Source: an uncultured Gammaproteobacteria bacterium (GTDB taxonomy: Bacteria; Patescibacteriota; Patescibacteriia; Magasanikbacterales; UBA922). From it: a stretch of 64,000 bases of DNA. Positions 1-64,000 of this stretch are shown one piece after another. Position 1 is the first letter of the stretch, and every line of letters starts with the position of its first letter. The position numbers were made by a program, and so were the translations under genes. The DNA lies in contig CAYUTO010000004.1 in the NCBI GenBank assembly GCA_964447765.1, forward strand, positions 93,790 through 157,789, given 5' to 3'. Below the pieces are notes generated by a model. It saw nothing but the letters and a program-made list of their open reading frames with translations. It did no database searches and was not told the DNA's origin.

Positions 1-88
1 AAAGCGATAGTCCGAACAACTGATTGGTACAGCAAGTCTTCCATATAGAGGGTAGTGTACCTAAAAGCAACCCAAAGCAAAAGCCCGC

Positions 89-385
89 TTATGAGCGGGC
101 TTCATCTTCGACCAATCCGAGAGGGTTAGTTGGGTTTATTGACATAGATATTGCAGATTTTTCAAATTCTTCAAGAACCCTATCTTCCACAAACATTTTA
201 TCTTCTTCGTAGCGTACTACTTGTTCCCGTGCAATCGTATAGGTTCGATGTAGTAGTGAGGAAACCAGATATTCACGAATTAATCCCGAGTCGAGATCAA
301 ATGAAATATCCTTAACTTTACCTACGTTTTTACCGGACGTAGTATACACATGCATTTTCAAAACCTTTGAACATGCAAGTTTCAT
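89..385 (-). CDS. PRC-barrel domain protein (YlmC/YmxH-like); true start probably the internal MHVYTTSGKNVGKV
   Basis: G-x-VG-x-V-x-D-x-x-FD...G-x-I pattern typical of PRC barrel; a terminator hairpin overlaps the stop codon. Confidence 0.5.
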   Translation of the reverse strand: MKLACSKVLKMHVYTTSGKNVGKVKDISFDLDSGLIREYLVSSLLHRTYTIAREQVVRYEEDKMFVEDRVLEEFEKSAISMSINPTNPLGLVEDEARS

Positions 386-394
386 ATAAATAAA

Positions 395-1174
395 TTAAGA
401 AACAATCTTACCCTCAATAACATTTGAATCTTTTCCACTGCCCGTTGGTGGTGTATCTTTTCTAAACAAAATCCATTGCTGAATTACTGCGAGTAGGGTT
501 CTGAAAAACCAGTACAACACCACACCGGCAGGAAACTGGAAACCAATAATAATAGTCAAAATCGGCATCATATAGAGCATCTGCTTATTCATCATCGCAG
601 CCATACTCTCATCTTTGGACCCTTCACCTGCAACAGCAGGTGGACGCTTGGTCATAAGCATTTTTGTCTGCACAAACTGTGCTGCTCCTGCTAACACCGC
701 AAGTACTGCGCTCTTCCCTGCTAAATTGAAAATTCCCAAACTTACAGGATCAATAGACCCTGGATTCGCAACAAAAGGATACAACAATTCAAACGACGTA
801 TCTTTAAAAGCGTTTTGAAATACATAAAACAACGCAAGAAAAATAGGAATTTGAGCAAGTACTGGAAGACATGATCCAAATGGATTAATCTTGTTATCCT
901 TATACAGCTTCATGGTTTCAGCTGCCAATTTCTGTTGATCCTCCTTGTGCTCTTTTTTAAGCTTTTCAAGCTTTGGCTGCAAATCAGCCATCACCTTTTG
1001 CGCACGGATAGACTTATTATTTAATGGATATAAAAGAAGTTGGAACAAAATAGTAATAAGCAAAATCGCGATTCCTACATCGCCAACCAAATTATAAAAC
1101 CAGACAAAGAGGTTGAATATAGGCTGGTAAATAATAGTCGTAAACAGCTCTTTCATAACAAATAATTTATACAT
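395..1174 (-). CDS. yidC: Membrane protein insertase YidC/Oxa1 family
   Basis: Multi-TM protein with the YidC motif region (KLYKDNKINPFGSCLPVLAQIPIFLALF). Confidence 0.85.
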   Translation of the reverse strand: MYKLFVMKELFTTIIYQPIFNLFVWFYNLVGDVGIAILLITILFQLLLYPLNNKSIRAQKVMADLQPKLEKLKKEHKEDQQKLAAETMKLYKDNKINPFGSCLPVLAQIPIFLALFYVFQNAFKDTSFELLYPFVANPGSIDPVSLGIFNLAGKSAVLAVLAGAAQFVQTKMLMTKRPPAVAGEGSKDESMAAMMNKQMLYMMPILTIIIGFQFPAGVVLYWFFRTLLAVIQQWILFRKDTPPTGSGKDSNVIEGKIVS

Positions 1175-1264
1175 TATTCACTCAGTATAGCACGCGGTGA
1201 GGGCAAAATCAAGCAGTGCTCATAGCCTCCTATGATGAACAGCAACATAGGGTTAAAACAAAAA

Positions 1265-1286
1265 AACTCCCCGATTAAGGGGAGTT
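1265..1286 (-). terminator. Terminator aactcccc-gattaa-ggggagtt downstream of nusA
   Basis: Perfect 8-bp stem with flanking A/T runs. Confidence 0.6.
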
Positions 1287-1315
1287 TTGATTGAATTTTT
1301 TTGCATCAATACTAT

Positions 1316-2620
1316 TTACTCTGCTTTTGGAGCCTCTTCAGTAACAACTTCTTCAGCAGGTGATTCTACAGGTGTCTCAGTCTCTTCAACTTTTTCCACT
1401 TCTGATGCTGCAACTTCACCCTCTACAGGTTTCTCGAGAACCACTTCTCCATCCTCACTCGTTACTACCTGAGTTCCATCTTTTTCAACTACTTTAATTT
1501 TCCAGCCCGTAAGCTCAGCCGCAAGACGTACATTTTGTCCGCCACGTCCGATTGCAAGTGAGAATTGGTCTGATTCTACCTTCACAATCGCTTGCTTATC
1601 AGCTTCGTCGAGCTCGACACTTGCAACTTTTGCAGGAGACAACGCTGCTTTGATATAGTCTGCAGCATTTTCATTGTAAAGAATGACATCAATTTTTTCT
1701 CCAGCGAGCTCATCAATAATCGTCGTAATACGACTTCCACGCTGTCCAACACATGATCCAATTGGGTCAATAGATTCATCATCAGTAGCTACCGCCACTT
1801 TTGATCGATTTCCTGGATCGCGCGCAATACCTTTGATCACCACTTCACCAGAGGTAATTTCGGGAATTTCTTGTTCAAATACAAATGACACCATGCGTTT
1901 GTCTTTTCTCGAAAGAATAATTTCAGGACCACGAATTCCAAGGGCCACTGAAGAAACAAAAAATTTCATTTTATTACCCAGTGTATAGCGTTCACGAAAT
2001 ACGGTCTCACTTTGAGGCAAGATACCGGTAATTTTACCGAGGTCAATTACGTATCCGCCAGTATGACGATCACGTCTCTGTACAATTCCCTGTACAATAT
2101 GTCCTTCTTGTTTTTTGAAATCTTCAAACACTGAACTGCGTTCAGCTTCACGGAGTTTCTGAATAATTACCTGTTTTGCGGTTTGTGCTGCCATGCGACC
2201 AAAATCTCCCGGTACCTCAAGATCAATTTTGAGCGTATCTCCCAATTTCACACTCTTCTTATGCTCTTTAGCCTCACTAATCATGATCTGAGTTTTTGGA
2301 TTAAAACGTACCAAATCAGCAATCTCTTCTTCAGAAAGATCGCGACCTTCTTTTCGTATTTCCTCGCGTCGACGAGTAAGTTCTTCCTGATCATGAAGCA
2401 AGGTTTCCTCAGCAATATCCTCTACCACTTCCTTTTCATCCCACACCTTCATATCCCCTGTTTCAGGATCAAAGACTACCTGGATATTCTGCTGCTTGTT
2501 TCCAAAATCTTTGCGATACGCAGCACCAAGTGCTGACTGAAGAGCCTCCATTACGATATCGTACTGAAGACCTTTCTCGTCACAAATAAACTGAATGCTT
2601 TTACTAATTTCTGATGACAT
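1316..2620 (-). CDS. nusA: Transcription termination/antitermination factor NusA
   Basis: N-terminal NusA domain, S1 and two KH domains, acidic C-terminal tail; terminator hairpin downstream at 1265-1286. Confidence 0.9.
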   Translation of the reverse strand: MSSEISKSIQFICDEKGLQYDIVMEALQSALGAAYRKDFGNKQQNIQVVFDPETGDMKVWDEKEVVEDIAEETLLHDQEELTRRREEIRKEGRDLSEEEIADLVRFNPKTQIMISEAKEHKKSVKLGDTLKIDLEVPGDFGRMAAQTAKQVIIQKLREAERSSVFEDFKKQEGHIVQGIVQRRDRHTGGYVIDLGKITGILPQSETVFRERYTLGNKMKFFVSSVALGIRGPEIILSRKDKRMVSFVFEQEIPEITSGEVVIKGIARDPGNRSKVAVATDDESIDPIGSCVGQRGSRITTIIDELAGEKIDVILYNENAADYIKAALSPAKVASVELDEADKQAIVKVESDQFSLAIGRGGQNVRLAAELTGWKIKVVEKDGTQVVTSEDGEVVLEKPVEGEVAASEVEKVEETETPVESPAEEVVTEEAPKAE

Positions 2621-2746
2621 ACAACACTACTAGTTAATTAAAATAATTTTGAGTTTAAAAAAAGCAGCATTTGATGATGCTACTTACATAGAGAATACTA
2701 CCACAGAAGTAAACTTTTGTCAAGAATAACATGCCCAAACAATAGG

Positions 2747-3133
2747 TTATTTCACTATCTCATAATGAAAAATTTTTTGCTCTTCCCCTTCGCCATAAAT
2801 ACTCACCTGTTCAAACTGTATGGGCGTATGTTCACTATCAACCCCATATTCAATACAATAGGCTTCTGCCCCACGGAGCATATGCAGCTGCTTCTTCCTT
2901 CCTACCGACCGCTCAGCACTTCCGTCATCAGCCGAACGATACTTTACTTCAATAAAACAAAGTGTTCGACCAAAATATGACTTAGTGTGCCAGGCCACAA
3001 TATCAATTTCTCCAAAACGTTTTGCAAAATTACGCCCCACGATTTCATAACCTGCTTGTAACAAAAAATCGGCAGCTATGCGCTCGCCTTTAGTGCCAAT
3101 TTTTCGTTTATCTTCCCTCCTTCTGAAATACAT
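2747..3133 (-). CDS. YraN-family endonuclease (UPF0102)
   Basis: GERIAADFL...YEIVGRNF...GEIDIV...FIEVKYR motif set of YraN/Holliday-junction-resolvase-like PD-(D/E)xK proteins. Confidence 0.7.
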   Translation of the reverse strand: MYFRRREDKRKIGTKGERIAADFLLQAGYEIVGRNFAKRFGEIDIVAWHTKSYFGRTLCFIEVKYRSADDGSAERSVGRKKQLHMLRGAEAYCIEYGVDSEHTPIQFEQVSIYGEGEEQKIFHYEIVK

Positions 3134-3202
3134 ACAAGACTGAAAATTGAAGATTAAAAATACAATCACAATCTTTAATCTTCAGTCTTCAATCTTTCCC
3201 GA

Positions 3203-3757
3203 CTATCCCCGAAACAATACAACTACACGATGGTACGGACCAGTCTTCGCATCTTCCTGAACACCAAAATTATTCTTTCGTGCCCATGAAATAATGTGCG
3301 AAAAATCAACCATGTTATTACTCGAAGGACCAAGTACTGATAATTTTTTTGTCCAATCGGCGACAATAATTCGGCCTTTTTCTTTGAGTACACGAGCAGC
3401 CTCAGCAAGCGGGGTATCGTATGAATCAAAGTGATACAACACGTTGATAAAAAAAGCAGTATCAAGAGTCCCTACAGGAATTGCCAACCCCTGTGTTTGC
3501 CCCAAATCAGCCCACACAGTCTGAACATTGTGAATCGCTTCAGTAGCTGCACGTTTTCGAACAGACTCAAGCACATCTTTGAGTACATCTACCGCATACA
3601 CAACACCGCGATCACCAACCATTTTTGATGCTGGAAAAACGACATGCCCCGTTCGACCACAACCCATATCAGCAATGTGCATTCCTTCGACAATTCCACC
3701 TTTAGCAAGTAGTGCGTATGGATCAATAAGATGTGTTCCCGTATGATATGTCATAGA
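3203..3757 (-). CDS. Class I SAM-dependent methyltransferase
   Basis: Motif I region MHIADMGCGRTGH, VYAVDV, and the downstream acidic/hydrophobic motifs of the Rossmann methyltransferase fold. Confidence 0.7.
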   Translation of the reverse strand, partial: SMTYHTGTHLIDPYALLAKGGIVEGMHIADMGCGRTGHVVFPASKMVGDRGVVYAVDVLKDVLESVRKRAATEAIHNVQTVWADLGQTQGLAIPVGTLDTAFFINVLYHFDSYDTPLAEAARVLKEKGRIIVADWTKKLSVLGPSSNNMVDFSHIISWARKNNFGVQEDAKTGPYHRVVVLFRG

Positions 3758-3834
3758 TAAAAGTCTATAAAGTCTCAAAGTCTATAAAGTCTCAAAGTCC
3801 GACTAGTAATGTATTTACTTTATGACTTTCGCCG

Positions 3835-3853
3835 TGCCTGCCGGCAGGCAGGA
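3835..3853. repeat. Copy of the CCTGCCGGCAGG palindromic element
   Basis: Intergenic, downstream of the small membrane protein gene. Confidence 0.5.
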
Positions 3854-3869
3854 CTTTTAGACTTGCTGA

Positions 3870-4118
3870 CTATTGTGATCCACCAATAAAAAGATTACCA
3901 AAAATTCCCACGATCATCTCACCCAATGCCCCAGTCATTCCAAGTATAGAGCCTACAATAAATATAATCCCTAAGCCTTTATACATTATACGAGTTCCTC
4001 CGCCACCAAATTTTGATTCAGCCCAATCGCTATATCCAAAATTTTCAATAAACCACTGGGTCTTTGCAACCATAAGAGTACCTAATACAATCACGAGAAC
4101 TCCTAGAAAATATTTCAT
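3870..4118 (-). CDS. Small 2-3 TM membrane protein, unknown function
   Basis: Hydrophobic 82-aa ORF followed by a palindromic terminator. Confidence 0.45.
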   Translation of the reverse strand: MKYFLGVLVIVLGTLMVAKTQWFIENFGYSDWAESKFGGGGTRIMYKGLGIIFIVGSILGMTGALGEMIVGIFGNLFIGGSQ

Positions 4119-4124
4119 AAAACC

Positions 4125-5696
4125 TTATTGAAAAGTGACAGGTACGGAATAGGTATAGTCATGCTCTGGAAGACCCGATGGATTATCCTTGATAAAAGAA
4201 ATTTTTCCTGTTGGAGTAGTTGGACTATCGATAAATGAAACAGTCACCGAAAATGGAACATACTCAGTCGTCATCCAATCAGATTGAGCTTGAGCAATTC
4301 CCTGAGCCACGATTGTACCAATATCATCAGTCACCACTACAGGAAAGCTTGCTTCAAAATACATCGTTCCACGTGCTTTTCCCGTAAAAATGATTGACGG
4401 AGCAGAAGTATCGTAGATATACGGTTCGATAATATCAACCGAAATCAAATCAGGTTCCTCAACTTCTGAAGGAATATCAGTTGCACCCATTACTTTATAG
4501 ATAACTCCTGCATGATCATCACTCACATACAATGACCCGTTCATAAATTTCAAATCTACCGGACGACCTAATGATTTTTTCTCCTTCGTCAGCCATCCTT
4601 CCATAAACGGTTCCTCACCTACAATCTGCCCATTTTTATCAAGCATAATACGCTCAATGGAATATCCTACAGGCACGCTTCGATTCCATGATCCATGGTA
4701 TGCAACGAGAAGATCATTCCAGTACTCTTCAGGCCAAAAACTTTCTTCAGGAATAAAGGCGAGTCCCAATGGAGCAACGTGTGCCGGCAAATCATAAAAA
4801 CTGGCGACTGTATGAGCGCACGGATCCATGATATACGTATTTTTATCAAAATTACTGTCATGTATTCGATTACCAAAACACACCGGCCAACCATAATTTT
4901 TTCCTTCCTCAATAATATTAAGCTCATCTGGTGGAATATTATCACCCAACAAATCACGTCCCATCTCAGTTGCCCACACTTTTCCATTTACTGGATCAGT
5001 GGCCATGAATACTGAATTTCTGAGACCGATTGCATAGGGCGTCAATGTCCACGTATCACCATTTTTTTGCAATTTTTGAATTGATGCATTAAGTGAAGAG
5101 TCTTCATTACACACATTGCACGAAGACCCAATTGAGACGAGTATTTCCTGATTCGGAGTATACGCAAGTGAACGAGTATAGTGAATTCCCTTACCTGTCT
5201 GGAGCTCAACCAATGTAGTGAGGTCAGTCGAAGCAAAGGAAACTGGTTCATTAGTACCAGAAACACGAGTAATTTCAATTGAAGAAATTCGATTCTCTTC
5301 AGCAATATAGAGGATATTAGGATTCTCAATACCAAATAATAGTCCATGTGGATTAGTAAGTCCGGTAACGACATCTATAGTTCGTACCGCTTTTCCATTT
5401 TCCACAATAACCGCCGATATCTTCCCCTCCTTAGTACGTGAGACCCACACATTACCAAATTGATCGAAAGCAAGTACGCGAGCGCCACCCAAATCTCGCG
5501 CAAATACTTCAACAGAAAATCCTTCAGGAAAAGTAAGCACCTCCTCGGCATTTGTATCAACCACATCAGCAATAGGATACGGAGGATCACTGATTGCAGG
5601 CCCTACCCCTCGAAGATGCTTATAATAAAAAACACCAATATAAGTGCTGAGTCCAAGCGCCAGAAGTATAGGAACAATGATAAAAATTTTTTTCAT
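4125..5696 (-). CDS. Secreted PQQ-dependent sugar dehydrogenase-like beta-propeller protein (GSDH/YliI family) with C-terminal Ig-like domain
   Basis: Signal-peptide-like N-terminus MKKIFIIVPILLALG; repeated propeller blades (GLAF, GWP, HxxxG motifs). Confidence 0.5.
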   Translation of the reverse strand: MKKIFIIVPILLALGLSTYIGVFYYKHLRGVGPAISDPPYPIADVVDTNAEEVLTFPEGFSVEVFARDLGGARVLAFDQFGNVWVSRTKEGKISAVIVENGKAVRTIDVVTGLTNPHGLLFGIENPNILYIAEENRISSIEITRVSGTNEPVSFASTDLTTLVELQTGKGIHYTRSLAYTPNQEILVSIGSSCNVCNEDSSLNASIQKLQKNGDTWTLTPYAIGLRNSVFMATDPVNGKVWATEMGRDLLGDNIPPDELNIIEEGKNYGWPVCFGNRIHDSNFDKNTYIMDPCAHTVASFYDLPAHVAPLGLAFIPEESFWPEEYWNDLLVAYHGSWNRSVPVGYSIERIMLDKNGQIVGEEPFMEGWLTKEKKSLGRPVDLKFMNGSLYVSDDHAGVIYKVMGATDIPSEVEEPDLISVDIIEPYIYDTSAPSIIFTGKARGTMYFEASFPVVVTDDIGTIVAQGIAQAQSDWMTTEYVPFSVTVSFIDSPTTPTGKISFIKDNPSGLPEHDYTYSVPVTFQ

Positions 5697-5700
5697 ACAC

Positions 5701-6480
5701 TTAGGTTTCAAGAATAAAGCGTCGCAATGCTCGTCCAACAAAAAAGGTAGTTGTAGCACGTGCAGAGAAATGCCCTCCCGTTCGCACCAATCGATGTTTA
5801 CACGGAACGTTGCTAAGAAATTTTTCTACTGCATCATATGACACTATCATATCATCTTTTGCGTGCATAATAAATATTTTCTCTGGGTTATACTCCCCTA
5901 CATGTGTAATAGGATTAAAAAATTGGTCGTCAACTCCGAGCTGATTAAAATCCGAATCAGAAAAACGATACGCTTCTCCAAAGACATTACGTATATATTC
6001 TCGTAAATTTGATAACGGTTCCTGGGGTCGATAAATTTCCTCTTTCCAATCGATCACAGGAGAAACAGCAATCACTTTATCAACTTCAGGATGGAGAGAT
6101 GCGAGTAGAGCGACAGCACCTCCAAAACTAGCCCCAATAATCGTGACATGAGTAATCTTCAAATGATCAGGCAATGAAGATGTCTTTTTTCGTGTGGGTA
6201 TTAAAATCCCATTTTTAATAGTTCGCGCAACCTCCAAAATATCGTTAGTTGGGTCATGATCTAAAAACCTTCCGGAACTCTCCCAGGTGCCTTTATACCG
6301 AGGATGGAACACCCAAAAACCTCGCTTTGACCAATAACCAAGCACATGTCGTTTGGAAGGAACACTCGGCAAACCATCACATACCACAATAGCATGATCA
6401 CTACTCAGACTACGCGGTGGGAGAAATTCAGTAACAATATCAGTATTAATGCGGAGGCGCATTGGTTTCATAGAGATCAA
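5701..6480 (-). CDS. Alpha/beta hydrolase fold protein
   Basis: Nucleophile elbow GASFGG, downstream Asp and His in the order expected for an alpha/beta hydrolase. Confidence 0.65.
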   Translation of the reverse strand: MISMKPMRLRINTDIVTEFLPPRSLSSDHAIVVCDGLPSVPSKRHVLGYWSKRGFWVFHPRYKGTWESSGRFLDHDPTNDILEVARTIKNGILIPTRKKTSSLPDHLKITHVTIIGASFGGAVALLASLHPEVDKVIAVSPVIDWKEEIYRPQEPLSNLREYIRNVFGEAYRFSDSDFNQLGVDDQFFNPITHVGEYNPEKIFIMHAKDDMIVSYDAVEKFLSNVPCKHRLVRTGGHFSARATTTFFVGRALRRFILET

Positions 6481-6542
6481 TTAACAGTTACCGACGAACA
6501 AAAATTCTAATTTGTTAATTGCTAATTACGTATTATTCATTT

Positions 6543-7307
6543 CTAGGTCCGGAGTCTCCACCCAATCGAAAACAATCTCCACACCAATCCTCCAAAGAGA
6601 ACTATGAGACCAATAATAACAAACCAGCCGATGAGAGCACTTCCCTCTCTAATTCCAACCATAGCGTACCGAAGTCCATCAACAAAATAGAAAAATGGAT
6701 TGAATTGCACAAAAATCTGTAATTTCTCAGGGAGCATCGTAATAGAATTGAACACTCCACCAAGAAACGTAAGCGGGGTAATAATAAATACACTCAATAC
6801 CGACAGCTGTTCAAAATTTTGTGCCCACAATGCAACAAGAAGCCCAAGAAGCGAAAAAATAATCGCGACTGCAATCGTATACAAAAGAAATAAACCGAGA
6901 TGACTAATAGTGGCCGCACTAAAAATAAGCGCGATTACATACACGCCAATCCCAACAATCACCCCGCGCGCAACCCCGCCGACTACATAGCCCGTAATCA
7001 TTTCAAAGTGAGAGAGGGGTGCTACCAATACTTCTTCAATATGCTTTGCAAACCGTTGAAAATACAGTGACGATGAAGTCTGAGCAAAAGAAGAACCAAT
7101 AAGATTAAGCATAAGGATTCCAGGAAGCACAAAATCAATATACGTAACTCCTGCAATGAGATCAATGTTACCACCCACAACTACACCAAAAATCAGGATA
7201 TAGAGGAGCGCATTTATCCATGGAGAAAGAAGCGTCTGGATATACACCCGAAACGATCGCTGTATTTCCCGCTCAATAAATGTTTGAAGACCAATAATAT
7301 TCATCAT
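6543..7307 (-). CDS. ABC-2 family transporter permease
   Basis: 6-TM protein with ABC-2 type topology, immediately downstream of an ABC ATPase. Confidence 0.7.
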   Translation of the reverse strand: MMNIIGLQTFIEREIQRSFRVYIQTLLSPWINALLYILIFGVVVGGNIDLIAGVTYIDFVLPGILMLNLIGSSFAQTSSSLYFQRFAKHIEEVLVAPLSHFEMITGYVVGGVARGVIVGIGVYVIALIFSAATISHLGLFLLYTIAVAIIFSLLGLLVALWAQNFEQLSVLSVFIITPLTFLGGVFNSITMLPEKLQIFVQFNPFFYFVDGLRYAMVGIREGSALIGWFVIIGLIVLFGGLVWRLFSIGWRLRT

Positions 7308-7318
7308 AAAAAAAGAAG

Positions 7319-8041
7319 TTATTTTTTCTTTGCAGTAAGCGAAAGAAATTTCGCTTCGAGACTACCGCCATCTTTTACAAAGTCAGACTTAGGAGCATCC
7401 GCAATAATTTTCCCCCCATCAATAATTGCAATTCGCTGGCAAAGCTCCTCAACTTCCTCAAGATAGTGAGAAGTAAACATAATTGTTTTTCCAGCCGCAT
7501 TAATTTTTTTCAAATATTCCCACAATTCAAGTCGAAGTTCCACATCGACTCCCGCAGTTGGCTCATCAAGAATCAGAAGTTTCGGATCATGAATCATAGC
7601 GCGTGCGAGAAGTACCCGACGCTTGAGCCCACCAGAAAGTTGCATAAAAGTCTTTTCTTTGTGAGATTCCAAATCCAAGATTTTAAAAAGTTCTTTTATT
7701 CTGATCTTTCTCTGTTCTTTAGTCATTCCATAATACCCACCTACATACCATAATATTTTCTCTGCAGGAGCAAAAATATCCATATTGAATTCTTGAGGAG
7801 CAAGTCCAACAAGCATTCGAGCTTCTCTATAATCTTTTTCAACATCCTTACCAAACACTTTAATCGTTCCAGAAGTAATCCGACCAATACCCGTAATAGC
7901 ACTAATCGTAGTAGTTTTCCCTGCCCCATTTCTTCCCAAAAAACCAAAAAACTCGCCTGGTTCAACGGTCAGAGAAATATTATCGACTGCAGTAGCTTCA
8001 CCATATTTCTTGGTAAAGTTCGTTATCTCAAGTGCGTGCAT
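7319..8041 (-). CDS. ABC transporter ATP-binding protein
   Basis: Walker A GRNGAGKTT, signature LSGGLKRR, Walker B LILDEPTAGVD; the ORF-track N-terminal extension reads through the palindrome at 8058-8079 and is rejected. Confidence 0.85.
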   Translation of the reverse strand: MHALEITNFTKKYGEATAVDNISLTVEPGEFFGFLGRNGAGKTTTISAITGIGRITSGTIKVFGKDVEKDYREARMLVGLAPQEFNMDIFAPAEKILWYVGGYYGMTKEQRKIRIKELFKILDLESHKEKTFMQLSGGLKRRVLLARAMIHDPKLLILDEPTAGVDVELRLELWEYLKKINAAGKTIMFTSHYLEEVEELCQRIAIIDGGKIIADAPKSDFVKDGGSLEAKFLSLTAKKK

Positions 8042-8057
8042 ACAACAAAATAAAAAG

Positions 8058-8079
8058 TCCTGCCTGCCGGCAGGCAGGA
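8058..8079. terminator. Perfect 22-bp palindrome tcctgcctgccggcaggcagga (bidirectional terminator; member of a repeated palindromic element family)
   Basis: Also present at 3835-3853 (tgcctgccggcaggca) and as a one-mismatch variant at 46381-46401, always intergenic at gene 3' ends. Confidence 0.55.
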
Positions 8080-8169
8080 AAAACACAAAAATAAAAAAAG
8101 AAACAATAGTAAGACTAACTATAGCACCAAAGACATATATAATCAAGCTAAAAAATAGCTCAAATAAGC

Positions 8170-8895
8170 CTACATTTTAACTACTGCCTCGATCAATTTT
8201 TGAGAATTTGGATCATCCTTATACGAATGCTCAGGATGCCATTGCACGCCAAAAATCTGATACTCCTCATGTTCGATTGCCTCAATAATTCCATCAGTAC
8301 TAGTTGCTGAAATTTTGAAACCTTTTCCTAATTTCTTTACACTCTGATTATGGAGCGAGGTGACCCAAATACATGCAGAGTCGCCATAAATACGTGAGAG
8401 AAAAGAATCTGGCTCAACCTGGATCTCATGCGATAATTTCTTTTTTTCGCTATCAGGCTCTCGATGCTGAAGCGTGGAATTCGATTCATAATCATGATGC
8501 AGATTCTGATAAAGGGAACCTCCAAAAAATACATTAATGATCTGCATTCCTCGACAGATTCCAAATACAGGTTTGTTTTCGAGAATTGCAGCTTCGAGCA
8601 GATTGAACTCGATTCGATCGCGATAACTATAGCATTTAATAGTGGGATGTTTCACTTCTTCACCGTACAATTTAGTATCAACATCATCACCGCCAGTAAG
8701 TACCACCATATCAACCATTCGAACCATTTCTCGCAGCTCAGCAGTGGTAAATTCAATTGCAGGCACAATAACAGGAATAGCTCCTTCGGCATGAAACGGA
8801 AACACTTTGTAGTCCTGCACAATGACCGATGGATACCCAAAAAATTTCTCAGCCTCTGCTTCATTATGGTGGGATGTAATAAGAATTTTTTTCAT
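8170..8895 (-). CDS. Class I glutamine amidotransferase-like / peptidase C26 (gamma-glutamyl hydrolase-like)
   Basis: GICRGMQ catalytic Cys motif and HPE His-Glu pair typical of the C26/PuuD family. Confidence 0.65.
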   Translation of the reverse strand: MKKILITSHHNEAEAEKFFGYPSVIVQDYKVFPFHAEGAIPVIVPAIEFTTAELREMVRMVDMVVLTGGDDVDTKLYGEEVKHPTIKCYSYRDRIEFNLLEAAILENKPVFGICRGMQIINVFFGGSLYQNLHHDYESNSTLQHREPDSEKKKLSHEIQVEPDSFLSRIYGDSACIWVTSLHNQSVKKLGKGFKISATSTDGIIEAIEHEEYQIFGVQWHPEHSYKDDPNSQKLIEAVVKM

Positions 8896-8987
8896 AGCTA
8901 AAAAAGAAAAAGCGGCTACTATAAGCCACATAAAACTAAAGATACAAGATGATTATCCCCTTGTCAACGATGACACAGATAAAAAAA

Positions 8988-9530
8988 CTACCGAACAAAA
9001 CAGCCACGACACAAAGGTTCGTAAGTAAACGTGCCATCATCAGGAATGACCGATGGCATCCCACTAGTAAGAGCTTTCCCCAAACTATACACCTGCGTAT
9101 GCGTTGCAGAAAAATTCTTACAATCATTACACACTGCTCGCTTGTACTTCACATCACGAGGACCAAGCTCAAACAATTTTTTAGTCATTTCAAACAACTC
9201 ACCCCGATAATCAGTATCAAGTCCAGAGACAATCACATCAGTGCCTCGAGACAACAGTTCACCAATATATACGGCATCGGACGGATCAAACATGTGTATT
9301 TCATCGATACCCACAACAGAAAAATCCTTAGCCAAAATTTCTTTCAGAGAATGTATTTTTTCAGCTTCAAGAAAAAGCCCACTTCGTGACTCGATTCCAC
9401 TATCACGCACATTGCGAATAGGCTGAAAGAGCCCATACGAAGAAGTGGAATATTTGAGTGGTGAAAAATGACTGATAAGATCAAACGATTTTCCACTTTT
9501 CATGGGACCAAGAATGAGGGTGAGATGCAT
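8988..9530 (-). CDS. tdk: Thymidine kinase
   Basis: P-loop GPMKSGKS, conserved DEIHMF, C-terminal Zn ribbon CxxC...CxxC. Confidence 0.85.
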   Translation of the reverse strand: MHLTLILGPMKSGKSFDLISHFSPLKYSTSSYGLFQPIRNVRDSGIESRSGLFLEAEKIHSLKEILAKDFSVVGIDEIHMFDPSDAVYIGELLSRGTDVIVSGLDTDYRGELFEMTKKLFELGPRDVKYKRAVCNDCKNFSATHTQVYSLGKALTSGMPSVIPDDGTFTYEPLCRGCFVR

Positions 9531-9602
9531 AAAACTTATCTAGATGTTTGAAAAAATAATGCTTTAACAGACCTAGTGTATCATGCCCTATAAATAAAAA
9601 AA

Positions 9603-9621
9603 GTCCCGACTGAGTCGGGAA
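9603..9621 (-). terminator. Rho-independent-type hairpin tcccgac-tga-gtcggga
   Basis: Perfect 7-bp GC-rich stem flanked by A/T runs. Confidence 0.5.
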
Positions 9622-9646
9622 CCAATTTTATTCTTCGATTATTCTG

Positions 9647-9760
9647 CAACCTCTGTTTTTGGTTCTGCAGCCTCTTCAGTTTCTTCAACTTCTGGAGTTA
9701 CTGGGGTTGTTACCTCTTCAGTAGTCTCATCTGTTTTTTGTTCGTCTGTCATATGTAGTA
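9647..9760 (-). CDS. Putative 37-aa acidic small protein (MTDEQKTDETTEEVTTPVTPEVEETEEAAEPKTEVAE)
   Basis: Short ORF (not in the track) with its own downstream terminator hairpin at 9603-9621; weak RBS. Confidence 0.25.
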
Positions 9761-9886
9761 TATGATTGTCTGTCGTTCCAATAGGATAATCGATATACCA
9801 ATTGAATTGTACAGTTGAGTATGATCTTTACTAACCATACTCCCATTAATAGACTCTGTCAACCAAAAAATAAATGTGCGTACGAA

Positions 9887-10654
9887 TTATTTTGGTGGCA
9901 ATGGAATAAACACACTCGTTCGTCTTTTGTACTCAGCAAATTCAGGATGTTGCTCCATTTTTTTCTCAAGCATCGGAATTCCAGAAACTTTAAGAATCAA
10001 AAAAGTTATAGTGAGCGGACCCACAATTCCATACCAACTATAGGTAACACCAAGTGAGATAAGCCAGATTCCCCACCACTGAGTAACCTCACCAAAATAA
10101 TTTGGATGACGCGTATACTGCCACAGACCGTACTGCATTAATTTTCCTTTATTTCGAGAATCTCGTATAAACGCTGCCAATTGAGCATCACCCACAGACT
10201 CAAAAAAGAAACCGATTAGCCATACAAAAACTCCAAGATACCCAAACACTCCAAATGCTCCAATATTCTCACTTTTATTCACCAATAATACGGGTAATAA
10301 AATAAGAAAAAGAAAGAACCCTTGCAAAAAATACACCTGAGCATAGGATCGAAGATAGAACCACTTGCCCCACTCTTTTCGCCAAGCAAGATACCGATAA
10401 TCTTCTGTCTTACCCTTATTTCGCGTATGGATATGCCAGGCAAGTCGCACACCCCAAACAGTTATCAATACGCCCATAACCAACCCATACACACTCGCTG
10501 TATCAGACAATATAAAAGAAACCCATGCAAGAAGAACAAAACCCAGTCCCCACGCAATATCCGCAACATCGTTTCTTTTTTTCAATATCGAAATACCAAA
10601 CCACGCGGTCATGTACACAAACAACACGAGACCAAGCATTACATAATAATTCAT
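9887..10654 (-). CDS. DUF1295 / steroid-5-alpha-reductase-like (ICMT fold) membrane protein
   Basis: Multi-TM protein with the C-terminal RHPNYFGE motif. Confidence 0.6.
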   Translation of the reverse strand: MNYYVMLGLVLFVYMTAWFGISILKKRNDVADIAWGLGFVLLAWVSFILSDTASVYGLVMGVLITVWGVRLAWHIHTRNKGKTEDYRYLAWRKEWGKWFYLRSYAQVYFLQGFFLFLILLPVLLVNKSENIGAFGVFGYLGVFVWLIGFFFESVGDAQLAAFIRDSRNKGKLMQYGLWQYTRHPNYFGEVTQWWGIWLISLGVTYSWYGIVGPLTITFLILKVSGIPMLEKKMEQHPEFAEYKRRTSVFIPLPPK

Positions 10655-11049
10655 ACACTCATTTTAGCAGCAATAAGATACACAATCACTGACACCGAAG
10701 CTGATAACACCGCCCCCCATATAAGATCAACGACGGTTACATTAAGCGGCCAGTCTCTGATTGTAGCAAGATTAGTCAAATCATAGGTGGCATAAGTGAT
10801 AAGACCAAACAATGCTCCATACAGCAGCGCATGCATCCACGATCCTTTGGCAAGCGCAGGAGAAATAACAAATACCACTAATCCGAAAATAAACAGAAGG
10901 TAAAATATAATTGCGGCAATCCAATTAATATTTGTTTTCATAAGAAAACCCAGATGCTCACGATAAAAATTTTTTGCAACCAACCCGAGCCATATCATGT
11001 CGATAGCAAAAAACACAGGCAATGCGATAGCATATAGTTTGATAAGCAT
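10651..11049 (-). CDS. DUF2177 family membrane protein
   Basis: 4-TM 132-aa protein with the characteristic AIDMIWLG...YDLTN pattern. Confidence 0.55.
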   Translation of the reverse strand: MLIKLYAIALPVFFAIDMIWLGLVAKNFYREHLGFLMKTNINWIAAIIFYLLFIFGLVVFVISPALAKGSWMHALLYGALFGLITYATYDLTNLATIRDWPLNVTVVDLIWGAVLSASVSVIVYLIAAKMSV

Positions 11050-11118
11050 ATAAATCAGTATATAAATAATATCAGCATCATATCAAAAAACCGCCCTGTA
11101 GGCGATTTTTTGATATTT

Positions 11119-11535
11119 CTATTTTGTATTCGCTTCAGCAGCAGCTTTCTCATCCATATAGAATACTTCCCACACATGACCATCCAAATCTTGAATATCC
11201 CGAGAATACATCCACCCATAATCTTGTGGGGGCATAGGCTCGGTAGCACCTGCCGCAAGTGCCTTTTCAAGGAAACTATCCACCTCTTCCCTACTTCCAA
11301 CTGAAAGGGCATTCAAAACCTCCACTTGTCGTGCAGCATCAACAATTTCTTTTTTGGTAAAATCCTTAAATCTATTTTCTACCATAAGCATGGCAAAAAT
11401 ATTCTCACCCATAATCATGCAAGTCGCATTTTCATCAGTGAATTGAGGATTGAAGGTGAATCCAAGCTGGGTAAAAAATTCAATCGATTTCTGTAAATCC
11501 TTTACCGCTAAGTTCACAAAAATTTGCTTAACCAT
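11119..11535 (-). CDS. VOC/glyoxalase-like family protein
   Basis: Paired beta-alpha-beta-beta-beta modules, glyoxalase-like sequence; terminator at 11084-11111. Confidence 0.55.
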   Translation of the reverse strand: MVKQIFVNLAVKDLQKSIEFFTQLGFTFNPQFTDENATCMIMGENIFAMLMVENRFKDFTKKEIVDAARQVEVLNALSVGSREEVDSFLEKALAAGATEPMPPQDYGWMYSRDIQDLDGHVWEVFYMDEKAAAEANTK

Positions 11536-11546
11536 ATAGTAAAAAA

Positions 11547-11945
11547 TTAAGAATTGAGTTTTTTGTCTGCAAAAATTGCTCGGTATTTATCCCAATACGC
11601 ATATCCGAGATATGCAGTAAGAACACTCACTATTACTCCCGTAACCACATATTGAGGTGCTACGGTTCCATTATACACAATAACCCCGATACAAATCGGT
11701 GCCAGGAATAACAACGCAAGTGCAGGCAAAAAACCCACAATAAGCATAAGACCCACCACAACCTCAGTGATTTTAATCAATTGAAAAATTCCCATATCCC
11801 ACAACTGCATCATAGTCGGAACCATAGGAGCCGGTACATTCTTCATTTCAGACCCAGCCATAAGCCCACTCACGCCACTAAAAAAAATAAACAACCCAAG
11901 GAGAATTCTAACAGTGACCACTAATTTACGATTTCGAAAATTCAT
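11547..11945 (-). CDS. DoxX family membrane protein
   Basis: Small 4-TM protein with DoxX-like pattern. Confidence 0.55.
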   Translation of the reverse strand: MNFRNRKLVVTVRILLGLFIFFSGVSGLMAGSEMKNVPAPMVPTMMQLWDMGIFQLIKITEVVVGLMLIVGFLPALALLFLAPICIGVIVYNGTVAPQYVVTGVIVSVLTAYLGYAYWDKYRAIFADKKLNS

Positions 11946-11963
11946 AAGCTACAGTATAAATAA

Positions 11964-12701
11964 CTAAAATAATGGATTAAGTACCTTCTCGATTTTCTCA
12001 AACCAGACTCGATACCCCTCGCCAGAAGGATGAAAATGATCGACTGAATAATATCTCGACACATCTTCAAGAAAGATATCATCAACACCTTCTTGAAGCA
12101 AGTCCACATACGTAACTTTCTTTTCAAAAGCAACTCGGAGATACAACTCACGAACCATTCTTGATTGACGACCGAGATACCAATCAATTGGCTCAGGGAA
12201 AATGGGAGCAGTACCAACATCCGCTGAATGTAAAATGATCACTTGTTTTGATTTTTCGGAAGCTACATCGAGAAGATCACTCAAATCTTTTTCAAGTTCA
12301 TCAAGTGGAGTCCGATGAGTAATATCATTTGCCCCAACCTGTATAAGCAAAAGATTATACAGATCAGTGTCCGTAGATACTCCACGCAATTTAGCAAGTG
12401 TATCAACTACTCTATCTCCACTCTTACTAATGTTAGTAATTTCAGCATGTGGGTAGAGTACACCCAGTCTGCCTGCAGTGGATTCTTCTGGCTTTGCTGC
12501 CCCAATTCCAAAGGCAGTACTATCACCTGCCACCAGTATTCGAGAATCTGGGTTAGGGATCTTCCTCTCAAAAGCGATGGTTGAACGGTATATTCCACGC
12601 CCACGATAAAGAAGCATTCCCACTCGCATGGAATGGTATAGGATTAACATAATCACTATTCCAAGAATAATTTTTATAACAATCGAAAAATCATCTTCCA
12701 T
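11964..12701 (-). CDS. SGNH/GDSL hydrolase family protein
   Basis: N-terminal TM helix; block I VAGDSTAFG (GDS), block III GANDI, block V DxxH. Confidence 0.7.
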   Translation of the reverse strand: MEDDFSIVIKIILGIVIMLILYHSMRVGMLLYRGRGIYRSTIAFERKIPNPDSRILVAGDSTAFGIGAAKPEESTAGRLGVLYPHAEITNISKSGDRVVDTLAKLRGVSTDTDLYNLLLIQVGANDITHRTPLDELEKDLSDLLDVASEKSKQVIILHSADVGTAPIFPEPIDWYLGRQSRMVRELYLRVAFEKKVTYVDLLQEGVDDIFLEDVSRYYSVDHFHPSGEGYRVWFEKIEKVLNPLF

Positions 12702-12744
12702 GATACCCCTTTATTTAAAAAAACTCTTGGTAAAAGCCTAACAC

Positions 12745-12770
12745 AAAACACTGGTATATACCAGTGTTTT
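12745..12770. terminator. Perfect palindrome aaaacactggtatataccagtgtttt (bidirectional terminator-like)
   Basis: 10-bp stem, A-run / T-run on either side. Confidence 0.55.
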
Positions 12771-12782
12771 TGATTTGAACTT

Positions 12783-12959
12783 ATGCCCCAAAAGTCTTAT
12801 TACGTGTACGCTTGCCCACAGCTACAGGATCTCGAAATGCTTTGGGAGGTGCTTGTAATTTTCGAGTATCAAAGGCATGTCCAGGCTTGTCTAATGAATC
12901 AGCCTTCAAACCTTCCTTCTTCAAGGCATCAAGATGATTTTTATACCATTTCTTCATAA
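12783..12959 (-). CDS. Putative 58-aa basic small protein (MKKWYKNHLDALKKEGLKADSLDKPGHAFDTRKL...)
   Basis: ORF below the track cutoff, with a perfect palindromic terminator immediately downstream (12745-12770). Confidence 0.3.
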
Positions 12960-13005
12960 AATTGTATTAAAAACTACGAAAACTAACCTACAATATATAT
13001 CACCA

Positions 13006-14313
13006 TTATCTCGCTTTGTCAAGATTGGCATCAAAGGCTTGTTTAAAAGATGACACAATATACGGAATATCACTAATCATAATAGACTCATTATTATTAA
13101 AGAACCCATTCGTACTCCAATTATTGGTACCAAATACCGCAGTATCATCGTCAACAAGTAACAAATGGTGATGTAAAAAAGAATTAAAATCTTCCTCACC
13201 ATAGACTTCCTGAATTTCAAGATTTCGTTTATGGTCAGTAAAAACCTGAAGATTCTCCAAACGATATAACTCTTTTTGAGAATTCAAAAAAGGAAACACG
13301 GAATCAGTCAAAGCATAATTAGAATCATCAGTGAGTATGGTTGTAGGCACACCCTCCTTACTTTTCTGAAGTATTGTCTGAGCAACAGTAGTATCAGTGA
13401 GATTCCAAATCAATACCTCAATTGTTTTTTTAGTGTCAGCAATGAGACCCAAAAAACGTGTACGCAAACCTACACTATTCGAGGGAGCAGGAGTAAACCA
13501 AATTTCGATATAACCTTCAGGATATCTAAGTAATGCGGCATAGGGATTACGATCAGTGAGAGCACCGCCAGTGTATAAACGATTGAATTCCCTACCAAAT
13601 ACATCAATAATTTCAGGACGAGTTGTTTCTAGCACAAAGCTTGGATCAAATTTCTCTTGGAGAGACGTAAAATTATATGAACCAAAAAAAAGTTTTGCCG
13701 ATACAAAGTTCCGATCAATAAGTATAAACTTATGATGCATCGATCCCCGAGAACTCTCAAAACTAGCATCGACGCGTGAAATATTCTGAGGAGGATTATA
13801 AAAAACCAGATCATGAGTTTCTTTTCGCTTCTCGCTCAAAAGCAACTTCACCGCAACACCACGATTGGCTGCACGATAGAGCGCATCTCGTATCAACGGA
13901 TGATCCATCGAATACACAGCGACCTCGATCTGCACCACTGCTTTGTCTATCGCGTCGATAATAAGTGACGAAAGATGTGTTTGCCCAAAATCAGTATTAA
14001 AATATAATTGTCCTGAAAAAGATTCGAGGATATCAATCGTCTCTCGAGGAGTAAACACCGACGACTGAGAAATGGTGTCCGTCGAAGACACTACTTGATC
14101 CAATGGAAGAGTATATTCTACAACACCCTCATCATGAGAACGCATATAGACAAAAGCAAAAACAAGTATCGATGCAAAAAGTAACAAAAATACAGGGATA
14201 AGCCAAACCAAAAAACGAGGAGTTGTTTCGGGAGAATTAAGAGATGGATCTAATTGTGGTGCCAAGTTCATGTCGTTGAGTGTAGGATAAATAATCATTA
14301 CTATTGTTCGCAA
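13006..14313 (-). CDS. Membrane-anchored phospholipase D family protein (two HKD-like motifs; cardiolipin-synthase-like or PLD nuclease-like)
   Basis: N-terminal TM helix; motif 1 HHKFILID...GSYNFT; motif 2 HHHLLLVDDD...GTNNWS, with His where the canonical Lys would sit; overlaps the upstream gene. Confidence 0.7.
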   Translation of the reverse strand: MRTIVMIIYPTLNDMNLAPQLDPSLNSPETTPRFLVWLIPVFLLLFASILVFAFVYMRSHDEGVVEYTLPLDQVVSSTDTISQSSVFTPRETIDILESFSGQLYFNTDFGQTHLSSLIIDAIDKAVVQIEVAVYSMDHPLIRDALYRAANRGVAVKLLLSEKRKETHDLVFYNPPQNISRVDASFESSRGSMHHKFILIDRNFVSAKLFFGSYNFTSLQEKFDPSFVLETTRPEIIDVFGREFNRLYTGGALTDRNPYAALLRYPEGYIEIWFTPAPSNSVGLRTRFLGLIADTKKTIEVLIWNLTDTTVAQTILQKSKEGVPTTILTDDSNYALTDSVFPFLNSQKELYRLENLQVFTDHKRNLEIQEVYGEEDFNSFLHHHLLLVDDDTAVFGTNNWSTNGFFNNNESIMISDIPYIVSSFKQAFDANLDKAR

Positions 14314-16003
14314 ATACCAACATGATTGAGGTTGGTAGTGCTTGATGTAATATATGTATCATATCAATAATGCGTGGGTATTGTAAATCAAGCCAAAAAT
14401 TATCAATAACCAATACCGGACGATGGGTTACTAGAGAATGCAGTGTGTGCAATGCAAAAGCCTGCAGCGGATTTTTGAGTACCCTATTTGCAGAAGTAGT
14501 ATAATTTCCATCGACTGAAACAAGTTCTACAATAGAAGGATACCGATTCATAATAAGCAGTGCCGAAGCAAATTCTTCCGTAGTAATATCATCTTTCACT
14601 TTACCCATAATACACTCCGCGAGAGTGCGATCTACCCGAAAATTGGGATCAAAAAAATACACATCAGTGCACACATTCTGCCAGCCGACAAACTCAAATC
14701 GTTCAGCATCAACCGTAATTTTTATCGCACGCGGATTATACGCAGCAACACCCGCAAATAATTTTGCCAATGAAGTCTTCCCGGTCATATTGGTACCAAA
14801 AAATAATACACGCTCACCCGGTTTAAAATCAAAACGCATATTTCGATAATACTCTCCTTCTGGAAAAAGCTTGGTCTTGTGACTACGGAAACCAAGTGTT
14901 TTTTCTCTCAGGTGAAAAGCCGTGTCTTTCACATAATTCTTACCTGATTGTACCACCGTCAAAAAAAGGCCCAACCGAGCAGGAAAAAGATATAACCCCA
15001 CTCGTGTAGCTTCGTTCAAGGCACGCGAAAAATAAATAAGTAACAATATAAATAAAAATCGTTCACCAATATGTTCGGTACCTAAAAAAGAAAAAAACGT
15101 TGTGGGGAAAAAATGGCTAAAAATCGAAACAACAATCAAGAAAATAAACACCATTTTAAAACCGAGACGTATCCAAATATCTCGACGTATACGAAAATAT
15201 GAATCAAACCAAACCAGCTTATCAAACTTTTCGAGAATGCTCCGCTCCTGCCCAAACATTTTTAAAAAACTAATATTAGTAGCATTGAAATCTATTTCTC
15301 TAATAATTTGAGAATAGAATGTCACCTCTTGCGAAACATAAAATCGAGATACGAGGTACCCACCAAAAAATAGAAGCACTGATGCAAGAATAAACGCGCC
15401 ACTCACCACAAGAACATGGTAATTACTCACATATGAAATCATGAGTATAATTCCCAAATACATGAGCCAGCGCCAAAATCCAAAAAATGTATTAGAGATA
15501 CCCTGTGTAACCAAAGGAATGTGATACGAAATCTTTGCAATAAGACTCGCGTGTTGTTCTGAGGATGTATGCTGAGGTGAACGACCAAGAAAATTCTTAA
15601 AAATACGACGCCTAATACTATTCGTCAAAAGAACGACAAATGATCGCTCATATTTGATAGCAAAAAAAGAATTGATCAAAAATACACCAATAAGTACTGA
15701 AAACAATAATATAAAATGACTGGAGAGCCATAGGCGAGTCCCGTCTGAAATCTGATCGCGACTAAAAATAATCAACGCAGATTCAATAATACCTTGGGAA
15801 AACAACAAAACCAACAAACCAATAATCAACAAAATATGTTTTTTTGAAAAATCCCGAAGATACTGATAATGATCTTTCGTAAATAAAACCTCCCTCCATT
15901 CACGACTCTCTTTTTTCGCCAACCGAAGAAGCCGAGCCTGCTCCTGCATCTTCTTACTAAAGATATGTGTGACTTTGTGTGTATTATTCTCGACCTCGTC
16001 CAT
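14237..16003 (-). CDS. ABC-exporter-like membrane protein with degenerate nucleotide-binding domain
   Basis: About 6 predicted TM helices followed by a Walker A GTNMTGKTS. The ABC signature is absent and Walker B reads VLVIDN, with the catalytic Glu replaced. The start overlaps the RT stop by about 20 nt. Confidence 0.6.
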   Translation of the reverse strand: MDEVENNTHKVTHIFSKKMQEQARLLRLAKKESREWREVLFTKDHYQYLRDFSKKHILLIIGLLVLLFSQGIIESALIIFSRDQISDGTRLWLSSHFILLFSVLIGVFLINSFFAIKYERSFVVLLTNSIRRRIFKNFLGRSPQHTSSEQHASLIAKISYHIPLVTQGISNTFFGFWRWLMYLGIILMISYVSNYHVLVVSGAFILASVLLFFGGYLVSRFYVSQEVTFYSQIIREIDFNATNISFLKMFGQERSILEKFDKLVWFDSYFRIRRDIWIRLGFKMVFIFLIVVSIFSHFFPTTFFSFLGTEHIGERFLFILLLIYFSRALNEATRVGLYLFPARLGLFLTVVQSGKNYVKDTAFHLREKTLGFRSHKTKLFPEGEYYRNMRFDFKPGERVLFFGTNMTGKTSLAKLFAGVAAYNPRAIKITVDAERFEFVGWQNVCTDVYFFDPNFRVDRTLAECIMGKVKDDITTEEFASALLIMNRYPSIVELVSVDGNYTTSANRVLKNPLQAFALHTLHSLVTHRPVLVIDNFWLDLQYPRIIDMIHILHQALPTSIMLVFANNSNDYLSYTQRHELGTTIRSIS

Positions 16004-17210
16004 AATGAAAATTCTTATAATACTGGTACAGTGAAACAATACCCACGCCCCCCATCACTTCCTTCAACAATCGTCGATGCTGCGGAGAATGTTGTCCATA
16101 GTAAAATTCAGTAAGAATATGAAAAAAATGTTCAGACACTATCCTTATTTGATTCACATCATTCACCTGTGATTTATTCTTGATTATCTCCTGAAATCGA
16201 GTATTAAAATTTGTATAGTTGCTACGCATGATATTTTTGAGAATACGTTTTTTCTTTGCTTCCGACTCATGCTTATAAAGCAGTAAACTCTTCCACTCCG
16301 ATTCAATACGGGCAATAAACCCATCTTCAAGACTAATACGTCCATTCGAAAAGCGATATCCCAAAAAAGAAAAAGTGTCTCTAGCAGACCCAATAAACAG
16401 TTTATCATTATTAAGCTTCAACCCCCTTTCATGGAGTTTAATTTTCATCTCTTTCTCTATAACTTTCAATTTTTCTAAATCCGGATCAAAGAGCGCAAGA
16501 TCATCCCCTACTCGTATATAAAAATCAGACTGACTATCATATCTGAAATCAAGGTCTGAAAGATAGAGATTAGCAAACAAGGCGATTAATGGCACACCTT
16601 GCACAATACCCTGACCGATCGTTTGTATCGAACCACGATCATACACCTGATTGAATATAAAAAGCTTCAATACTTCCACTGTTTCAGTATCCGGAAATAA
16701 TACTTGTAATTTTTCGACTAAATAATCCCGATCAATCAGACTCGAATAATTTTGCAAATCAATCACGAGGCAATGGTCCGTGGTAAAACGCCTGCGATAT
16801 CGACGAGCAAATAAATATGACGCGACATGTGGTGGTCTGCCCGGACGATAGGAAAACAAACGATCAGAAAAACTGCGTTCAAAAACGGGCAATACCACAC
16901 GATAAATTGCCTGTGCCTTGATACGCTCCTTGAGCGTATAAATAAAAATCTCACGAGTCTTGGTAGGATTATTTTTCTTTGGAATACGCAATAAAACAGC
17001 CGGTTCAATGGCTTTGGTATTAATTAACTCATCCTGAATAAGGCTTAGAAGATCATGCGAATTGACCTCATAATCCAATATTTTTTTATGGTCGAGGCCG
17101 TAATATCGAGATTCCTTACTGTCTTTGGCAAATTTTTGAACAATCTCTAGATATGCGGCTTCCAAATTACGCTTGGATATGATTTCTCTAAACATACAAT
17201 ATACAATCAC
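15984..17210 (-). CDS. Free-standing reverse transcriptase (group-II-intron-like/DGR-like RT family, no intron RNA context)
   Basis: RT motif 0 NLEAAY; motifs 1-2 IPKKNNPTKTREIFIYTLKERIKAQAIYRVVLPVFERSFSDRLFSYRPGRPPHVA; motif 3 VIDLQNY; motif 4 QGVPLIALFANLYLSDLD; motif 5 YIRVGDDLALF (catalytic DD); motifs 6-7 LKLNNDKLFI...FSFLGYRF. About 120-aa thumb-like C-terminus. Confidence 0.8.
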   Translation of the reverse strand: MIVYCMFREIISKRNLEAAYLEIVQKFAKDSKESRYYGLDHKKILDYEVNSHDLLSLIQDELINTKAIEPAVLLRIPKKNNPTKTREIFIYTLKERIKAQAIYRVVLPVFERSFSDRLFSYRPGRPPHVASYLFARRYRRRFTTDHCLVIDLQNYSSLIDRDYLVEKLQVLFPDTETVEVLKLFIFNQVYDRGSIQTIGQGIVQGVPLIALFANLYLSDLDFRYDSQSDFYIRVGDDLALFDPDLEKLKVIEKEMKIKLHERGLKLNNDKLFIGSARDTFSFLGYRFSNGRISLEDGFIARIESEWKSLLLYKHESEAKKKRILKNIMRSNYTNFNTRFQEIIKNKSQVNDVNQIRIVSEHFFHILTEFYYGQHSPQHRRLLKEVMGGVGIVSLYQYYKNFHYGRGRE

Positions 17211-17218
17211 TCCCTAAT

Positions 17219-17247
17219 ATATCTGACAGAAATCTATCAGATATTGA
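17219..17247 (-). promoter_or_regulatory. Stable hairpin (9-11 bp stem, 4-nt loop) just upstream of the RT ribosome-binding site
   Basis: Inverted repeat taatctgacag-aaat-ctatcagatatt located about 15 nt upstream of the RT start codon region. Confidence 0.4.
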
Positions 17248-17472
17248 TTATTTCCATTGAGGTCTTCCAAATAGCTTAACAACCTATTTGTTCTTTTCCT
17301 AAAATCGTCAAATTTCATGAAGCTAATGCCGATAGCTTTTCTTTTCATGAACCCGGACGACTGCCGACATCCTGAAACTCAGGTTTTAGGGAATGATTGT
17401 AAAGAGCACGTTAACCCCAAGAATAGCATATCTAGAAAGACAGGTAAACGCCAAATCTATGTTTCACACCCT

Positions 17473-17500
17473 TGATTTTTCCAGAAAATCTGCTAGGCTC
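17473..17500 (+). promoter_or_regulatory. Candidate sigma70-like promoter for the PNP gene (TTGATT-16nt-TAGGCT)
   Basis: -35/-10-like hexamers about 60 nt upstream of the AGGAGA RBS. Confidence 0.3.
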
Positions 17501-17558
17501 TCTCCATCACTCTTGCATATAGAGCAACGTGATCACAACCCAATCAGGAGATAGACGC

Positions 17559-18416
17559 ATGAAAAAAGTGTATACGCAGCTTCAGGAAACCGTGACACAC
17601 CTCGGCAAACGCCTCGGTAAGAAGCAAAGGAAACCACAAGTCGGCATCGTACTCGGCTCAGGTCTCGGAGAGTTCGCAAAGAGGCTCAAGGACCCCGAGT
17701 CGTTCCGCTACCAGGACATCCCTCACTTCCCCGAATCCACCGCTCCCGGCCACGCCGGAACCCTGTGGTTCGGCAAAGTCGGGAGTGTGCGAGTGGTCGT
17801 GATGCAGGGACGTCACCACTACTACGAGGGCAACACCCCGGAGCAGTGTGTCTATGGTCTCCGCACCATGATCAGCATGGGCGCGAGTACCATCATTCTC
17901 ACGAATGCGGCAGGCACGATCGATGATCAGGTGAGTCCGGGAGATCTTCGGATCATCTCCGACCACATCAACATGACCGGAGAAAGCCCGCTTCGTGGAC
18001 ACAATGACACGCGACTCGGACAACGCTTCGTGCCCATGAACGGTGCGTACGATGCAGATCTCCGAGCGCATGCGCTGAACACATGGAGTGAGGATCCGAA
18101 TGCAACGAATTCGATCAACCTTCACAGAGACGGTGTCTACGCGCTCATGGCCGGACCCGAGTACGAGACTCCTGCTGAAATCAACCGACTGAGAAATGCC
18201 GGCGCCAACCTCGTGGGAATGTCAACGGTCTTCGAGACCATCGCGGCCCGTCACATGGGCGCTCGCGTGTTCGCGATGTCGTGCGTCACGAACTACGCTG
18301 CAGGTGTGAAAGGCAGTGTACCAAACGAGCAGGAGGTGCTCGACACGGCACAGCAGTCGTCGAAGAAGTTCGTCGACTTCATGACACACTTCGTCGAGAC
18401 GATGCCACTCTCCTGA
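17559..18416 (+). CDS. punA: Purine nucleoside phosphorylase (PNP-I/PunA family), horizontally acquired (GC-rich)
   Basis: PNP family motifs GIVLGSGLG, ILTNAAG, MAGPEYET, GMSTVFE; AGGAGA RBS before the internal ATG at 17559; G/C-ending codons dominate, unlike neighbouring genes. Confidence 0.85.
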   Translation: MKKVYTQLQETVTHLGKRLGKKQRKPQVGIVLGSGLGEFAKRLKDPESFRYQDIPHFPESTAPGHAGTLWFGKVGSVRVVVMQGRHHYYEGNTPEQCVYGLRTMISMGASTIILTNAAGTIDDQVSPGDLRIISDHINMTGESPLRGHNDTRLGQRFVPMNGAYDADLRAHALNTWSEDPNATNSINLHRDGVYALMAGPEYETPAEINRLRNAGANLVGMSTVFETIAARHMGARVFAMSCVTNYAAGVKGSVPNEQEVLDTAQQSSKKFVDFMTHFVETMPLS

Positions 18417-18432
18417 AGTAGGCGGATGGGGG

Positions 18433-18461
18433 GGGGCAGGGTGCAAAAGCACTCTGCCCCC
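18433..18461 (+). terminator. GC-rich terminator hairpin gggggcagggtgc-aaaa-gcactctgccccc followed by an A/T tract
   Basis: 13-bp stem with one mismatch, directly after the PNP stop codon. Confidence 0.6.
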
Positions 18462-18564
18462 ATCAATTCATTATAAAAAAACAGAGCATTGAAGCTCTAT
18501 TTTTATTTTATCTACATTCAATTATTATCAAAGCTCCACGTCGTAGATAATGTTCGAACTTATT

Positions 18565-18897
18565 TTATGTCTTCTTCCACTGACCATCAATAAAGTCTGC
18601 GACATTATGGCCACCGACAGGAAAGCTGTCCGCATCATAAAAAACAACGTTAATAACACTATTTTTAGCTGATCCTTCTTTATAGTTACCTGCTCTCATA
18701 TATGTGTATTCTGATGTAGTACCGTCTTCCTCGGTAGTAGTAAGTTCTAATAAATAAAGACCTTTTTCATCTTCACGTCTTCTCGTTTCTTTATATTCTT
18801 TTTCTCCAATTATTTCTTTAACAATCGAAACTACTTCTTCTGACGAAGGGATATATTCTCTACTTCCTTCATAACCGCTTGGACCTGTTTCAGACAT
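18565..18897 (-). CDS. Hypothetical acidic protein (110 aa)
   Basis: ORF with native low-GC composition; no recognisable domain. Confidence 0.4.
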   Translation of the reverse strand: MSETGPSGYEGSREYIPSSEEVVSIVKEIIGEKEYKETRRREDEKGLYLLELTTTEEDGTTSEYTYMRAGNYKEGSAKNSVINVVFYDADSFPVGGHNVADFIDGQWKKT

Positions 18898-19003
18898 ATT
18901 GCATATATAAATAAATTAGCATGGTATAAATGTATCATACCAACTTAAAATAAAATATACGCTAAAAAAAATAATGACTTATTTAAGCCATTATTTTCAT
19001 CAG

Positions 19004-19075
19004 CTCCCAGACCTGGATTCGAACCAGGGACCCCCTCGTTAACAGCGAGGTGTTCTACCGCTGAACTATCTGGGA
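19004..19075 (-). tRNA. tRNA-Asn (anticodon GUU)
   Basis: Cloverleaf folds by hand: acceptor TCCCAGA/TCTGGGA, D-stem GTTC/GAAC, anticodon loop CTGTTAA, T-loop TTCGAAT; CCA not encoded. Confidence 0.8.
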
Positions 19076-19237
19076 ATATGTAAGAAAGAAAAATCCCGCA
19101 TCTCGCGGGTATTCATGTTCTTCTATTGCACACGAAAACCCATTACTTTCTGAAGTAATTATTGCAATTATTATTGTTATTCAAGTGGATTTTCATAGCC
19201 CATACGTTATATCATGGAGAAAACCTCACTGTCAAGA

Positions 19238-19268
19238 AACAAAAAACTCCCTTCATGGGAGTTTTTTG
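19238..19268 (-). terminator. Terminator hairpin aaaaactccc-ttca-tgggagttttt downstream of the SIMPL-domain gene
   Basis: Perfect GC-containing stem with flanking A/T runs. Confidence 0.6.
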
Positions 19269-19281
19269 TTTTAACGTAAAA

Positions 19282-20004
19282 CTACTTTACCCCAAATGAT
19301 GCACGTACCGTTGCCATCACCTCTTTTTCAATACTCGAAGTATCATATGAACCGTAATCAGATACTTCAATTGAATTTGGTGAGAGTACCTGAACTACTC
19401 CCTGACTTGCAGAGGTAAGAGCCCCTACACGAGAACCACTACTTTCAGCAATTTTTTCTGCTCGAGCTTTTGCATCCTTTACCGCGTCAGAGAGAAGATT
19501 CACTCGAAGATCGGCAAGCTTGGTATAGTAGTACTCCGTAGGAAATGTCGACATGACAGAACCAATAGAAACCTGCGTCTGAATATTTTTTGAGAGAGCG
19601 GTAACATTCTGAATATCAGTAGACTCAACAGTAAGTGTCTGGCGCACCGTATATCGACGAGGTGCATTGGAATCATAGCCATAATCCTGCTCAGTAAATA
19701 CTGATGAAAGCGTAATAGCAGAAGATGGGATGCTGTGATCTACAATCTCAGACTGAACAATAGATATATCTCTACTCAATGCGGTATACGCCTGATTGAG
19801 TTCAGATGCACTGGCTGTGCGAGAAAGCTGAATAGTCCACTTAACCAAATCTGAAGTCACCGAAGTCTTTGCTGATCCTGTAACCGAAAGAATACCCGGA
19901 TTAGCCACACGTGACGCGTAGAAAAAAATCGAAAATACGAGAGATGCTACAACCATCCCCACAGCAACTACTTTTGCCCCTTGCACAGAAATTTGTTCTG
20001 ACAT
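19282..20004 (-). CDS. SIMPL-domain (DUF541) periplasmic/outer-surface protein
   Basis: N-terminal TM/signal anchor, SIMPL-family pattern across the ORF. Confidence 0.65.
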   Translation of the reverse strand: MSEQISVQGAKVVAVGMVVASLVFSIFFYASRVANPGILSVTGSAKTSVTSDLVKWTIQLSRTASASELNQAYTALSRDISIVQSEIVDHSIPSSAITLSSVFTEQDYGYDSNAPRRYTVRQTLTVESTDIQNVTALSKNIQTQVSIGSVMSTFPTEYYYTKLADLRVNLLSDAVKDAKARAEKIAESSGSRVGALTSASQGVVQVLSPNSIEVSDYGSYDTSSIEKEVMATVRASFGVK

Positions 20005-20019
20005 ATACAGCGAATTAAA

Positions 20020-20463
20020 TTAATTAACTTTTTTATGAAAAATAAACCTATCCAATCCCCACCATTCTCCTACGCGCATGGTGAAGAAAAGTAACAACAC
20101 CAGTGAATAAATAACATGCTCGTCAACAATCAAGGCATGTGAATTGGGATAAGGGAAATCAAGAATAGCAAAATAGTACAGGAGCATAAGCAAAATACCC
20201 GGGATCGTACTCCATCGTACCAAAAGCCCAAGGATTAATGAGACACCAAGAAGGGTGAGCCCCCATGCATTGAGAAAATTAACCACAGGCAAAACTACAG
20301 GATGGAGAAACAATTCATACAACCATACAAAATTTTTAGCGCCCTTGATATATCCTTCTGCAGACCACGCAGGATCAAGCACCTTGGTAATCCCCGCATA
20401 AAACATAAACCACCCCATGGTAATACGGAGAACAACAAGTGAAATTTTTTGACGATGCGTCAT
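20020..20463 (-). CDS. DoxX-family membrane protein
   Basis: 4-TM protein with DoxX-like N-terminal helix pattern (ITMGWFMFYAGITK). Confidence 0.5.
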   Translation of the reverse strand: MTHRQKISLVVLRITMGWFMFYAGITKVLDPAWSAEGYIKGAKNFVWLYELFLHPVVLPVVNFLNAWGLTLLGVSLILGLLVRWSTIPGILLMLLYYFAILDFPYPNSHALIVDEHVIYSLVLLLFFTMRVGEWWGLDRFIFHKKVN

Positions 20464-20485
20464 AGTGTAATTGAGATAATTAAAC

Positions 20486-20511
20486 AACCCTCCCTTAATT
20501 AAGGGAGGGTT
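20486..20511 (-). terminator. Perfect palindrome aaccctccc-ttaattaa-gggagggtt downstream of trpS
   Basis: 9-bp GC-rich stem. Confidence 0.6.
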
Positions 20512-20586
20512 GGTAGGGGTCAAGATATGCACTTCTTAATCTCTGCCGATCATCCCCCAATCAAGGGGAAAATCGATTGATGATAC

Positions 20587-21573
20587 TTACCTGATACCGA
20601 TCATTTTCCGTACTTCCTGTAGAGTAGTTTGTGCTGTCATTGTCGCACGCTCCATCCCACTTGTCAATATCTCCGCAACCTCATCATGCCCCTGCATGAG
20701 CTCATCTCGACGAGCTCGAAAATCCGCAAAATACCCACCAATCGCTTTACCAAGTTCACTCTTCAAATCTCCATAGCGAATCGATCCATCTTTTTCTGCT
20801 TTCACAAATTGTGCATGCACTTTTTTATCTCCAAAAATCTTGAGTAATCCAAGTAGATTCTCAACTCCTGGTGAATGTGTTCCGCCCTCGGTCGCTGTTA
20901 CTGCTTTTTTTAATTTCTTCTCAATCACTGCAGGCTCATCCGCAAGCTCAATCACATGTCCTTCACCCAAAGACTTGCTCATTTTTTTCATTGGTTCAAG
21001 CAAACTCATAATTTTTGGAGTTTCCGTAAGGACATGTTTCACTTCAGGAAAAAATGTATCAAATTTTTTATTAAACCATCGAGCAATATCTCTGGTTAAT
21101 TCTACATGTTGTACTTGATCTTGTCCGACAGGAATATGTGTCGCTCGATACAACAAAATGTCTGCAGCCTGAAGAACAGGATACGTAAAAAGTCCAACAT
21201 TAATATTTTTTGCCTGGGTTTCAGATTTATCTTTGAACTGTGTCATACGTTCAAGCTCAGTAATGGGGGTGACGCAATTAAAAATCCAACCCAATTCAGT
21301 ATGTTGAGGAACATGTGATTGTACAAAAAAGGTAGATTTTTTGGGATCAATTCCTGCAGCCAATAATTCAGAAGCGGTTCGAAGAATCTGTGATTTCCTC
21401 TCACTAGCACTTCTTGTACCGGTAAGTGAATGCAGGTCTGCAATAAAAAAATAACAATCGTACTTTCCAGAATTCTGCAGATCTACCCAATTTTTTACTG
21501 CACCCAAATAATTTCCAATATGAAGATTTCCCGTCGGCTGGATACCAGATACAATAACCGGTCGTTTTGCCAT
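20587..21573 (-). CDS. trpS: Tryptophan--tRNA ligase
   Basis: HIGH-type motif TGNLHIGN and KMSKS motif present, class I TrpRS size. Confidence 0.9.
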   Translation of the reverse strand: MAKRPVIVSGIQPTGNLHIGNYLGAVKNWVDLQNSGKYDCYFFIADLHSLTGTRSASERKSQILRTASELLAAGIDPKKSTFFVQSHVPQHTELGWIFNCVTPITELERMTQFKDKSETQAKNINVGLFTYPVLQAADILLYRATHIPVGQDQVQHVELTRDIARWFNKKFDTFFPEVKHVLTETPKIMSLLEPMKKMSKSLGEGHVIELADEPAVIEKKLKKAVTATEGGTHSPGVENLLGLLKIFGDKKVHAQFVKAEKDGSIRYGDLKSELGKAIGGYFADFRARRDELMQGHDEVAEILTSGMERATMTAQTTLQEVRKMIGIR

Positions 21574-21628
21574 ACTAATACTAATTAAGATGAATCAAGT
21601 GTACTATAGTAGAGGCCTGTCTGTAAAA

Positions 21629-22777
21629 TTACTTTTTAAAATAAGTTGAAAGCGCCCGCAATCCACCTACCGTTTCTTCTTTATTTCCGCCATATGACAA
21701 TCGTACATACCCTTCGCACCCAAACACACTACCAGGTACCGTAGCTACTCCTGCTTCCCTCAAAACTCTCTCCGACCAGAAAACGGAAGATTCAGTCGTT
21801 GCACCAAAAATACTCAAAGGCACAAAAACATATAATCCTGCGACTGGCGCTTCAATTTCCACATGAAATAATTCTGTGATCAAACCAACACACATGTCTC
21901 TCCGAAATTTAAATTCTCGATTAATCAACGGACAAATTTCATCCCGATGCTTGAGTCCTTCCAGTAGTGCCCACTGACTAATAGTAGAGACACCACTCAC
22001 ACTTTGACTAAGCAATGCGGTGACTTTTTTTACTATTTCTACATTACCGGCAAGCATTCCAATACGCCATCCCGTCATACCAAAATTTTTAGAGGCGCTC
22101 TGTATAACATATACGCTATCCTGAAATTCTGTAAACGATCCACATGAGACAAACTCTCCTTCATACACCAGCCCACTATACACTTCATCCGAAATAACAA
22201 TTATCCCCTTCTCTTTTGCCCATGCGAGAATTGAGTACAACTCGTCTCGGGTATACAAAACTCCTGTCGGATTTGAAGCATTATTCAATACTAGCATTTT
22301 AGTCTGCGATGAATAAGTCGCTTCAAGTGCTTCAATATTCACTTTCCAATTATCTTCAGGCTGTGTCTCAACAAATTTGGAAATACCACCAAAAATACCA
22401 ATAATCGCAGGATACGATACCCAATAAGGAGAGATGACAAGTACTTCATCATCTCGCTCAAGAATGGTTTGTAACAAAAAATACAAGGCACTTTTTCCCC
22501 CTGGAGTAATCACCATATTTTGAGAATTATATGAACATCCATATGATTCAGATAACCATGACGCAATTTCAGTTCGTAATTCAGGAATACCAGCAGCAGG
22601 AGGATACGATGTTTTATCCTCATCAATTGATCGCTTTGCCGCATCCCTAATAATGTGAGGAGTTTCAATAACAGGCTCCCCTACACTCAAATTATAGATG
22701 GTCCGACCTTCAGCCTTTAATTTCTGAGCCAGCGCATTAATACTAATTGTTGGAGATTCGGGGATAATAAATGGCAT
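21629..22777 (-). CDS. Pyridoxal-phosphate-dependent aminotransferase, class I/II (aspartate aminotransferase family)
   Basis: Fold-type I aminotransferase pattern with the SASKNFGMTGWRIG lysine motif. Confidence 0.8.
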   Translation of the reverse strand: MPFIIPESPTISINALAQKLKAEGRTIYNLSVGEPVIETPHIIRDAAKRSIDEDKTSYPPAAGIPELRTEIASWLSESYGCSYNSQNMVITPGGKSALYFLLQTILERDDEVLVISPYWVSYPAIIGIFGGISKFVETQPEDNWKVNIEALEATYSSQTKMLVLNNASNPTGVLYTRDELYSILAWAKEKGIIVISDEVYSGLVYEGEFVSCGSFTEFQDSVYVIQSASKNFGMTGWRIGMLAGNVEIVKKVTALLSQSVSGVSTISQWALLEGLKHRDEICPLINREFKFRRDMCVGLITELFHVEIEAPVAGLYVFVPLSIFGATTESSVFWSERVLREAGVATVPGSVFGCEGYVRLSYGGNKEETVGGLRALSTYFKK

Positions 22778-22789
22778 AAATGAGTTATC

Positions 22790-22815
22790 AAAAAGCCCTC
22801 GTTGTGAGGGCTTTT
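22790..22815 (-). terminator. Hairpin aaaagccctc-gttgt-gagggctttt downstream of RNase J
   Basis: Perfect stem, flanking A/T runs. Confidence 0.6.
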
Positions 22816-22821
22816 AGTGTA

Positions 22822-24678
22822 TTACACTTCGATGACTACTGGCAAGATCATCGGACGTTTCTCAGTTTTTCCTGCCACATACTGTCCGATCTTATCTCGA
22901 ATGTCATTCTTGATCTGATTAGTATCAGCCCAACTCTTTGGATCTGATTCAGTAACCATTTTTTTAACCCGATTTCGAATTTCTTCGATCAAATCTCGAT
23001 TATCTTTGAGGAATACAAATCCACGTGAAATAATATCCGGGTTCTGGATAAGAGCACCAGATTTTGCATTGATCGTCGTAATCACGACAAGCATTCCGTC
23101 TTCTGCCAACACCTGTCGGTCACGAAGTACAATACTCTGACTATCGCTGATTCCCAATCCATCAACGAATACATAATCACTTGGAACTTTCTTTGCAAGC
23201 ATTTTTGCTCCTTCAGGAGTCACTTCAATAACTGATCCATTATCTGGAACAAATATTTTTTTATCTTCAAATCCATGAGCAATTGCCAGTTTACGAGCTT
23301 CTTTGAGGAAGTAATGATTTGCGTAAACGGGAATAAAATAGGTTGGTTTAACTTGAGTCAATACTTCACGGATATCCTGACGAGTCGCATGACCAGACAC
23401 ATGCACATCCATCAATTGTCCATGGATCACATTGTCACACTGACGATACATATTATCTTTCAATCGCTGAATTGATCGTTCGTTTCCTGGAATAATAGAC
23501 GATGAGAATACTACCGTATCAGTTGTTTTCAGCGTAATTGATTTGTGCTGTCTATTAACGATGCGCATAAGTACTGCATTCTCTTCCCCCTGTGCTCCCG
23601 TACACAAAACGACTACACGATTATCAGGATAATCTGCAATCTTTTTTACATCAATAAGTACTTCAGGTTTTATTTTGATATATCCAAGTTTCTTCGCCAT
23701 CTCTACATTCACCTTCATACTATATCCGTCGAGTGCCACTTTCTTGCCCAATTTTTCTGCAGCATCGAGTACCCATCGGATACGTTCAAGCTGTGAAGAG
23801 AATGTTCCGATAATAATACGCCCTGGCGCAGACGACATAATGCTCTGAAGATTGTTATACATTTCTTCATAGCTTTTTCCTCGGAATTCATGCACAACCC
23901 CCAAACTCTCAAGCATGAGAACGGTAGGTTTGGTAAGGTTTTGAAGCGGAGTATAATCAAGAGTTGGTTTTCCTTCTTTATCACGATCAAGAGTCCAGTC
24001 GCCAGGATGAATTGCAGTACCCGCTGCAGTTTCCACAATAACCCCAACCGCATCCATGATCGAATGTTCTACTTGGAAAAATTTGATCGTAAACGCGCCA
24101 AATTTCAAGACATCATCAATACCCTTAATACGAATCGTTTTCAATTTATCAGCACTACCTTTGCGATAATCTTCCTGCTTATGTTTGATCAACGCAAGCG
24201 TAAGATCGCGTCCAACAATGAGCGGATTATTCAACTGTTCAAGCAAAATTGGCGCAGCCCCGATATGATCCAAATGTCCGTGACTAAATATAACAGCCCG
24301 AATATTTTTCTTTTTATCCTGCAAGTATTTGGTGTTAGGAACGATATAGTCGATACCAGGCATGTCTTCTTCTGGGAATTGAATTCCCATGTCAAGAATA
24401 ATAATATCATCACCATACTCAAATACCGTCATGTTTCGACCGACTTCTTCACACCCACCAATCGGAATAATCCGAAGAGCTTTAGGATTTTTTTCATACC
24501 CCCCACTCTCTTCTCTCTTAAAAGAATTAAACTTACCCGAATTAACGGTTCGTCCGCCTCGAGAGTGCGGACGCCCCTGCGGACGTGAAGAGTTGCCACG
24601 TGTTGTTCGTGGAGCGTATCCACCACCTTGCGGACTTCTTCGTGGACTCTCCGTGCTCTGTGCCTGTGCATTCATCAT
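22822..24678 (-). CDS. rnj: Ribonuclease J with Arg/Gly-rich N-terminal extension
   Basis: Metallo-beta-lactamase HxHxDH motif FSHGHLDHIGA, beta-CASP and C-terminal domain; about 70-aa RG/RS-rich low-complexity N-terminus. Confidence 0.85.
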   Translation of the reverse strand: MMNAQAQSTESPRRSPQGGGYAPRTTRGNSSRPQGRPHSRGGRTVNSGKFNSFKREESGGYEKNPKALRIIPIGGCEEVGRNMTVFEYGDDIIILDMGIQFPEEDMPGIDYIVPNTKYLQDKKKNIRAVIFSHGHLDHIGAAPILLEQLNNPLIVGRDLTLALIKHKQEDYRKGSADKLKTIRIKGIDDVLKFGAFTIKFFQVEHSIMDAVGVIVETAAGTAIHPGDWTLDRDKEGKPTLDYTPLQNLTKPTVLMLESLGVVHEFRGKSYEEMYNNLQSIMSSAPGRIIIGTFSSQLERIRWVLDAAEKLGKKVALDGYSMKVNVEMAKKLGYIKIKPEVLIDVKKIADYPDNRVVVLCTGAQGEENAVLMRIVNRQHKSITLKTTDTVVFSSSIIPGNERSIQRLKDNMYRQCDNVIHGQLMDVHVSGHATRQDIREVLTQVKPTYFIPVYANHYFLKEARKLAIAHGFEDKKIFVPDNGSVIEVTPEGAKMLAKKVPSDYVFVDGLGISDSQSIVLRDRQVLAEDGMLVVITTINAKSGALIQNPDIISRGFVFLKDNRDLIEEIRNRVKKMVTESDPKSWADTNQIKNDIRDKIGQYVAGKTEKRPMILPVVIEV

Positions 24679-24858
24679 ACAAATAAACAATTACATTAAA
24701 TCATGTTACATGAAGTAATATGTACTGACGCTAATTTGCGTCTGTAGTACAAATAAATAAATTTTAAATTAAAGATACAATATACATGGAACAAGATACA
24801 CAATAAAAAAATTAAAGTAGAAATTTTGTATCGTATTCCATGTATGTTGTATCGTCTT

Positions 24859-24943
24859 TGGTGCCGATGGTGGGACTCGAACCCACAAGCCGCGAAGCAT
24901 GCGCACCTGAAGCGCACGTGTCTACCAATTTCACCACATCGGC
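24859..24943 (-). tRNA. tRNA-Leu (anticodon CAG), class II with long variable arm, CCA encoded
   Basis: Acceptor GCCGATG/CATCGGC, 3-bp D-stem, anticodon loop TTCAGGT, long variable arm, T-stem GTGGG/CCCAC; hand folded. Confidence 0.8.
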
Positions 24944-24962
24944 GTAAACCAATCAAAGTTTC

Positions 24963-26999
24963 CTACGAAGCTGGTTCACTAACTTTCTTAGTCCCCCACA
25001 CTTTTTTTTCTTGAATATACCAATCGAGAATATTAGTAAATCGATCAGCCGGCTTAGCAATCCGCTCAACGGAAAAACCTTTTACCTTATCAGTCAAAGC
25101 ATACGTGTAGGTTGGAGTATAGAGAAATACTGCAGGAGTATCAGCTACCAAAATATTTGAAAAATTCGTATACAATTCCGTAAGTTCTTCTGGATTACTA
25201 GAGACTCGAGCTTTTTCAAGTGTCTGATCAATATTCTTATTAGAGTACTGCGACAAATTCAACCCCGGATATCCGATCTGACTTGAATGCCAGAATGGAT
25301 ATTGATCTGGATCACTCCCAATAATAATTCCATATAAAAGCATGTCGTAATTTCGAGAACGAAGCACTTCGCGAGTAATATCCTGTGGATCTACCATTCG
25401 AACAGTCATCCGAATTCCAATTTCTTGAAAATACCCTGCGATAATATCAGCAATTTTTGAATATTCAGGTGTTGCAGCAGTTACCAATTCAAATCCAATT
25501 GCCACTTTCTTGTCTCCTCCTTTTTTATATCGATAAAACAATTGTGCAGGATTTAATTCACGATCCAATTCTTGCGAAATAGCCTCTCGAATTACCTCTT
25601 CATTGGAAAAAGTACTCGTGACAGTGCTCGCTGAATTTTCCGGAGGAGTCGCGGGAGTAGAAGTAGAAATATTTACATTATTTTCAACATTTTCTTGTGC
25701 AATCCGCACAGCAACACGTGCTTCGAGGAGTAGAGAACGATACTCTGCAGCAGATATGCGATCATACAGTTTATCAAGTCCTGTATTTGCTTCTTCAACT
25801 GAAAATTTTGTCGTGGTAGAAGATTCAGTAAATCCTGGGAAACCGGGTAATAATGGACCAGACATGATACGAGCTTCATTATCAAGTACGTCTGCCACAA
25901 TTCGATCTTTATCGATCGCAAGAGATAATGCGGCGCGAACATGTTTGTCCTTCAAAATTTCATTTTTCTGATTAAAGAAAAGTGCAGTGTACTGTGGCAA
26001 TTCAAGAGTATTTAATACAATATGCTTACGGAGAACCTTCTCTCTATACTCATAGGGTACAAAAGAAATTCCATCAATTTTTTGTTCACGAAGTGCCGTG
26101 ATAATACCTTGAGGACCATCGTAATCACTAAAAAATTGAAAAACAACTTCTTTTAAATACGCTGGATTTCGATAAAAATCTGCAAATCGCTCAAGTTCAA
26201 TCGATTCTACAAATCCATCAGAATTTTTTACCAATCGTTTAAACTGAAATCGACCCGTTCCGGTTGGCTGTAAATTCCTCTGCGCCAAACGTACTTGTGA
26301 AGCAGGAATTCCGGACCACGCATGTTTGGGAAGAATACCTACCGTAAGACTGGTTAAAAACGAAGGAAATGGTTCTTCAAGAGTAAACGATACAGTATAT
26401 TCATCAATTGCAGAAACGGTAGCTTTCTGAAATGTCACTCGGAGTGGACTTCCCACTTCTGGATCTTGTATCAACTCAAATGTATGAAGAACATCATCAG
26501 AAGTAAAAGGTTCGCCATCGTGCCAACGCACATTTTGTTTAAGTTCAAAAGTATATGTTTTATTATCCTCGCTCACTTCATACTTCACTGCAAGATCCGG
26601 AACCAATCGTCTTGCATCGTCGTAACGAAGCAATCCTGAATACACGAGAGATACAATGTCTTCGTCAACTTCATTAAGAGACGAAAACAACGGATTCAAT
26701 GATTGAGGAGAGCCAATAATTCCCTCTCGATACGTTCCCGCGACTTTTGGCACCGTAACGCGATATTCATTTGCAGCCACAACTCCAATAAGCCCAAGCG
26801 AACAAACAAACACTAACACTGCAACGAAAAATACGATCCGTTCGCGTATCGAAAGCACGTGACTTATCTGAAACAGTTGACGAGGGGCAGGAAAACGACG
26901 ACTCCGAAGACGTGAAAGCAGAGCTACATCGTGCAAGGAACGCGACTTCTTTTTTCCATTTCCTCCTCGTACTGCCTTTGCATCTTTTAAAAAAGGCAC
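24963..26999 (-). CDS. ABC transporter substrate-binding protein, family 5 (peptide/nickel type), N-terminally membrane anchored; no cognate permease nearby
   Basis: SBP_bac_5-like sequence (NVRWHDGEPFTSDDV...); N-terminal TM helix. Confidence 0.75.
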   Translation of the reverse strand: MPFLKDAKAVRGGNGKKKSRSLHDVALLSRLRSRRFPAPRQLFQISHVLSIRERIVFFVAVLVFVCSLGLIGVVAANEYRVTVPKVAGTYREGIIGSPQSLNPLFSSLNEVDEDIVSLVYSGLLRYDDARRLVPDLAVKYEVSEDNKTYTFELKQNVRWHDGEPFTSDDVLHTFELIQDPEVGSPLRVTFQKATVSAIDEYTVSFTLEEPFPSFLTSLTVGILPKHAWSGIPASQVRLAQRNLQPTGTGRFQFKRLVKNSDGFVESIELERFADFYRNPAYLKEVVFQFFSDYDGPQGIITALREQKIDGISFVPYEYREKVLRKHIVLNTLELPQYTALFFNQKNEILKDKHVRAALSLAIDKDRIVADVLDNEARIMSGPLLPGFPGFTESSTTTKFSVEEANTGLDKLYDRISAAEYRSLLLEARVAVRIAQENVENNVNISTSTPATPPENSASTVTSTFSNEEVIREAISQELDRELNPAQLFYRYKKGGDKKVAIGFELVTAATPEYSKIADIIAGYFQEIGIRMTVRMVDPQDITREVLRSRNYDMLLYGIIIGSDPDQYPFWHSSQIGYPGLNLSQYSNKNIDQTLEKARVSSNPEELTELYTNFSNILVADTPAVFLYTPTYTYALTDKVKGFSVERIAKPADRFTNILDWYIQEKKVWGTKKVSEPAS

Positions 27000-27036
27000 A
27001 CCAAAAGAGAAGTTTAAAACCTAACTAAATAAAATA

Positions 27037-27255
27037 CTAGACGATCACATTAACGAGAGCAATAGCAAAAAACAAAATAGAGAATGCAATAGTCATGTTA
27101 AAGAGGACACGGTCCACACCTCGGCGTGTAGTATACACACCGGTAGTACCCCCAAACGCACCTCCAATACCTGTTCCTTTTTGTTGTAATAAAATCGCAG
27201 TAACGAGTAATCCGGCCACCACGAGATTCGCAATTGAGAGTATAGTCGAAATCAT
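27037..27255 (-). CDS. secG: Preprotein translocase subunit SecG
   Basis: 72-aa two-TM protein with the Gly-rich loop QQKGTGIGGAFGG typical of SecG. Confidence 0.65.
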   Translation of the reverse strand: MISTILSIANLVVAGLLVTAILLQQKGTGIGGAFGGTTGVYTTRRGVDRVLFNMTIAFSILFFAIALVNVIV

Positions 27256-27414
27256 ATAACCATTTTCTAGAAGTATATCAGAATAATTGATCAGACAAAA
27301 CTGTATACCGTAGTCTACCAAAAACGAGAGTCTCTGTCAAGAATTAGAAAATAGAGAGCCCTTGGTAAAAATCAGTAAAAAGTGCTATAGTATGCCTAAC
27401 TTATACCACTTTAT

Positions 27415-28137
27415 ATGACCCCCAAAAGCTTAAAAATACTCGGATACTCCATCCTTACATTCCTAGGAATTATACTAATAATTTTTCTATACTTCTTTAT
27501 CTATTTTACCTGGCAATTAAAATACGGTTCCCCAGAGACCTTAGCCACCCTCACCCGCACTCTTGATGGTAGTTTCAGCAAAGAGGTGAATACAGACGCA
27601 CCGACATTCCGAACCGACTACCGATCCTTTATCCGCTCACACAATCCAACAATGGGTAATCCAGATGCCCCAGTAGAAGTAATTATGTTTATCGACTTTG
27701 AATGCCCCTACTGCCAGGCAAGTTTTCCTGTCTTCAAACAGGTTATGGATTCATTTGGTGATGGGGTGAGAGTAGTATTCAAACAATTCCCTCTTGAAAC
27801 CATCCACCCTAACGCCAGAAACGCTGCCGAAGCGAGTATGTGTGCCGAAGAACAAGACAAATTTTGGCAATTTTACGATCGAGCATTTAGTGTTAAAAGG
27901 CTTGACGAATCGTCACTTTACACGTATGCTGTTGAATCAGGTTTGAATGCGTTCGCTTTTGACGCTTGTTTTAAGGACAAAAAATACGCCAAATCCATAG
28001 ACCAAGACCTCACGGACGGAATAGAGCTCGGCGTACGCGGTACCCCCACCTACATTATCAATGGACAGTTTGTAGAGGGTGTAATCACACTGGATGAATG
28101 GAAAACACTCCTATTAGACATTTTGAATCAAAAATAA
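27415..28137 (+). CDS. DsbA-family thiol:disulfide oxidoreductase (membrane anchored)
   Basis: N-terminal TM helix and thioredoxin-fold CPYC active site (FECPYCQA). Confidence 0.7.
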   Translation: MTPKSLKILGYSILTFLGIILIIFLYFFIYFTWQLKYGSPETLATLTRTLDGSFSKEVNTDAPTFRTDYRSFIRSHNPTMGNPDAPVEVIMFIDFECPYCQASFPVFKQVMDSFGDGVRVVFKQFPLETIHPNARNAAEASMCAEEQDKFWQFYDRAFSVKRLDESSLYTYAVESGLNAFAFDACFKDKKYAKSIDQDLTDGIELGVRGTPTYIINGQFVEGVITLDEWKTLLLDILNQK

Positions 28138-28163
28138 TCATACCTCTTTATCCTTCAGACGCT

Positions 28164-29723
28164 ATGAAAAAAATCTTTTTCATTCTCGTACTTGCTGCAT
28201 TACTCTTCCCCCACTCTTCTCATGCACAGGTCGATGCGCGTTGCTGGTATAAAAATGATTGTATTGACGCTCGCAAAGAATTCAAATCTAATGCAACACC
28301 TGATGAATTAAAAGAAGGATTTATACAAAACGTTGTATCAAATGATTTGTGTAAAGGAGTATATCAAACAGAAGACAATCCAATCGGCTTTTGTCTTCCA
28401 TCAACCAATGCAAAAATCAAAATTGCAATTGGTGGACAAACTGAATTCACCGGATTAGCAGAATTTATCGCGTTTATCTATCAATACGGCATGGGCCTGG
28501 CAGGAATACTTTCAGTACTTGTACTCATCTTCGCAGGAGTACAGTGGATTATCTCAGGTGGGAATGCAGAAACAATCAGTAAAGCAAAACATAAAATCGT
28601 TGGAGCAGTCATCGGCATGGTTATTTTGGCCGCTGCATACACTATTCTCTATACCGTCAACCCTGATTTAGTAAATTTACGCCCCCCAAATGCATGGATG
28701 ATTAACACACTTAATCTCCCCACAAACCCATCGTGCCAAGCGATGACAAAGGGAGAAAAAATTTCACCGACTCCAGCATACAAAACTGGTGAAAAACTCA
28801 ACCAAGAAGATATTAAGAAAAAATTTAGCAGCATTAGTACATGGGTTGCGCCTACCACCACACAGACAAATATTGCTCCACCAAACGCACCCCCTGCACA
28901 TTGTGGACAATCATATTTTGTACAAGGCACAGGAGCTCTCACCTGTACCGGAGATTATTGCCCAAAAGATGCTGCAGGAAATACACAAGTATGTTTTAAT
29001 AAAGATGGATTAGGAGAAAAATGTGAAAAAGCAAATATACTAGGGGAAATTCATACTACAGGCTTGTGGGATCAGTTTAGCGAAGGACTACACTCTGCCT
29101 CCTTTGGTCTAAGTTCTTTTACAGGAGCTGAAGGCTGGACATTTCCTTGGGTTAAAGGTGACGAGGGTGCGGTTGCAGGTCTATTTGGCAGAGCTCCAAT
29201 ATTTTTGTATGCAATTTGTAATGATGGTAATAATAAACGTGTGAACGGTGATGGATTACCAATTGATCCTGAACTATCCATAAATCAAAAAGTGGATGGT
29301 TTAACCAAAAAACAATTATATGGATATATAGTTTCAGATGAAGGATTAACAAACTCATCAAATTCATGTGACAGTGAAGGTGGTCTAAAGGGGTTTCTAT
29401 TGGGAGTATGCCACAGCGAACTCGGAGATCAATATTGTGAACGCCATTTTATTGGAAAAACCCTAGCACCAAATGGTGTAGAAAATACAAGTGGTACGTA
29501 CACATCCTTTGATATTAGCGATGTTCAATCTGAAGGTGATACTAAATGTGTACTTAAAAATACACAAAAATCACACTTTTTTCAAAAAGAAGAAGTACAA
29601 AAAGGTTTTAAATTAAATATAGATGTTTCTAAAACAGCTGACATTGATAATTCAGATGATTGGAAGAAAGCTTATGCAAACCCATCTGGTATTCATCAGT
29701 ACGGCGTAGGATGTCCATCTTAA
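28164..29723 (+). CDS. Secreted Cys-rich surface protein with VirB2/TrbC-pilin-like double-TM hairpin
   Basis: Signal peptide MKKIFFILVLAALLFPHSSHA; hydrophobic hairpin FIAFIYQYGMGLAGILSVLVLIFAGVQWIISGGNAETISKAKHKIVGAVIGMVILAAAY; about 14 Cys in the C-terminal 330 aa; overlaps the end of the dsbA-like gene. Confidence 0.5.
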   Translation: MKKIFFILVLAALLFPHSSHAQVDARCWYKNDCIDARKEFKSNATPDELKEGFIQNVVSNDLCKGVYQTEDNPIGFCLPSTNAKIKIAIGGQTEFTGLAEFIAFIYQYGMGLAGILSVLVLIFAGVQWIISGGNAETISKAKHKIVGAVIGMVILAAAYTILYTVNPDLVNLRPPNAWMINTLNLPTNPSCQAMTKGEKISPTPAYKTGEKLNQEDIKKKFSSISTWVAPTTTQTNIAPPNAPPAHCGQSYFVQGTGALTCTGDYCPKDAAGNTQVCFNKDGLGEKCEKANILGEIHTTGLWDQFSEGLHSASFGLSSFTGAEGWTFPWVKGDEGAVAGLFGRAPIFLYAICNDGNNKRVNGDGLPIDPELSINQKVDGLTKKQLYGYIVSDEGLTNSSNSCDSEGGLKGFLLGVCHSELGDQYCERHFIGKTLAPNGVENTSGTYTSFDISDVQSEGDTKCVLKNTQKSHFFQKEEVQKGFKLNIDVSKTADIDNSDDWKKAYANPSGIHQYGVGCPS

Positions 29724-29752
29724 TTACAGAAGCAAAAAATCAAAACCTGCTT

Positions 29753-32629
29753 ATGAAACAAAACGAAACCATAAAAATAGTTAACGCCCGTGTACATAAT
29801 CTCAAAAATGTCTCACTTGAAATTCCAAAAAATAAGTTGGTAGTAATTACAGGGTTATCAGGATCAGGAAAATCTTCTCTCGCGTTTGATACGATCTATG
29901 CCGAAGGACAGCGTCGTTATGCCGAGAGTCTCAATGCCTACGCCAGACAATTCATGGATATGCAGGATAAGCCTGACGCAGACGAAATATCTGGCCTCTC
30001 ACCAACGATTGCGATCAATCAGAGAAATACCACCCAAAACCCACGTTCAACCGTGGGTACGACGACTGAAATTTATGATTACCTCCGATTACTCTTCGCG
30101 CGCATCGGAGTACAGTGGTGTCCTGCGTGTAATATTCCCGTATCTTCACACAAACCAGGTACGATTATTGAACGTGTACGAACACTCGCCAAAAAATCTC
30201 CCACAAGTTTACTTCTCTCCCCTATCATCCGCCAGGAAACGATCACGAATAAAGAATTAAAACATCGAGTAGAAAAAACAGGATATCCTTCAATCCGCCT
30301 GAATGGAGTTGAAACATCAATCAAACAACTATCAACGATCACACTCAATCCTTCATATAAATATGATGTTGAAGTAATCATTGGGGAATTAAAAAATATA
30401 CTCAAAGAATCATTTGCCAAGCATGTTTTGAAAGCACTGGATTTTTCAAATGGACATATCGTTGTCTACGATCCGGACACTGACGAAGAAACTTCATTTT
30501 CACAAATCCCGGTTTGTAGTTCATGTAAACGTACATTCTCACATATTGAACCACGCTCATTTAGCTTCAATAGCCCTTATGGTGCGTGTCCTCGCTGTAC
30601 CGGACTAGGCAAAACGCTAGAAGTTGACCCAGAGCTCGTCATCCCAAATCAGAAGCTTACCGTAGAAGAAGGAGCAATCCAGCCCTGGACCAGACTGGTG
30701 GGGAATAATACGGGCCTCATGGAGATTTTGACCGAAGTGGCGTTTGCTCACAATTTTTCTCTTTCCCGTCCGATTGAAGAATTACCACAATCAGTCATGG
30801 ATATTATCCTCTATGGAACTGACGGCCAGGAATATCTAGTGAAAGGCAAAAAAACAAATTACGAAGGAGTGATCCCCAATCTCACCGCGCGATATATTGA
30901 GACCAAATCAGAGTATGTAAAAAAAGAAATCGAAGTATACATGCGTGAAAAAACATGTTCAGTATGTGAAACCAAACGTTTGAAGGAAGACAGTTTGAAT
31001 ATCAAAATTTCTGATTATTCTATTGCTGATGTGGCTGAAATGAGCCTTGAGGAATCATATGAAATATTCCAATCATTAGAAAATCAAACCAGTGGTATTG
31101 CAAAAAAACTAAGTGCTGAAGAGAAAACCATCGCAAAACCTATTGCCTTGGAAATTCGACGAAGAATTGAACACTTGATTGATGTAGGACTTGCATATCT
31201 CACACTCGACCGATCATTGAACACACTCTCAGGCGGAGAATCACAGCGCGTACGCCTCTCTACACAGCTCTCGGCAGGTCTGTCTGGTCTTATTTACATC
31301 CTTGACGAGCCTTCAATTGGACTCCACCCGAAAGATAACAGTAAACTCATTACCACGCTGATGTCTCTTCGTGACGCAGGAAATACAGTAGTCGTAGTCG
31401 AACATGACAAAGCTATTATGAAAGCCGCCGACTATCTCATAGATATCGGCCCTGGAGCCGGAGAATATGGCGGAGAGATTATGGCTGCAGGCACTCCTGA
31501 CAAAGTGATAAAATCAGATAAATCCCTCACTGGAAGATATCTTTCAAACGCAGAAGAAATCAAAGCTCCTGGCAAACCAAGAAAAGGAAGTGGTAAAAAG
31601 CTTACCATTCTTGGTGCCAAGGCAAACAATCTCAAAAATATTGATGTTGAAATTCCACTTGCCATGTTTGTCAGTATTACCGGCGTATCTGGATCTGGAA
31701 AATCTACACTCATCTTGGACATTCTCGGTAAATCACTGGAGAAAAAATTCTACCGTGCAAAAGATGAACCAGGTGCACATGATGATATCAAAGGATTATC
31801 AAATATCGACAAAGTAATAGCAATCGACCAGACCCCCATCGGAAGAACTCCCCGAAGTAATCCAGTAACCTACACGGGCATATTCACGATGATTCGAGAT
31901 CTCTACGCTGAGCTCCCTGAGTCAAAATTGCGCGGATACCAGGCAGGCACCTTTAGTTTCAATGTAAAAGGTGATGGCCGCTGCGAAGCATGTGGTGGAG
32001 AAGGATATGTCACGATCCCCATGCATTTCTTGAACGATGTATTTGTAGAATGTAGTGAATGTCATGGAACAAGGTATACGAGAGATGTACTAGAAATCCA
32101 TTATAAAGAAAAAAATATTGCCGAAGTACTCAAAATGACGGTTGAAGAAGCATTCAAATTTTTCCAAGGCAAGCAACCAATTACGGACAAACTCCAAATT
32201 CTCCGAAATGTGGGATTGGGCTATGTACAACTAGGCCAACCTGCTACTACGCTATCAGGTGGAGAAGCACAGAGAATCAAGCTCGCAACTGAGCTCTCAC
32301 GCCGATCAACGGGTAAAACTATTTATATCCTGGACGAACCTTCGACTGGTCTTCATTTTGAAGATATCAAAAAACTGCTTCATGTCTTGAATCAGCTTGT
32401 GGACAAAGGAAACACCATACTCGTAATCGAGCATAACCTTGATATTATCAAATGCTCAGACTGGATCATTGATTTGGGTCCAGGGGGCGGAAAACATGGC
32501 GGACAAGTAGTCGCATCAGGCACACCTGAGCAAGTAATCAAAGCAAAAAATAGTCTCACTGGTGAGTACCTCAAGCTAGAGCTTGCTGCAACAAGTAAAA
32601 ACGAAAAAGTAAAAAGTAAAAAGAAATAA
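29753..32629 (+). CDS. uvrA: Excinuclease ABC subunit A
   Basis: Two ABC ATPase modules (GLSGSGKSS / GVSGSGKST), Zn-finger CxxC pairs, two LSGGE signature motifs. Confidence 0.9.
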
Positions 32630-32633
32630 AAAT

Positions 32634-33062
32634 ATGTTACCTGACGAAAATAATAAACGTTTTGTCGCCATCCTCAATAGAAAAATTGAAACAGGAAAAT
32701 TAATGAATGCGCTTGGACATTGTACGGCAGGTCTTACCGGTTCAACAGAAGACCAAGAGAATCTATGCCTACTCCCCTATTCTGATAAAGAAGGCGGAGT
32801 ACATGGAAAAATCTCACACTACCCGTTTATTATCCTCAGAGCAGAAAACTCAAATGAAATTCGCAAAATCAGGCAAGAATGTGTGAACAGAACTATCCCC
32901 TTTTCCGACTTTACCAACACAATGACACTTGGTACTAGTGAAGAACAGATGAATGCGACCTATGCAGCAACAGAAGCAGATTTAGAGTATTACGCTATTG
33001 TACTGTTTGGATCAACCGAAGAGATCAAACAATTTACCAAAAAATTCTCACTATTCAAATAA
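32634..33062 (+). CDS. DUF2000 family protein
   Basis: MNALGHCTAGL motif region typical of DUF2000. Confidence 0.55.
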   Translation: MLPDENNKRFVAILNRKIETGKLMNALGHCTAGLTGSTEDQENLCLLPYSDKEGGVHGKISHYPFIILRAENSNEIRKIRQECVNRTIPFSDFTNTMTLGTSEEQMNATYAATEADLEYYAIVLFGSTEEIKQFTKKFSLFK

Positions 33063-33072
33063 CTAGATAAAA

Positions 33073-33097
33073 AAAATCCGCCTCATCGGCGGATTTT
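33073..33097. terminator. Bidirectional terminator aaaatccgcc-tcat-cggcggatttt between convergent DUF2000 and rplS genes
   Basis: Perfect GC-rich stem, A/T runs both sides. Confidence 0.65.
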
Positions 33098-33101
33098 TAA
33101 T

Positions 33102-33446
33102 TTACTTTTTTTCTTCAGCTCCTTTTACTTTTACTTCTTTCAACTTTTTCTTATAATCACGTAGGAAGTAAGGTCGAGACTTTCGAACATGCATTGCACG
33201 TACGAGTTCAATCTTTTCTACAACCGGGGAATTGATTGGAAAAATTTTCTCTACTCCGACACCGTCTGATACTTTTCGAACAGTGATGGTGGCTCCAGCT
33301 TCAGTTCCATGCTTTTGAGCAAGAACCATTCCTTCGAAGATCTGAATACGCTCTTTTTCCTCACCTTTAGTATTCAATTCTTTAATCTTTTGATGAACCT
33401 TTACGATCATCCCTGATTTAACTTCATGTCTGATATCTGCTGACAT
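33102..33446 (-). CDS. rplS: 50S ribosomal protein L19
   Basis: bL19 sequence pattern across the whole ORF (VKVHQKIKE...VRKVSDGVGVEK...RRAKLYYLR-like C-terminus). Confidence 0.85.
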   Translation of the reverse strand: MSADIRHEVKSGMIVKVHQKIKELNTKGEEKERIQIFEGMVLAQKHGTEAGATITVRKVSDGVGVEKIFPINSPVVEKIELVRAMHVRKSRPYFLRDYKKKLKEVKVKGAEEKK

Positions 33447-33521
33447 AGGTAAATGTTTAATCGAGAGGTTGGACACTATTGTACGCCAACGTCGTATATA
33501 ATATGTAGTGGCAACACTGTA

Positions 33522-34097
33522 CTATACTGTTTCCTTTTTGTCAAGAATCGCCTCTATAAGCTGGGAGACCGTGTGATCAAATCGACCCTGTTCATTCACA
33601 ATCTGGAGATCATAAATTCCTGCCTCAGCTATTTGCTGCTTTGCAATCAGAAGCCTCTCATCCACCTCTTCACGAGTAAGCCCTCCCCGCGCAGTAATCC
33701 GATCACGTAGAACGTCCAAATTCTCCGGCATAAGAAAAACAGCAAAATGAGGAATGTGTAGACGATCAAACGCACGTTTACCATTAATTTCTACCTGAGT
33801 ATATACGACCTCATGATTCAAAAGTGTATATTCAAGCACACTCTTCTCAGTACCATAATAATTACCCGCATACACATTGTACTCTACAAACTCATCATGA
33901 GAAATTTTTTTCTTAAACTCTTCTTCTGAAACAAAATGATAGTCCACACCTTCAACATTGCCTGGACGTGGTGGTCGAGAGGTCGTCGTGAGACAGCGAG
34001 AAGAATGAGGGATGCGCTTACTAAGCGCCTTAATAACAGAGTCTTTACCACCACCTGAGGGTGAAGAAATAACAACCAGTAATCCCTTTTGTGTCAT
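33522..34097 (-). CDS. gmk: Guanylate kinase
   Basis: P-loop SSPSGGGKDS, guanylate kinase TTRPPR and YHFVS motifs. Confidence 0.85.
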   Translation of the reverse strand: MTQKGLLVVISSPSGGGKDSVIKALSKRIPHSSRCLTTTSRPPRPGNVEGVDYHFVSEEEFKKKISHDEFVEYNVYAGNYYGTEKSVLEYTLLNHEVVYTQVEINGKRAFDRLHIPHFAVFLMPENLDVLRDRITARGGLTREEVDERLLIAKQQIAEAGIYDLQIVNEQGRFDHTVSQLIEAILDKKETV

Positions 34098-34106
34098 ACA
34101 CTAAAC

Positions 34107-35069
34107 TTAAGTTAACGCATCAAGATATGCAGTGAGCTCTTCGGGAAGTGGAGCTTCATAGGAAACCTTTTTATTTTCAAGAGTGGTAAAGCCGAGCTTC
34201 GAAGCGTGCAAGAATAAGCGCCCAAGCAATGGATCATTTTTTTTGAAATACGCTTTTTGGTAATAGAGCATATCCCCTACCACTGGCTGATTAAACGCAT
34301 ACATATGCACACGAATCTGGTGCATACGCCCCGTATGGAGCCGCACCGAAAGCAACGTATAACGCGCAAAACGTTTGATAACATCAAATTCAGTCAAAGC
34401 TTCTTTGCCACTTCGATCTTCCTTTACATTCTTAAGCGTCATCTGGGTATTAGGACGCGCAATCATCTTCCCCTCTTTACCACGATCAATAATAAAATTA
34501 ATCGTACCATGCTCAGTTGCCGTATTCCCATATACGAGAACCGTATAATTCTTATCAACCGTACGATTCTTAAATTGATCTTTCAAATGCTCAAACATTT
34601 TCTGTGTGCGCGCAACAACAAGTAATCCGGAAGCTTCTTTATCCAATCGATGTACGATACCTGGTCGAATAGTTGAATCACCGACACCTGCTACATCAGG
34701 ATATTTTGATACAACCCACGAAGCAAGAGTAATCTTCTCTTTGGCTTCAGTAGGATGCACAATCAATCCTGCAGGCTTCATGACCACTATATACTCTTTG
34801 TCTTCATGGATAAGTTGTACTTTGCTATACAGCTCTTCAGATTCTTCAAGAATGACTTCTGCGGTTTTTTCAACCTCTGGTACCTCCTGCATTTCAATAC
34901 TCTCTCCTTCTTGTACCCGATATGAAGATTTCATACATACAGTACCATTAACAGCGACGAGTCCGCGATCAATTGCTCTCTGGACCAATGTGCGCGTACC
35001 AAATCCATTCTCGGCAAGAAAAGCATCAATTCGTTTTTTAGTAAGTTGTTCTGGAACGGTAATATTCAT
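34107..35069 (-). CDS. RluA-family 23S rRNA pseudouridine synthase (RluD-like, S4 domain)
   Basis: N-terminal S4 domain and catalytic HRLDKEASGLLVVART motif. Confidence 0.8.
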   Translation of the reverse strand: MNITVPEQLTKKRIDAFLAENGFGTRTLVQRAIDRGLVAVNGTVCMKSSYRVQEGESIEMQEVPEVEKTAEVILEESEELYSKVQLIHEDKEYIVVMKPAGLIVHPTEAKEKITLASWVVSKYPDVAGVGDSTIRPGIVHRLDKEASGLLVVARTQKMFEHLKDQFKNRTVDKNYTVLVYGNTATEHGTINFIIDRGKEGKMIARPNTQMTLKNVKEDRSGKEALTEFDVIKRFARYTLLSVRLHTGRMHQIRVHMYAFNQPVVGDMLYYQKAYFKKNDPLLGRLFLHASKLGFTTLENKKVSYEAPLPEELTAYLDALT

Positions 35070-35083
35070 AATCTAAAATAATG

Positions 35084-35157
35084 TAGGCCTAGATGGACTT
35101 GAACCATCGACCCCAACGTTATAAGCGTTGTGCTCTAACCACCTGAGCTATAGGCCC
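35084..35157 (-). tRNA. tRNA-Ile with anticodon UAU (AUA-decoding)
   Basis: 74 nt, hand folded: acceptor GGGCCTA/TAGGCCT, D-stem GCTC/GAGC, anticodon stem CAACG/CGTTG with loop CTTATAA, T-stem GATGG/CCATC; body closely resembles canonical tRNA-Ile(GAU). Confidence 0.7.
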
Positions 35158-35242
35158 ATGTAAATGAATCCATACTAACAAAAAAAAAGGTTAAAATCAA
35201 GGACTTGAGCAAAACAAGATTTTTAGATATACTTATTGCCAT

Positions 35243-35968
35243 ATGATCGATTCCAAGCATAAATTCATGGTACAAAAGGCACGCGAACTCATGAAATTGT
35301 CGAAAGACCCTATTCATGACCTATCCCACGTAGAACGCGTAGTCGCAAATGTAAAAAAAATCGCCCCTTCACTAAATCTCTCAAAAAAAGAAACAGAAGC
35401 AATCGAACTTGCAGCGTGGTGGCATGACGTAGCTCGAGTACTCACTAAACAACCTTCGTTTGTGTGGATGGCATGTATTGACGATGCAGTATCAGCACTC
35501 ATGCTCTGTCTACATAGCATTCGGTATGGTTTTTGGAGACAGAGCGGTGGAATAGCCACAAAACTAATACTTTGTAAGACATTTGCCACCGGAACCGTAC
35601 TTACCAAACTTCTCCTATCAAAAAAAGAACGCCTAATGATGCATGTGTTAAGAGACGCGGATCAATTGGATATAATGAATGCAGAGCGTCTTGCCCTCGT
35701 ATGTGAACTTTCAAAGACTTCAAGAAAATATTTCTGGGGACTACAGTGTCTCATGTTGTACAACACACGCGAGTCAGCACTACAAATGAAAACAAGTGCA
35801 GCTAATATATACTTAGCAGAAGGAGTTGAAGGAATTTACCACTGGATATGCGAACACCGAAACGATCCTTCATATGTAAATTTCTTTGGACAAGTCTGGA
35901 TCGACAACTCAATTGAAAAATTTGCAAAACTTCGTCAAAAAGTCACACCCGTAAAAGAAACTTTATAG
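35243..35968 (+). CDS. HD-domain phosphohydrolase family protein
   Basis: H...HD...D metal-binding motif set (HDLSHVERV, WWHD, DADQLD). Confidence 0.65.
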   Translation: MIDSKHKFMVQKARELMKLSKDPIHDLSHVERVVANVKKIAPSLNLSKKETEAIELAAWWHDVARVLTKQPSFVWMACIDDAVSALMLCLHSIRYGFWRQSGGIATKLILCKTFATGTVLTKLLLSKKERLMMHVLRDADQLDIMNAERLALVCELSKTSRKYFWGLQCLMLYNTRESALQMKTSAANIYLAEGVEGIYHWICEHRNDPSYVNFFGQVWIDNSIEKFAKLRQKVTPVKETL

Positions 35969-35979
35969 AATTAAACCAA

Positions 35980-36005
35980 AAAAGAAGCGACGAGCTTCTT
36001 TTTTG
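35980..36005 (+). terminator. Terminator aaaaaagaagc-gac-gagcttcttttttg
   Basis: Hairpin + T-run after the HD-domain gene. Confidence 0.6.
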
Positions 36006-36334
36006 ATATAAAAAAATAAAATGTAGTGATGAAAAAAATAATTTAAAGAAAAAAAATCTTTTGTAATCAAAAAATAATTTTGAGTATTTATTTTTATCAA
36101 AAAAGTTATTCACAGGTAAAAACAAAAAAAGTGCATTTACTATTCAATAAAACATGAAAACAATCTATACTAATGTCAAAGGTCGTGTAAATCTGCAAAT
36201 TTATTTTTACGTCAATGCTTGTCATGTAAAAAAATTTGCATCATCGTATTTGTGTGACACTCTGGTGTGCACCATGGTCACATCATCATTAACAAGTACG
36301 TCTATCTTAATCTGAGAGGAGGTGTACAATAAGT

Positions 36335-36454
36335 ATGCCAGCAAAAAGAAAAAAAGCAGTTGCAAAGAAACGCGCTCCTGCAAAGAAACGCGCTCCTGCA
36401 AAGAAACGCGCTCCTGCAAAGAAACGCAAAACTGCAGCTAAGAGAAAAAAGTAA
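36335..36454 (+). CDS. 39-aa lysine-rich basic protein with tandem APAKKR repeats (histone H1/Hc1-like nucleoid protein candidate)
   Basis: Strong RBS GAGGAGG 8 nt before ATG; 18-bp coding tandem repeat gcaaagaaacgcgctcct x3; strong terminator follows. The track's 36222..36419 minus-strand ORF is its antisense artefact. Confidence 0.55.
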   Translation: MPAKRKKAVAKKRAPAKKRAPAKKRAPAKKRKTAAKRKK

Positions 36455-36471
36455 TATTTTTCTCTAAGTAC

Positions 36472-36498
36472 AAAAATCTCCCGTAAGGGAGATTTTTG
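36472..36498 (+). terminator. Terminator aaaatctccc-gtaa-gggagatttt
   Basis: Perfect stem + T-run. Confidence 0.65.
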
Positions 36499-36512
36499 TT
36501 TTACCTAAGATT

Positions 36513-37805
36513 TTATTCCACACCCAACTCCAGAGGTATTTGAGAGGATAAACCTCTAGATTCATGTTCTTCAAAAACCTTTACTATTCCAAATTCCCCA
36601 TCATACCCAGGGCGGATGTAAATATTTCCAGACCGAACTCGCCCGATCGCTCTCGCAATAGTTTCATTTGTTGCTTTTTGTATCTCTTCAAGCGCTGCAT
36701 CAATCAAAATATGAAATTCAGTTCCGAGATGCGTTATCAATGTTTCATATTCAGTCATTACTTTTTTAGACGACACTCCCATATCATATACATCAGCAAT
36801 AATCTCAGGAAGAGGAACTAATGATTTAAAAGGAATGCGTTTTGTACGTAATGCATAATTTTTTGCTTCATCACTCGTACGGTCCGCGAGTTCATGTACC
36901 CGATATTCCACCCCAATCGTCAAATTTTTTCCACACACTGGACAAATCCCCTTTCGTTTTTTAGTTTCCTCAGGCGCGCAATAAAATGTACAATCACGAT
37001 GCCCATCATAATGATATTTTCCTTCTTCAGGATAAAATTCTATGGTATGCAAAAACTTTTTCTTATCGCCCTCTTCGATGATACGCATTATTTCAGTGTA
37101 GGTTATCTCACTCTCTGAATTGAACTGTAACACATTTGCTTCGCGACCTAGTTTTTGAAGGCTATGCGCATCAGAATTAGAGACAAGGGTAATATTATCA
37201 AGATGACTCCATCGCCAATTCATAAGAGGATCACTCGAAAGCCCTGTTTCAATTGCACGAATATAGGGACTCAAGTCTTCAAACGCCTCATCAAGCGAGG
37301 TATAACCTCCTTTAGAACCAAAAACACCAAACCAGGGAGTCCAAGCATGAGCAGGAATCATTTTCATACGTGGATCAACCTCAAGCATAAGCTCGAGTAT
37401 CTGTTTTGACGTAAGCCCGATAATAGGGCGACCATCAGAGCGAATATTATATCCTCGATCCTCGAGAGCCTGATTAAATTTCTCAGTTACTTCAAGGCTC
37501 GGCGAGAAAATAAGTAAATGAACACGGCGTGTCTGATCATTATGTTTTTTGATTGAAGCAATTTCTGTTCCAATGATAAATCTCGTCTTGCTTTCATGAT
37601 TTTTAAGCTTATACACTCCTTCGGTATCGAGGATAAGCTCACTTTTCATATGGTCAAACCACTTTGGGTGTGTAAAATCACTCGTAACTACGATATCAAT
37701 CCCTCGAATTTCACATGCTTTCGCAATTTTAGGCAATTCCAAATCCTTGGAGCATGCTCGCGAATATTTTGAGTGTGCATGGAGATCAAGAATCTTCTGA
37801 ATCAT
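36513..37805 (-). CDS. PHP-domain protein with CxxC zinc ribbon (endonuclease Q-like)
   Basis: N-terminal LDLHAHSKYS PHP motif, further His/Asp metal ligands, CPVCG zinc-finger; size and layout resemble EndoQ. Confidence 0.5.
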   Translation of the reverse strand: MIQKILDLHAHSKYSRACSKDLELPKIAKACEIRGIDIVVTSDFTHPKWFDHMKSELILDTEGVYKLKNHESKTRFIIGTEIASIKKHNDQTRRVHLLIFSPSLEVTEKFNQALEDRGYNIRSDGRPIIGLTSKQILELMLEVDPRMKMIPAHAWTPWFGVFGSKGGYTSLDEAFEDLSPYIRAIETGLSSDPLMNWRWSHLDNITLVSNSDAHSLQKLGREANVLQFNSESEITYTEIMRIIEEGDKKKFLHTIEFYPEEGKYHYDGHRDCTFYCAPEETKKRKGICPVCGKNLTIGVEYRVHELADRTSDEAKNYALRTKRIPFKSLVPLPEIIADVYDMGVSSKKVMTEYETLITHLGTEFHILIDAALEEIQKATNETIARAIGRVRSGNIYIRPGYDGEFGIVKVFEEHESRGLSSQIPLELGVE

Positions 37806-37843
37806 AAAAATAGAATACGTAGTACGCGGTATTGTAGAAAAAA

Positions 37844-38173
37844 TCAAATAAGTGAAGATAAATGTAGACAAACACGAAAAACTTTATCTACAACAACTTT
37901 AGGATTAGCTGAAACTTGCGTAGGAGAAAAATATAATAATGTATAACCTTGGGGTAGTAACCACTGTTCTTTTTCTGCGCCGAGAGCATAAGATGTATCA
38001 ACGACTTCCACGACCAATTTTAATTCATCACAATAATAATCAACAACATACCGATGATCAAGTTGAACAGACCGTTTGAATCTATATCGCAAACTTCTCG
38101 TATCAAGCTCCGACCACAGCACATCAAGCACCTCTGATGATTGCGGTATATTACTCGATTGAAATATACTCAT
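37844..38173 (-). CDS. DUF559 (Vsr/Mrr-like) endonuclease-domain protein
   Basis: YVVDYYCDELKLVVEVVD motif characteristic of DUF559. Confidence 0.55.
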   Translation of the reverse strand: MSIFQSSNIPQSSEVLDVLWSELDTRSLRYRFKRSVQLDHRYVVDYYCDELKLVVEVVDTSYALGAEKEQWLLPQGYTLLYFSPTQVSANPKVVVDKVFRVCLHLSSLI

Positions 38174-38195
38174 ACCCCCTCCGTATTAATACACG

Positions 38196-38918
38196 CTAAA
38201 TAAATTCAATCTCATTCTCTTCAAGTCTTCGAATACCCACATCATTTACTCGTTCTTCATAGATATGAGCAAGAAGCCCCTGGATTCTTCCCATAAGAAA
38301 AATCATATTACCGATTTTTGCATCCACACCCATATCACACAGAATCGCTGCAAGTGCACCATCGACATTAAGTGGAAGGGGTTTTGAAGAAACTGCATTT
38401 AGTTCTTTTTGAACTACACCAGCAAATTTACAATATTTTCCAAGAATCTTTTGTCTTTTAGCAATATCAAATAAAGTGATTGAACGTGGATCCACTTTAG
38501 TAAATACTTTATGTCCAAACCCAGGCAATCTCACTTTTCTCTCTTTCAAATCTTTAATCTTAAATCTTAAATCTTTTTCCCCTACATTATCATAAAAAAA
38601 CTTCATTGCAGCTTCAACTGCCATACCATGTCGTTCACCGAATCCAAGGATTCCTGCAGCAAGCGATGCATGCACGGGGTTTCCAGCTGAAGCAGAAATA
38701 CGCGCATTAAGAGTGGACGTTGTTCCAGGCCCATGATCAATAACACTGATCAATAGCGCATTAAACATTATTTCTTCATTCTTTTTTGGCAATCGGTTAA
38801 ACAATAATAAAAAAATAGTCGAAACAAATGATTGTTTTTTTATCAAAGACTCAAGAGACTTGCCTCGAATAATTTCTTTATCATCTTTGATCTGAGTAAT
38901 TGACGTTTTAATTTTCAT
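38196..38918 (-). CDS. Citryl-CoA lyase (citrate-synthase-like C-terminal domain of ATP-citrate lyase, stand-alone)
   Basis: Citrate synthase signature GFGHKVFTKVDPR; LNVDG and GRIQGLLAHIYEE motifs align with the ACLY C-terminal domain. Confidence 0.6.
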   Translation of the reverse strand: MKIKTSITQIKDDKEIIRGKSLESLIKKQSFVSTIFLLLFNRLPKKNEEIMFNALLISVIDHGPGTTSTLNARISASAGNPVHASLAAGILGFGERHGMAVEAAMKFFYDNVGEKDLRFKIKDLKERKVRLPGFGHKVFTKVDPRSITLFDIAKRQKILGKYCKFAGVVQKELNAVSSKPLPLNVDGALAAILCDMGVDAKIGNMIFLMGRIQGLLAHIYEERVNDVGIRRLEENEIEFI

Positions 38919-38927
38919 ACAAATAAA

Positions 38928-39824
38928 TTATATCGAAGGTTTAATCAAATTAACCAATTCTTCATAGGTATCTGCAATCATAACGCCAACTTCTTTAAGC
39001 GCACCTTCTTTTTCAAGCGCACCTTTCCCCCGTTCAACAATCGCTCCAGCATGACCCACATTCATTCCCTCAGGAAGAATACTTGCAAACTTACCTCCGA
39101 TATATATTGCGAGTGGTTTGGTATAACCTTTTCTATTAATCAAATCAACGATTTCAAATTCATACGACCCCCCATGCTCACCAAAAATAATTACCACTTT
39201 GGTTTGAACATCAGCCTCAAACAAGGTAAGCAAGTCAGCGTAGGTAGTACCCATCAGCAAATCTCCACCCACATGCACCGCGCTACTTTGACCTAGCCCT
39301 GCTTTCCGTACCTGCCACGAGAGCTCATTGGTCATACCGCCTGAACGGGAAATAATTCCAACAGGGCCTGGAGTAAAAATCTGATCTGCTTGTAATTTTG
39401 GTCCCCCTACTACTCCAATACGCCCCACCCCAGGAGTAATATACCCAAGAGAACTTGGTCCGATAATTCTAATATTTTTTTCTTTTGCAGCAGCGAGGCA
39501 ATATGCTGTATCCTTAATCGGAATACGTTCAACAATTGCATTAATCTGTGGAATCCCTGCTTCAATCCCTTCAAGAATTGCGGCCTTCGCCGCAAATGGA
39601 GGAACAAAAACAGTAGTAACTGAGATATCAGGATGCGTTGCGAGGGCTTCGGAAATATTATTAAAAACAGGAACACCGTCTACCAATTCTCCACCTTTGC
39701 CAGGACGAACACCACCAACTACATTAGTTCCGTACTCTCTCATCGCAGCAGATGCCTTCTGCCCCTCTTTTCCCGTAATCCCTTGAACCAATACTTTAGT
39801 TGTAGACGTAAGTAGTATTCCCAT
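38928..39824 (-). CDS. Succinyl-CoA-synthetase-alpha-like subunit (CoA-binding + CoA-ligase domains; citryl-CoA synthetase/ACL alpha N-terminal part)
   Basis: Rossmann CoA-binding VQGITGKEG and phospho-histidine loop GHAGAIV. Confidence 0.75.
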   Translation of the reverse strand: MGILLTSTTKVLVQGITGKEGQKASAAMREYGTNVVGGVRPGKGGELVDGVPVFNNISEALATHPDISVTTVFVPPFAAKAAILEGIEAGIPQINAIVERIPIKDTAYCLAAAKEKNIRIIGPSSLGYITPGVGRIGVVGGPKLQADQIFTPGPVGIISRSGGMTNELSWQVRKAGLGQSSAVHVGGDLLMGTTYADLLTLFEADVQTKVVIIFGEHGGSYEFEIVDLINRKGYTKPLAIYIGGKFASILPEGMNVGHAGAIVERGKGALEKEGALKEVGVMIADTYEELVNLIKPSI

Positions 39825-39860
39825 ATCTCTTAAATTTGTATTTATCTTTTACCTTCTTTG

Positions 39861-40799
39861 CTACCATCTACCAGAAGCTCCCCCACCACCTGATGACCCT
39901 CCTCCAAACCCACCAAAACCTCCACTTGATTTTCCACTTCCCCCACCAAAACTACCTCCTCCAAACCCACCACTTCGAGGAGGCCAATTATTTTTTCTAT
40001 CTTTTTTTTGTTGCAAAGCTTTTTGCCTAAATTTCTGGAATTCTGGTGATCGAGATACCGCCCAATCGACAACTGCGCCAAATATAGTACCCAACACACC
40101 ACCAATAAAGGCACTTCCTACGATCAAACCCATAAGTGACCCAAACACACCTCCCACAATACCTCCAGCAACAAATGATTTTGATTTGGAAAGCTCGAGT
40201 ACCACTTGAGAAAATATTGCAAAGCCAATAAAACCTACAATTGAAAGAATAATCAAGGCTCCAATCCAGCCCATTACTCCATCGTCATAGGGTGCAATCT
40301 CTGAAGAATACTCCCCTTCTACTGCAGCAACGATCGCAATAGTCGCCTCATCTATTCCTTCACTATAGTTATTCTCCTTAAATGCAGGAATAAGAATATT
40401 ATCGATAATCTGAGAAGATTCGATATCAGTTAGCGCACCTTCGAGCCCATATCCCACCTCAATTCGTACTTCCCGCTCATTAGGCGCAATCAACAGCAGT
40501 ACACCATTATCCTGCTTTGCCTTACCTACTTTCCAATACTCAAATAGCTCGAGAGCATATTCCTCGATAGTAAGGTCTTCAAGAGATGACACAGTAGCCA
40601 CCGAAATCTCGCTCGTAGAAGTCGCTTCAAGCGCACTAAGACGCGCAGTGATGCGCGCCTCAATAGTATCATCGATGATATTAGCTTGGTCTACGACAAA
40701 TCCTGCTGGTGCGGGATACGTCGGAGCTGCATTGGCAGAAGAAAACCATGCGAAGGATAAGAAAATAATAAATGCAAAAGCATATACAATCCGTCGCAT
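39861..40799 (-). CDS. TPM-domain protein (TLP18.3/Psb32/MOLO-1 phosphatase family) with TM helix and Gly-rich tail
   Basis: TPM domain pattern, downstream TM, GGFGGG repeats at the C-terminus; partner of adjacent LemA. Confidence 0.7.
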   Translation of the reverse strand: MRRIVYAFAFIIFLSFAWFSSANAAPTYPAPAGFVVDQANIIDDTIEARITARLSALEATSTSEISVATVSSLEDLTIEEYALELFEYWKVGKAKQDNGVLLLIAPNEREVRIEVGYGLEGALTDIESSQIIDNILIPAFKENNYSEGIDEATIAIVAAVEGEYSSEIAPYDDGVMGWIGALIILSIVGFIGFAIFSQVVLELSKSKSFVAGGIVGGVFGSLMGLIVGSAFIGGVLGTIFGAVVDWAVSRSPEFQKFRQKALQQKKDRKNNWPPRSGGFGGGSFGGGSGKSSGGFGGFGGGSSGGGGASGRW

Positions 40800-40810
40800 A
40801 GGAGAATAGG

Positions 40811-41407
40811 TTATGAACCGATATTAAATTCAACTTTTGGAGCAGTATTTGCACCTTCAGCAGCTTCAAATAAGAGACGTTCTTTATCAAATCCAAACAA
40901 TGAGACAAAGAATACACCAGGAATTCCCTTAGCTTTTACATTGTACGTTCGCACGACTTCATTGTAGCGCATACGCTCAGTTGCAATTCTGTTTTCAGTT
41001 CCTTCAAGTGAAGTCTGTAATGCCATGAAATTTTCATTTGATTTCAAAACAGGGTAATTTTCAGCAACAGCCATCAAGCGAGAAAGCGCTGAAGACAACT
41101 CACCTTGCGCCGCTTGAAATTGCTGGAATAATTGAGGATTACTTAATACCTCTGGAGTTATAGTCAATTGACCTACTTTTGCACGAGCATCCGCAACTCC
41201 CACAAATACCGCCTGTTCTTGTTTTGCAACGGCCTGCACAGTAGAAACCAAATTTGGAATGAGATCATAGCGTCTCTGGTACTGATTCTCTACCTGAGCC
41301 CACGCAGTCGACACGTCTTCGTTCAAACCAACAAACGAGTTATACGTACCCACAAGCCACATTACGATAACCACGAGGATTCCTCCCCCAATAAGCCATG
41401 ACTTCAT
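40811..41407 (-). CDS. LemA family protein
   Basis: N-terminal TM helix + LemA pattern (NSFVGLNEDV...QVENQYQRRYDLIPNLV). Confidence 0.8.
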   Translation of the reverse strand: MKSWLIGGGILVVIVMWLVGTYNSFVGLNEDVSTAWAQVENQYQRRYDLIPNLVSTVQAVAKQEQAVFVGVADARAKVGQLTITPEVLSNPQLFQQFQAAQGELSSALSRLMAVAENYPVLKSNENFMALQTSLEGTENRIATERMRYNEVVRTYNVKAKGIPGVFFVSLFGFDKERLLFEAAEGANTAPKVEFNIGS

Positions 41408-41551
41408 ACAAAGAAGATAAGAATAAAAATATAAATTACTTGACTATATACTATACCATTCATCCAATTTTTGCCAGTTTTCAGGTCTAATCTTGTAAAA
41501 ATGAAAAAAAAATGATATAACTGTGCCATATATTGTTTAATTATATCTTTT

Positions 41552-41914
41552 ATGATGACGAAGCGTTACCACTGGATTTTCGACGCAGAAAATATACCAA
41601 ATGATGTGGGAACTAACACCGTATTGGTCGAAAAAGCCCTGAGAGATATCGCCGGGTTATGTGGTATGACCATTGTAGGCGGACCACTCGTACTCAAAGG
41701 AGTACCTGAAAATCCTGGTGTTACAGGAATTTGCGTGGTTGATTTTTCTCACATATCAATACACACCTTCTCAAATCCAGGCGAAGCATGTATTGATGTG
41801 TTCTCTTGCAAACCTTTTGATCCGGAACTCATCCACGACTATCTCAAAAAAACATTTCAAGTAACGGACGAAGATGCGGTATACGTTGAAGTAAAATACC
41901 CGGGCGAAAAATAA
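41552..41914 (+). CDS. speH: S-adenosylmethionine decarboxylase proenzyme (class 1 SpeH/SpeD type)
   Basis: Pyruvoyl-forming FSHISIHTF serine motif, about 120 aa. Confidence 0.7.
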   Translation: MMTKRYHWIFDAENIPNDVGTNTVLVEKALRDIAGLCGMTIVGGPLVLKGVPENPGVTGICVVDFSHISIHTFSNPGEACIDVFSCKPFDPELIHDYLKKTFQVTDEDAVYVEVKYPGEK

Positions 41915-41915
41915 T

Positions 41916-43061
41916 CTAGACAACCATAGTCGCAAGAATACCAGCTGTTTCAGACATGCTGGTTTCTTTTCCAAATAATTTCATATTGAGATTATTCCGT
42001 TCTGCGCACTCACGCATTAATTCCATTCCCTCTACTTCATAAGGACCAGCTCGACGTACCACGATTGGATATGTCGGTTTTATCTGATCAAGAGCATCTA
42101 CAATTCCATTAAACGTTTCTTGCACATTAGTAAAATTTGCGACCCCACCTGCAATCCACAAACCTTTTAGTCCTGGCTTTGATAATACGATTTTTGCCAA
42201 ATCTCTCACTTTTTCTCGAGGGGGATTCCCTGAATATTCGGTATAATTTGCAGGCTTCAATCCAGTTTTGATAAGCGCATCCATATTTGCAATACTCGCT
42301 CCCCCGCCTGAAAATAAAATCGCAATATCCCCATCCATCTCAATATATTTTCCCGCAGTACCTCGATAATAATCCTCACCAGCATCAATTGCCGTAACTT
42401 CTTTTTCTCTATCAGTTGGCAATCTTCCCATCATAGTGCGCGCTTCAAAATTTTTCCATGTTTCATGGCGATAAAATGCATCGTCATCAAGTGCTACTTT
42501 TGCGTCAGCAGCAATCCACTTGTTACTAGTAGTTTTGACCAATGGATTAATTTCCACTTGGCGTGCATCTTCCACTAGAAAACAATTCCATAATTCCTGT
42601 GCAAACGGAATATCAGCAAAATCTAATTTCTCATTTCGTATATCGAGCCTTTCTTTTCGAATATCTTTTTCCCCTACCTCCTCAATATCTACTCCACCCT
42701 TTGTAGAATAAACTAAAACAGGCTGGCGAATCTGACTATCATAACTGATCGACAAATAATGTTCTTCTGCAATTGCCAATTTTTCTTCAATTCGAATAGC
42801 TGCAACATATTGCCCTCGGACCTGCATCTGAAATATCTCTTCACATGCATGCACTACCTCTTCGACTGAAAAACAAAATCGTATCGCATTATTTTTACCC
42901 CGTTTCCCGGATAATACTTGAGCTTTTACTACAACTTCTTCTACCCCGAGTGCGGTATACGCATCGAGAACATTCTCTCCACGACGGACCACAATACCTT
43001 TGGGTACTGCAATTCCATGTGTTGCAAATAATTCTTTTCCTTCAAATTCATAGAGATTCAT
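41916..43061 (-). CDS. Succinyl-CoA-synthetase-beta-like ATP-grasp subunit (citryl-CoA synthetase/ACL beta)
   Basis: ATP-grasp N-terminus (MNLYEFEGKELF...KAQVLSGKRGK) and CoA-ligase C-terminal domain. Confidence 0.7.
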   Translation of the reverse strand: MNLYEFEGKELFATHGIAVPKGIVVRRGENVLDAYTALGVEEVVVKAQVLSGKRGKNNAIRFCFSVEEVVHACEEIFQMQVRGQYVAAIRIEEKLAIAEEHYLSISYDSQIRQPVLVYSTKGGVDIEEVGEKDIRKERLDIRNEKLDFADIPFAQELWNCFLVEDARQVEINPLVKTTSNKWIAADAKVALDDDAFYRHETWKNFEARTMMGRLPTDREKEVTAIDAGEDYYRGTAGKYIEMDGDIAILFSGGGASIANMDALIKTGLKPANYTEYSGNPPREKVRDLAKIVLSKPGLKGLWIAGGVANFTNVQETFNGIVDALDQIKPTYPIVVRRAGPYEVEGMELMRECAERNNLNMKLFGKETSMSETAGILATMVV

Positions 43062-43066
43062 AATGA

Positions 43067-43711
43067 TTAATTAAAATCAGCAGACTCAATAATAACGATC
43101 CGCTCTCCACTTACCGGCTGATCAAATTCTAGTCTTACTGCCGCAAGAGCAAGAGCACCCGCCTGATAGGTCGCTTTCGATCCATACTTGTGATCCCCAA
43201 CAAGAGGATGTCCGATATGCGCAAATTGTGATCGAATCTGATGTGAACGACCAGTTTTGAGCTCAATCTCAATTATCGTATTTTTGTCTTTCGATCCAAT
43301 AACTTTATACGACAACTCCGCCATTTTTGCATCCCCACGTGGAGTATCATACACCGCCACAAAATTTCTTTCAGCATCTTTCAAAAGATAGTTAACCAGA
43401 GTGCCTGTATTTTTCTCGAATTTCCCTTCTACTAATGCATGGTATATTTTTTTCACCGTATGCATTCGGAATTGTTCGCTCAATCTAGAAGCTCCCTTGC
43501 TTGTTTTACCAAAAATAACGATCCCTGCTACAGGACGGTCAAGCCTATGAATAAGCCCAAGAAAAACTGCACCTGGTTTCTGGTATTTTTCTTTCAGATA
43601 CTCTTTGACCATATCCATAAGACTTACGTCCCCCGATTCATCCCCCTGCACCGGAGTACGAGCTTCTTTCCATACCGCAATTACATGATTGTCTTCGTAG
43701 AGAACTTTCAT
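43067..43711 (-). CDS. RluA-family pseudouridine synthase
   Basis: Catalytic HRLDRPVAGIVIFGKT motif. Confidence 0.8.
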   Translation of the reverse strand: MKVLYEDNHVIAVWKEARTPVQGDESGDVSLMDMVKEYLKEKYQKPGAVFLGLIHRLDRPVAGIVIFGKTSKGASRLSEQFRMHTVKKIYHALVEGKFEKNTGTLVNYLLKDAERNFVAVYDTPRGDAKMAELSYKVIGSKDKNTIIEIELKTGRSHQIRSQFAHIGHPLVGDHKYGSKATYQAGALALAAVRLEFDQPVSGERIVIIESADFN

Positions 43712-43714
43712 ACA

Positions 43715-44590
43715 TTATACAGAGCTCCAGCGTGAGAATATTCCACACGGCAATAATTTTTCTGATTTTGATTCTTCAATTGCTAATTCTCCTTTTTCAA
43801 AACTCCCACCAAATTTGTGTAACAATTGCTTTAGATTATTTTCATACGCGATTGATGAATATCCTGACGCATAACCATTAATCAGAAAAAATACCGGTTT
43901 GTCTGATACAATCTCAGTACACAATTTCAAAAGCTCAGGTAAATGATCTTCAATTTTCCATAATTCTTTTTTCGGCCCATGACCAAATGCAGGAGGATCA
44001 AGCAAAATTCCCTCATACTTATTTCCACGTTTAATTTCCCGTTTTACAAATGTTCGCGCATCATCAAGAATCCAACGTATTGGCTTGTCTTCTAGTCCTG
44101 AAGCATGTGCATTATCTTTCCCCCACTGGATTGCGACTTTTGACCCATCAACATGTACGACCGATGCTCCAGCCTGAGCAGCAGCGAGCGAAGCGCCTCC
44201 GGTATACCCAAATAAATTCAATACGCTCACCGGTCTCTGTGCTGCAGTAATTTTTTCTCGCATCCAATCCCAATTCGGAAGCTGCTCAGGAAAAAGACCT
44301 GTATGTTTAAAAGACGTTGGGCGAATCCACAATTTCAAATTCCCAAATTCGATTTGCCAACGCTCAGGTATATTTCCTTTCAAATTCCAATCACCTTTTT
44401 TACCATCACGATTAAACGAAGCTTGGGCTTTATTCCACTCCTGAATATCACGACTCTTCATCCAGAGCGCCTGTGGATCGGGTCTTCGAAACACCACTTT
44501 TCCGTATCGTTCCAGCTTTTCTCCAACTCCACTATCCAAAAGCTCGTAATCTTTCGAAGGTTTAGTGATTGCAAGTGTAATATCTGACAT
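43715..44590 (-). CDS. Class I SAM-dependent (rRNA) methyltransferase, RlmI/YccW-like
   Basis: Motif I LNLFGYTGGASL and LLDPPAFG motif IV. Confidence 0.65.
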   Translation of the reverse strand: MSDITLAITKPSKDYELLDSGVGEKLERYGKVVFRRPDPQALWMKSRDIQEWNKAQASFNRDGKKGDWNLKGNIPERWQIEFGNLKLWIRPTSFKHTGLFPEQLPNWDWMREKITAAQRPVSVLNLFGYTGGASLAAAQAGASVVHVDGSKVAIQWGKDNAHASGLEDKPIRWILDDARTFVKREIKRGNKYEGILLDPPAFGHGPKKELWKIEDHLPELLKLCTEIVSDKPVFFLINGYASGYSSIAYENNLKQLLHKFGGSFEKGELAIEESKSEKLLPCGIFSRWSSV

Positions 44591-44597
44591 AATAATG

Positions 44598-44942
44598 TTA
44601 ATTCAATTCCATTCTAAATTCATATCCGAACTTTTCAAACCCTTTCCGTACATACCACGCATGAACCTCTTCTCGTTCAGTCCGGGACGTTGCAAGAATC
44701 TTATAGCATCCGCGTTCAGTCGCGAGTTTAATCGCTTCAGTAAGAAGAGTATTTCCCACACCCTTACTCCGCTCACTTACAATCACACACAAATCCTCAA
44801 AAAGTGCATACGGCTGATCATGTAAATCATTGGTAATAAAAAATACATATACATGCCCCACTTCAACTCCCATAGTCCCAGTCAATGAAACCCGCACACC
44901 AAGTGTATTCACCTCTGCATACGAAACTTGATACTCCTGCAT
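44598..44942 (-). CDS. GNAT family N-acetyltransferase
   Basis: Acetyl-CoA binding motif VSERSKGVGNTLL. Confidence 0.7.
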   Translation of the reverse strand: MQEYQVSYAEVNTLGVRVSLTGTMGVEVGHVYVFFITNDLHDQPYALFEDLCVIVSERSKGVGNTLLTEAIKLATERGCYKILATSRTEREEVHAWYVRKGFEKFGYEFRMELN

Positions 44943-44943
44943 A

Positions 44944-45903
44944 TTAGCTTTGTTTCAGATAATCATGAATTAACTGTCCAAGAACCGTAGGATCAAGTCC
45001 GCCCTGAGGAAGCTCAAACGGTGCTGAGATTATAGGCACCGATACTTTTTCGGTATCAATACGTATCCTTTTCCATCCTTTTTCTTGGTAATACTCTTGC
45101 TGTCTCGAATCAAGCTCATGAGTATTAGAAATTACCATATCCACCTCTCGAGGTAAATAGGTATGTAGTATATCAATAATATCACTTGTACACGTAGGCC
45201 CGGTCTCACCATTTCCCTCAATTGCATTCCCTGAGACAAAAATAATCGAAGCTTTACTCTCTTGAAGAACTTCCTTCATTCCCCGAGGTAAAAGGGTTGC
45301 AATAATACTCGTATAAAAACTACCCGGACCAATAATAATCACATCAGCAGTAAGAATCTCACGTTGTGCACGTTCATACATATCTACACCAGGTTCGAGC
45401 CAGGCACGCGTGATCGTAATTGAGCGGTCCCACTGTGGCCGATCAATTTCATGTTCACTTTTTACAATAACTCCATCAGTCAATTCCACACAGAGATCTG
45501 TTTGATTGAGTGTAACGGGAAATACTGGTCCAACTGCGTCAACAGCTTGAGCCAGCGCTCGAATTGCATCAATAATCCCACCATTATATTTTTCCACCAA
45601 AGCAAGAAAAAGATGTCCAATTCCAAATCCTTGCAATTTTCCATGCTCGGAATATCTCGTATCATAAAAAATACGTTTGAGCATATCATACTCATACGTA
45701 CTCATCGCAAGAACTGCCCGTAAAATATCACCTGGTGGTAGAACTCCTAATTCTTGACGCAATTTTCCACTTGAACTTCCGGAATCGCTCATGGCAATAA
45801 TTGCAGAAATCGAATACTGATCGGAAAATTGTTTCATTGCGCGAATAGAAATTGATCCACCATTTCCTCCACCAATAATTACTACTTTTTTCTTTTGTTC
45901 CAT
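44944..45903 (-). CDS. YvcK/CofD-family gluconeogenesis factor (UPF0052)
   Basis: VVIIGGGNGGS N-terminus and GPGSFYTSIIATLLP motif. Confidence 0.75.
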   Translation of the reverse strand: MEQKKKVVIIGGGNGGSISIRAMKQFSDQYSISAIIAMSDSGSSSGKLRQELGVLPPGDILRAVLAMSTYEYDMLKRIFYDTRYSEHGKLQGFGIGHLFLALVEKYNGGIIDAIRALAQAVDAVGPVFPVTLNQTDLCVELTDGVIVKSEHEIDRPQWDRSITITRAWLEPGVDMYERAQREILTADVIIIGPGSFYTSIIATLLPRGMKEVLQESKASIIFVSGNAIEGNGETGPTCTSDIIDILHTYLPREVDMVISNTHELDSRQQEYYQEKGWKRIRIDTEKVSVPIISAPFELPQGGLDPTVLGQLIHDYLKQS

Positions 45904-45904
45904 A

Positions 45905-46357
45905 TTATGAAAATAACAAACGATTCAACGTATCGTCATATAAATCTTTACATACATATATTGCGGCAGGATGAGCTGCCCCTCTAATCAATATTGAGGA
46001 CATCCCAGCTGTAGTAGCTCCTTCAATCCCACTCACCGAATCTTCAATTACTACACAGTCCTGCACATCAACCCCCAAATTTTCAGACACTCGTAAAAAC
46101 ATGTCTGGTGCAGGCTTACCAATATAGTCTACCTGATCAATCCCTACAATCGTGTCAAAATACTGAAGCAAATCATTCTTCTCCAATCGCTCAATAATTG
46201 AAACATTCGATGTATTTGATGCAATTCCTAATGGTATTCCCGAACTATGCAGCTTATAGATCAACTCTCGCGCATCGTCATAGACTTTTCTCCCATGAAC
46301 AATCGTTCCTTCAAAATCAAAAATTACCGCCTTAAATTTTAAATTAGATTGATTCAT
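45905..46357 (-). CDS. HAD-superfamily hydrolase (short)
   Basis: Motif I DFEGT and C-terminal Asp pair (VIEDSVSG). Confidence 0.55.
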   Translation of the reverse strand: MNQSNLKFKAVIFDFEGTIVHGRKVYDDARELIYKLHSSGIPLGIASNTSNVSIIERLEKNDLLQYFDTIVGIDQVDYIGKPAPDMFLRVSENLGVDVQDCVVIEDSVSGIEGATTAGMSSILIRGAAHPAAIYVCKDLYDDTLNRLLFS

Positions 46358-46380
46358 ACATCCGTACTAATCCGTTAAAT

Positions 46381-46401
46381 CCCTGCCTACCGGCAGGCAA
46401 G
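46381..46401 (-). terminator. Palindromic element cctgcctaccggcaggcaagc (one-mismatch variant of the CCTGCCGGCAGG element) downstream of glmS
   Basis: GC-rich inverted repeat in an intergenic gap. Confidence 0.5.
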
Positions 46402-46425
46402 CGTATCATCTGTTTTCTATTCAAC

Positions 46426-48273
46426 CTACTCTACCGTAACACTTTTTGCCAAATTTCTCGGACGATCCACATCTCGCCCCAGCGCCACTGCAATTTCATA
46501 AGCAAAAATCTGAAGCGGAAGTGTATTCACGAGTGGTTGCAACAATTCCATAGTTTCAGGAACATAGATTACGTCATCAGCAAGCGCTTTCGCAGATTCA
46601 TCTCCCTCTGTTGCAATCAAGAGTAGACGAGCTCCTCGCGCGCGAACCTCTTCAACATTGCTTCTCATTTTTTCATACAGCTGATCCTTGGTCATAATAG
46701 CCACCACCGGAAAATCTTTAGTCAAAAGTGCAATCGGACCATGTTTCATTTCCCCACCCTGATATCCTTCACTATGAATATACGCAATTTCTTTAAGTTT
46801 GAGGGAACCTTCGAGCGCAATCGGATAATTGATACCTCGTCCCAAAAAATACATGTTATGATAATCTTTGTACGAAAGCGCTAATTGCTTAATTTTCTCT
46901 CTGGTTTCAAGAACCGCATTCATTTTGCGAGGTACTTCGAGCAATGCTTTGAGTACTCGCTGTCCAGTAGCAGGTGTCAGCCGTTTGAGTCGACCAAACT
47001 GAAGTGCGTAGAGTGTAAGAATCGCAACCATATTCGTATACGCTTTGGTAGAAGCCACTGCAAGCTCAGGGCCCGCATGAATATATGTTCCCCCATCGGT
47101 TTCGCGAGAAATTGTTGACCCAACCACATTTACAATTCCACGAACAAACGCGCCTTTTCGTTTTGCTTCACGAAGTGCGGCAAGTGTATCTGCAGTTTCT
47201 CCCGATTGTGAAATTCCAAACACCAATGTTTCGTTATCAATGATTGGATCACGATATCGAAATTCGCTTGCCACATCAACTTCAGTTGGAATTCCAGCTA
47301 AGCGTTCAAACGCATATTTGCCTGCCATTCCAGCATACGACGCAGTACCACAGGCAATCAGAATAATACGTTTAACACTTCGCATCTGAGCTTCAGTCAT
47401 ATTGAGTCCTCCGAGTCGCGCTGTGCCTTCGTCGAGATCATATCGTCCACGAATCGCGTCTTCAAAAACAGTCGGCTGATCAAAAATTTCTTTGATCATA
47501 AAATGTGGATACCCGCTCGTCTGCGCTTCTGCCTCACTCCACTCAATCGTCGTTACTTCTTTTTCCACATGTGTATGAGTCTTTGAAAAAGTCTCAAATG
47601 AATCTTTTGAAATAACGGCAACTTCTCCATCATCAAGAAATACCATATCAGAAGTATAAGGCAATAATGGCGTCGCATCGCTTGCAACAAAATGTTCTCC
47701 TTTTCCCACTCCAATTACCAAGGGACTTCCCATACGTGCGGCCACAATCATGTCTGGGTGGTCAGCGTGAATAGCAACAAGTCCATACGTGCCTCGTACG
47801 CGCTTGAGTGCTGCCTCCACAGCAGATACAAGATTTCCAGAGTAGAGAGATCCAATAAGATGCGCCAATACTTCAGTATCTGTCTCAGAAACAAATTGGA
47901 ATCCTTTTTTCTCAAGCTCAATCTTTAACTCTCGGTAATTTTCAATAATTCCATTATGACAAATCGCAAGTTTACCATCGAGTGACACATGCGGATGCGC
48001 ATTTTCTTCTGTCACTCCCCCATGAGTTGCCCATCGCGTATGCGCGATACCGACAGTACTTGTTAAATCAAAATCTTTCACTTTTTCAGCAAGCTTATCA
48101 ATCTTACCTACCGATCTAACACGAATAAGCTCAAAGGAATCTCTCTCAATCTTTTGACTTTTGAGGACGGCTATGCCGGCCGAATCATACCCACGATATT
48201 CAAGTCGACGTAATCCTTGAACAAGTACAGGCAGTACCTCCTTTTTTCCAATGTATCCAATTATTCCGCACAT
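46426..48273 (-). CDS. glmS: Glutamine--fructose-6-phosphate aminotransferase
   Basis: N-terminal MCGIIGY Ntn amidotransferase start and two SIS domains. Confidence 0.9.
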   Translation of the reverse strand: MCGIIGYIGKKEVLPVLVQGLRRLEYRGYDSAGIAVLKSQKIERDSFELIRVRSVGKIDKLAEKVKDFDLTSTVGIAHTRWATHGGVTEENAHPHVSLDGKLAICHNGIIENYRELKIELEKKGFQFVSETDTEVLAHLIGSLYSGNLVSAVEAALKRVRGTYGLVAIHADHPDMIVAARMGSPLVIGVGKGEHFVASDATPLLPYTSDMVFLDDGEVAVISKDSFETFSKTHTHVEKEVTTIEWSEAEAQTSGYPHFMIKEIFDQPTVFEDAIRGRYDLDEGTARLGGLNMTEAQMRSVKRIILIACGTASYAGMAGKYAFERLAGIPTEVDVASEFRYRDPIIDNETLVFGISQSGETADTLAALREAKRKGAFVRGIVNVVGSTISRETDGGTYIHAGPELAVASTKAYTNMVAILTLYALQFGRLKRLTPATGQRVLKALLEVPRKMNAVLETREKIKQLALSYKDYHNMYFLGRGINYPIALEGSLKLKEIAYIHSEGYQGGEMKHGPIALLTKDFPVVAIMTKDQLYEKMRSNVEEVRARGARLLLIATEGDESAKALADDVIYVPETMELLQPLVNTLPLQIFAYEIAVALGRDVDRPRNLAKSVTVE

Positions 48274-48286
48274 ACAAAATAAGAAA

Positions 48287-49495
48287 TTAAGAAATTATTC
48301 CATACCTCTTCCCCAACTTTACAAAAGCTGCGACCAAGGTATCGATATGTTCCTTGGTATGGATTGCAGAAATCTGTACTCGAATTCTTGCCTTACCCAT
48401 TGGAACTACAGGGTAGCTGAATCCAATTACATAAATTCCTTCATCCATCATATCCTGCGCCATATCACTCGCTATACGACCATCACCAAGCATGATCGGT
48501 ACAATTGGATGAACTGACTCGGAAACCACAAAACCAGCACCTGACATCTGTTCACGAAAATAATAAGTATTCTCCCATAATGTCTCTCGTAATTCAGGAT
48601 GCGCATCAATAAAATCAAGTACAAACATGGTAACTGATGCAACCACCAGAGGTAGCGTGTTGGTAAATAATGTCGTTCGTGCACGCTGATGTAATACATC
48701 AATAACTTCTTTCGAACCAGCAATCACACCTCCATTTGCACCACCCAATGCCTTACCGAATGTGGTCGTAATAATATCCACCCGATCAAGTACCCCACAT
48801 GCCTCAACCGTTCCTCGACCAGTATCCCCCATAAATCCAGTAGCATGAGAATCATCAACAACCACAAAGGCATTATATTTCTCCGCCAAATCACACACTT
48901 CTCGAAGTGGAGCAATGTGACCATCCATACTAAACACCCCATCAGTCACTACACATCGCATACGATTACTCTGAGTCTCCTTCAGTCGCTCCTCAAGATC
49001 AACCATATCCATGTGCTTATACACGTGTCGTTCAGCTTTACACAGGCGTACACCATCAATAATACTCGCATGATTGAGTTCATCAGAAATAATTGCATCA
49101 GCATCAGTGAGTAGTGTTGCAAAAACAGCCTCATTCGCATCCCAACACGACGTAAATACGATAGCAGCTTCTTGATGTAAAAATGCTGCTACTTTTTTTT
49201 CAAGATCAACATGCACCTGATGTGTACCGCAGATAAATCGAACCGAAGACATGCCATAACCACATGCTTCAAGCGCCTCTTTTCCAACATCTACCAATTC
49301 CTGTCGTCCTGCAAGACCCAAATAATTATTTGCACAAAAATTAATCAAAGTTTTCCCATCAGCCTGAATCACACTCCCTTGTCGAGAAGTAATAATACGT
49401 TGTTTTTTAAACAAGCCAGCATTAGATATCTCATCAAGCATACCCTTTGCTGCTGTACGTACAAGTTGATTCATATAATTAATGTTGAATATCAA
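48287..49495 (-). CDS. kbl: Glycine C-acetyltransferase (2-amino-3-ketobutyrate CoA ligase) / 8-amino-7-oxononanoate synthase family
   Basis: Alpha-oxoamine synthase pattern with PLP lysine in TFGKALGG; overlaps and precedes the threonine dehydrogenase gene. Confidence 0.75.
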   Translation of the reverse strand: MIFNINYMNQLVRTAAKGMLDEISNAGLFKKQRIITSRQGSVIQADGKTLINFCANNYLGLAGRQELVDVGKEALEACGYGMSSVRFICGTHQVHVDLEKKVAAFLHQEAAIVFTSCWDANEAVFATLLTDADAIISDELNHASIIDGVRLCKAERHVYKHMDMVDLEERLKETQSNRMRCVVTDGVFSMDGHIAPLREVCDLAEKYNAFVVVDDSHATGFMGDTGRGTVEACGVLDRVDIITTTFGKALGGANGGVIAGSKEVIDVLHQRARTTLFTNTLPLVVASVTMFVLDFIDAHPELRETLWENTYYFREQMSGAGFVVSESVHPIVPIMLGDGRIASDMAQDMMDEGIYVIGFSYPVVPMGKARIRVQISAIHTKEHIDTLVAAFVKLGKRYGIIS

Positions 49496-50657
49496 AAAGT
49501 ATTTTCGGATGCACTTTCATGCGTTCTTCCATTAATTCAGGTGTATAGTGTGAAAGCGGTAAAATCGTTCCATCACCCTCTTTAAGAATATGTTTCCAAA
49601 TCGCTTCCTGGATACCATTGGTGTTATCCGATAATACTCGCTGAGCAATCTGCCAAGTTTTGAAAATCTGACGACCAATAACATTATGCAACGTAAAACC
49701 TTTTACGATCATGCGAGAAAAATTGGGAATAATAAAATCTCCATCTTTAATACCAAATAAAATAATATTTCCACCGTAACGTGTTGCTTCAATGCAATTA
49801 TTCACTGAGGAATTAAATCCAGCCATCTCAAGACTCACGTCCACTCCCTTTCCATAGGTCAAAGCCTTGATTTGTTCAATCACCGAAACATCAATATCAT
49901 AACTATTTTTTTTCTGAACGTTTGGATCAACTAGAATGGTCTCATGTGCTCCAAGTTCTCGAGCAATCGTAAGGTTATGAGGATTCGTATCAATCGCAAT
50001 TACTTTTGCTGCGCCAAAATGTTTTGCCAAAAGTACTGCAAACAAACCAATTTGACCACAACCAAAAATTGCAACACGACTACCGCGCATATCAACTTTG
50101 GTAAGTGCATGCACCGCATTACCAAATGGATCATAAATCGCACAAATTTCTGGTCGCACACGATTGAAGTCGACTGCCCACAAATTTTTTGCAGGAATCT
50201 TCACATACTCTGCAAAAATCCCATCAATACTAATTCCCAAAATCGCCTGATCCTGACACACCTCTTCTTCCCCGAGCCGACATTGGTAACATTTACCACA
50301 CGTTACATGAGAATCTCCAGAAACCATACTTCCTACCCGAATATCATAGGTCGTTGTTTCAACCAGTGAACCTACTTCTACCACTTCACCCACAAACTCA
50401 TGCCCAAGAACACGAAGTGTCTTACCTTCTTTTACAAGCGCACCCTTAAACATTTCAGTAAAAGCACTTCTGGTCCAAATACCACGATCAGAACCGCACA
50501 CACCCGCATAAGATACTTTGACAATAACCGAAAGCGCATCACGCACATCTTTCTTTTCATCAAGTTCGGGTCGAGCAATCTGTCTCTTGAAAAATCCCCG
50601 AGACGTTTCCCATCCTTCTTGTGCCAGGTCGAGTGTAAGTGCATTAATAGTATTCAT
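49479..50657 (-). CDS. tdh: L-threonine 3-dehydrogenase (Zn-dependent MDR family)
   Basis: GVCGSD and GHEFVGEVVEVG zinc motifs, Rossmann GxGxxG; paired with kbl. Confidence 0.8.
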   Translation of the reverse strand: MNTINALTLDLAQEGWETSRGFFKRQIARPELDEKKDVRDALSVIVKVSYAGVCGSDRGIWTRSAFTEMFKGALVKEGKTLRVLGHEFVGEVVEVGSLVETTTYDIRVGSMVSGDSHVTCGKCYQCRLGEEEVCQDQAILGISIDGIFAEYVKIPAKNLWAVDFNRVRPEICAIYDPFGNAVHALTKVDMRGSRVAIFGCGQIGLFAVLLAKHFGAAKVIAIDTNPHNLTIARELGAHETILVDPNVQKKNSYDIDVSVIEQIKALTYGKGVDVSLEMAGFNSSVNNCIEATRYGGNIILFGIKDGDFIIPNFSRMIVKGFTLHNVIGRQIFKTWQIAQRVLSDNTNGIQEAIWKHILKEGDGTILPLSHYTPELMEERMKVHPKILFDIQH

Positions 50658-50667
50658 ACGAAAAAAA

Positions 50668-51426
50668 TTATAAACTCCGAGCAGTCTGCAAATCTTCAGC
50701 AGTATTAATCCCAATAGCTTCTTTGGGTTCAATTGAGATTGAAGAAATTTGAACTCCTTCGTCAATTCCCATTCCAATTAAATCAGTAAGATAATATTCT
50801 TTCTGCGAATTTTCATTCTTAAGATTTTTAAGTGACTTCCAGAGCCATGATGCTTCAAAGCACCATACGGAAGGATTCAGTTCGAGAATACCAAGCTCAT
50901 CTTCTGTAGCATCTTTTTTTTCCACAATCCGCGCAATGTGTCCATTAACACCCCTCACAATTCTACCAAATCCCACGAAAGCCTGATTTTCATTCTCAAA
51001 ATGAGGAACCGTAACCGTCATCATGGTAATCGTATTTTTTCTCTCAATATGCCGAGCCAAAAGGCGTTTAATTGATTCCGCGGAAACAAAGGGCATATCA
51101 CCATTAAGAAATACTACATGTGACACACGGTCTGTGAGTATTGTTTCTGCCATTGAAGCTGCATGCCCGGTGCCCAGCTGTTCACTTTGCACCACATACT
51201 GAGCACGATCACCTAGATGATCCTGTACCATGGTGTGTTTTGCAGATACTACAATAAGTGGTTTTCCTATTCCCACTTCTTCTACATGCTGCACCACATG
51301 TTCAACCAATGGTTTTTGATTAAGCTCGTGCATCATCTTTGGAAGTGAACTTTTCATACGTTTACCATCTCCCGCTGCAAGGATTACTACTCCAACCTTA
51401 TCTGTTTTTTTGTTCGATGTATCCAT
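50668..51426 (-). CDS. Sugar-phosphate nucleotidyltransferase (GlmU N-terminal-domain-like)
   Basis: VVILAAGDGKRM nucleotidyltransferase motif. Confidence 0.6.
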   Translation of the reverse strand: MDTSNKKTDKVGVVILAAGDGKRMKSSLPKMMHELNQKPLVEHVVQHVEEVGIGKPLIVVSAKHTMVQDHLGDRAQYVVQSEQLGTGHAASMAETILTDRVSHVVFLNGDMPFVSAESIKRLLARHIERKNTITMMTVTVPHFENENQAFVGFGRIVRGVNGHIARIVEKKDATEDELGILELNPSVWCFEASWLWKSLKNLKNENSQKEYYLTDLIGMGIDEGVQISSISIEPKEAIGINTAEDLQTARSL

Positions 51427-52036
51427 ATATTTCGGTAAGTGTTTTGAAATACGGTAAATTACTTTGTCTGTATTCTTCTTCACCAATTGACGCTGATTTC
51501 TTGAGGACAATATGCAGATTAGGAAATGCATTTTTAATAAGCAAACTCTCTCCTACTTTGTCATTGATAAACCACGTCTCTTCTAGCTTTTCCCCTACTG
51601 ATACAAGTTCGTGGATAATATGCTCTTTACTATCCTGTACCATAAACATTCGGTCAAAATACTCTGAAACTCCCGACCCTTTTACTTTTAATTCCTGAAA
51701 ACTTGCTTCACCGAGACTGAGAAGCACCAATGGATGTTTCAGATCTTGTAACTTTTGCATAAATTCTACCGTATCAAGAAATAGAAACTCACGCAATCTC
51801 TCCCCTGTAGTTTCCTGTAATGCAGCAAGTACTTTTTCTTTTGAATATCCTCTGAGAGCAAGCAATTCAACATGTCGTTCATTGGAATAGGAGAATAAAT
51901 CATTCTTTTTCGAGGCTTCGATATAGGTTTCCTGATAATCATGCTCAGATACTCCAGCTTTCAACAATGATTCAATCCGCGATTTCTTGAAATCATGAGT
52001 ATTAAAAAGCGTATCATCAAAATCTATGATAAACAT
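51398..52036 (-). CDS. HAD-superfamily hydrolase
   Basis: Motif I FIIDFDDTLFNT. Confidence 0.55.
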   Translation of the reverse strand: MFIIDFDDTLFNTHDFKKSRIESLLKAGVSEHDYQETYIEASKKNDLFSYSNERHVELLALRGYSKEKVLAALQETTGERLREFLFLDTVEFMQKLQDLKHPLVLLSLGEASFQELKVKGSGVSEYFDRMFMVQDSKEHIIHELVSVGEKLEETWFINDKVGESLLIKNAFPNLHIVLKKSASIGEEEYRQSNLPYFKTLTEIYGYIEQKNR

Positions 52037-52040
52037 ACAG

Positions 52041-52775
52041 TTAAATTTTTTCCCACAATGAATCAAATACTGATTTTTCAGTTCGATAAATTCCTTCATT
52101 CTCAATCACCACTCCCACAGGTTGTTTCTTTGCATCAATCGAGATAAACGCCGTTTTCCCTGGATAGATAATAATATACGTAGATAATTCTTCGCTTGAG
52201 GGAAGTTGTTTGCGCTGATCAAGGCCGCGCAATTCTCCCCTCTCTCCAATCGCAATTGCTCGAACCGAAATTCCTTTGGCAATCCGCGCATCACTAAAAG
52301 TGGGAAACTGTTCGTACAAAAATTCTTTTACACCTTCAGCCGAATAAATCCGATACATTTTATCTTCACTCTGTTCACACGTGGTAAGCACATCTTCGAG
52401 AATACTATTAAGCTCGCCTGCTGGTACATAGCGAGCGACCGGACGATCACCACCTTTGTGATGCAACGCAGCAAGTTCGGGTATCATTTTCTCAAGCTCT
52501 TTCTCAGCCCGCTCAGCTACCTGCTTTTGTTCGCGGACAAGTGACATGAGATGGTCTGGATGTTCAGCTACAAAATACTGTTTAGTATCCTTGTGATAGA
52601 AGGTCACAAGCCCGTGTTCCTCAAGCCACTTGAGCGCATCATAGGTACTCCCCCTATTTAAGCCACTATGAAGAGCAATCGAGCGAACTGAACTAGGGCC
52701 CAAAGATAACAAAGATTGATAGATTTGGGCTATTTTGTCAGACATTCCTAATTTTTTGAATATTTCAGTGTTCAT
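52041..52775 (-). CDS. TrmB-family transcriptional regulator
   Basis: N-terminal winged HTH (IYQSLLSLGPSSVRSIALHSGLNRGSTYDALKWLEEHGLV) plus C-terminal TrmB-like domain. Confidence 0.6.
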   Translation of the reverse strand: MNTEIFKKLGMSDKIAQIYQSLLSLGPSSVRSIALHSGLNRGSTYDALKWLEEHGLVTFYHKDTKQYFVAEHPDHLMSLVREQKQVAERAEKELEKMIPELAALHHKGGDRPVARYVPAGELNSILEDVLTTCEQSEDKMYRIYSAEGVKEFLYEQFPTFSDARIAKGISVRAIAIGERGELRGLDQRKQLPSSEELSTYIIIYPGKTAFISIDAKKQPVGVVIENEGIYRTEKSVFDSLWEKI

Positions 52776-52858
52776 AAATACAATACACTTAGCATAATTT
52801 AAAGTATACAAGTTGTCAATTTTTTATCGACACTACATGTTAATAAGGTACGAAATAC

Positions 52859-52887
52859 TTGACAAAATGGCTTATTTATGCTATACT
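52859..52887 (+). promoter_or_regulatory. Consensus sigma70 promoter TTGACA-17nt-TATACT
   Basis: Perfect -35 and near-perfect -10 hexamers with a 17-nt spacer, about 165 nt upstream of the GC-rich ORF. Confidence 0.6.
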
Positions 52888-52894
52888 CTGCTGT

Positions 52895-53051
52895 TTACTA
52901 AAATACAGAACTTTACAAAAAGCTATAGATTAGTCCGTTTCCCCTGGAGTATCCGGTAATACTACGGGGTACAGCAGGGAAAACGGACAGGTAGACGGGA
53001 TTCCCCCGTGCATACCTACACATGGTAGCTAGTCCCGATAGGGAGGTGTCT
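52895..53051 (+). promoter_or_regulatory. GC-rich structured 5' leader; long imperfect hairpin plus SD-sequestering hairpin (candidate riboswitch/attenuator, class unknown)
   Basis: Outer stem gtccgtttcccctg/cagggaaaacggac (13 of 14 bp) enclosing agta...tact and cccc...gggg pairings; acggg-attcc-cccgt hairpin; ucccgauaggga hairpin overlapping the GGGAGG RBS. Confidence 0.4.
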
Positions 53052-53456
53052 ATGGTCGCTCAGCAGTACCAGTTCCAGATCCAGGCCACCGGCAAGAAGG
53101 TGGAGCTCAAGGACCTCGAGAACCGCACGAACGCCAAGCGCAACGCCTTGGCCAAGCGCGACGAGAACAAGCGGACGGGGCAGAAGCCCCGGGAGCTCCG
53201 ACTGCCCCCGCAGCTCGAGCCCAGGGGTCCCTACATCGACCGTGAGCTCATGAAGCCGCCGCTCGAAGGCGCCCTCGGCAAGGCGATCAAGCAGGCGGTC
53301 GTCGAGACCGCCAAGCAGGTCGCCCCCGACCTCGAGGAGGTGGGACGCATGGCCACGGCGGGCCGGGACAAGAAGGGTCACTTCGTGCCCCGCGAGACGA
53401 AGACCAAGGCCCAGGAGGCCTACGAGCTCTTGAAGCTCACCCGCCTCGCCGAGTAG
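53052..53456 (+). CDS. Hypothetical lysine/glutamate-rich protein, horizontally acquired (very high GC3)
   Basis: GGGAGG RBS 7 nt upstream of ATG; nearly every codon ends in G/C, while the opposing-strand ORF is L/G/R-rich antisense noise. Confidence 0.5.
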   Translation: MVAQQYQFQIQATGKKVELKDLENRTNAKRNALAKRDENKRTGQKPRELRLPPQLEPRGPYIDRELMKPPLEGALGKAIKQAVVETAKQVAPDLEEVGRMATAGRDKKGHFVPRETKTKAQEAYELLKLTRLAE

Positions 53457-53587
53457 ATCAGCCGCAACATCACCACATCCGAGACCTAGGAGACCTCGGA
53501 CCAGCTTGGCCACTGACTTGCAAAAGTTCAGTGGCCATCATCTCAGGATCACATCAAAATTGGTGGATCGTGAGATGAAAAATAAAA

Positions 53588-53614
53588 AAACAGCTTAATT
53601 AAATTAGGCTGTTT
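53588..53614. terminator. Bidirectional terminator aaacagc-ttaattaaattag-gctgttt
   Basis: Perfect 7-bp stem, A-run/T-run flanks; between convergent genes. Confidence 0.55.
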
Positions 53615-53651
53615 TATTTTTTCATTACTAGACAACCAGAAAACCAGATAA

Positions 53652-54728
53652 CTATGCAACCGTCACTTCCTTACACAAATACACATCCTGAATCGCGTTC
53701 AATATTTCAACTCCTTCTTTCAGAGGTTTTTCAAATGCTTTTCTTCCGGCAATAATTCCCATTCCCCCTGCTCGCTTATTAATGACAGCCGAACGAACTG
53801 CCTCTCGCAAATCAGATTCACCATTACTCTCTCCTCCAGAATTAATCAGTCCAATTCTGCCTGCATAGGAATTGAGCACCTGATATCGACACAAATCAAT
53901 CGGATGTTCAGTCGCAAGCTCTGTGTACATTCGAGGATCATACTTTCCAAAGCTGCTCTTGCCTTTATTAAGGGCAAGATACCCCCCATTCAACGTTGGT
54001 AATTTTTGCTTCACAATATCAGCGCCAATAGTCGCTCCCAGATAATTTGCCTGGCCCGTAAGATCAGCTGATGAGCTATAATCTACTTTACCTACCGTAA
54101 ATCCAGCATTCCGCACATAGCACCACAGTACCGTAAACATTCCTTTTTCATGTGCCGCTGCAAATGCTTCAGACACTTCAGTAATCTGTCGCTTGGATTC
54201 AGGGGAACCAAAATAAATCGTTGCACCAATTCCACGCGCCCCCATCTCATGAGCTTTTTTTACAGTTGTAAACATGGTCTGATCGTAGTCATTCGGAAAA
54301 CGAAACAGATCATTGTGATTCAGCTTCACAATAAATGGAATTTTACTCGCATATTTCTTACTAAGGATTGCAAGTGTACCGTACGATGAAGCAACTGCAT
54401 TACATTTTGCTTCAAGCGCAAGTTTCACAATATTCTCTGGATCAAAATAATCTGGATTCGCAGAAAAACGCGCACCCGCAGTATGTTCAATCCCCTGGTC
54501 TACAGGTAAAATTGATAGGTATCCTGTTTTTTTCAATCTTCCAGACTTTCGTAAATGAATCAGATTATCAATCACCTTGTGCGATCGATCAGAAATAGAA
54601 AAAGTGTTGTAAAAAAAATGTTTCGAAGGAATATGCAATTTTTCTTTTGCAATTTTTGGAGTAGAAAATTTGAGCAGGCTCTCTGCTTCGTCTCCGAGAA
54701 TGTCAGAAATACGAGAAATGTCGAGCAT
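53652..54728 (-). CDS. Class I fructose-bisphosphate aldolase (archaeal-type DhnA/FbaB family)
   Basis: DeoC/LacD-type TIM-barrel aldolase pattern with Schiff-base lysine region (FIVKLNHND, GARGIGATIYFGS). Confidence 0.7.
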   Translation of the reverse strand: MLDISRISDILGDEAESLLKFSTPKIAKEKLHIPSKHFFYNTFSISDRSHKVIDNLIHLRKSGRLKKTGYLSILPVDQGIEHTAGARFSANPDYFDPENIVKLALEAKCNAVASSYGTLAILSKKYASKIPFIVKLNHNDLFRFPNDYDQTMFTTVKKAHEMGARGIGATIYFGSPESKRQITEVSEAFAAAHEKGMFTVLWCYVRNAGFTVGKVDYSSSADLTGQANYLGATIGADIVKQKLPTLNGGYLALNKGKSSFGKYDPRMYTELATEHPIDLCRYQVLNSYAGRIGLINSGGESNGESDLREAVRSAVINKRAGGMGIIAGRKAFEKPLKEGVEILNAIQDVYLCKEVTVA

Positions 54729-54793
54729 AAAAAAATGATAGTACATATATACTATCATTTTTTATCGTTTTCTACAAAATAAAATACACAACA

Positions 54794-55060
54794 TTATTCA
54801 GTATCTTCCACACGTGCTACCGCATGCGCCCACATTTCATCCAATTCATACTCCAATTGCAATTCATCAGAATGATCCGCAAACCACTGTTCAAATGCCA
54901 CTTTCAATTCATCAACATCAGAAGCATTTTCAAGCGCGTCTTCCAAAAGCGCGTATTTCTCTTCATGCGACCGAGCTAGCCCATCTTCGATTTCTTCAAA
55001 TGTTTCTCGAACATGATCAAGGATAGCGGTCTTTACGGTATCGTATTGAAAATCAGACAT
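54794..55060 (-). CDS. Hypothetical acidic 88-aa protein
   Basis: ORF with native composition; no recognisable domain. Confidence 0.4.
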   Translation of the reverse strand: MSDFQYDTVKTAILDHVRETFEEIEDGLARSHEEKYALLEDALENASDVDELKVAFEQWFADHSDELQLEYELDEMWAHAVARVEDTE

Positions 55061-55143
55061 AAAAATATTTTAAATAATCAAAGCAGGTCACAATATACCA
55101 CACTGACTGAACTTTGCAAGCCCTCCCCAGATGTGGATAATAA

Positions 55144-55177
55144 TATAATAGAGACAGGTCACAGCCTGTCTCTATTA
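55144..55177 (-). terminator. Terminator ataatagagacagg-tcacag-cctgtctctattat downstream of znuA
   Basis: Perfect 14-bp stem. Confidence 0.6.
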
Positions 55178-55179
55178 TA

Positions 55180-56094
55180 TTATTTTTGATTCTCTACAAT
55201 GGTCTGTACATTATACCCGATCATATCAAGATAGCTGGCCCGCTCACCCGATCCTTCAGGATCAAGGGTCGCGATTGTGAGCCCATTATCATTCGCAAAT
55301 GTTTCAATTGCTGATGCTGAAAATTGTGGTTCAAGATAGAGAGTATTTACTTCATGTTCGAGAACTTCTTCTTTCAAATCAATCAGATATTGTGGAGTTG
55401 GCTCACGTCCAGGGAAAGGTTCAAATGTAGCAACAATCTCGAGCCCATATCGGCGTGCAAAATATTGAAACGCGTCATGAAACGTTACTAACTTTCTATT
55501 TTGTAATCCAGACAACGCTCTAATCCATTCAAAATCTTTGCGCTCAAGCTCATCTTTAAAAATTTTTGCACGAAGCGCAAAGTCGTTTGCATGTTCAGGA
55601 CTAATGAGTGTAAGTTCTTCGACAATAGTATCGACCATAATATAGGCATTGGTCGGATCCAACCAATAATGAGGATCAATCAACCCATGTCCATGATCAT
55701 CGTGTTCTCCCTCTACCTCTTCGCCCTCATGTTCATGAAATTCAGCTGTAGGATACAATTGAATATTCCGATCAAGAGTAATTGTCTGAACATCAGGAAG
55801 AGAAGCAACGAGTGATGACACCCATGAATCGAGCCCATGACCAACCTGGAAAATACGTGATGTATCTTTAAGGGCCTTAATTGAAGACGGTGTCGGCTCA
55901 AACGTATGAGGACTTGCCCCAGGAGGTACAATCAAAACAACCTCTACATCTTCACCACCGACAATTCGAACGAGATCGTAAATAGGAAAAATAGTTGCCG
56001 CAACTTTTGGCTTATCAGAGCCAGCAATACTACAACCCGCGCCAGTGAACAAAAAAACTACAGCAAAAAATAAAAAAATACGCATCTTATTCAT
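55180..56094 (-). CDS. znuA: Zinc/metal ABC transporter substrate-binding lipoprotein (ZnuA/TroA family) with His-rich loop
   Basis: Lipobox-like LFTGAGCS; His/Glu/Asp-rich loop HEHEGEEVEGEHDDHGHG; cluster-9 SBP pattern. Confidence 0.8.
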   Translation of the reverse strand: MNKMRIFLFFAVVFLFTGAGCSIAGSDKPKVAATIFPIYDLVRIVGGEDVEVVLIVPPGASPHTFEPTPSSIKALKDTSRIFQVGHGLDSWVSSLVASLPDVQTITLDRNIQLYPTAEFHEHEGEEVEGEHDDHGHGLIDPHYWLDPTNAYIMVDTIVEELTLISPEHANDFALRAKIFKDELERKDFEWIRALSGLQNRKLVTFHDAFQYFARRYGLEIVATFEPFPGREPTPQYLIDLKEEVLEHEVNTLYLEPQFSASAIETFANDNGLTIATLDPEGSGERASYLDMIGYNVQTIVENQK

Positions 56095-56135
56095 ACTAGT
56101 AAAAGATTAAATGGCTATTCGCCTAACCTATAATA

Positions 56136-56226
56136 ATGCAATTCATTCTCAATTGCAAATAGATTGCTGTGGATAAACAGTTGATTTATTATCTATTCCT
56201 GTTATACTTGCAACAACATTTGCAAT
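56136..56226. promoter_or_regulatory. Candidate Zur/Fur operator sites in the divergent znuA-zur promoter region
   Basis: Inverted repeat TGCAATT-n7-AATTGCA (56136-56156) and direct TTGCAA-n6-TTGCAA (56207-56226). Confidence 0.35.
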
Positions 56227-56232
56227 TACTAT

Positions 56233-56634
56233 ATGCAACAAAATTGGCTACTAGACGAACTCGTAAAACACAATCACAAAGCAACTACCCCCCGCCGAGT
56301 GATCACCGAATATCTCATAAAACAAGAAGGATTATTTTGTGCGATTACCATGGCACGCAAACTCACCAAAGTAGACCGAGTGTCAATTTACCGAACACTC
56401 GACACTCTGAAAGAATTGGAGCTCATTAATCCAGTGGTGAATATCGATGGTCAGCAGTTTTATGAAAAAAATGGAGACAATGATCATCATCACCATATCA
56501 TCTGTACGCACTGCAAAAAAACAAAATGTGTTGAGTGCATTCATGAAGAATTGCCAAAAATTTCAGGTTTTTCGCATGTTCGTCACTCATTTATCCTCAC
56601 TGGACTCTGTACCGTATGCAAAAACAAAGTATAA
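56233..56634 (+). CDS. zur: Fur-family transcriptional regulator (Zur-like)
   Basis: Fur winged-helix N-terminus, HHHH...CTHC...C metal sites; adjacent to znuACB. Confidence 0.75.
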   Translation: MQQNWLLDELVKHNHKATTPRRVITEYLIKQEGLFCAITMARKLTKVDRVSIYRTLDTLKELELINPVVNIDGQQFYEKNGDNDHHHHIICTHCKKTKCVECIHEELPKISGFSHVRHSFILTGLCTVCKNKV

Positions 56635-57347
56635 CACCCTATATCGAAGTCAAAGGAGTAAGTCACCACTACAATGGGATGACCGTACTTGACCGTGTGT
56701 CATGTACCATAGAAAAAGGATCAATTACCGCCATAATCGGCCCCAATGGCTCAGGGAAAACAACCCTAATCAGGGCAATACTAGGACTACTCTCCCCAAC
56801 CAAAGGGGTAATTACGATTGAAGGGAAATCTCCATCTGAAATGCGTACGCACATTGGATATGTCCCACAACAACTACAGTTTGACCGCACACTTCCCATT
56901 ACAGTCAATGAATTTCTGAAAACGTACCAATGCAAAGACCAAAAACATCGATACAAAAATATTGCCCAAGTGTTGAAAGAGGTTGGACTAGGTAATCAAA
57001 TCCACCAAAAAATTGGAACCCTCTCTGGAGGTCAATTCCAACGAGCATTGATTGCACGCGCTATATTTCATGAAAAAGATATTCTCGTATTAGACGAACC
57101 ATCAGCAGGAATTGATATCGAAGGAGAGCAGAGTCTCTACGAATTAATCGAGCATCTACATGATGAACATGGTACGACCTGTATTATTATTTCACACGAT
57201 GTGGCTATTGTGCACCGATTTGCAGATTCCGTAATCTGTCTTAATAAGAAAAAAATCTGCCAAGGAACCCCCTCTTCAACTATCACCCCCGAAGTGCTAA
57301 AACAACTCTACGGAACAGACGCAGGAGTGTATCATCACCATCATTAA
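56616..57347 (+). CDS. znuC: Zinc ABC transporter ATP-binding protein
   Basis: Walker A GPNGSGKTT, LSGGQFQR, Walker B LVLDEPSAG. Confidence 0.85.
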   Translation: MQKQSITPYIEVKGVSHHYNGMTVLDRVSCTIEKGSITAIIGPNGSGKTTLIRAILGLLSPTKGVITIEGKSPSEMRTHIGYVPQQLQFDRTLPITVNEFLKTYQCKDQKHRYKNIAQVLKEVGLGNQIHQKIGTLSGGQFQRALIARAIFHEKDILVLDEPSAGIDIEGEQSLYELIEHLHDEHGTTCIIISHDVAIVHRFADSVICLNKKKICQGTPSSTITPEVLKQLYGTDAGVYHHHH

Positions 57348-57352
57348 TTCCT

Positions 57353-58159
57353 ATGCTCGAACTACTCTCATACCCCTTCATGCAACGCGCGCTCATATCT
57401 GGAATCATGATTTCCTTGGTATTAGGTTGGATAGGAACATTCCTTGTATCCAGAAAAATGAGTTTTATTGGAGATGGAATTGCGCACGCTTCTCTTGGAG
57501 GAATTGCACTCGCAATCATATTAGGGATCGCCCCACTGCCTACTGCACTCGTATTTGGTGTTATTCTCGCCATTATCCTTTTTTTCATCGAACGAAAAAC
57601 AGATCTAAGCCAAGATACTACTATCGGGCTCCTCTTCACAACTTCAATGGCAGTGGGCATTATCCTGATGCATTTTCACGAAGGATACCAGCCTGAGCTC
57701 ATGAGCTACTTATTTGGGAATATCCTCGCGATCAATACCACCGATCTCTGGACCATCGGCGGGGTAGGTGTCGCCGTACTCTTACTTCTCTCAATATTCA
57801 ATCGCCAAATGACTTTTATCACCTTCGACAAAGACGGAGCATACCTCTCGGGAATCTCCCCTGCTCGATATGACCTCATCTTCTATATCATGACGACACT
57901 TGCAATTATCGCGAGTGTAAAACTTGTAGGTATTATTCTCGTCAGCGCACTTATTATTACCCCAAGTGCTGCTGCAAAATTAATCGCACGATCATTCTCA
58001 TCATTCCAAAAAATCGCAATGATAATTGCACTCACCATGACGATCGCAGGACTCGTATTATCATACTATCTCGATCTACCCTCTGGCGCATTGATTATTC
58101 TCGTAGGCTCAGCCATCTTTATAATACTCAGCCTATTTTTTAAACAAAAAAAGAGTTGA
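57353..58159 (+). CDS. znuB: Zinc/manganese ABC transporter permease (ABC-3 family)
   Basis: 8-TM ABC-3 permease pattern. Confidence 0.8.
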   Translation: MLELLSYPFMQRALISGIMISLVLGWIGTFLVSRKMSFIGDGIAHASLGGIALAIILGIAPLPTALVFGVILAIILFFIERKTDLSQDTTIGLLFTTSMAVGIILMHFHEGYQPELMSYLFGNILAINTTDLWTIGGVGVAVLLLLSIFNRQMTFITFDKDGAYLSGISPARYDLIFYIMTTLAIIASVKLVGIILVSALIITPSAAAKLIARSFSSFQKIAMIIALTMTIAGLVLSYYLDLPSGALIILVGSAIFIILSLFFKQKKS

Positions 58160-58201
58160 AATTTCTTTTAACTTTTGCATTTTACGTTTTTACTTTGAAA
58201 T

Positions 58202-58984
58202 ATGTTCATCAATAACCTCAACCCCGTATTCGTTGAATTCGGACCATTCGCCATTCGTTGGTATGGACTTATGCTCGGGATTGGAGTCCTTGCATGTCTT
58301 ACAACCTACTACTGGCTTGCCAAAAATGACAAAGAAAAACTAAACACTCTCTACGACCTATCCGTCTGGCTAATTATCGGAGGGCTTATCGGCGCACGTC
58401 TCGGACACATCCTATTTTACAATTTACCCTATTTTTTGGCTCATCCTAGCGAAATAATCTTTATTAATCACGGAGGACTCTCGAGCCATGGACTCACCAT
58501 TGGATTACTTCTTACTGCCTGGATCTATCAAAAGGTAAAAAAAATAGACCTACAAAATTATCTCGACCTCATGGTCGTACCCATTCCCTTTCTCGCTGGA
58601 TGTATCAGAATGGGGAATTTTTTTAACTCAGAAATAATTGGAAAAGCAACCGATGTTCCCTGGGGTGTATATTTTGCTCAAGTCGATGCTGCAGTAATCA
58701 TGCGTCATCCACAGCAACTGTACGAAGCATTTACCTGCTTTATTATTTTTGGAATCACCTTGTTTGTCTATAAAAAAATCCAACCAAACCAGCCGCGTCT
58801 TTTGACCTTCTACTTTTTCCTTTTAACTTATTTTACTACACGCTTCCTACTCGAATTCACCAAAGAACCTCACAACCTCGAAGGTTTTTTCCTCACCACC
58901 GGACAGATGCTCAGTGTTCCGTTTATTGTATGGAGTGGATGGTGGTTGTTAAAAAAAATAAAAAATAATAATATTAAAGTATGA
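58202..58984 (+). CDS. lgt: Prolipoprotein diacylglyceryl transferase
   Basis: Lgt signature region GPFAIRWYGLMLGIGVL...GGLIGARLGH. Confidence 0.85.
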   Translation: MFINNLNPVFVEFGPFAIRWYGLMLGIGVLACLTTYYWLAKNDKEKLNTLYDLSVWLIIGGLIGARLGHILFYNLPYFLAHPSEIIFINHGGLSSHGLTIGLLLTAWIYQKVKKIDLQNYLDLMVVPIPFLAGCIRMGNFFNSEIIGKATDVPWGVYFAQVDAAVIMRHPQQLYEAFTCFIIFGITLFVYKKIQPNQPRLLTFYFFLLTYFTTRFLLEFTKEPHNLEGFFLTTGQMLSVPFIVWSGWWLLKKIKNNNIKV

Positions 58985-59190
58985 ACAAATTAAAAGAAAA
59001 CCTATGGGGTTTAGTAGTAATTATTGGGGTAATTGTTACTGGCTACAGCCTATTAAGCAAAAGATTGGTTAACTATGATTGTACTACAGGAAGTAGAGGT
59101 ATGTGCTGGTACTCTGAATGGTACATTTACTTATGGGCAGTAGGCTTTGCGTTGATTATGATTGGCTTTTACCTGAGTCACAAAAAATAA
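58981..59190 (+). CDS. Small 2-TM membrane protein
   Basis: 69-aa hydrophobic ORF overlapping the lgt stop. Confidence 0.4.
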   Translation: MNKLKENLWGLVVIIGVIVTGYSLLSKRLVNYDCTTGSRGMCWYSEWYIYLWAVGFALIMIGFYLSHKK

Positions 59191-59196
59191 ACCACT

Positions 59197-59610
59197 ATGG
59201 AAAATAGACCAAAAGTGGGTGTTGGAGTAATTGTGATTAAAGAAAACAAAGTGCTTTGTGCCAAAAGAAAAAATGCCCATGGTGAAGGTACGTGGCAATT
59301 CCCAGGCGGTCATCTAGAATTCAAAGAATCTTGGGAAGATTGTGCGCGACGGGAAGTAATGGAAGAAACTGGAATATCTATAAAAAATATTAGATTTGGT
59401 ACCGTAAGCAATGATATATTCGAGGGAGAGAATAAACACTACATTACCCTGATTATGATTGCAGACCATAATACAGGAGAACCACAAATTTTAGAGCCTG
59501 AAAAATGCGCGGGTTGGAAATGGTTCAAATGGGAAGAGTTACCAGAACCTCTTTTTCTTCCAATAGTAAATATAGTTAAAGCGGGCTTTAATCCTTTTGA
59601 TGTAAATTAG
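59197..59610 (+). CDS. NUDIX hydrolase
   Basis: Nudix box GGHLEFKESWEDCARREVMEETG. Confidence 0.75.
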   Translation: MENRPKVGVGVIVIKENKVLCAKRKNAHGEGTWQFPGGHLEFKESWEDCARREVMEETGISIKNIRFGTVSNDIFEGENKHYITLIMIADHNTGEPQILEPEKCAGWKWFKWEELPEPLFLPIVNIVKAGFNPFDVN

Positions 59611-59639
59611 TAAATAAAAAAATTTAAAATTACAAAAAA

Positions 59640-60209
59640 ATGAAAATAACCGAATTTATTAAAAAAACATTAATTGAAGATATAGAAAAAATACAACAAG
59701 TACACGGGTATGCTTATATTTCTTTTAGTCTTATCAGCCAAGGCATCGAATTATTAGGAAGTCTCATAGACAGTTACGACTTTACTGAACCCAATAAAAG
59801 CAAAAAAAGATTTAATAACGCTCTAAAAGAATTTTTTCCTGAAAAATATAAAGACAAAAATCTTTATGATAACTTAAGGTGTGGTCTTCTACATATTTTT
59901 TTACCACAAAAAGATTTGGTACTTAGCGAACAAAAAGAAACTATTCTTAAGAATCAAAAAAACTTAAAAAAATATAAACAGAAGGAAACGGGGCAAGAAG
60001 TTACGCTGATAATTGCCGAAGATTTTTTCAATGATTTTAAATACGCTTGTAATACTGTAATCGCTTTAATTGAATCTGAAGAGATTTTTGACAAATATAG
60101 TGATTTAAACAAAGCGTCAGAAAATAAAAAAAATATTCTGCTTTTAAAGCATGAAATCTTAAATACAGAAATAAAATTAACAAAAATTTCAAAAAAGAAT
60201 ATTAATTAG
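59640..60209 (+). CDS. Hypothetical Lys-rich protein, extremely AT-rich coding sequence
   Basis: 189-aa ORF with noticeably lower GC than its neighbours; no recognisable domain. Confidence 0.4.
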   Translation: MKITEFIKKTLIEDIEKIQQVHGYAYISFSLISQGIELLGSLIDSYDFTEPNKSKKRFNNALKEFFPEKYKDKNLYDNLRCGLLHIFLPQKDLVLSEQKETILKNQKNLKKYKQKETGQEVTLIIAEDFFNDFKYACNTVIALIESEEIFDKYSDLNKASENKKNILLLKHEILNTEIKLTKISKKNIN

Positions 60210-60584
60210 TTTAGCATCATCCGATAATCTATCGCCATATTTATTCTTGACTTCATTGCCACGAGCAAAAAATAAATAAAAAACTAATACTAAATTAGCA
60301 ATTGGAATAAACAATCCTAAAGAAACCCAACCAGATTGATTTAAATCATGTAATCTGCGAATAACAAGGGAGAGGAAAATAAAAAAATAAACAATGGCTG
60401 GAATAATAATTATATTTTCAATTGTACCTTCAGAAAAAGAGGTATATTTTTTTAAAAGAAAATCAAGTAAAAAAAACAAAAGTGATCCTAATATTAAAAT
60501 CACAAAACCTTTCAAATATTGTTTTCGAGTAACTCTCCCTCTAAAAGAGTTCTGACTTACTTTTCCATCTTCAATTTCCTGCAT
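60189..60584 (-). CDS. DUF805 family membrane protein
   Basis: RRLHDLNQSGW motif and 3-TM layout typical of DUF805. Confidence 0.65.
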   Translation of the reverse strand: MQEIEDGKVSQNSFRGRVTRKQYLKGFVILILGSLLFFLLDFLLKKYTSFSEGTIENIIIIPAIVYFFIFLSLVIRRLHDLNQSGWVSLGLFIPIANLVLVFYLFFARGNEVKNKYGDRLSDDAKLINILF

Positions 60585-60688
60585 ATTTAATATTAAAATA
60601 TCACAGCATCATCTTAACACTAAGTTTAAATAAATACAAAAAGCCACTTTTTAAGAGGCTTTTTTGACAAACAAAAAACTGAGTACAG

Positions 60689-60805
60689 AATCTAGGCGCC
60701 GACCTACTCTCGCCTTGCGACTACCATTGGCGCTGAAGGGCTTAACTGCCGTGTTCGGGATGGGAACGGGTGGACCCCCTTCGCAAAAAGCACCTAGATT
60801 CTATA
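60689..60805 (-). rRNA. rrf: 5S ribosomal RNA
   Basis: Reverse complement reads ...gtccacccgttcccatcccgaacacggcagttaagccc...ggtagtcgcaaggcgagagtaggtcggcgcc with pairing 5'/3' ends. Confidence 0.75.
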
Positions 60806-60874
60806 CTCAGTTATAATTTTGAAGTAATAAACACAATAATTGCAGTAGCATTCTTCGAAACACAACTCTGTGTT

Positions 60875-64000
<3,126 letters not shown>

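Follow-up and report, generated by a model that had tools for sequence, protein, structure and literature searches.

The locus described here lies in a stretch of 64,000 nucleotides (the window) from ultra-small Candidatus Magasanikbacteria (CPR/Patescibacteria, about 40% GC), and consists of a cassette of about 0.75 kb flanked by the genes for a class-I aldolase and a TrmB-like regulator. Positions 52859-53625 form a complete transcription unit, in which a promoter, a folded 5'UTR, a Shine-Dalgarno sequence with an ORF of 134 codons, three 3' stem-loops and an AT-rich terminator follow one another (Table 1). The initial annotation had singled out positions 52900-53520, approximately, as strikingly GC-rich, and the stretch is real: GC content is 65.0% at 53001-53500, against 34-45% in ordinary 500-nt windows, the only other outliers in the window being positions 17501-18500 (56%) and the rRNA genes. 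The neighbours of the cassette are housekeeping genes, the nearest tRNA gene being 18 kb away, and no account of a locus of this kind was found in the literature.

The cassette is very probably an insertion, that is, an accessory gene. In L002, the closest species-level relative (aldolase 88% identical), about 125 bp separate the aldolase and TrmB-like genes, nothing of the cassette is to be seen, and about 30 nt lie between a TrmB operator-like palindrome and a shorter version of the terminator. This empty site bears out the earlier proposal of an island which is inserted, self-contained and foreign-looking in composition. A divergent allele, bounded by the same two junctions, was found on a single contig, L001, assembled from SRR34217543. 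No integrase, mobility gene or other phage or mobile-element gene adjoins the cassette, and a transposon-like insertion was rejected, since a repeat search found neither target-site duplications nor terminal inverted repeats.

Table 1. Features of the cassette and its surroundings, and the GC-rich islets compared with it (window positions unless a contig is named)
Feature	Position	Strand	Description and basis
Promoter	52859-52887	+	-35 TTGACA 52859-52864; 17-nt spacer with TG of extended -10; -10 TATACT 52882-52887
5' end of presumed transcript	52895-52931	+	AU-rich, unstructured; predicted transcription start
5'UTR stem-loop P1	52933-52988	+	Long irregular hairpin, about 20 bp; inverted repeat, fold
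5'UTR stem-loop P2	52989-53017	+	GC-rich stem and pentaloop; fold; identical in L001
Shine-Dalgarno sequence	53041-53048	+	GGGAGGTG (AGGAGGTG in L001); sequence, L001 alignment
Protein-coding ORF	53052-53456	+	134 aa; period-3 composition, relatives, in-frame indels, pN<pS
Shadow ORF	53016-53513	-	165 aa; GC by codon position 0.92/0.40/0.65; not a gene
3'UTR stem-loop A	53478-53500	+	CCGAG...CUCGG; 1 of 23 positions differs from L001
3'UTR stem-loop B	53507-53537	+	GGCCACUGA...UCAGUGGCC; perfect 10-bp arms, 53507-53516 and 53528-53537
3'UTR stem-loop C	53539-53577	+	CAUCUCA-GAUC-CAUCA...UGGUG-GAUC-UGAGAUG; inverted repeat
Bidirectional intrinsic terminator	53587-53625	.	AT-rich; narrower limits 53587-53615; identical in L001; common to aldolase gene
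Aldolase gene	53652-54758	-	Convergent with cassette; terminator in common
DNA in window and L001, absent from L002	52834-53586 (approximate)	.	Alignment; boundaries uncertain by tens of nt
PNP gene islet	17559-18416		GC3 0.70
Guanylate-kinase-like (gmk-like) islet	L003 1766-2416		Single-gene GC outlier
PfkB-like islet	L004 8716-9888		Single-gene GC outlier

The TTGACA-17-TATACT promoter, earlier called perfect, is present and near-consensus: it matches 11 of 12 consensus positions, carries the TG of an extended -10 and is the top-scoring site within 52000-54500 (2.5 kb), its hexamers and spacing being the same in L001. Just downstream, the AU-rich 5' end is 25% diverged from L001 and thus appears weakly constrained. 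The two hairpins of the 5'UTR, P1 and P2, differ from L001 at 3 of 89 positions, the sole P1 substitution falling in the apical loop, whereas the neighbouring unpaired stretches differ at 17-48%. The segment 52895-53060 folds with an energy of -64 kcal/mol (z = -5.7). On the 3' side, the GC hairpin reported after the ORF is found again as stem-loop B, a perfect 10-bp stem which is invariant in L001, with a diverged loop. It is accompanied by two more conserved stem-loops, A and C. The linkers flanking stem-loop A are 48-67% different in L001, and the two substitutions in stem-loop C both fall at bulged bases.

The 5'UTR folds with a z-score of -5.7, the 3'UTR with one of -8.5 and the whole transcript with -10.1/-8.4, whereas the ORF alone reaches only -1.85, in both alleles. 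With paired positions defined from the window sequence itself, L001 differs at 4 of 166 paired and 37 of 160 unpaired positions (Fisher 5e-9), a comparison of two DNA alleles in which the stems, being invariant, carry no covariation signal. To judge from these sequences, the UTR stems are under strong purifying selection, and the hairpins are likely to be functional. Neither the leader nor the whole unit matched an Rfam family, at gathering thresholds or at E<=10; a covariance model retrieved no further leader copies over the window and 20 CPR loci, and the leader DNA pattern had no match in JGI metagenomes or IMG/VR. RNAalifold proposes a long-range pairing between the Shine-Dalgarno/start region and the 3'UTR, for which the duplex energy is no better than that of shuffled sequences or of other ORF windows.

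It is highly probable that the ORF on the + strand is a real coding gene, in agreement with the initial annotation. Period-3 composition (GC of 0.69/0.39/0.95 at codon positions 1/2/3), in-frame indels, the layout of promoter, Shine-Dalgarno sequence and terminator, and an excess of silent change in the conserved blocks, restricted to the sense frame, all point to coding on this strand. The comparison with L001 involves two 3-nt, in-frame indels, with start and stop kept. In the conserved blocks pN is lower than pS in the sense frame (0.11 and 0.27, p=0.014) and higher in the antisense one (0.16 and 0.10); in the variable blocks, pN is 0.46 versus a pS of 0.36. The whole-gene dN/dS, 0.89 in sense and 0.84 in antisense, does not separate the two frames. 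Both the public annotation and the ORF listing begin the ORF at an upstream ATG, position 53022 (144 aa); we place the start at 53052, because L001 has no ATG at 53022. The GGGAGG noticed ahead of the ORF is present at 53041-53046, 5 nt upstream of the ATG.

The opposite-strand ORF, already regarded as noise, is a codon-aligned shadow of the sense frame. Such a frame opens of itself where sense codons ending in A are absent, and it stays open as long as no sense codon is TTA, CTA or TCA. Composition and block-wise pN/pS rule it out as the gene. A Logan gene caller did call it, and protein-database searches may miss relatives of the true product because gene callers sometimes choose the antisense frame.

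The ORF encodes a basic protein (K 12%, R 9%), for which a mostly alpha-helical structure is predicted, the AF2 model (pLDDT 72.5) featuring five helices; sequence inspection revealed neither a signal peptide nor a membrane segment. Conservation is confined to the motifs MVAQ, AKR(D/E)ENKRTGxKPRELxxP and GRxxxGxFxP(R/K), the remainder being hypervariable. As the initial annotation stated, the protein has no recognisable domain: profile searches against Pfam, PHROGs, NCBIfam, PADLOC and PDB sequences gave nothing significant. Foldseek gave no significant match either, the best PDB match having E=4.2 and the best BFVD matches, to phage DUF5681-like proteins, a probability of 0.69 and E=0.42 (about 0.5).

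The known family amounts to two DNA alleles and three proteins, all linked to Magasanikbacteria. A full HMMER search of 1.84 billion representative proteins yielded two relatives, both Magasanikbacteria-linked: P0002, 58% identical to the 134-aa protein, and P0003, 36-38% identical and detected by profile search (E=4.7e-9). The latter (MBP9731986.1, KBD29_00845) probably comes from a 31.8-kb contig of a close relative, the MAG GCA_018061425.1 (93% DNA identity to the window), as the accessions of P0003 and of this MAG's PNP protein are 430 apart. The high-GC donor postulated in the initial annotation finds no counterpart in these searches: no high-GC, phage or plasmid homologue appeared among the 1.84 billion proteins, and no relative was found in GTDB representatives (searched with N-terminal patterns only), in IMG/VR, in JGI metagenomes (protein motifs), or in INPHARED phages and PLSDB plasmids (tblastn). 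Homologues of the same composition in low-GC relatives, which the initial annotation had named as grounds for refuting its view, exist in one relative, L001, although as a family the sequences are by no means widespread. The 64-kb window contains neither another copy nor a fragment of the ORF or UTRs, and blastn-short and tblastn over the compared loci were also empty.

In L001 the site, the promoter and the UTR hairpins are nearly unchanged, but the ORF is only 58% identical, with a dN/dS of 0.89, to be compared with 0.13-0.15 for PNP and the reverse transcriptase (RT) in related genomes; overall, the two alleles differ at about 30% of nucleotides. Base composition at third codon positions has not followed this divergence. 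The G/C-ending codons noted nearly throughout the ORF give a GC3 of 0.95, and the L001 ORF reaches 0.99 (0.64/0.37/0.99 by codon position), against a median of 0.32 for the 49 ORFs of the window that are 150 aa or longer and a native range of 0.22-0.44. Third-position differences are nearly all C<->G (37 of 44), whereas changes at positions 1 and 2 mostly exchange G/C with A/T (34 of 42 and 26 of 32); C<->G exchanges account for only 2 of the 48 differences in non-coding DNA and host flanks. C<->G changes show a threefold excess at the conserved four-fold sites (11/38 vs 7/78, p=0.012), a figure that could reflect a deeper-diverged imported allele instead of evolution in situ, since the genome distance separating the window from L001 is based on about 90 nt of coding flank in the host. 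Third positions fixed at G/C, with positions 1 and 2 free, are also just what divergence inside high-GC genomes would produce.

Persistence of such GC3 values, together with C<->G changes, despite the divergence of the alleles suggests a maintained, codon-phase-specific constraint rather than a fading donor signature. Amelioration, that is drift toward host composition, is not seen in the two alleles, and a passive donor signature, as implied by the initial annotation, is at odds with a bias kept through about 30% nucleotide divergence. Active maintenance of GC3 in situ appears to us somewhat more probable than the contrary. Two other causes were rejected. GC3 is 0.22-0.44 in native genes, one of them rplS-like, so that G/C-ending codons are not preferred by the host and translational optimisation does not account for them; mRNA structure inside the ORF was set aside as a cause of GC-richness, given the weak effect (z of only -1.85) and the free change of positions 1 and 2. 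We lean, by a small margin, to the view that foreign origin and host codon preference both fail to explain a bias persisting while the gene diverges.

The composition of the ORF had been said to match that of the PNP island at 17.5 kb, and the two to share the same kind of donor; the first claim does not hold and the second is not supported. A GC3 of 0.95 contrasts with 0.70 for PNP, and PNP has a dN/dS of 0.14-0.15 with transition-dominated silent changes, whereas the ORF has 0.89 and nearly all C<->G. There are nonetheless real likenesses between this ORF and the islets of Magasanikbacteria in Table 1: each is a one-gene compositional outlier in a genome of 40-47% GC, with a preference for C-ending codons (CTC>CTG), and the PNP islet, like the cassette, has its own upstream promoter-like region, a GC-rich stem-loop immediately behind the stop codon and then an AT-rich terminator. 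The islets differ in encoding ordinary metabolic enzymes with thousands of homologues and a GC3 of 0.70-0.79, whereas this ORF is an orphan with a GC3 of 0.95-0.99. All in all, the interpretation of the initial annotation is partly supported.

We marginally favour a reading of the locus as a lineage-restricted accessory expression cassette, lodged between the aldolase and TrmB-like genes. The near-consensus, extended -10 promoter would drive an mRNA of about 730 nt, as its signals suggest, with the coding part bracketed by two 5'UTR and three 3'UTR stem-loops and closed by the intrinsic terminator. The stem-loops may stabilise the mRNA and/or bind a protein exerting post-transcriptional control, possibly the encoded protein itself. 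The product would be a small, basic, mostly helical cytoplasmic protein, changing in a near-neutral way outside two short conserved motifs, and its extreme GC3 would represent a codon-phase-specific constraint persisting during divergence inside low-GC genomes. The weakest step is the role of the protein: the foremost candidate, a nucleic-acid-binding protein of the genetic-conflict type, is conceivable rather than probable, and is suggested by a gene which is orphan, patchy, inserted, hypervariable and, by prediction, strongly expressed. Such a protein could have originated from a mobile element or phage, could be aimed at one, or could act on a partner cell. It is also conceivable, if quite unlikely, that the G/C lock is an adaptation for decoding where A/U-ending codons fail, either while ribosome-dependent mRNA interferases specific for A-rich codons or AU-targeting RNases are active, or during translation inside the high-GC partner cell of an episymbiotic bacterium; the hypervariable basic protein might then be an effector of conflict or host interaction, co-evolving with a variable target.

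Should the GC3 lock be maintained in situ, the locus would provide an unusually clean natural case of strong selection on synonymous sites, opposing both the mutational bias and the codon preference of the host and holding GC3 near 100% in a genome-reduced CPR lineage of 40% GC, where selection is expected to be weak. This would indicate that decoding, mRNA survival or cross-cell use involves a requirement so far unrecognised. The cassette is in addition a compact module, joining a consensus-like promoter and five conserved stem-loops to an orphan protein that is hypervariable; hardly anything is known of the accessory biology and host interactions of these organisms.

A different origin of the bias, unlikely in our opinion, is that the ORF came, together with its GC-rich leader and hairpins, as cargo from an unsampled high-GC pool (bacterium, phage or plasmid), where the alleles diverged before being imported or swapped by recombination through the conserved UTRs, so that GC3 would be the mutational signature of the donor. 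The composition is indeed typical of genomes of at least 70% GC, and third-position changes within G/C, with the first two positions free, are the pattern of a high-GC background; moreover, C<->G changes affect conserved four-fold sites 3- to 12-fold more often than in control genes, the alleles are far more diverged than host genes, the cassette is absent from L002, and the single-gene GC-rich islets at other Magasanikbacteria loci show that such acquisitions happen. However, HMMER found nothing beyond three Magasanikbacteria-linked sequences, the phage, plasmid and metagenome collections listed above were empty, and the protein is Lys-rich, which is unusual in high-GC proteomes. Junctions and AT-rich promoter are common to window and L001, which argues for one insertion event, and the cassette lacks mobility genes and the repeats expected at its ends. 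Should repeated import nevertheless have occurred, the locus would be a hot spot of recombination and would reveal a hidden donor, which might be the host bacterium or one of its viruses; host identification for uncultured CPR lineages is a long-standing open problem.

Programmed diversification, in which silent cassettes elsewhere in the genome rewrite the expressed copy by segmental gene conversion, or in which targeted hypermutation, perhaps dependent on an RT, alters it, would account for the alternation of invariant and highly diverged ORF blocks inside near-identical flanks, for a locus GC-rich relative to its genome and for variable blocks in which pN is at least equal to pS; a reverse transcriptase gene, moreover, lies in the same window (15984-17210). 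We regard this mechanism as improbable. The RT is UG26/UG17-like and 36 kb away, the window holds no additional copy from which sequence could be converted, and the differences lack the adenine specificity that DGR mutagenesis demands. A protein with neither signal peptide nor membrane segment makes antigenic variation unlikely, and the conserved blocks are motifs kept in the distant P0003, so that ordinary purifying selection explains them.

That the unit is a structured non-coding RNA, or that only its UTR elements matter, the ORF being a by-product of GC-richness, seems very improbable. The transcript does fold far better than shuffled sequences, the UTR stems are far more conserved than the ORF, the whole-gene dN/dS is near 1, and GC-rich DNA has long open frames in several frames. 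A period-3 composition with GC2 of about 0.38 and GC3 of 0.95-0.99 would, however, be inexplicable in a non-coding RNA; indels in multiples of three, the conservation of Shine-Dalgarno sequence, ATG and stop, and a pN below pS in the conserved blocks also speak against it; the ORF by itself is barely more structured than shuffled sequence, and no Rfam match exists. As to an assembly chimera or contamination joining a high-GC fragment to a low-GC contig, which the initial annotation had considered and which the abrupt GC change in a metagenome-assembled genome might suggest, it appears refuted for practical purposes, because two independent Logan assemblies carry the cassette, that of SRR12712865 (L084) with 100% identity over 3737 bp including the join and that of SRR34217543 with the divergent allele and both junctions, and because promoter, Shine-Dalgarno sequence and terminator are coherent with the ORF.

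Some known systems resemble the cassette in part. Orphan accessory genes of mobile elements and phages, such as 'morons' and anti-defence or immunity genes, are similarly small and stand-alone, with a strong promoter and a terminator of their own, lie between housekeeping genes, and are patchy, fast-evolving and devoid of detectable homologues. The cassette differs from them in lacking adjacent phage or mobile genes, an integrase, repeats and any phage, plasmid or IMG/VR match, and 'moron'-type genes are usually AT-rich relative to their host, not GC3-saturated. The GC-rich hypervariable expression sites vlsE of Borrelia and pilE of Neisseria, maintained by recombination, share with it a local GC-richness, variation between invariant blocks and conserved flanks; in contrast, the locus here has a cytoplasmic-looking product and conserved blocks explained by protein motifs common to P0003. 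No silent cassettes were seen in the 64-kb window, part of a contig of 160 kb.

DGR targets are comparable in having a hypervariable coding region, and an RT is present in the window. The RT is nevertheless of another class, no template repeat occurs in the window, and variation, rather than falling at template adenines, includes indels as well as substitutions of every class, with C<->G at position 3 predominating. Finally, the mRNAs of hok/sok-type I toxins, controlled by 5'-3' fold-back, are likewise highly structured and carry conserved stem-loops at both ends. A search of the unit for antisense promoters found none, and the product of the cassette is a hydrophilic, basic protein of 134 aa, in contrast to the short hydrophobic toxins of those systems.

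The GC-rich region noticed in the initial annotation is a real, inserted and self-contained cassette, with an orphan ORF that looks translated on sequence criteria. GC content reaches 65.0% at 53001-53500, against 34-45% in other 500-nt windows; the only further GC outliers at this scale are an island at 17.5-18.5 kb (56%) and the rRNA genes. The codons of the 134-codon ORF (ORF134) had been described as nearly all G/C-ending, and GC at positions 1, 2 and 3 is indeed 0.69, 0.39 and 0.95, against a median GC3 of 0.32 for the 49 window ORFs of at least 150 aa and a range of 0.22-0.44 for all native genes. The predicted GGGAGG, consensus promoter and GC hairpin were likewise recovered, and these measurements together confirm the island far beyond chance. 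The unit extends beyond that first description, including stem-loops P1, P2, A and C and a terminator besides promoter, ORF and hairpin.

Features of the cassette, its surroundings and other loci of the window (divergence: window versus L001, the divergent allele)
Feature	Position	Strand	Divergence	Remarks
TrmB-like regulator	52041-52775			housekeeping neighbour, divergent to cassette
HAD-like and nucleotidyl-transferase genes				housekeeping neighbours
Promoter TTGACA-17-TATACT	52859-52887	+	5%	TG extended -10; top-scoring site in 2.5 kb
AU-rich 5' end	about 52895-52931	+
Stem-loop P1	52933-52988	+	3% (3/89, P1 + P2)	adjacent to P2
Stem-loop P2	52989-53017	+	see P1	adjacent to P1
SD GGGAGG	5 nt 5' of ATG	+
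ORF134	53052-53456	+	29%
Shadow ORF	53016-53513	-		codon-aligned with sense frame
Stem-loop A	53478-53500	+	4%	3' of ORF
Stem-loop B (GC hairpin)	53507-53537	+		perfect 10-bp arms
Stem-loop C	53539-53577	+	5%	3' of ORF
Terminator	53587-53615		0%	AT-rich, bidirectional, common to unit and aldolase gene
Unpaired spacers and linkers			17-67%
DeoC/LacD class-I aldolase	53652-54758			housekeeping neighbour, convergent
ZnuA				housekeeping neighbour
Reverse transcriptase (RT)	15984-17210	-		408 aa, Pfam RVT_1; divergent from PNP
PNP	17559-18416	+		PNP_UDP_1; first GC-rich island
tRNA-Ile, anticodon TAT	35083-35157	-		ARAGORN
AT-rich stretch	59500-60600			25-28% GC
23S rRNA	60872-64000	-		model positions 132-2925

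An assembly chimera is excluded, since a Logan assembly (L084, SRR12712865) is 100% identical to 51898-55634 and a 969-bp Logan contig (L001, SRR34217543) shares the left and the right junction around a divergent allele. After one mislabelled MAG, the top matches of the neighbouring aldolase are Candidatus Magasanikiibacteriota. Synteny was informative: in L002, the nearest relative at species level among GTDB genomes (aldolase 88% identical), about 125 bp separate the aldolase stop from the TrmB start and hold only a TrmB operator-like palindrome and a terminator, and the cassette (about 52834-53586) was therefore either gained in the lineage of the window or lost in that of L002. The cassette revealed neither a target duplication nor terminal repeats or mobility genes. 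A palindrome-like sequence, TTGTCAAT-TTTTTA-TCGACA (52814-52833), separates the cassette promoter from the divergent promoter of the TrmB-like gene; L001 retains it, as does the empty site of L002, and it is probably the operator of the TrmB-like regulator itself.

Within the non-coding transcript, the two alleles differ at 4 of 166 paired versus 37 of 160 unpaired positions (Fisher 5e-9): P1 has its sole change in the apical loop, C has its two changes in bulges, and B varies in the loop alone. Since differences avoid paired positions, the UTR stems are under purifying selection; being invariant, they offer no covariation evidence. Compared with dinucleotide shuffles, folding z-scores are -5.7 for the 5'UTR, -8.5 for the 3'UTR and -10.1 (window) or -8.4 (L001) for the whole transcript, while the ORF alone scores -1.85 in both alleles. 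No Rfam family matched, even with hits up to E = 10 included.

The flanking stems are thus conserved, whereas the encoded protein is hypervariable, apart from two conserved motifs (dN 0.37, dS 0.41, dN/dS 0.89), its variable blocks being near-neutral (pN 0.46, pS 0.36). Most differences at codon positions 1 (34 of 42) and 2 (26 of 32) exchange G/C with A/T, while 37 of 44 at position 3 exchange C with G, a change found in only 2 of 48 differences in the non-coding parts and host flanks. Hence the constraint is tied to codon phase, requiring G or C at the third base but accepting either.

The opposite-strand ORF, previously dismissed as noise, is a shadow frame that stays open whenever no sense codon ends in A. 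Whole-gene dN/dS (0.89 sense, 0.84 antisense) does not tell the two frames apart; sense coding is supported by period-3 composition, 3-nt indels and the layout of promoter, SD and terminator. Within the conserved blocks, moreover, pN is lower than pS in the sense frame (0.11 versus 0.27, p=0.014) and higher in the antisense frame (0.16 versus 0.10). Public annotation starts the gene at an upstream ATG (53022, 144 aa), which is missing in L001, and we therefore place the start at 53052. In the Logan protein set, the gene caller picked the antisense shadow ORF (L084 2122-2619, - strand of the window). Protein databases may therefore conceal some ORF134 relatives, and those of GC3-saturated genes can escape such searches.

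The initial annotation had matched the island in composition to the other GC-rich gene, PNP (purine-nucleoside phosphorylase), and proposed a similar high-GC donor. In both, C-ending codons are preferred and a GC stem-loop follows the stop codon. They nevertheless proved unlike in composition and evolutionary mode: GC3 is 0.69-0.71 in all three PNP lineages (0.70 in the window) and 0.95-0.99 in ORF134; dN/dS is 0.14-0.15, as under ordinary purifying selection, versus 0.89; and C<->G changes make up 7-13% of third-position differences in PNP, where transitions dominate, versus 84% (37/44). The native RT gene resembles PNP (dN/dS 0.13). At conserved four-fold codons with G or C in both sequences, C<->G differences amount to 11/38 (29%) for ORF134 between window and L001, 7/78 (9%) and 2/84 (2%) for PNP between window and L082 or L083, and 4/47 (8.5%) for RT between window and L083 (ORF134 versus PNP: Fisher 0.012 for L082, 1e-4 for both comparisons pooled). 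Close PNP homologues occur in L083 (GCA_018061425.1, 93% nucleotide identity) and L082 (88%), in which the promoter-like region and the GC stem-loop following the stop are conserved, the loop being altered in L082. Outside three close protein relatives (94%, 89% and 66% identity), the nearest homologues share only about 50% identity and are spread over diverse phyla, which leaves no evident donor. Other Magasanikbacteria carry single-gene islets of 65% GC in a 45-47% background, guanylate-kinase-like in L003 (1766-2416) and PfkB-kinase-like in L004 (8716-9888), preferring CTC over CTG as both window islands do; this group thus commonly acquires GC-rich genes. The RT-PNP arrangement is kept in L083, and the 350-nt spacer (17211-17558) contains an inverted repeat, ATATCTGA...TCAGATAT (about 17218-17245), that could be part of an RT-associated non-coding RNA. 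The best PADLOC matches of the RT are generic RT PDLC01136 (2e-38), followed by DRT-type RT_UG26 (9e-35), a Cas1-RT fusion and RT_UG17.

As anticipated, the ORF134 protein has no recognisable domain in Pfam, PHROGs, NCBIfam, PADLOC or PDB. A word-indexed search of 5.8e9 clusters matched only itself and its L001 relative (P0002, 58% identity), and full HMMER over 1.84e9 representatives added only P0003 (145 aa, E=4.7e-9, 36-38% identity), which is annotated, like the close relatives of the PNP protein, as Candidatus Magasanikbacteria. These annotations and the aldolase matches place the window in a CPR/Patescibacteria genome. A profile search brought no further members; neither did scans at the DNA level of IMG/VR, JGI metagenomes and GTDB representatives (the last with N-terminal patterns only), nor tblastn against phage and plasmid records. 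The three proteins share MVAQ, AKR(D/E)ENKRTGxKPRELxxP and GRxxxGxFxP(R/K). The AF2 model proposes five helices with a disordered middle (pLDDT 72.5 overall, 87-92 across roughly residues 81-130). Foldseek found no significant structural neighbour; two phage proteins heading the BFVD list, one DUF5681 (probability 0.69, E about 0.5), may serve as a lead. From the accession gap, locus tag and contig sizes (31.8 kb for P0003, 9.6 kb for contig 32), we infer that P0003 (MBP9731986.1, KBD29_00845) belongs to the same MAG as the GCA_018061425.1 PNP (MBP9732416.1, 430 accessions later). In that case the allele is only 36-38% identical in a genome whose PNP and RT match the window at about 92-93%, a divergence larger than expected from neutral drift at dS about 0.25.

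The initial annotation thus stands as an observation, and only in part as an interpretation. The locus is an orphan accessory islet whose GC3 stays at 0.95-0.99 within a CPR genome of 40% GC, even as its protein varies almost freely: an unusual, well-documented and testable anomaly, as judged from two DNA alleles, in both of which the G/C lock has persisted through divergence. The main rival for the lock is repeated import from a high-GC pool: divergence in a high-GC background would give the same pattern, and the excess of C<->G changes hints that the alleles are older. The donor pool is, however, unseen in the largest available searches, and we consider this origin rather unlikely. Selection for GC or structure in general is not the cause, given the free change at positions 1 and 2 and an ORF z of only -1.85; nor is codon optimisation for the host, whose native genes do not exceed a GC3 of 0.44. 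Readings of the locus as a DGR, an antigenic-variation cassette, a hok-like unit or an ncRNA failed their defining tests or were unsupported. The islet would be highly expressed, its mRNA stabilised or regulated via the stem-loops, and its product may be a basic, helical nucleic-acid-binding protein with a role of the genetic-conflict type.

A compositional outlier opposite in direction to the GC islands lies just upstream of the 5S rRNA gene, where the AT-rich stretch contains two ORFs (59640-60209, +; 60189-60584, -) with GC3 0.16-0.21. The tRNA-Ile carries a TAT anticodon; AUA is more commonly read by a CAT-anticodon tRNA with lysidine modification. The 23S rRNA match spreads over 3129 nt and exceeds the model by about 335 nt, which suggests an insertion or intervening sequence of the kind frequent in CPR rRNA genes.
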